DNA from: an uncultured virus (IMG/VR IMGVR_UViG_3300025894_001089)
Lineage: Duplodnaviria > Heunggongvirae > Uroviricota > Caudoviricetes
DNA: 20,000 nt
IMG/VR virus record: IMGVR_UViG_3300025894_001089
Strand: one strand, 5' to 3'
Shown here in pieces: positions 1 to 20,000 of the stretch; position 1 is the stretch's first letter; every line of letters begins with the position of its first letter. A model generated the notes under the pieces. That model made no database searches and was not told the DNA's origin. It saw nothing but the letters and a program-made list of their open reading frames with translations. A program made the position numbers and the translations under genes.

Positions 1-1380
1 AAGATTTCAGCCGTTGATACCAATGATGATATTGAAGGACAGATAGATGCTTTTAGACTTAAGATCAATGACGCAAATACAAAGATTGATACGTTAACAG
101 AGCAAAAATATACTATTGAAACTGAATATCGTAAACTTGAAGCCGAAGTAGGTCCTGTAAAATATATTGCAGAATTTATATACGGTGAAACCGCAGATCG
201 TACTATGCTTGAAGATGCAGTACGTTGGGTTATTGTAATACTTGTATTAGTATTTGACCCGCTGGCTATTTGTTTAATATTGGCTGGTACTCAACAAATC
301 ATATGGGGCCGTAGGCTCAAAGCTGAGACTGTTGAAAAGCCAGACGATCATCCAGATCCAGAACCTGAAAAGGAAACGGATCATGATCCAGAAGAGGATG
401 AGGACCAACAAGAAAAACATCTAGACGCCGATGAAGTCTCCGGCGAACCAAAGAGACTTCAGCTTGAATTGGATCAAGCTACATCTGACTTACACCTTGC
501 CGCGGAACTAGCCGCTGAATTTGAGAGCCGTAATCAACAAGCGGAAACTAGGATTGCTGAATTGGAGAGCGCCTTGGCGCAGGCGGAAGGTGAAGACACA
601 CCTATAGAGGATACAATCATTGAAGAGATTGAAGTTCATGGTGTGGAAATTGACGAACCTGAATACGTTGCTATTGATGAAGATTTAGATGAGACCAAAG
701 AACCGCCAATGCCTGAGCCTTCTGAAAAGTTTCAGAATACTGTTTGGCCGGAAGAACTAGATAAAGATCCAGTAGCAGAAGTTGATTCAGCAATTGAAGA
801 AGTGATTGAAGAAATCGTTATTGAGGATGTTACAAACGAAAGTACGGAAGAACAAATCGAAGACAAAGTACAAGAAGAAGTACAAGAAGTTTCTGATTTG
901 GAAAGTGTCGCACCAGACGAAACCAGGGAACAGTATGTCGAACCAACAACTTTGCTAGACGGTGACAGTTCAGCAACAACTGGTCCACTTTCCAAAGAAG
1001 AAAAAGAAGAAGTAGAACTGCAATTAAAAACAATTGATTACCAAAGAGGTACTGGAAAAGTATTACAAGCAAGTCCACTATTTGAAGCAAAGCCAGACAA
1101 TACTACTGTAATACAAAGTGGTTTTGGTAGTATGTTTCCAAATGACAGTAATGTTAAAAGAGGAGATATGTTTTTAAGAACAGATTATCTACCTAGTAGA
1201 CTGTTCAAATTCAATGGAGATACTTGGATAGAAACATCAAAAACTTTAAGTAACAGTTATGTATATGATACTAAGTACGTAGAGTATTTGATTGACAAAC
1301 TTCAAACAGGAGAGTATGAGCTCGAAGATTTAGAAGATCAAGAACAAGAGCAAATACGAGATTATTTACAGAATGTATAG
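1..1380 (+). CDS. Membrane-anchored phage protein, 5'-truncated (coiled coil, TM helix, long acidic linker, small C-terminal domain)
   Basis: Frame 1 is open from base 1 (KISAVDTNDD...EAEVGPVKYIAEFIYGE) into the listed 205..1380 ORF, so the true start lies upstream. Hydrophobic segment VRWVIVILVLVFDPLAICLILAG, then a D/E-rich region, then a C-terminal GFGSMFP..GDMFLRTDYLPSRLFKFNG.TW domain. Confidence 0.8.
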   Translation, partial: KISAVDTNDDIEGQIDAFRLKINDANTKIDTLTEQKYTIETEYRKLEAEVGPVKYIAEFIYGETADRTMLEDAVRWVIVILVLVFDPLAICLILAGTQQIIWGRRLKAETVEKPDDHPDPEPEKETDHDPEEDEDQQEKHLDADEVSGEPKRLQLELDQATSDLHLAAELAAEFESRNQQAETRIAELESALAQAEGEDTPIEDTIIEEIEVHGVEIDEPEYVAIDEDLDETKEPPMPEPSEKFQNTVWPEELDKDPVAEVDSAIEEVIEEIVIEDVTNESTEEQIEDKVQEEVQEVSDLESVAPDETREQYVEPTTLLDGDSSATTGPLSKEEKEEVELQLKTIDYQRGTGKVLQASPLFEAKPDNTTVIQSGFGSMFPNDSNVKRGDMFLRTDYLPSRLFKFNGDTWIETSKTLSNSYVYDTKYVEYLIDKLQTGEYELEDLEDQEQEQIRDYLQNV

Positions 1381-1756
1381 CAATTTTGTTACACCACCAG
1401 ATTTTGTGGAAGATGATTACCATAGTGTTCTTCTAATAGATCCTGTTGAATCGCAAGTAATGGACATTTCATTACTATGTAAAAGTGTTGGGTCAGATTT
1501 TAATGTCTATGTATACCTTGATCATTACAATGACTATAAATGGTTAGAGGAAGCATTTAACAGAAGTGATTCAGTACTTATTAATACAGTACCGAATTCT
1601 AGTTCAAAAGTTAAGGATAAACTAGTTGAACATCATAAATCACAACATTACGGTCCTAAACGTTTCTTTGATAACGATAGGCGTATTGAACTTCCAATTG
1701 AGTACTTTATAAACTATGTCAAAAAACATTCAACAAGCCAATATGCTGATTTGTAA
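1373..1756 (+). CDS. Hypothetical protein (127 aa)
   Basis: ORF overlaps the preceding stop by 8 nt and fills the gap before clpX; no recognisable motif. Confidence 0.7.
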   Translation: MYSNFVTPPDFVEDDYHSVLLIDPVESQVMDISLLCKSVGSDFNVYVYLDHYNDYKWLEEAFNRSDSVLINTVPNSSSKVKDKLVEHHKSQHYGPKRFFDNDRRIELPIEYFINYVKKHSTSQYADL

Positions 1757-2969
1757 TTTTTGCGAGAAAGCAAAAAACGAAGTCAATAAACTTATAGTCG
1801 CAGATGGTGCGGCCATTTGTAATGAATGTATAGAGACTTGCTCAGGTATTATCACTAACGAAAAGTATACCGCAAGGTACAAAAAGTCGGGTATTTTTAA
1901 GAGTCTTGACCCGCTAAGAGTTAAAAAATACCTCGATGAGTTCATCATTGGCCAGGATAGTGCAAAAGAAGCTATCAGTGTAGCAATTATAAATCATTAT
2001 AAAAGACTGTTCTATAATACAACAATTGAGTTAGAAAAAAGCAATGTTCTATTACACGGTCCAACTGGTAATGGTAAAACAATGCTGGCTAGAATTGTGG
2101 CTAAGTTTTTAGAAGTGCCTTTTGTAGTATGTGATGCTACTACACTTACTGAAGCAGGTTATATAGGCGAGGACTCAAGCAGTGTCATTGAACGATTATT
2201 AATGGCCGCTGATGGTGACCTTGAACATGCAGAACGTGGCATTATTTTTATTGACGAGATTGACAAGATTGGTCGTGTAGCAGATGCACACGGAAGTGTT
2301 GGGCGTGACGTCGGTGGCGAAGGTGTGCAACAAAGTTTACTAAAAATACTTGAAGGCGGAGATATAAAAGTATCTTATAACGACGGAAATCATAAAGAAG
2401 AAATTGACTTTAATACCAAAGATGTACTTTTTATTGCCGCAGGTGCTTTTCCTGATTTACAAAAGATAGCATCTAATAATGCAAATAAAGGATCAACAAT
2501 AGGATTCGCATCAACGATTCCGGATCCTAATCAAGTAGTAACTCCAAAGATAACAGATTTTGTGCAATACGGAATGATACCTGAGTTCATGGGACGGTTT
2601 CCTATTACAATACAAGTTAAAGAATTAACTGACCACGAAATGCGTCGAGTGCTAACTGAGCCTAGAAACAATCTTATCAAACAATATTTTTTCTATTTTG
2701 ATGTTGACGGTGTTAAGTTAGAATTTAGCCATGATGCTATTGATGCTGTTATAGAATTAACTGCTAAAGAAAAAATTGGAGCCAGAGGACTTCGTGCAAT
2801 CATTGAAAAAGTATTGCACCCACATATGTTCAATTTGAGAAATTTAAAAAATAGTAACGTAAAGAAACTAACTATTACAGCCGACACAGTATTAAAACAA
2901 CAACAACCAATACTTGAATACCACGACGAAAGGGGAATAGAAAATGACACAATTGAGCTTGGATCTTAG
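1716..2969 (+). CDS. clpX: ClpX-family AAA+ unfoldase (ATP-binding subunit of Clp protease)
   Basis: N-terminal C4 zinc domain (CNFC...ICNECIETC), Walker A GPTGNGKT, DATTLTEAGYIGED, Walker B IIFIDEIDKI, RDVGGEGVQQSLLKILEG, IGF loop, PEFMGRFP, GARGLR. The start could alternatively be the ATG at 1743. Confidence 0.96.
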   Translation: MSKNIQQANMLICNFCEKAKNEVNKLIVADGAAICNECIETCSGIITNEKYTARYKKSGIFKSLDPLRVKKYLDEFIIGQDSAKEAISVAIINHYKRLFYNTTIELEKSNVLLHGPTGNGKTMLARIVAKFLEVPFVVCDATTLTEAGYIGEDSSSVIERLLMAADGDLEHAERGIIFIDEIDKIGRVADAHGSVGRDVGGEGVQQSLLKILEGGDIKVSYNDGNHKEEIDFNTKDVLFIAAGAFPDLQKIASNNANKGSTIGFASTIPDPNQVVTPKITDFVQYGMIPEFMGRFPITIQVKELTDHEMRRVLTEPRNNLIKQYFFYFDVDGVKLEFSHDAIDAVIELTAKEKIGARGLRAIIEKVLHPHMFNLRNLKNSNVKKLTITADTVLKQQQPILEYHDERGIENDTIELGS

Positions 2970-3360
2970 TATATCGGGAGACCAATATGAGTTTGACCTG
3001 GGAGACGAACCTGTTACTAATACTATCACTATCACTGCTCCTGATACGGTAAATGCATCGTTTACGTTGAATTCATCTTATGTAGGCGGTTCCACTATTA
3101 CTGTACCAACGAGTAGCATTACTACCAATTCGGGTTTTAATAATTGGCTTACCACGCAAGAAAATTCAACGTTGACTGCTGATGACCTTGAAGTTCAAAA
3201 TGACATTTTAATTGGTGGTAAAAGTGTAAATGCAACTCTTGAAGCTATTTGTAAGCATTTGGGAGTAATTGTACCAAAAGAAGGCGATTTAGATACGCCG
3301 GGTCTCAAAGACCTATACGAAAAGTATGAAATTTTATCCAGTTTGGTAAAAAAATCATAA
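2944..3360 (+). CDS. Hypothetical protein (138 aa, Thr/Ser-rich N-terminal half)
   Basis: ORF with a purine-rich AGGGGA upstream, overlapping the clpX end; no clear family. Confidence 0.65.
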   Translation: MTQLSLDLSISGDQYEFDLGDEPVTNTITITAPDTVNASFTLNSSYVGGSTITVPTSSITTNSGFNNWLTTQENSTLTADDLEVQNDILIGGKSVNATLEAICKHLGVIVPKEGDLDTPGLKDLYEKYEILSSLVKKS

Positions 3361-3378
3361 ATAATTTTGTAGAAGCTC

Positions 3379-3407
3379 TTGACTTTTAACGTAAGAGTAA
3401 CTATATT
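3379..3407 (+). promoter_or_regulatory. Sigma70-type (possibly sigma32-compatible) promoter of hsp20
   Basis: TTGACT (3379-3384), 17 nt, TATATT (3402-3407); places the transcript start just before the leader hairpins. Confidence 0.65.
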
Positions 3408-3413
3408 ATATAT

Positions 3414-3474
3414 GTAGGTGCCGATTAGCGGGCCTACTTACATTAATCTTGCTTAATAAAGGAGATAGCAAATG
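3414..3474 (+). promoter_or_regulatory. ROSE-like RNA thermometer in the hsp20 5'UTR
   Basis: Hairpin 1: GTAGGTgCCG-ATTAG-CGGGCCTAC (3414-3437). Hairpin 2: ATCTTGCTT-AATA-AAGGAGAT (3446-3466), pairing a UUGCU motif with the Shine-Dalgarno and leaving G3451 bulged, which is the ROSE hallmark. Confidence 0.75.
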
Positions 3475-3900
3475 AATAGATTAACAACTCTCGACCTCAA
3501 TAAACTCACCCCACATGCACTAGGTTTTGATAGCCTATTTGATGGACTGCTACGTCAAGTAGAACATGCTCCACAACAGGGGTTCCCACCTTATAACATT
3601 CGTCAAGATGAAAACAAGTTTCAAATTGAAATGGCTCTCGCTGGTGTAGAACTAGATGATCTTGATATTGAAACTGCTGAAGGAGTATTGACTATAGTTC
3701 ATGATCCTAAATCAGATTCTGACGAAGAAACAATGTTGCATAGAGGTATTGCAATTCGTAAATTTAAACGAAGTTTTACCCTTGCTGATGATGTACTAGT
3801 TAAAGGTGCCCGTATGAAGAACGGTATGTTGTTCATTGAACTAGAGAAGATCATTCCTGAAGAAAAGATGCCCAAAAAGATTGCAATTTCTTCAAGCTAG
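3472..3900 (+). CDS. ibpA: Small heat-shock protein, Hsp20/IbpA family
   Basis: GFDSLFD, FPPYNI, IEMALAG, LHRGIAIRKFKRSFTLAD, ARMKNGMLFIELEKIIPEEKMPKKIAI; strong SD AAGGAG. Confidence 0.95.
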   Translation: MNRLTTLDLNKLTPHALGFDSLFDGLLRQVEHAPQQGFPPYNIRQDENKFQIEMALAGVELDDLDIETAEGVLTIVHDPKSDSDEETMLHRGIAIRKFKRSFTLADDVLVKGARMKNGMLFIELEKIIPEEKMPKKIAISSS

Positions 3901-3922
3901 TCGTATACTCAGTTAGATAAAA

Positions 3923-3964
3923 AGGTGCATAGGATCAGTTTATAATAATTGGTCCTATGCACTT
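3923..3964 (+). terminator. Long stem-loop after hsp20 (terminator or processing/stabilising hairpin)
   Basis: AGGTGCATAGGATCAGTT / TATAAT / AATTGGTCCTATGCACTT gives an 18-bp stem whose only non-Watson-Crick pairs are G-U on the + strand. No clear U tract follows. Confidence 0.6.
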
Positions 3965-3972
3965 AATTTAAG

Positions 3973-3981
3973 TAAATAGTA
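3973..3981 (+). promoter_or_regulatory. Candidate late-promoter box TAAATA(GTA) upstream of clpS
   Basis: Intergenic TAAATAGTA, similar to the T4-type late promoter TATAAATA. The same core recurs at 7721, 9373-9381 (-) and 13325. Confidence 0.45.
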
Positions 3982-4008
3982 TTATTAACATTTAAGGGTT
4001 ATTAACTG

Positions 4009-4326
4009 ATGACAGACGCACTACCAGAACAAGAAGTTAAGAAGAAAACTAAAGCAAAAGAAAATCTTAGAGAGCCGGTGCGTTTTCGTGTAATTTACAT
4101 CAACGATGAAGTTACCACAACTGAATTTGTTGTTGAAACATTGAAGACTATTTTTGATTATGATGAGCAACCAGCCGTTGCACTTACTCACAAAATACAT
4201 CAAGATGGTCTTGCAACAGTAGCAGTATTACCTTTTGAAATGGCTGAACAAAAAGGTGTTGAAGTTACAATACTAGCACGAAATCACGGTTTCCCTTTAC
4301 AAATAAAGATTGAACCAGATCAATGA
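4009..4326 (+). CDS. clpS: ClpS N-degron adaptor
   Basis: FRVIYINDEVTTTEFVVETLKTIF, KIHQDG.A, EMAEQK, ARNHGFPLQIKIEP match the ClpS core. Confidence 0.93.
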   Translation: MTDALPEQEVKKKTKAKENLREPVRFRVIYINDEVTTTEFVVETLKTIFDYDEQPAVALTHKIHQDGLATVAVLPFEMAEQKGVEVTILARNHGFPLQIKIEPDQ

Positions 4327-4802
4327 TATTTGCAAAAGCAAAAGAATTAAGAGATGAAGGCAAAACAGTAGGTATTACATTTAGTCAGTTTGACTTGTTA
4401 CATGCAGGACATGTAGCAATGTTAAGTGAAGCTAAAAATCATTGTGATTATCTAATTGCTGGATTACAAAACGATGCCAGTGCAGTTGGACGCCCTGGTA
4501 AAAATACACCTATTCAAAGTATAGTTGAACGACAAATTATGTTAAGCAGTCAACGTTGGGTTGATGAAATTGTTGTTTATAACACTGAGTCAGACATCGA
4601 CGATATCTTACTTACACTTCCAATTGATGTAAGAATTATTGGTGTTGAATATAAATCCAAGGGGTTTACTGGTGATCAAATCTGTAAAGATAGAAATATT
4701 AAAATAGTATACAACACACGAGATCATAGTTTCAGTAGTTCCGGGTTACGACAACGTGTAACATTAATGGAAGAACAAAACAACCGTGAAATTATATCAT
4801 GA
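4323..4802 (+). CDS. Cytidylyltransferase-family nucleotidyltransferase (TagD/RfaE-II-like)
   Basis: FDLLHAGH (HxGH), CDYLIAGL, PIQSIVER, WVDEIVVY, RDHSFSSSGLR; ATGA overlap with clpS. Confidence 0.88.
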   Translation: MIFAKAKELRDEGKTVGITFSQFDLLHAGHVAMLSEAKNHCDYLIAGLQNDASAVGRPGKNTPIQSIVERQIMLSSQRWVDEIVVYNTESDIDDILLTLPIDVRIIGVEYKSKGFTGDQICKDRNIKIVYNTRDHSFSSSGLRQRVTLMEEQNNREIIS

Positions 4803-5697
4803 TGAGAATGTTCCTGATGATGCATCTGATGAACATAGAGAAGTATATCTAAAATTACCTGGAAATGAAGACTTTGAAACCATGCTTGATAAGTGTGGTG
4901 GCAAGTTAATAAATGACCATATCTTGCACTTTCCGGTTAATGGTACTAAAACTGTTATACTCATAGCTGGTGGTCGCGGAGCATTAGAAATTCGCAAAGA
5001 CTGGGATTTCCCAGCAGGACACCTAGTTCCAAGTAGTTTGGTTCCACATTTCCAAGAACAAGGATACAATGTAACACTGGTACACAGTGGCGATTATCCA
5101 TTGCCTTGGCTTATTAATGTATTATTTTCTAAGATTCCTGGATTAGTGTTAAATGATAGATTTCAATTACCAAAAGTTTGGATGGAAAAAAATGCAACTT
5201 TCAATCTTAAACGTGCATTACATGCAGTACATGTAATTAGTAAAGAACTTAAACGTGCCGTTGATATGAGCGATGTTCCAGTCTGGTTAATGGGACAATG
5301 TAGTAGTAATTATATTATGTCAAGATACTATCATCATTTCCAAGATACATCTCCAATCGAAGGACTTATATTTTCTGCTGTGAATAGCCCTCCTACTCAA
5401 CTAGGAAAATATGCTAAAAACTATTATGATCGTTGTAATTTTTTCAGACGGGATCAGCGGGTTACAGTACCTTTACATATTATACATCATGAACTAGATA
5501 TATCAGATTACACTGATATTCCAACATGTCAGCTTATACTTGATCAATTTGAATTTGTTCAAAGCAGTTTAAATATTGTAAGTGGAGGGTACAACGAAGG
5601 TCACCCTAAAATGAACTTTGGACATCATGGATTTAGAGGAATTGAAAAAGAAATTGCCCATTTGTCAATCAAACTAATGAATTCAATTGACAACTAA
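4786..5697 (+). CDS. Alpha/beta-hydrolase-fold protein, atypical nucleophile elbow
   Basis: VILIAGGRG, PVWLMGQCSS, PLHIIHHELD, VSGG...HHGFRGIE follow the order of alpha/beta hydrolase motifs; GTG start. Confidence 0.6.
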   Translation: MKLYHDENVPDDASDEHREVYLKLPGNEDFETMLDKCGGKLINDHILHFPVNGTKTVILIAGGRGALEIRKDWDFPAGHLVPSSLVPHFQEQGYNVTLVHSGDYPLPWLINVLFSKIPGLVLNDRFQLPKVWMEKNATFNLKRALHAVHVISKELKRAVDMSDVPVWLMGQCSSNYIMSRYYHHFQDTSPIEGLIFSAVNSPPTQLGKYAKNYYDRCNFFRRDQRVTVPLHIIHHELDISDYTDIPTCQLILDQFEFVQSSLNIVSGGYNEGHPKMNFGHHGFRGIEKEIAHLSIKLMNSIDN

Positions 5698-5714
5698 CTA
5701 TAATGTGTTATAAT
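5687..5714 (+). promoter_or_regulatory. Consensus sigma70 (early) promoter with extended -10
   Basis: TTGACA (5687-5692), 16 nt, TATAAT (5709-5714) preceded by TGn. Confidence 0.8.
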
Positions 5715-5742
5715 AAAGACTGTAATTAGATAGGAAGAATTT

Positions 5743-6273
5743 ATGGACTTAATGTTGGATATTGAAACACTAGGCACTAGACCCAAGTGTGTTGTATTAA
5801 CTATTGGCGTTGTGAAGTTTGATCCTCGCAAACCCGGAACTAAACAAACATTATATTTAAAACCAAATATTGATGAACAATCAAATTTAGGTAGAGAAAT
5901 ACAAGAAGATACTGTAGCATGGTGGGAACAACAAGCCGACGATGTTAAAGAAGAAGCACTTAGCAATGACAATCGAATCTCAGTAACTGAAACATTAAAA
6001 GAACTTAACAAGTTTTTTGTCGGTGCTAACAATATGTGGGCTCAAGGTCCTGCATTTGATTTTGTTATTATGGAAGATCTTTACAGAGATTTTAATATGC
6101 CTACTCCTTGGAATTTTTGGCAGATTAGAGATAGTCGTACACTATTTGGTGTACACGGCGACCCAAGGCAAAAAGGTAAAGCAGGACTACACAATGCACT
6201 AGAAGATGCAATTAGCCAAGCTGAAGCAGTACAGACAGTATTCAAACGAATAGGATTTAGTCATGCGTATTGA
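5743..6273 (+). CDS. DEDDh 3'-5' exonuclease (Rv2179c/RNase AS-like phage family)
   Basis: MLDIETLG (ExoI), WAQGPAFD (ExoII), RDSRT, HNALEDA (ExoIII). Confidence 0.88.
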   Translation: MDLMLDIETLGTRPKCVVLTIGVVKFDPRKPGTKQTLYLKPNIDEQSNLGREIQEDTVAWWEQQADDVKEEALSNDNRISVTETLKELNKFFVGANNMWAQGPAFDFVIMEDLYRDFNMPTPWNFWQIRDSRTLFGVHGDPRQKGKAGLHNALEDAISQAEAVQTVFKRIGFSHAY

Positions 6274-7408
6274 AAGTGATGTCAAGTTAGATTATAACAA
6301 TGTACTGATTAGACCTAAACGTTCAACTCTAGGTAGTCGTAAAGAAGTTGACTTATCACGAAAATTTAAATTCCGCAACTATGGCGGAGGATTTGATCTT
6401 GGTCAATATGATTATGAAGGCGTGCCAATTATGGCGGCTAACATGGATGGTGTTGGTACGTTTGAAATGGCTGAAACATTGGCAAAAAAGAAAATGTTTA
6501 CTTGTCTTGCAAAATCATATACCGGTGATGATATAATCAATTGGCTTAACACATCAACAAATAATATTGCTGATATATCAGACTACTTTGCATATAGCAT
6601 GGGCATTGTTGAACAGGATCTTGACAAGTTTGACTATGTTTATAGCTCTTATCCTGAAATGATTAAATACGTTTGTGTTGATGTAGCCAATGGTTATAGT
6701 GAACGATTTGTAGACTTTATTAGAAATCTACGTAAAGAGTATCCAAACATTGTTATTATTGCAGGTAATGTAGTGACAGCAGATCAGACTCAGGAGTTGC
6801 TTCTAAATGGAGCCGACATTATTAAGGTGGGCATTGGTCCTGGTAGTGTTTGCACTACTCGTATACAGACTGGTGTGGGATATCCCCAACTTTCCGCTGT
6901 CATTGAATGTGCTGATGCGGCTCACGGTCTTGGTGGCCTTATTATCGCTGATGGTGGATGTACTTGTCCTGGAGATGTGGCAAAGGCTTTTGCAGGCGGC
7001 GCTGACTTTGTAATGCTCGGGGGTATGTTGTCTGGACATGTTGAAGGTGGCGGCGAGGTAATTACTAAGATTTACGAAACTAACGAAGTAACTAAAACTG
7101 ATGACGGATTCTTTGAATTAGTTTATGAAGAAAAACAGTTTGTACAGTTCTACGGTATGAGTAGCAAAGCCGCAAACGAAAAACACTTTGGCGGGCTTAA
7201 AGAATATCGAAGTAGCGAAGGTCGTGAAGTACTGGTTCCTTTTAAAGGAGAAGTAGGAAATACAGTACAAGATTTGTTGGGTGGTATCCGAAGTACTTGT
7301 ACATATGTTGGAGCAAACAATCTTAAACAACTAAGTAAGTGTACAACTTTTATAATTGCACAAAGTCAATATAACTCTGTGTACGAACATATGGATACAT
7401 CAAAATGA
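6263..7408 (+). CDS. guaC: GMP reductase (type 1)
   Basis: [27 protein letters not shown]-terminus, [59 protein letters not shown]; no CBS domains. Confidence 0.96.
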
Positions 7409-7716
7409 ATATAATTATTGGTAAGGAAATAGCTGAAGAGCTAGGAAAAAAGTATACAGTATTGCCTCTTGAACAACTAGAACGAGAAGGACAAATCATT
7501 GATGCTTTTTGTGTTATTCCTGCTGATAAGATTAACCTTGGCGAAATGGTTGCACTTGATGCTAACGTTAGAATGCACCATGCTTTCAATGAAGCATATG
7601 CCAACGAAGACTGGGATAAAATGAAAGAAATTGCCGAACACCTAATAGGTAAGTTTGGTGGTGAATGTGATACATTTTATGAAGAATTGCTTAATAGACA
7701 GCCCACTGAAGCATAA
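7405..7716 (+). CDS. Hypothetical protein (103 aa)
   Basis: ATGA overlap with guaC; helical C-terminus; no confident family. Confidence 0.7.
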   Translation: MNIIIGKEIAEELGKKYTVLPLEQLEREGQIIDAFCVIPADKINLGEMVALDANVRMHHAFNEAYANEDWDKMKEIAEHLIGKFGGECDTFYEELLNRQPTEA

Positions 7717-7720
7717 ATTA

Positions 7721-7773
7721 ATAAATACCATTGTAAAAATCAATAACAGATTACTTAATGATCATAAGTAGTC
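7721..7773 (+). promoter_or_regulatory. ATAAATA box plus leader hairpin upstream of the bL33 gene
   Basis: ATAAATA at 7721-7727; GATTACTTA-ATGATCA-TAAGTAGTC (7749-7773, 9-bp stem with one U-G pair) ends 2 nt before SD AAGGA (7776-7780). Confidence 0.5.
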
Positions 7774-7788
7774 AGAAGGAAATCAGTG

Positions 7789-7989
7789 ATGGCTAGTAAA
7801 AATAAAAATGATAAAGTTTGGATGATCCCCGAAGATGAAGACCGCAAACATGCAAGTTTTCATTTTGTTCACCCAAAGAGTTTATCTGCTACACGTGAAG
7901 GTAAAAAACTAAGAATGAGAAAGTATCACCCAGTTAAGCAAAAGCACGTTTGGTTTATTGAATCTAAAATGCCACCACATAGTAAATGA
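7789..7989 (+). CDS. rpmG: 50S ribosomal protein bL33 homolog (Cys-free type)
   Basis: KKLRMRKYHPVKQKHVWFIESK aligns with the bL33 C-terminal signature (E. coli [21 protein letters not shown], from memory). 66 aa, basic, SD 8 nt upstream of the ATG at 7789. Confidence 0.8.
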   Translation: MASKNKNDKVWMIPEDEDRKHASFHFVHPKSLSATREGKKLRMRKYHPVKQKHVWFIESKMPPHSK

Positions 7990-7998
7990 GGCTAAACA

Positions 7999-8274
7999 AT
8001 GGCTAAGAAAAAACAAAGAGCAAGTCAAACTTCCAAGGGTGAAATTGGAGTTAACAAATCACTTCGTAAAGCATACAGAAGAGAGTATAAAGGAACATTG
8101 GCGCAGGCTATTAACCAACATACAGCATGGAAAAAGTTTAAAAATGTTGTTCTAACTGTTCCAAATCCTAATAAGAACGAAACGGCTAAACCTTTTATTA
8201 GAGTAAATGCACGTGATTATTGGGGAAGTCCAAAACGTACCAGTGGTGTTTTGTCTAAATCAACCACACCATAA
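7999..8274 (+). CDS. Small highly basic hypothetical protein (91 aa)
   Basis: SD GAGG overlapping the rpmG stop; K/R-rich; motif VLTVPNPNKNETAKPFIRVNARDYWG. Confidence 0.8.
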   Translation: MAKKKQRASQTSKGEIGVNKSLRKAYRREYKGTLAQAINQHTAWKKFKNVVLTVPNPNKNETAKPFIRVNARDYWGSPKRTSGVLSKSTTP

Positions 8275-8862
8275 TTTTACTGTATCGTTAACAATTTCAG
8301 TAGTTTTATAGTCGACCAATGATTCATAATGATTTGAATTGATATAACGATATTGTATATCTTTGCGACAAGTCATTGATAGATTAGAGACTACGCCATC
8401 ATTCTGGAAAGGACTTACCCACGGAGTTCTTCCTTTTGTTGGAACCAATTGTATCCATGGAATATTAAATTTAACCTGTTGCATTCCAAGTACAGGATAC
8501 GCAGTTGGGCTAACATCTTGTAGCAGTTGCCAAAATGGAAATATCCAACGTGTAACTAAAGCACTACCAAGTCCAAGATATGGTGTTGCGATAGTAATTC
8601 CAGTTTTAATCTTATTAGAAAATTTTTTGTATAGATGGGTGGCATAAATCCCACCCATGCTATGCCCAATGAGTATACAATCACCTTCTAGGTCATTGAG
8701 ACGATTGCACATAATAGGAAAATTATATGCGAAACCTTTTTTATGATCGTAACTAAGATAACAAAAGTTAACACCTTTAATATCAAGTTTTTTTAATTCT
8801 CTAACTATTAGTGCAAAGCTCTTGTTACTAGCATTCGCACCATGAATAAGGATTATGTTCAT
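8260..8862 (-). CDS. Alpha/beta hydrolase (lipase/esterase-like)
   Basis: IILIHGANAS, LIGHSMGG (GxSxG), TIATPYLG, NDGVVS, NHYE give a Ser-Asp-His triad. Confidence 0.88.
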   Translation of the reverse strand: MNIILIHGANASNKSFALIVRELKKLDIKGVNFCYLSYDHKKGFAYNFPIMCNRLNDLEGDCILIGHSMGGIYATHLYKKFSNKIKTGITIATPYLGLGSALVTRWIFPFWQLLQDVSPTAYPVLGMQQVKFNIPWIQLVPTKGRTPWVSPFQNDGVVSNLSMTCRKDIQYRYINSNHYESLVDYKTTEIVNDTVKLWCG

Positions 8863-8869
8863 CCTCTAT

Positions 8870-9343
8870 TTAGTTAGCTTCCTTATACCTATTATTACTT
8901 TCGGGCGGTGGGGGTCTTTGATAGTCAATTTTTTGACCAATTCCATCTCCATATGGAGTCATAGTAGGGCCGCCTGCTGTGATGCAATATACACCCGGTG
9001 CAAGGTTCTCAATGAATGTCCAACTGGTAGTTTTAGGATTCAGCATTAACACACCTGGTGCGGGATTGCCTGGCATTTCGATTGGTCCACTAGCACGAGC
9101 CGCTAGAAACTTTCCAAACACAATTTCTTGTGAAGGTTTAAGTAGTGCTTCGATTTGTGGAGCAGATCCGCATAGAGCTTTAACTTTGATTACAAATGGT
9201 TGGTCTTCAGCAACCAGACCTGGTAAAGCTGGTGCTAAATTTTCTTGGGGGAAGCCAGGTAAAAACTTTCCTGGCTTCTGCTCTGCATAAACAGGCGAAG
9301 CAAAGATAAGTGTCATAGCTAATGCCAAAAACAACTTCTTCAT
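8870..9343 (-). CDS. Secreted/periplasmic protein with signal peptide and two Cys
   Basis: MKKLFLALAMTLIFASPVYA|EQ is a Sec signal with a VYA cleavage site; SD AGGAGG (9352-9357); LCG...LNPKTTSWT...YCITAGG. Confidence 0.8.
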   Translation of the reverse strand: MKKLFLALAMTLIFASPVYAEQKPGKFLPGFPQENLAPALPGLVAEDQPFVIKVKALCGSAPQIEALLKPSQEIVFGKFLAARASGPIEMPGNPAPGVLMLNPKTTSWTFIENLAPGVYCITAGGPTMTPYGDGIGQKIDYQRPPPPESNNRYKEAN

Positions 9344-9372
9344 TGTTGTAACCTCCTATATAAATGTTACAG

Positions 9373-9381
9373 TACTATTTA
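9373..9381 (-). promoter_or_regulatory. Candidate late-promoter box TAAATAGTA
   Basis: Minus-strand TAAATAGTA about 30 nt upstream of the 9343 start, identical to the box upstream of clpS. Confidence 0.45.
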
Positions 9382-10596
9382 TTAATATTTTAGTACTTTG
9401 TTTAAATGTGCGATATCAGTATTTTGAACAAAGTCCCAGCCACCCGAATCAACAAAACCTTTCTTTAAGTTAGTAGTTAATTCATTTATCACCGTGTTTT
9501 TTAGTTTATAATAAAATATATTGGCATTATGTTCTAGTATAGGAGTCATTTCTTTGCGTAAATTACATTGTTGTTCATATGATAATTCACTTAAATTCTG
9601 AAGTATTTTATAAACAGCATCAATCCTTTCAGCATTGTCTATTATATCATCATAACTTTCGTCCCAAAATTCACTAAATGTTTTAAATCCATATTCTCTA
9701 AGGTATGCTAAATTTCCTTTAGCACCAAGCAATAGAAAAGGTTGCATTGCAACAATAGGTTTGAATATCTTTTCTGTTAAATGCAATTTACCATTATAAA
9801 AACAAGTTTCACTTACTACATGTACCAATGCACGTTGACAGTTTGCTATATCAATCCACGTACTCATACTACCATTGGGTTCATTGCTGTCAATAGAACT
9901 GCTTTCGGTTAGTAAATTAATATTATCAATAACATGTTGATTTGTATCTTTATTAACGCGACCCATATTTACAGAATCCCGAATAACTTCTTTAATGTTA
10001 TTGCCCGGGTTATAACTTACTAATCCTTGATCAATAAGTCCGCTCTCTTTTAGTCTTAATTGGAATTGTATACGATGCCATCTGTAAGGATTAATAACAT
10101 TTTGATAACAGATAAAAAGTTTATCATGCGAAGTTGGAACAGAGATATTTTCTTTCCAGTATTCTCTATAATTGTCGCAACTGGCATAGCCATGATAGAA
10201 CCAATATATAATTGGTGTTTGGTAAGTGTTTTCTTGTCCACTAGTAAAGTAGGATACCCGATCTCGAAGTACTTTTAATTCTTCACTTCTTTCGCTAACA
10301 AATATAACTTGTTGAAAGTTATGTTGTGGTAAACGTTTTTCCCACAAACTTGAATCTACATCATACATCATTTCTTGTGACGACTTATACAGCCATGGTA
10401 AAATATTAGGGTATATAGGTTCTTGATCTATAAAACAAGCACACCCACGAGGCAAAGCATTTTTTTTGATGGGGTTAACATTTTTAATTAAATAGTACGG
10501 AGGCTTATTTGTAAAGTCCGTTGCCGCAAATGTATCAATTTTATATTTTTCAAAAAATTCTTTATATATTTTTTGGTAAACAAATTGAATATCCAT
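9382..10596 (-). CDS. Putative glycosyltransferase-like protein
   Basis: C-terminal HVVSETCF...HLTEKIFKPIVAMQPFLLLG...LREYGFKTF..FWDESYD resembles the E..(Y/L)TEK..K nucleotide-sugar-binding motif of GT-B enzymes (GT10-like); lies divergent to a nucleotide-sugar dehydrogenase. Confidence 0.55.
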   Translation of the reverse strand: MDIQFVYQKIYKEFFEKYKIDTFAATDFTNKPPYYLIKNVNPIKKNALPRGCACFIDQEPIYPNILPWLYKSSQEMMYDVDSSLWEKRLPQHNFQQVIFVSERSEELKVLRDRVSYFTSGQENTYQTPIIYWFYHGYASCDNYREYWKENISVPTSHDKLFICYQNVINPYRWHRIQFQLRLKESGLIDQGLVSYNPGNNIKEVIRDSVNMGRVNKDTNQHVIDNINLLTESSSIDSNEPNGSMSTWIDIANCQRALVHVVSETCFYNGKLHLTEKIFKPIVAMQPFLLLGAKGNLAYLREYGFKTFSEFWDESYDDIIDNAERIDAVYKILQNLSELSYEQQCNLRKEMTPILEHNANIFYYKLKNTVINELTTNLKKGFVDSGGWDFVQNTDIAHLNKVLKY

Positions 10597-10605
10597 TTTA
10601 AAATT

Positions 10606-10616
10606 ACTCCAGGAGT
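10606..10616. promoter_or_regulatory. Palindromic back-to-back Shine-Dalgarno ACTCC-A-GGAGT
   Basis: Provides GGAG 5 nt before the ATG at 10621 (+) and GGAG 10 nt before the ATG at 10596 (-), within a 24-bp spacer. Confidence 0.55.
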
Positions 10617-10620
10617 TAGT

Positions 10621-11874
10621 ATGACATATAAAGTAGGTTTCGTTGGTTTAGGAAAATTAGGAATGCCATGTGCTGAATCAATGCAACAAATATATAACGT
10701 GACCGGCTATGATATTTACCCTAAGGAAAGTGGTGTTATAGATATTGTAGATTCGATCAAAGAAACCGTTACTGGGAAAGATTTAATTTTTGTTGCTGTA
10801 CAAACTCCACACGAAAAAGAATACGACGGATCACAACCAACTGCTCATTTAGAAAACAAAGACTTTGATTATAGTTTGGTCAAAGAAGTATTGACAGAAA
10901 TTAATCAATATACAAACAAAGATACATTAATTGTTTTGATATCAACTGTACTTCCTGGAACAGTCAGACGTGAATTTGCTCCTATTGTTACAAATGCACG
11001 TTTTATATATAACCCATATTTAATAGCAATGGGCAGTGTAGCATGGGATATGGTAAACCCTGAGATGTTAATTATTGGAACAGAAAACGGAGAAACTGAT
11101 AACGATGCTAATATACTACAAGAGTTTTATATGCCGTTAATGGAAAACAATCCAAGAACTGTAATAGGCACTTGGGAAGAAGCAGAAAGTATTAAGATTT
11201 TTTACAATACATTTATTAGTGCTAAACTAAGTCTTGTTAATATGATACAAGATGTAAGTATGAAACTTGGTAATATGAATGTTGATGTAGTTACTGATGC
11301 TCTTGCGGCAAGTACCAAAAGAATAGTAAGTCCAAAATATATGACTGCTGGGATGGGTGATGGCGGGCCATGTCATCCGCGTGACAATATTGCGTTACGC
11401 CATATGGCACAGGATTTAAATTTAGGCTACGATTTATTTGATGCTATTATGCAGTCAAGAGAACTACAAGCACGTAACGTTGCATTGTATTTGCAGAAGT
11501 TACATAGAGAACATTATATGCCTGTTGTTATACACGGAAAAGCATACAAACCAGATGTACCGTTCACTGATGGAAGTTACAGTTTATTAATTGGACATTA
11601 CCTTGACGAACTAGATGTACATTATTACTATGCTGATCCATTGGTTGCTAGTAAAGATTTTGATGATTGGTACAAGGATGAAATTGGTGTACGTTGTATT
11701 TTGTTTCTTGCACATAACCGAATGGTCACGTATGGTTATACAGGAACTAGACAAGAACAGAACTTGTATGTTACACTAAAAAGTAAGAGCATAGTTGTTG
11801 ATCCGTGGAGAAACTTTGAAACCGATCGTAACGACATTAAAGTAATACACTACGGAAACACAAGGAAAACATGA
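10621..11874 (+). CDS. UDP-glucose/GDP-mannose dehydrogenase family protein
   Basis: GFVGLGKLG Rossmann motif, FVAVQTP, ISTVLPGT, AESIKIFYNTFISAKLSLVN (catalytic Lys), GMGDGGPCHPRD (catalytic Cys), GKAYKPD. ATG at 10621 has SD AGGAG, so the listed 10573 start is unlikely. Confidence 0.92.
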   Translation: MTYKVGFVGLGKLGMPCAESMQQIYNVTGYDIYPKESGVIDIVDSIKETVTGKDLIFVAVQTPHEKEYDGSQPTAHLENKDFDYSLVKEVLTEINQYTNKDTLIVLISTVLPGTVRREFAPIVTNARFIYNPYLIAMGSVAWDMVNPEMLIIGTENGETDNDANILQEFYMPLMENNPRTVIGTWEEAESIKIFYNTFISAKLSLVNMIQDVSMKLGNMNVDVVTDALAASTKRIVSPKYMTAGMGDGGPCHPRDNIALRHMAQDLNLGYDLFDAIMQSRELQARNVALYLQKLHREHYMPVVIHGKAYKPDVPFTDGSYSLLIGHYLDELDVHYYYADPLVASKDFDDWYKDEIGVRCILFLAHNRMVTYGYTGTRQEQNLYVTLKSKSIVVDPWRNFETDRNDIKVIHYGNTRKT

Positions 11875-12395
11875 CAAACATAATTCACGGAAAACTAGAG
11901 TTTGATATAGACAATGAATTTTTAGAATTAGATTATCAACGAGAAGATTTTAACAACCCCAAAGACTTAAACGAATGGAATGATAACCACTACGATTGGG
12001 TAACGCATTTTACTGGATTTTTATGTGATATGCGTAAGCCACAGCCAAGTTGGAACGAAAAAATAATTGAATATTTCGAATCTACATTTGGATGGCAAGA
12101 TATTGGAACCAGTTATTATAGAATGGATAGCGGAGTTATTTTACCTACTCATCAAGATACCTATAAAAAATACGTTGATATTTTTAAACTACACGGAAAA
12201 GAAGATACAATCTATAGAGGCATAGTATTTTTACAAGACTGGCAAAGTGGTCATTATGCCGAGTATGATAATAAGATTCTTAGCTCGTGGAAAGCAGGCA
12301 ACTTCGTAGTATGGAACAACGATACTTCTCATATGGCCGCAAACATTGGTGTAACACCTCGTTATACTCTACAGGTAACCGGACATGTTGCATAG
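11871..12395 (+). CDS. 2-oxoglutarate/Fe(II)-dependent oxygenase (double-stranded beta-helix fold)
   Basis: PTHQD (HxD), distal His in DTSHMAANIG, RYTLQVTG (2OG-binding Arg); ATGA-coupled to the dehydrogenase. Confidence 0.78.
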   Translation: MTNIIHGKLEFDIDNEFLELDYQREDFNNPKDLNEWNDNHYDWVTHFTGFLCDMRKPQPSWNEKIIEYFESTFGWQDIGTSYYRMDSGVILPTHQDTYKKYVDIFKLHGKEDTIYRGIVFLQDWQSGHYAEYDNKILSSWKAGNFVVWNNDTSHMAANIGVTPRYTLQVTGHVA

Positions 12396-13305
12396 TCATA
12401 ATGAATGGGATCCACTTAGAGAAATAATAGTAGGCTCCGCAACTGGTGCTAATTGGCCTTCTGAAGATCCAGTCTTCAGTCAAGAGCATTTAAAAACTAC
12501 ATGGAAAGAAACTCCAGTCCCAAGTGGGCCAGTACCGTCCTGGGTAATTGACGAAGCAAACGAAGACCTACAAAGGTTAGCATCAGCATTGGTAAACCTT
12601 GGTGTTAAAGTTCATAGACCAAAAGATATGGATTTTGTTGAACGCAAAGGCTTATACAATTACTGCCCACGTGATAGGCTTATTGTTGCTGGTGATAGTG
12701 TTATTGATACACCAATGCTTTATCCTTGTAGAGATATGGAAACAGAAGCACTTGATGAGGCGTTGACTCGTGCTAAACATGTGTACCGTATGCCACGTGA
12801 TAAAGGTATTATACTAGATGCGGCCAATGTACTCAGACTCAATGACAAATGGTTGTATTTAATAAGCGAGAGTGGCAACATCGAAGGGCTTGAATGGTTA
12901 CGTAATAATATTCCAGATGTTGATATTGAACCCTGTAATTTTTATTCAGGAGTACATATTGATAGTACTATTACAATTATAAGAGAAGGTTTAGTTGTAC
13001 TAAACGGAACAAGAGTCGATCATAATAATTGTCCTAGGGTATTTGATGGTTGGCTTAAAATTTATGTCAACGATGTTGTTCCACAGGACTTCTTTGAATA
13101 CCCATATGCCAGTAAGTGGATAGCATTGAACATGCTGGCGGTTGATGAACACACTGTTATCGTGGACAAGTGGCAGACCAAACTTATTAGAGATCTTGAA
13201 GCATTGAAGTTAACTGTAGTACCATTGGAGTTGCGTCATAGTCGCACACTAGGTGGCGGTTTTCATTGTGTAACATTAGATTTAATACGTAAAGTTAGTA
13301 GTTAA
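12385..13305 (+). CDS. Amidinotransferase, StrB1 (inosamine-phosphate amidinotransferase)-like
   Basis: HNEWDPLREIIVG, YCPRD, DAANVLR, SESGN..G..WL, HIDST, HSRTLGGGFHCVTLD; Asp-His-Cys triad intact. Confidence 0.92.
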   Translation: MLHSHNEWDPLREIIVGSATGANWPSEDPVFSQEHLKTTWKETPVPSGPVPSWVIDEANEDLQRLASALVNLGVKVHRPKDMDFVERKGLYNYCPRDRLIVAGDSVIDTPMLYPCRDMETEALDEALTRAKHVYRMPRDKGIILDAANVLRLNDKWLYLISESGNIEGLEWLRNNIPDVDIEPCNFYSGVHIDSTITIIREGLVVLNGTRVDHNNCPRVFDGWLKIYVNDVVPQDFFEYPYASKWIALNMLAVDEHTVIVDKWQTKLIRDLEALKLTVVPLELRHSRTLGGGFHCVTLDLIRKVSS

Positions 13306-13366
13306 TGTCTACTGTAATTTTTAGTAAATAAGTAAATGCAAAGGAACATGTCCGAAGGAATTGCAG

Positions 13367-14119
13367 ATGTCTGAAGATTATAAAAATTATAGTGAGTGTT
13401 TATTTAAAAGTGTTCACGACAATCCTAGAGTTAAAGACTTTAGTAAAAAGAAGTCTGAGATTATTGATGAAGTGCTATCTTATTATAGTCTAAACAAGCA
13501 TGCCATGAGTGTACTATTTGTAGGATTTAATCCAGCAATTCTTGTATGTGATTTTCAATCTATTTCTGTGACAGGGGTCACCAGTGAAGTAGTTGAATGG
13601 TTACAAAGTCATAATAGTAATATTGAATATGTTGACTTTGATAGTATTATAGGTAACGGTAATATATCATGGGACGCAATCGTAGCAGTAGATGAGTTCT
13701 TTACATATGCATTAGATGATGATTATCAAAAAGCATCCATTGCAAACATTTGTGGTTTGGCTAACGAAGTTGTTATAAGTACATTGAAGGACTATAAGAA
13801 CTTGGACTTTAAAGAAAAGGAGTTTAGTCAACCAGCAGTATTACGTAATGGTGAAAAATTTAAAATATTTACAGAGTTCCATGATTGGGATTTTAAAGAT
13901 AGAAGTTGCTGGAAAACTTCAGTTTATGTAAATGGATCTAATAATTCACAATACGGACCGTATAACCGAAAGACTATGTATTTTAAACAACTAGCAAAAT
14001 TCAGCATTGATGCTGGAGCCAGCAGTTTTCTTGTACACAAGAACTTGATGTTCAAAGGATTAATCAAAAAGAACTACGAACACGTAGTTAGCATAAGATT
14101 CAATGATGAGTATAGATGA
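13367..14119 (+). CDS. Hypothetical protein, possibly degenerate class I SAM-methyltransferase fold
   Basis: SVLFVGFNP and WDAIVAVDEFFTY occupy motif I and post-II positions but lack the GxG signature; SD AAGGA 7 nt before the ATG at 13367; GTAAATA box at 13324-13330. Confidence 0.5.
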   Translation: MSEDYKNYSECLFKSVHDNPRVKDFSKKKSEIIDEVLSYYSLNKHAMSVLFVGFNPAILVCDFQSISVTGVTSEVVEWLQSHNSNIEYVDFDSIIGNGNISWDAIVAVDEFFTYALDDDYQKASIANICGLANEVVISTLKDYKNLDFKEKEFSQPAVLRNGEKFKIFTEFHDWDFKDRSCWKTSVYVNGSNNSQYGPYNRKTMYFKQLAKFSIDAGASSFLVHKNLMFKGLIKKNYEHVVSIRFNDEYR

Positions 14120-15359
14120 TACATTAAAAAACTTAACAGACAATGTCACAGACACAATACTAAAAGATGTTAAAGCTAAAGCATCTGAGCATGTGTCAGC
14201 AGTTATTAAGGATCATATACAAAGTATGGACCTTGACAGCATTGTCAGCGAAAGTATTAAAACCCATGTAAACACATGGCTTGACAGTCATGAAGATTGG
14301 CTAACTAAAACTGTCAATCCAATTATTGACCTAGTAAGGCGTGATGCCAGTGCCGCAGTATTAGAAAAAGCATCAGACGATATCAAAGAAGCCATTGGTA
14401 AACAAGTATCAAAATTTGATGAATTAGCAACAAAAGGTTTTGCTGATCAATTCCATGCACGATTACGTGATTTTAATTTTCCTCCAGAAAGCATACCAGC
14501 CACTGCTTTAAAATTTAATCCAGAGACCATTAGTGGAGATAACATCAGCGGTGGAATACAACGCAACTTTAATTCAGTTGGCATACAGGATTTAGCCAAT
14601 GATGTTCAGATGACTGTATCCAATGATGCTACAACATTTGAAAATAAGCTAGTAGCCAGTGAACTTGAAGTTGTTGGTAAAACAACATTGAAGTTTGTTG
14701 AAATGGAAGGTATTAATACTGCTAGTCCGTTTTATCTAAAGTTGATTGAAAATGTTAGTACCAGTGCCGCACACAAAATCAATGATGACATATTCCAATC
14801 ATACAGTGATAAGGTGTTTGATCGTATTGCTATCGAAGGTGTTGACATTACAGTATTACGAGTAAACGGAAACGTTGTATTTGAAGATAATAAAATTGGC
14901 GGACATATAACAGAAAGCAATTTACGTAAAGTTGGTAGACTTAAAGAACTAGATATTGAAGGTGAGCTTTCTGTTAGCAACAACTCACTTTATGTATCGG
15001 GCAAAAGAGTTGGCATCAACACAACAGAACCAAGTGCGGCGTTAAGTGTGTGGGATAGTGAAGTAGAAGTAGAAATAAAAAGATTTGATCAAGACACTGC
15101 TGTTATACAAACTCCACGGAATCAAGATCTTGTTATATCATCAAATAAACAATCAAATTTACGTTTAACAGTTGATGGAACTACACAAGTACAAAAATTA
15201 CAAATGGGTACTATGACTTTTAAAAGCTCTGATAAACCACCAAATTATACTGATGGTAAAGGTGCAGTAGTATTCAATGCTAACCCAAGTCTAGGTGGTC
15301 CATTGGGCTGGGTTTGTTTAGGTGGAACTAACTGGGCTAACTTTGGCGTCATTGACTAA
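14103..15359 (+). CDS. Probable virion structural/tail-fibre-like protein
   Basis: Helical N-terminus, then ESNLRKVGRLKELDIEG, RVGINTTEPSAALSV and C-terminal GAVVFNANPSLGGPLGWVC...WANFG motifs typical of phage fibre proteins. Confidence 0.6.
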   Translation: MMSIDDTLKNLTDNVTDTILKDVKAKASEHVSAVIKDHIQSMDLDSIVSESIKTHVNTWLDSHEDWLTKTVNPIIDLVRRDASAAVLEKASDDIKEAIGKQVSKFDELATKGFADQFHARLRDFNFPPESIPATALKFNPETISGDNISGGIQRNFNSVGIQDLANDVQMTVSNDATTFENKLVASELEVVGKTTLKFVEMEGINTASPFYLKLIENVSTSAAHKINDDIFQSYSDKVFDRIAIEGVDITVLRVNGNVVFEDNKIGGHITESNLRKVGRLKELDIEGELSVSNNSLYVSGKRVGINTTEPSAALSVWDSEVEVEIKRFDQDTAVIQTPRNQDLVISSNKQSNLRLTVDGTTQVQKLQMGTMTFKSSDKPPNYTDGKGAVVFNANPSLGGPLGWVCLGGTNWANFGVID

Positions 15360-15383
15360 GTGAGGTATTTTGGAGATTAATTA

Positions 15384-16355
15384 ATGAAAGAGACTGTACT
15401 TGGAAAAAATTTCGGCTTGATGCTAGAAGACGTTGACTTAGTCAAGTATTCATCCGAAAATTTTGAAGAATTATATAGCAAATTTGTACACAATAAATTC
15501 TTGGTTATTCGAGGACATCGCGAATTAACTGATCACGAGTTTTCAAACACGTTTACTATGTTTGGAGATGGGTTCGTTTGGGACGAGGCATTTGAACGAA
15601 CTGGAGTTGGTGAAGTACATAAAATCATTCATAGAGATACTCCTCCATCAGCAGGAAAAGAAAATGCCTGGCACAACGAACTTAGTTGGCAAAAAAATCC
15701 TTGTAAGGCTGTGGTAATTAATTTAAAAGTTGTTCCAGCATATGGCAGTGATACATTATGGATTGATACTAATAAAGTATGGGAAAACTTGCCGGCGCCA
15801 TTGCGTCAACTTATACATAAAAAATCAGCATTACATTCTCCACCAACAGAAAATTATCATACAGAAATTGTAAAAATGAAAGAGCAACAAGCCGATAAAG
15901 GTTTTGAAACAGATGCTATTCATCCAATGGTTATTCAGCATCCAGATACAGGCTTGTGGCACGTATATGTTAATCCGTTGTTTACTCAATACATCAAAGG
16001 CATGGCAAAGAAAGATAGTTATTGGGTACTTCATCAAATATACGACACATTTCATATACCTGAATTCCAGTATAGACATAGATGGCAACCAGGTGATATT
16101 ATCCTATGGGACAACAGATCCACAGTACATTATGCATGTAGTGGGTACTTTCCAAACTATCGTGAAAGCAGACGATTAATGCTCATAAGCCAAAAAGGTA
16201 AACCAGAGTGGAATACAGTTGATCATCTTCCGTTGCCTTCTGAAGAAGAATACTTTAGAAGTAACCCAGAGTTCTACGGAGGTATAAGACGCCACCGAAA
16301 TAGAAAACAATGGTTCACTAGAGATATTGAAAAATTGCTTGAACAATACGGTTGA
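15384..16355 (+). CDS. TauD/TfdA-family 2OG-dependent dioxygenase
   Basis: WHNELSW, VPAYGSDTLW, HPMVIQHPDTG, YVNPLFT, PEFQYRHRWQPGDIILWDNRSTVHYA, R..RR; SD GGAG. Confidence 0.92.
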   Translation: MKETVLGKNFGLMLEDVDLVKYSSENFEELYSKFVHNKFLVIRGHRELTDHEFSNTFTMFGDGFVWDEAFERTGVGEVHKIIHRDTPPSAGKENAWHNELSWQKNPCKAVVINLKVVPAYGSDTLWIDTNKVWENLPAPLRQLIHKKSALHSPPTENYHTEIVKMKEQQADKGFETDAIHPMVIQHPDTGLWHVYVNPLFTQYIKGMAKKDSYWVLHQIYDTFHIPEFQYRHRWQPGDIILWDNRSTVHYACSGYFPNYRESRRLMLISQKGKPEWNTVDHLPLPSEEEYFRSNPEFYGGIRRHRNRKQWFTRDIEKLLEQYG

Positions 16356-16380
16356 CATTATCTAATATTTGTGTTACATT
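16352..16380 (+). promoter_or_regulatory. Sigma70-type promoter of uvsE
   Basis: TTGACA (16352-16357), 17 nt, TACATT (16375-16380) preceded by TGn. Confidence 0.7.
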
Positions 16381-16413
16381 GTAGTTTGTATTAAGTAACA
16401 TAGAGTTCACACA

Positions 16414-17448
16414 ATGTCTTTTGATCAAAGTACACATCGTGTTGGTTTTGCCTGTAAATATTTGCACCCAGACCAAACACAAAAGAAGAAACTGCTAGAA
16501 GAAATTCAGCGTCCGTTAACTGAAAAGTGTACAACAGTACAATGGCTCAATAGACAAACTGTAGATGTTGCAGAACAACGGCTGTGGGATATTATGGTTC
16601 ATAACACTCAAGCAGTTTACAATCTAGTTGAATGGGTTGGCTCACAAGAGCCAGAGCTTAGAATGGTACGTATTGGCAGTAATCAATTGCCTATGTATAC
16701 ACAACCAGATTGGCGTTATTTTTGGCAACAACCAGATGTTAGAGAATATGCATCTAAAGAATATGCCAAGGCAGGTGATCTTGCACGTAAACTAGATGTG
16801 CGTCTAAGTATGCACCCTGGTCAGTTTACTGTTCTTGCTAGTGATAGCCCAGATATAGTAAATAGAAGTATAGAGGAGTTTGAATACCATGCAGATATTA
16901 TCAGATGGATGGGCTACGGCCAACAATTCCAGGACTTTAAGTGCAACGTCCATATCTCGGGTCGAGCCGGTCCACAAGGCATCAGACAAGCATTACCGCG
17001 ACTCTCCCCAGAAGCAAGAAACACAATCACGATCGAAAACGACGAAATGTCGTGGGGCCTCGAAGCATCGCTCGAACTCCAAAATGATGTCGCACTCGTA
17101 CTTGACATACACCACCACTGGGTCTCTTCAGGAGAATACATACTACCCACCGACGATAGACTTCGACGTGTAAAAGATAGTTGGCGTGGTGTCCGACCTG
17201 TTATACATTATTCTTACAGTCGTAACGAGCATTTACCAGCAGATTTTGCACACGACACTAAGCCCAACATGGAGCAACTGCTAGAATCTGGTTCTAAAAA
17301 GCAGAAACTTAGAGCTCATAGCGATTACTATCCTAATCCACTTGTTAACCAATGGGCGGCTACATTCGCAGATAGCTTTGATATAATGTGCGAAAGCAAG
17401 TGTAAGAATCTTGCTAGTATGAAATTCTACAACGAATATATTAAATGA
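16414..17448 (+). CDS. uvsE: UV-damage endonuclease UvsE/UVDE
   Basis: RVGFACK, RLSMHPGQFTVLAS, NVHISG, TIENDE, LVLDIHHHW, PVIHYS, RAHSDY, DIMCESKCKNLA. Confidence 0.94.
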   Translation: MSFDQSTHRVGFACKYLHPDQTQKKKLLEEIQRPLTEKCTTVQWLNRQTVDVAEQRLWDIMVHNTQAVYNLVEWVGSQEPELRMVRIGSNQLPMYTQPDWRYFWQQPDVREYASKEYAKAGDLARKLDVRLSMHPGQFTVLASDSPDIVNRSIEEFEYHADIIRWMGYGQQFQDFKCNVHISGRAGPQGIRQALPRLSPEARNTITIENDEMSWGLEASLELQNDVALVLDIHHHWVSSGEYILPTDDRLRRVKDSWRGVRPVIHYSYSRNEHLPADFAHDTKPNMEQLLESGSKKQKLRAHSDYYPNPLVNQWAATFADSFDIMCESKCKNLASMKFYNEYIK

Positions 17449-17660
17449 ACAAACATTTTGAAGTCAATGGTTACGAATATTGGACTGACCTTGACGTAGA
17501 ACCTGATGGCGACAATCAAAAACTATGGCACTATTGCTTTAAGAAAGAAACCGAGATTCAAATGGGTAATGGTTTCTACAGTCATAGCCCATATAAATAT
17601 ATGAGTAAAGAAGAGTTTGCCAAACACATTCAAACTGTAGAAGTGTTTAATCAAGGATAA
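17445..17660 (+). CDS. Hypothetical protein (71 aa)
   Basis: ATGA-type overlap with the uvsE stop; fills the gap to rpiB. Confidence 0.65.
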   Translation: MNKHFEVNGYEYWTDLDVEPDGDNQKLWHYCFKKETEIQMGNGFYSHSPYKYMSKEEFAKHIQTVEVFNQG

Positions 17661-17664
17661 CAAA

Positions 17665-18153
17665 ATGATTGGAATTGCAAGTGACCACGGCGGTTTTGTC
17701 CTAAAGCAATACTTGTTAGACAAAACACTGGGTTTCTCAAAAAATGCCCTAAGCGACTTTGGTTGTTACAACCTAGACAGTGTTGACTACCCAATATATG
17801 GTCATAAGATATCCGAGTCAATAACCAATGGAGAGATGGAACGTGGAATTATTATTTGCGGTACTGGTATTGGAATTAGCATTTCTGCTAATCGTCACCC
17901 TGGTGTAAGAGCCGCACTTTGTTACGATGTAACAACGGCTAGACTGGCACGTGAACATAACAATGCAAATGTACTAGCACTAGGTGCTCGAATGACAGCA
18001 CCAGAATTAGCATTAGAAATTTTAGATGTGTTTCTTAAAACAGAATTTGAAGGTGGGCGTCATAAGAATCGTGTAGATGCTATTGAACTGCCAAACAAGA
18101 AATCATTCAGTACCCGCTGGCGACCATACATACTTGGGAGCAGGTCCAAGTAA
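17665..18153 (+). CDS. rpiB: Ribose-5-phosphate isomerase B
   Basis: IASDHGG, SVDYP, GIIICGTGIGISISANR, AREHNNANVLALGAR, FEGGRHKNRV. Confidence 0.96.
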   Translation: MIGIASDHGGFVLKQYLLDKTLGFSKNALSDFGCYNLDSVDYPIYGHKISESITNGEMERGIIICGTGIGISISANRHPGVRAALCYDVTTARLAREHNNANVLALGARMTAPELALEILDVFLKTEFEGGRHKNRVDAIELPNKKSFSTRWRPYILGSRSK

Positions 18154-18354
18154 ACGACGAGCAACGGCTACGGTGTGTTTACATTTACCTCTAAATCCAA
18201 AGCCAGGACAACTACAATCAAATCCTTTTGGATGTAGCTCAACTTCGTAGGTGTTACCTTTACTTCCTTCTACAGGCCACACCATACCAAGAAAACAATG
18301 ATTTTCAGTGTTCATATCTTCCGGCTTGTAAAAAGTTGGTTTAAATTTAGGCAT
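18103..18354 (-). CDS. SWIM zinc-finger small protein
   Basis: GSKGNTYEV...FDCSCPGFGFRGKCKH is a CxC-x(n)-CxH SWIM motif. Confidence 0.85.
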   Translation of the reverse strand: MPKFKPTFYKPEDMNTENHCFLGMVWPVEGSKGNTYEVELHPKGFDCSCPGFGFRGKCKHTVAVARRLLGPAPKYVWSPAGTE

Positions 18355-18568
18355 TATCAGTTACCTCAAAATTTGGGTCGTTATGCAGTTTGACCCAACG
18401 TCCATCAAAACCTTTGTGGTCTCGCGGACCTTCTGTTTTATTTTCGCTACGTAGCATCATAGCACCACGGCGAATCTCTTCAACAAGCCAACGAGTACCA
18501 TGCTGATGTATCCGGTTTTTGCCGTGGCGTGTTTTGCCTTTGAGCTCTATCCAGTTTCCTACTTGCAT
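18347..18568 (-). CDS. Hypothetical basic protein (73 aa)
   Basis: Start reassigned to the ATG at 18568 (MQVGNWIELKGKTRHGKNR...), which has SD AAGGAG and a promoter directly upstream. The longer listed ORF runs through promoter DNA. Confidence 0.75.
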   Translation of the reverse strand: MQVGNWIELKGKTRHGKNRIHQHGTRWLVEEIRRGAMMLRSENKTEGPRDHKGFDGRWVKLHNDPNFEVTDNA

Positions 18569-18593
18569 CGTCTGCTCCTTAATTGTTATGTAC

Positions 18594-18622
18594 ATTATAC
18601 GGCAATTTGCCCAAAAGGTCAA
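18594..18622 (-). promoter_or_regulatory. Sigma70-type early promoter (leftward)
   Basis: TTGACC, 17 nt, TATAAT on the minus strand. Confidence 0.8.
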
Positions 18623-18666
18623 CCAAAAAAAGGTGGATTTTTCTGGTAAAATCAGGCAGATTTCAG

Positions 18667-18695
18667 TTGACAACTGCTTATACATATGCTATAGT
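18667..18695 (+). promoter_or_regulatory. Sigma70-type early promoter (rightward)
   Basis: TTGACA, 17 nt, TATAGT preceded by TGn. Confidence 0.78.
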
Positions 18696-18733
18696 GTATG
18701 TATAAGTTAACATAGCAGAGAGGGATACACGCT

Positions 18734-18922
18734 ATGACATTCCAACAACAGGTAGCCAAGTTCGTAAGCGATAACCTAGATCGTACAGCCGACCGCTATG
18801 AACAGATTTGGTCAATCAAGTCGGCACTGCTCGCACATGGTCATCAACTGCTGGCAACAGACAGAGAGACTATCGATAGTGTGCTAGATGTGCTGTTCGA
18901 AGAATACAATTTTCCAGCATAA
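18734..18922 (+). CDS. Hypothetical protein (62 aa)
   Basis: Has its own promoter and a GAGGGA SD upstream. Confidence 0.7.
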   Translation: MTFQQQVAKFVSDNLDRTADRYEQIWSIKSALLAHGHQLLATDRETIDSVLDVLFEEYNFPA

Positions 18923-18927
18923 AGAGG

Positions 18928-18955
18928 TTGACAAAACACTAGGATGTGCTATTAT
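18928..18955 (+). promoter_or_regulatory. Sigma70-type early promoter
   Basis: TTGACA, 16 nt, TATTAT preceded by TGn. Confidence 0.72.
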
Positions 18956-18961
18956 ATGTGT

Positions 18962-19282
18962 ATGATAAGGAAAAAACGCACAGACAGAAACCACATTATC
19001 TACAAGATCTCCAGTGGAGAAGACTTCTACATTGGTGTTACTGCTAAGACACAGAGCACCGAAAAGAAGTCCTTGCAGGTACGTTTTAACAAGCACGTAT
19101 ACCGTAGCCGTAGCGAAAACAAGGGCTGGTTGCTATACGAAGAAATGCGCCGTAAGGGTGTAGACGAATTTACTGCTGAAGTACTTGAAATAGTACGCGG
19201 AAAGACACCTGCTCACAAACGAGAACGTGAACTTATTTCAGAGTTACAACCCACTCTAAACACCGATATGCGAGGGTGTTAA
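18962..19282 (+). CDS. Stand-alone GIY-YIG nuclease domain protein
   Basis: HIIYKI...FYIGVT, RFNKH, ERELI..LQPTLN. Start taken at the ATG at 18962 because the earlier ATGs lie within or immediately beside the promoter. Confidence 0.82.
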   Translation: MIRKKRTDRNHIIYKISSGEDFYIGVTAKTQSTEKKSLQVRFNKHVYRSRSENKGWLLYEEMRRKGVDEFTAEVLEIVRGKTPAHKRERELISELQPTLNTDMRGC

Positions 19283-19288
19283 AAAAGG

Positions 19289-19317
19289 TTGACCTTTTGG
19301 GAAAGATGTCGTATACT
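19289..19317 (+). promoter_or_regulatory. Sigma70-type early promoter, inverted copy of the 18594-18624 element
   Basis: TTGACC, 17 nt, TATACT; GGTTGACCTTTTGGG is shared exactly with the leftward promoter. Confidence 0.78.
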
Positions 19318-19346
19318 ACAAGAACAATAAGGAAATGGAGAAACAA

Positions 19347-19622
19347 ATGAACGCCTTAGATATTGCCCGTGAAATTAAACAAGGTACTTTTACTGCCGAT
19401 GAACTTGAACTGTTAACTCAGTCATTGAGGTTTGCTCGTGCAGAAAACGGTCGTGATACCATTCGTAAACTTATGGTAGGCGACAAGGTTAAATTTAATG
19501 GTCGTAGGAACAGAGTTGTTAAAGGTACTGTTACGAAGATCAAGATCAAAAACGTTGTGGTTAAGGATGACAGCTCACATTCGAGTTGGAATGTTCCTGC
19601 CCAGATGCTTGAGTTGGCTTAA
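19347..19622 (+). CDS. Hypothetical protein with C-terminal KOW/SH3-like beta barrel
   Basis: SD GGAG 6 nt before the ATG at 19347; LMVGDKVKF...VKGTVTKIKIKNVVV...WNVPAQMLE. Confidence 0.72.
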   Translation: MNALDIAREIKQGTFTADELELLTQSLRFARAENGRDTIRKLMVGDKVKFNGRRNRVVKGTVTKIKIKNVVVKDDSSHSSWNVPAQMLELA

Positions 19623-19852
19623 TGATTACAGAGCAACTCACAAAGAGCTTGGAGGGTCTTGCACATGGTGCAGACCCGTCCCAAGAGCTGACGAAGCTAA
19701 CCTCAGATGAGATATATAGTCTTCAGCTATTCGTCGACAATTTAAATAATCAACTTCAGGACATAAGGGAATCTGTTCTTGGTACTACGTTTGATTTGTC
19801 TTCTTCTCACCCCTTGTTAGACGTAGGAATAAAAAGTGCAAAAGAAAAATAA
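19622..19852 (+). CDS. Hypothetical protein (76 aa)
   Basis: TAATG stop/start coupling with the previous gene. Confidence 0.65.
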   Translation: MITEQLTKSLEGLAHGADPSQELTKLTSDEIYSLQLFVDNLNNQLQDIRESVLGTTFDLSSSHPLLDVGIKSAKEK

Positions 19853-19853
19853 G

Positions 19854-20000
19854 ATGGAACCAATGAAGCCTGAGAAAGCGGCCGCTAAGGCTGTTTTTGA
19901 AATGCAGATGAATACCAAAGAAGCAATTCGTTTTGTTGAACGAAGAGCTAGGGTTGATGAAAAAACTGCTAAGAAAGCGATTGAAGATGCACCAGTCTGG
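19854..20000 (+). CDS. Hypothetical protein, 3'-truncated
   Basis: Open frame MEPMKPEKAAAKAVFEMQMNTKEAIRFVERRARVDEKTAKKAIEDAPVW runs to the window end, starting 1 nt after the previous stop. Confidence 0.65.
   Translation, partial: MEPMKPEKAAAKAVFEMQMNTKEAIRFVERRARVDEKTAKKAIEDAPVW

Follow-up and report, generated by a model that had tools for sequence, protein, structure and literature searches.

A Cys-free homologue of ribosomal protein bL33, of probable SAR11-type ancestry, encoded by a jumbo phage

A short gene in the genome of a tailed jumbo phage encodes a protein that, judging from sequence homology and from a predicted four-stranded beta fold of the bL33 type, is a homologue of ribosomal protein bL33. 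Comparison with cellular sequences supports the view that an ancestor of these phages captured the gene from a bacterium carrying a zinc-free bL33 of the SAR11 type. The reading that we favour, with a probability of roughly 0.55, is that the captured protein has become a virus-adapted copy of bL33 that takes the bL33 site next to the ribosomal E site during infection.

The window, by which we mean the whole stretch of 20,000 nucleotides that was analyzed, corresponds to bases 68969-88968 of a single contig of 228,348 bp with 37% GC, which IMG/VR lists as a linear virus and for which it estimates 65% completeness. The features discussed below are listed in Table 1. The bL33 ORF starts with an ATG at 7789 and ends with a TGA at 7987-7989; a GTG is found in frame at 7786, ahead of the ATG. 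A consensus scan of the region 7300-8500 detected neither a sigma-70-like promoter nor a terminator on the plus strand, and the gene therefore probably lies within a longer plus-strand transcript.

Table 1. Features of the bL33 locus (coordinates are those of the window).
Feature	Coordinates	Strand	Remarks
GMP-reductase/IMPDH domain protein	6263-7408		Upstream of the bL33 gene; Pfam
Shine-Dalgarno-like GAAGG	7775..7779	+	9 nt 5' of the bL33 ATG, read from the sequence
Phage bL33 homologue (CDS)	7789..7989	+	66 aa, no Cys; architecture of the SAR11 type; His in place of Asp in K-Y-D-P
Basic orphan ORF, 91 aa (phrog_23239)	7999..8274	+	9 nt 3' of bL33; GAGG overlaps the bL33 stop

The translation contains six His residues (21, 25, 28, 47, 53 and 64) and no Cys, and has 16 Lys/Arg versus 7 Asp/Glu. 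It includes the motifs P-E-D-E-D-R-K (residues 14-20) and Y-H-P (46-48) and ends in M-P-P-H-S-K; the C-terminal stretch that a first-pass annotation had quoted as a bL33 signature corresponds to residues 40-60. All the motifs named in that annotation, as well as the lack of Cys and the six His, were found in the 66-residue product. Because the four Cys zinc ligands are absent, the protein belongs to the zinc-free (C−) subtype, and its description as zinc-ribbon-free was correct. In a search of 5.8 billion proteins, 54 candidates were retrieved and all 54 matched the phage protein (E ≤ 0.01; 60-100% identity); viral copies differ by up to 40%. These matches, the presence of relatives on 128 IMG/VR contigs and a median dN/dS of 0.077 (see below) indicate that the ORF is not a product of chance.

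Identification as bL33 was examined both in sequence and in structure. The Pfam check proposed in the first-pass annotation gave a split result: the Ribosomal_L33 family (PF00471) was matched with an E-value of 9.9e-4 (residues 37-60 on model positions 24-47), but the score, 19.9 bits, falls below the gathering cut-off of 25. The shortfall can be attributed to the diverged N-terminal half of the lineage, as a genuine host bL33 of the SAR11 type also matches the model at positions 14-47 only. Within the 54-member family, PF00471 is matched at E ≤ 0.01 by 45 sequences; seven members carry a precomputed match, and four of those seven were named L33 by JGI. A profile built from the family retrieved 35 sequences from the PDB at E ≤ 1, the first 33 of which were bL33 or bL33m (best E-value, 9.3e-5). 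When the window protein alone was compared with PDB chains using phmmer (E ≤ 10), 21 of the 25 sequences found were bL33 and the other four an unrelated adenylyltransferase; the best alignment covered residues 3-61. The C-terminal core of bL33, K-[YF]-x-P ... [KR]-H-[VI], is present as K45-Y46-H47-P48 ... K52-H53-V54.

An AlphaFold2 model computed from the alignment of the 54 members (pLDDT 81.6) contains a short helix and four strands (residues 9-14, 26-29, 42-47 and 52-59). When the model was submitted to Foldseek, 48 of the 50 rows listed were ribosome entries, and the other two were USP30 and USP14. Superposition on bL33 gave target-normalized TM scores of up to 0.80 and rmsd values of about 2.1 Å over 52-54 columns, as exemplified by 8rd8_bk (TM 0.80, rmsd 2.1 Å, 54 columns, probability 1.00). 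The E-values listed ranged from 0.013 to 0.33, and no match was found at E ≤ 0.001. Altogether, the family profile, the predicted fold and an identity of 39-48% with bL33 of the SAR11 type uphold the initial proposal that the protein is a bL33.

The 228-kb contig represents part of the genome of a tailed jumbo phage. A PHROG scan, which took in 114 ORFs of at least 200 aa outside the window, detected structural and lysis genes (tail fibre, baseplate wedge, virion structural and endolysin) as well as replication and nucleotide genes (DNA polymerase, primase, helicase, clamp loader, ribonucleotide reductase and thymidylate synthase). These hallmark virus genes on the same contig bear out the claim that the bL33 gene is virus-encoded. 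With its counterparts in Sinorhizobium phage Phosso and Agrobacterium phage Atu_ph07, the DNA polymerase shares 50.1% and 45.6% identity, respectively. Pfam analysis of the window ORFs and 150 smaller ORFs revealed IF-1, peptide deformylase, ClpP, ClpX, ClpS, Hsp20 and Cpn10, together with a weak PTH2-like match. A CCA-adding-enzyme fusion, a ClpA-like protease and five tRNA genes are also found on the contig.

No Pfam ribosomal family that would indicate a second ribosomal protein was detected among 290 ORFs, those flanking bL33 included; as the record is about 65% complete, this absence holds for the 228 kb only. The ORFs that flank the gene (7405-7716 and 7999-8274) show no significant match to any Pfam family, in agreement with the previous remark that no gene of a ribosomal operon is adjacent. 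The definition of bL33 does not require a neighboring ribosomal gene, as in operons of the rpmB-rpmG type. Comparison with 50,697 GenBank phage records gave no tblastn match for the window bL33 (E ≤ 10) or for a member of the second viral clade described below (E ≤ 1), and megablast of the whole window against GenBank phage records found nothing.

Cellular relatives were sought by scanning one genome per prokaryote species. The scan yielded 170 stretches that encode a relative, of which 80 loci were kept. In 79 of them the full-length identity is 41-47%; by title, three belong to Pelagibacteraceae, 75 to Alphaproteobacteria (for the most part single-cell genomes) and one to a 'Proteobacteria bacterium'. 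The exception, with 64% identity, lies on a contig of 27,770 bp from a 'Legionellales' MAG and falls inside the viral clade in trees. Because a gene-carrying IMG/VR contig has the same length, the MAG contig probably comes from a phage and entered the MAG during binning. The proteins of the 79 SAR11-type loci collapse to 20 distinct sequences, and a single sequence is common to 49 of the 80 kept loci and also turns up in a Pelagibacteraceae-titled record. Compared with the viral copies, the host protein of the SAR11 type is thus almost invariant. The guess that the closest cellular kin would be found in SAR11 proved right, as the nearest named homologues belong to Pelagibacteraceae.

Host and phage proteins have a common architecture. 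The chromosomal bL33 (rpmG) of the SAR11 type is 64 aa long, compared with 66 aa in the phage, and the first hairpin of each contains a P-E insert; both also have the motifs K-L-R-M-x-K-Y and H-V-W-F-x-E-x-K-M and a P-P-H-S-K tail. Both are Cys-free, and none of the 21 distinct SAR11-locus proteins contains Cys. In both, Pfam covers the C-terminal part of the model only. In each of four genomes examined (1.4-1.6 Mb), this protein is the only match to PF00471, with 35.7-36.1 bits, a score above the cut-off. In a sample of 41 genomes of the same class, bL33 was found in 39, and the ordinary ones match the model from position 1 or 2 to position 47 with 45-65 bits; the sample includes an unpublished genome whose locus was left out of all alignments and on which none of our conclusions depends. 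A sample of the SAR11 order gave a match in 156 of 187 genomes (E-values for SAR11-type genomes of 8e-13 to 1.5e-10 per genome), with identities of 39-48% and none closer.

A careful maximum-likelihood tree (99 rows, 67 columns) split the viral and SAR11 sequences from 29 other Alphaproteobacteria with a support of 100/100. In the same tree the viral clade was monophyletic (100/100) and the SAR11 rows were paraphyletic to it; bootstrapping stopped short of full convergence, and the small number of columns leaves the inner forks mostly open. The split between virus plus SAR11 and the remaining sequences was also recovered in a quick tree, in which the viral stem measured 1.32 substitutions per site. 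The window protein belongs to an old virus clade.

The clade is not isolated. No more than 109 representatives among 1.84 billion matched in an exhaustive profile search at E ≤ 1e-3, and some of these group into further clades that have the insert and the tail as well. A sister viral clade, found on 118 further IMG/VR contigs, is characterized by the pattern I-P-E-x-E-x-R-D-x-H-T-Y-H-Y and by Asn instead of the Asp of K-Y-D-P, which was seen in all 40 sequences inspected out of 44 distinct. In a quick tree of 143 rows the two viral clades were jointly monophyletic (SH-aLRT 98, stem 1.45) and stood beside SAR11. When the set was subsampled to 76 rows, including 14 unlabelled representatives, an open three-way fork was obtained between the viral superclade (98), SAR11 plus two representatives, and an unlabelled group; hence, the exact donor lineage within the SAR11-type superclade is not fixed by the tree.

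Residues of the host type can be distinguished from those peculiar to the virus in an alignment of 50 viral, 20 distinct SAR11-type and 29 other alphaproteobacterial bL33 sequences. The viral set consisted of 49 family rows of at least 60 aa plus the MAG contig, and five shorter rows were dropped. Virus and SAR11 share a P-E insert, R42, W55, M61, P62 and a 4-residue C-terminal extension, none of which is found in the 29 other Alphaproteobacteria. The acidic insert and the MPPHSK tail, noted for the phage protein in the first-pass annotation, are therefore extra with respect to ordinary alphaproteobacterial bL33 but are not viral peculiarities: they occur in the bL33 of SAR11 itself and are best viewed as inherited traits of the host lineage, not as viral inventions. 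The viral insert is, however, two residues longer than that of SAR11.

Nine differences between virus and host are fixed, in the sense that each side is at least 90% uniform. Eight are substitutions (virus/host): K9/L, W11/Q, R19/N, H25/K, F26/Y, R36/K, R44/K and H47/D. The ninth is an extra Glu17 in the virus; both Glu17 and Arg19 are invariant in the viral set. The pair His25-Phe26 is not exotic, as it aligns with the H-F of a solved bL33 in the phmmer alignment. The C-terminal core and the host-lineage tail are conserved at 90% or more across the 50 viral sequences. At position 47, all 20 distinct SAR11 sequences and all 29 other alphaproteobacterial ones have Asp, while 96% of the 50 viral sequences have His. 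The replacement of Asp in K-Y-D-P, which the first-pass annotation had noted as Y-H-P, is thus, in the 49 cellular sequences compared, a truly virus-specific oddity. In the zinc-binding forms of bL33, the variable position of K-Y-x-P is occupied by Cys. An alternative metal site made of His and Glu, in place of the zinc ribbon, was considered and rejected: His47 is the only residue on a former ligand position, and the first zinc knuckle, placed from a Cys-containing bL33 pattern, is represented by Lys18 and Ser21.

The viral clade is under strong purifying selection. Nei-Gojobori analysis of 42 unique coding sequences (from 75 extracted of 81) gave a median dN/dS of 0.077, a mean of 0.107 and a maximum of 0.38; these values come from the 119 of 861 pairs with 0.05 < dS < 1.5, as 739 pairs were saturated at synonymous sites. 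A 3-kb stretch around the gene was found in at least 20 sequencing runs from 15 studies, all of them labelled marine or estuarine. In two runs of one study, metatranscriptome contigs extend over the bL33 gene: one spans 7478-8241 without mismatch, and the other spans 7380-8005 with an A>G difference at 7862 that would change His25 to Arg. Contigs of the RNA runs cover nearly the whole 3 kb, genes in both orientations included, and no meaning attaches to the parts left uncovered. DNA carry-over is therefore possible, and the coverage is a weak sign of transcription.

The 91-aa ORF that follows bL33 has 95 relatives, 52 of which, picked to span the identity range, were aligned with the window protein. 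It matches phrog_23239 (2.4e-11), a family of unknown function, and the protein was not found in four SAR11 genomes. Of the 128 IMG/VR contigs with a bL33 relative, 80 loci were kept for comparison. In 29 of these 80 the gene directly adjoins bL33 and has the same orientation, lying upstream of it in 20 cases and downstream in 9; in two more it lies about 2.15 kb away. Another 43 loci, with 700 nt or more of sequence on either side of bL33, lack it, as do six loci with short flanks. The gene is also found, with no bL33 neighbor, in Sinorhizobium phages phiM12, phiM7, phiM19 and phiN3. No Pfam family was assigned to the protein, and a profile search of the PDB detected designed TIM barrels only (E ≥ 0.044). 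Its predicted fold gave a best Foldseek E-value of 1.4 and a best structural alignment (VIA-align) Z score of 2.5, and the best score in a protein atlas was 0.86, below the meaningful level. A partner co-transcribed with bL33 is a possible interpretation.

Which bacterium is infected is a separate question. A SAR11 host is suggested by the bL33 gene, and by that gene alone. The idea that the closest homologue of bL33 would point to the host was thus borne out in part: the nearest relatives are of the SAR11 type, but this is a single gene, and neither IF-1 nor ClpP is closer to SAR11. The phage IF-1 is 53% identical to that of a SAR11 genome, versus 41-58% in 39 of 41 sampled Alphaproteobacteria, and ClpP is 53% identical to that of the same SAR11 genome, versus up to 59% in other Alphaproteobacteria. 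A possible, though in our opinion unlikely, alternative is that the host is not SAR11, and that an ancient and mobile phage gene, SAR11-type by descent, is now carried by phages of other marine bacteria. Besides the lack of SAR11 affinity of IF-1 and ClpP, this alternative is in line with a GC content in the viral loci (35-37%) that is about 9 points above the median of the 79 SAR11 loci (27.5%), and with the existence of other unlabelled clades that share the insert and the tail. It also fits the observation that the gene resides in at least three unrelated neighborhoods: downstream of GMP reductase in the lineage of the window; in the order PC4-like gene, ORF, bL33, DUF3310 gene and NAD-dependent ligase in 33 of 62 loci with a called bL33 ORF; and next to the small and large T4-type terminase genes in other loci. 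One such large terminase, however, has its closest relative (62.8% identity) in Methylophilales phage Melnitz, a relative of pelagimyophages. Furthermore, the only named cellular carriers of the architecture found are genomes of the Pelagibacteraceae type, and a ribosomal protein with a lineage-specific tail would be expected to fit the ribosomes of that lineage only. This alternative concerns the identity of the host and does not exclude any of the functional readings considered below.

As for function, our preferred reading, a virus-adapted bL33 acting at the E site, can be outlined as follows. The C-terminal half and the lineage tail, nearly unchanged, would dock on host 23S rRNA, while the altered N-terminal hairpin, which presumably lies towards the E-site side, and the loss of Asp would modify another surface. 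During infection the viral protein would occupy the site beside the E site, either on new 50S subunits or by exchange with the resident copy. The outcome would be host ribosomes with a phage-made part; expression, incorporation and an effect on translation are all steps that we infer. Incorporation into the host 50S is plausible by analogy: bL33 is described as a loosely bound, exchangeable, solvent-accessible protein near the E-site tRNA, and bS21 and bL12 of viral origin are incorporated into the 70S ribosomes of E. coli (PMC6375957). Contact of bL33 with the E-site tRNA has been described as well (PMC13157829). Counted against our reading is the length of the viral stem, 1.3-1.45 substitutions per site, which, together with the loss of an invariant Asp, could equally reflect a shift away from the ribosome. 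The Pfam score under the cut-off, the weak Foldseek E-values, the lack of SAR11 affinity in IF-1, ClpP and GC content, and the RNA coverage that DNA contamination would also produce weigh on the same side.

A simpler scenario is that the phage tops up ordinary bL33 as host expression collapses, leaving the properties of the ribosome unchanged. The near identity of the C-terminal half to the host type would be in line with such a supplement, as would the loose, exchangeable binding of bL33 (PMC6375957) and the presence in the genome of other helpers of translation and proteostasis: IF-1, peptide deformylase, five tRNAs, a CCA-adding enzyme and Clp proteins. A supplement, however, should stay near the host sequence. 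The best identity among 156 SAR11-order genomes is 48%, even though the host protein is almost invariant, and the positions fixed differently in virus and host include the invariant Asp. Moreover, Asp has been lost in both viral clades, with His in one and Asn in the other. We thus find this scenario rather improbable.

An extraribosomal role seems slightly more doubtful still. The viral protein might act by binding RNA or DNA, serve as a decoy for a partner of bL33, or block host 50S assembly in a dominant-negative manner. The long stem and the lost Asp can be read in this way, and so can the frequent vicinity of an orphan basic protein without a SAR11 counterpart; a function in DNA repair has been proposed for E. 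coli RpmG (PMC4725251). On the other side, the predicted fold superposes on ribosome-bound bL33, and conservation of the C-terminal core and the host-specific tail is hard to explain unless a host-specific docking surface still matters.

Replacement of a zinc-binding host copy by the Cys-free phage protein, in the manner of the Zur-regulated, zinc-free paralogues known for ribosomal proteins (PMC5912738, PMC6094098), is very improbable and was rejected for hosts of the SAR11 type, whose own single-copy bL33 is already Cys-free and leaves no zinc form to displace.

The preferred reading, a virus-adapted bL33 at the E site, admits a bolder and more tentative version, which we consider doubtful: an old, virus-owned bL33 lineage, present on at least 246 contigs (128 + 118) of unrelated phage types, a jumbo phage among them, would have kept the docking half of SAR11 bL33 while re-engineering the hairpin on the E-site side and replacing Asp with His or Asn. 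If so, phages of the most abundant bacteria of the ocean would routinely build virus-specific ribosomes, and the 91-aa basic protein could be a second virus-made, ribosome-associated component. Whatever the function, the presence of ribosomal proteins in viruses makes the traditional boundary between virus and cell less sharp. The viral lineage is also a natural experiment on a near-invariant host protein, in which the host tail has been kept, few changes have been fixed and an Asp has been lost. As the role of bL33 at the E site is described as poorly understood (PMC6375957, PMC13157829), the virus-specific positions are direct targets for asking what the protein does there.

Several known systems bear likeness to the one described here, and virus-encoded bL33 is already in print (PMC6375957, PMC13157829), so that the present gene is not the first of its kind. 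In the zinc-free proteins of Zur regulons, as in our model, a Cys-free form replaces the resident copy in the assembled ribosome; the difference is that in those regulons the displaced protein is a zinc-binding paralogue of the same cell, while here both forms are Cys-free and the replacement would proceed from virus to host. Another precedent is bS21 of Pelagibacter phage HTVC008M, which is also small and exchangeable, derives from the SAR11 host and enters E. coli 70S (PMC6375957). That protein is part of the other subunit and shares 54% identity with its host counterpart, and ribosomes containing it are reported to be about 5% as active in vitro; bS21 was not found by Pfam in our 228-kb record.

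With regard to bL33 itself, a 2026 paper reports that the Microcystis jumbo cyanophage PhiMa05 encodes it among six ribosomal proteins of Vampirovibrio-like ancestry (PMC13157829). The phage described here is likewise a jumbo phage with a bL33 gene, but bL33 is the only ribosomal protein found in the 228 kb of its record, about 65% complete. Since tblastn gave no match in 50,697 phage records, the PhiMa05 protein is not a close relative of the window protein.

The nearest precedent is that of Mizuno et al. (2019), whose text describes bL33 on 12 uncultivated aquatic viral contigs, with a pN/pS of 0.09 and, for two of the contigs, k-mer host predictions of Alphaproteobacteria (PMC6375957). Virus-borne, aquatic and under purifying selection, it is, as judged from their description, very likely the same gene lineage. 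Neither an origin from SAR11-type bacteria nor the loss of Asp is mentioned in the portions of their text and legends considered, the figure with the bL33 tree (Supplementary Figure 11) apart. Searches of the literature on phage or viral bL33 and on pelagiphage rpmG/L33 found no SAR11-type viral bL33 clade or Asp replacement, and a search combining jumbo phages, SAR11 and ribosomal proteins gave nothing relevant as judged by titles and the beginning of abstracts. Those 12 contigs were found with Pfam, in contrast with the 128 and 118 contigs of the two clades described here, most of which fall below the Pfam cut-off. What the present analysis adds to known viral bL33 is therefore an ancestry of the SAR11 type, two sister clades, the loss of an otherwise invariant Asp and a jumbo phage as carrier.

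Viral SAR11-type bL33 forms a second clade, sister to that of the window, on 118 IMG/VR contigs (loci L227-L306), in which the protein carries Asn at the invariant Asp site and conserves an H-T-Y-H-Y hairpin. When the window bL33 and a member of the sister clade were used to search 50,697 GenBank phage records, no match was found for either. Further unlabelled bL33 clades from marine metagenomes (P0172, P0173, P0175-P0180, P0184, P0191, P0197), which may be viral or cellular, share the P-E insert and a P-P-H-S-K-like tail; they leave more than one candidate donor for the viral clade.

A bL33 of the viral type, 64% identical to that of the window, was also detected on a contig from a 'Legionellales' MAG (PBLX01000063.1, locus L094). 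This protein falls within the viral clade, and the contig has the same size (27,770 bp) as the record of the IMG/VR contig L090. It is therefore probably a phage contig that was binned into the MAG. Natural variation in the window's own gene was seen in a metatranscriptome contig (run X11), where an A>G substitution at window position 7862 would turn His25 into Arg; position 25 is His in 92% of the viral clade.

The phage has a sizeable translation toolkit that includes IF-1, a peptide deformylase, a PTH2-like protein, a CCA-adding fusion and tRNAs. The same phage harbors a full proteostasis set made of ClpX, Hsp20, ClpS, ClpP, a ClpA-like protein and a Cpn10-like protein. A run of radical-SAM-like proteins and its neighbours may constitute a phage-borne modification or biosynthesis cluster. 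Locations of these and further genes are as follows:

Genes of the phage contig (G000; L005-L007 and L010 are stretches of it outside the window) and one ORF of another IMG/VR locus (L017)
Feature	Location	Strand
IF-1	L006:2783-3007	
Peptide deformylase	L010:15078-15572	-
PTH2-like peptidyl-tRNA hydrolase (weak match)	L007:6905-7288	
1020-aa fusion with CCA-adding enzyme	L005:5136-8195	
Five tRNAs (Thr, Trp, Ala, Gly, Arg)	G000 8727-10112 (outside window)	
ClpX	window 1716-2969	
Hsp20	window 3472-3900	
ClpS	window 4009-4326	
ClpP	L005:3467-4057	
768-aa ClpA-like ATP-dependent protease	L007:13848-16151	
Cpn10-like	L006:18005-18376	
Four radical-SAM-like proteins in a run (phrog_14086)	L011:2824-9181	-
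Fe-S assembly protein, near the run	L011:9185-9484	-
Acyl-carrier-type PP-binding protein, near the run	L011:12679-12930	-
91-aa basic orphan protein (phrog_23239)	window 7999-8274	+
TauD-family dioxygenase	window 15384-16355	+
UvdE UV-endonuclease	window 16414-17448	+
GIY-YIG homing-endonuclease-like ORF	window 18944-19282	+
Very basic 54-aa ORF (with relatives), adjoining bL33	L017:4238-4399	+

Two small basic proteins recur beside viral bL33. Of the 62 loci with bL33 called, about 10 have the 54-aa ORF next to it, on the upstream side in 6 and on the downstream side in 4; Pfam gave no match for this ORF. The phrog_23239 protein directly adjoins the bL33 gene in 29 of 80 IMG/VR loci, and both gene orders are seen. 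Family and fold searches with this 91-aa protein gave no match, nor was a SAR11 counterpart found in the four SAR11 genomes searched. In Sinorhizobium phages phiM12, M7, M19 and N3, the phrog_23239 protein is present without a bL33 companion.
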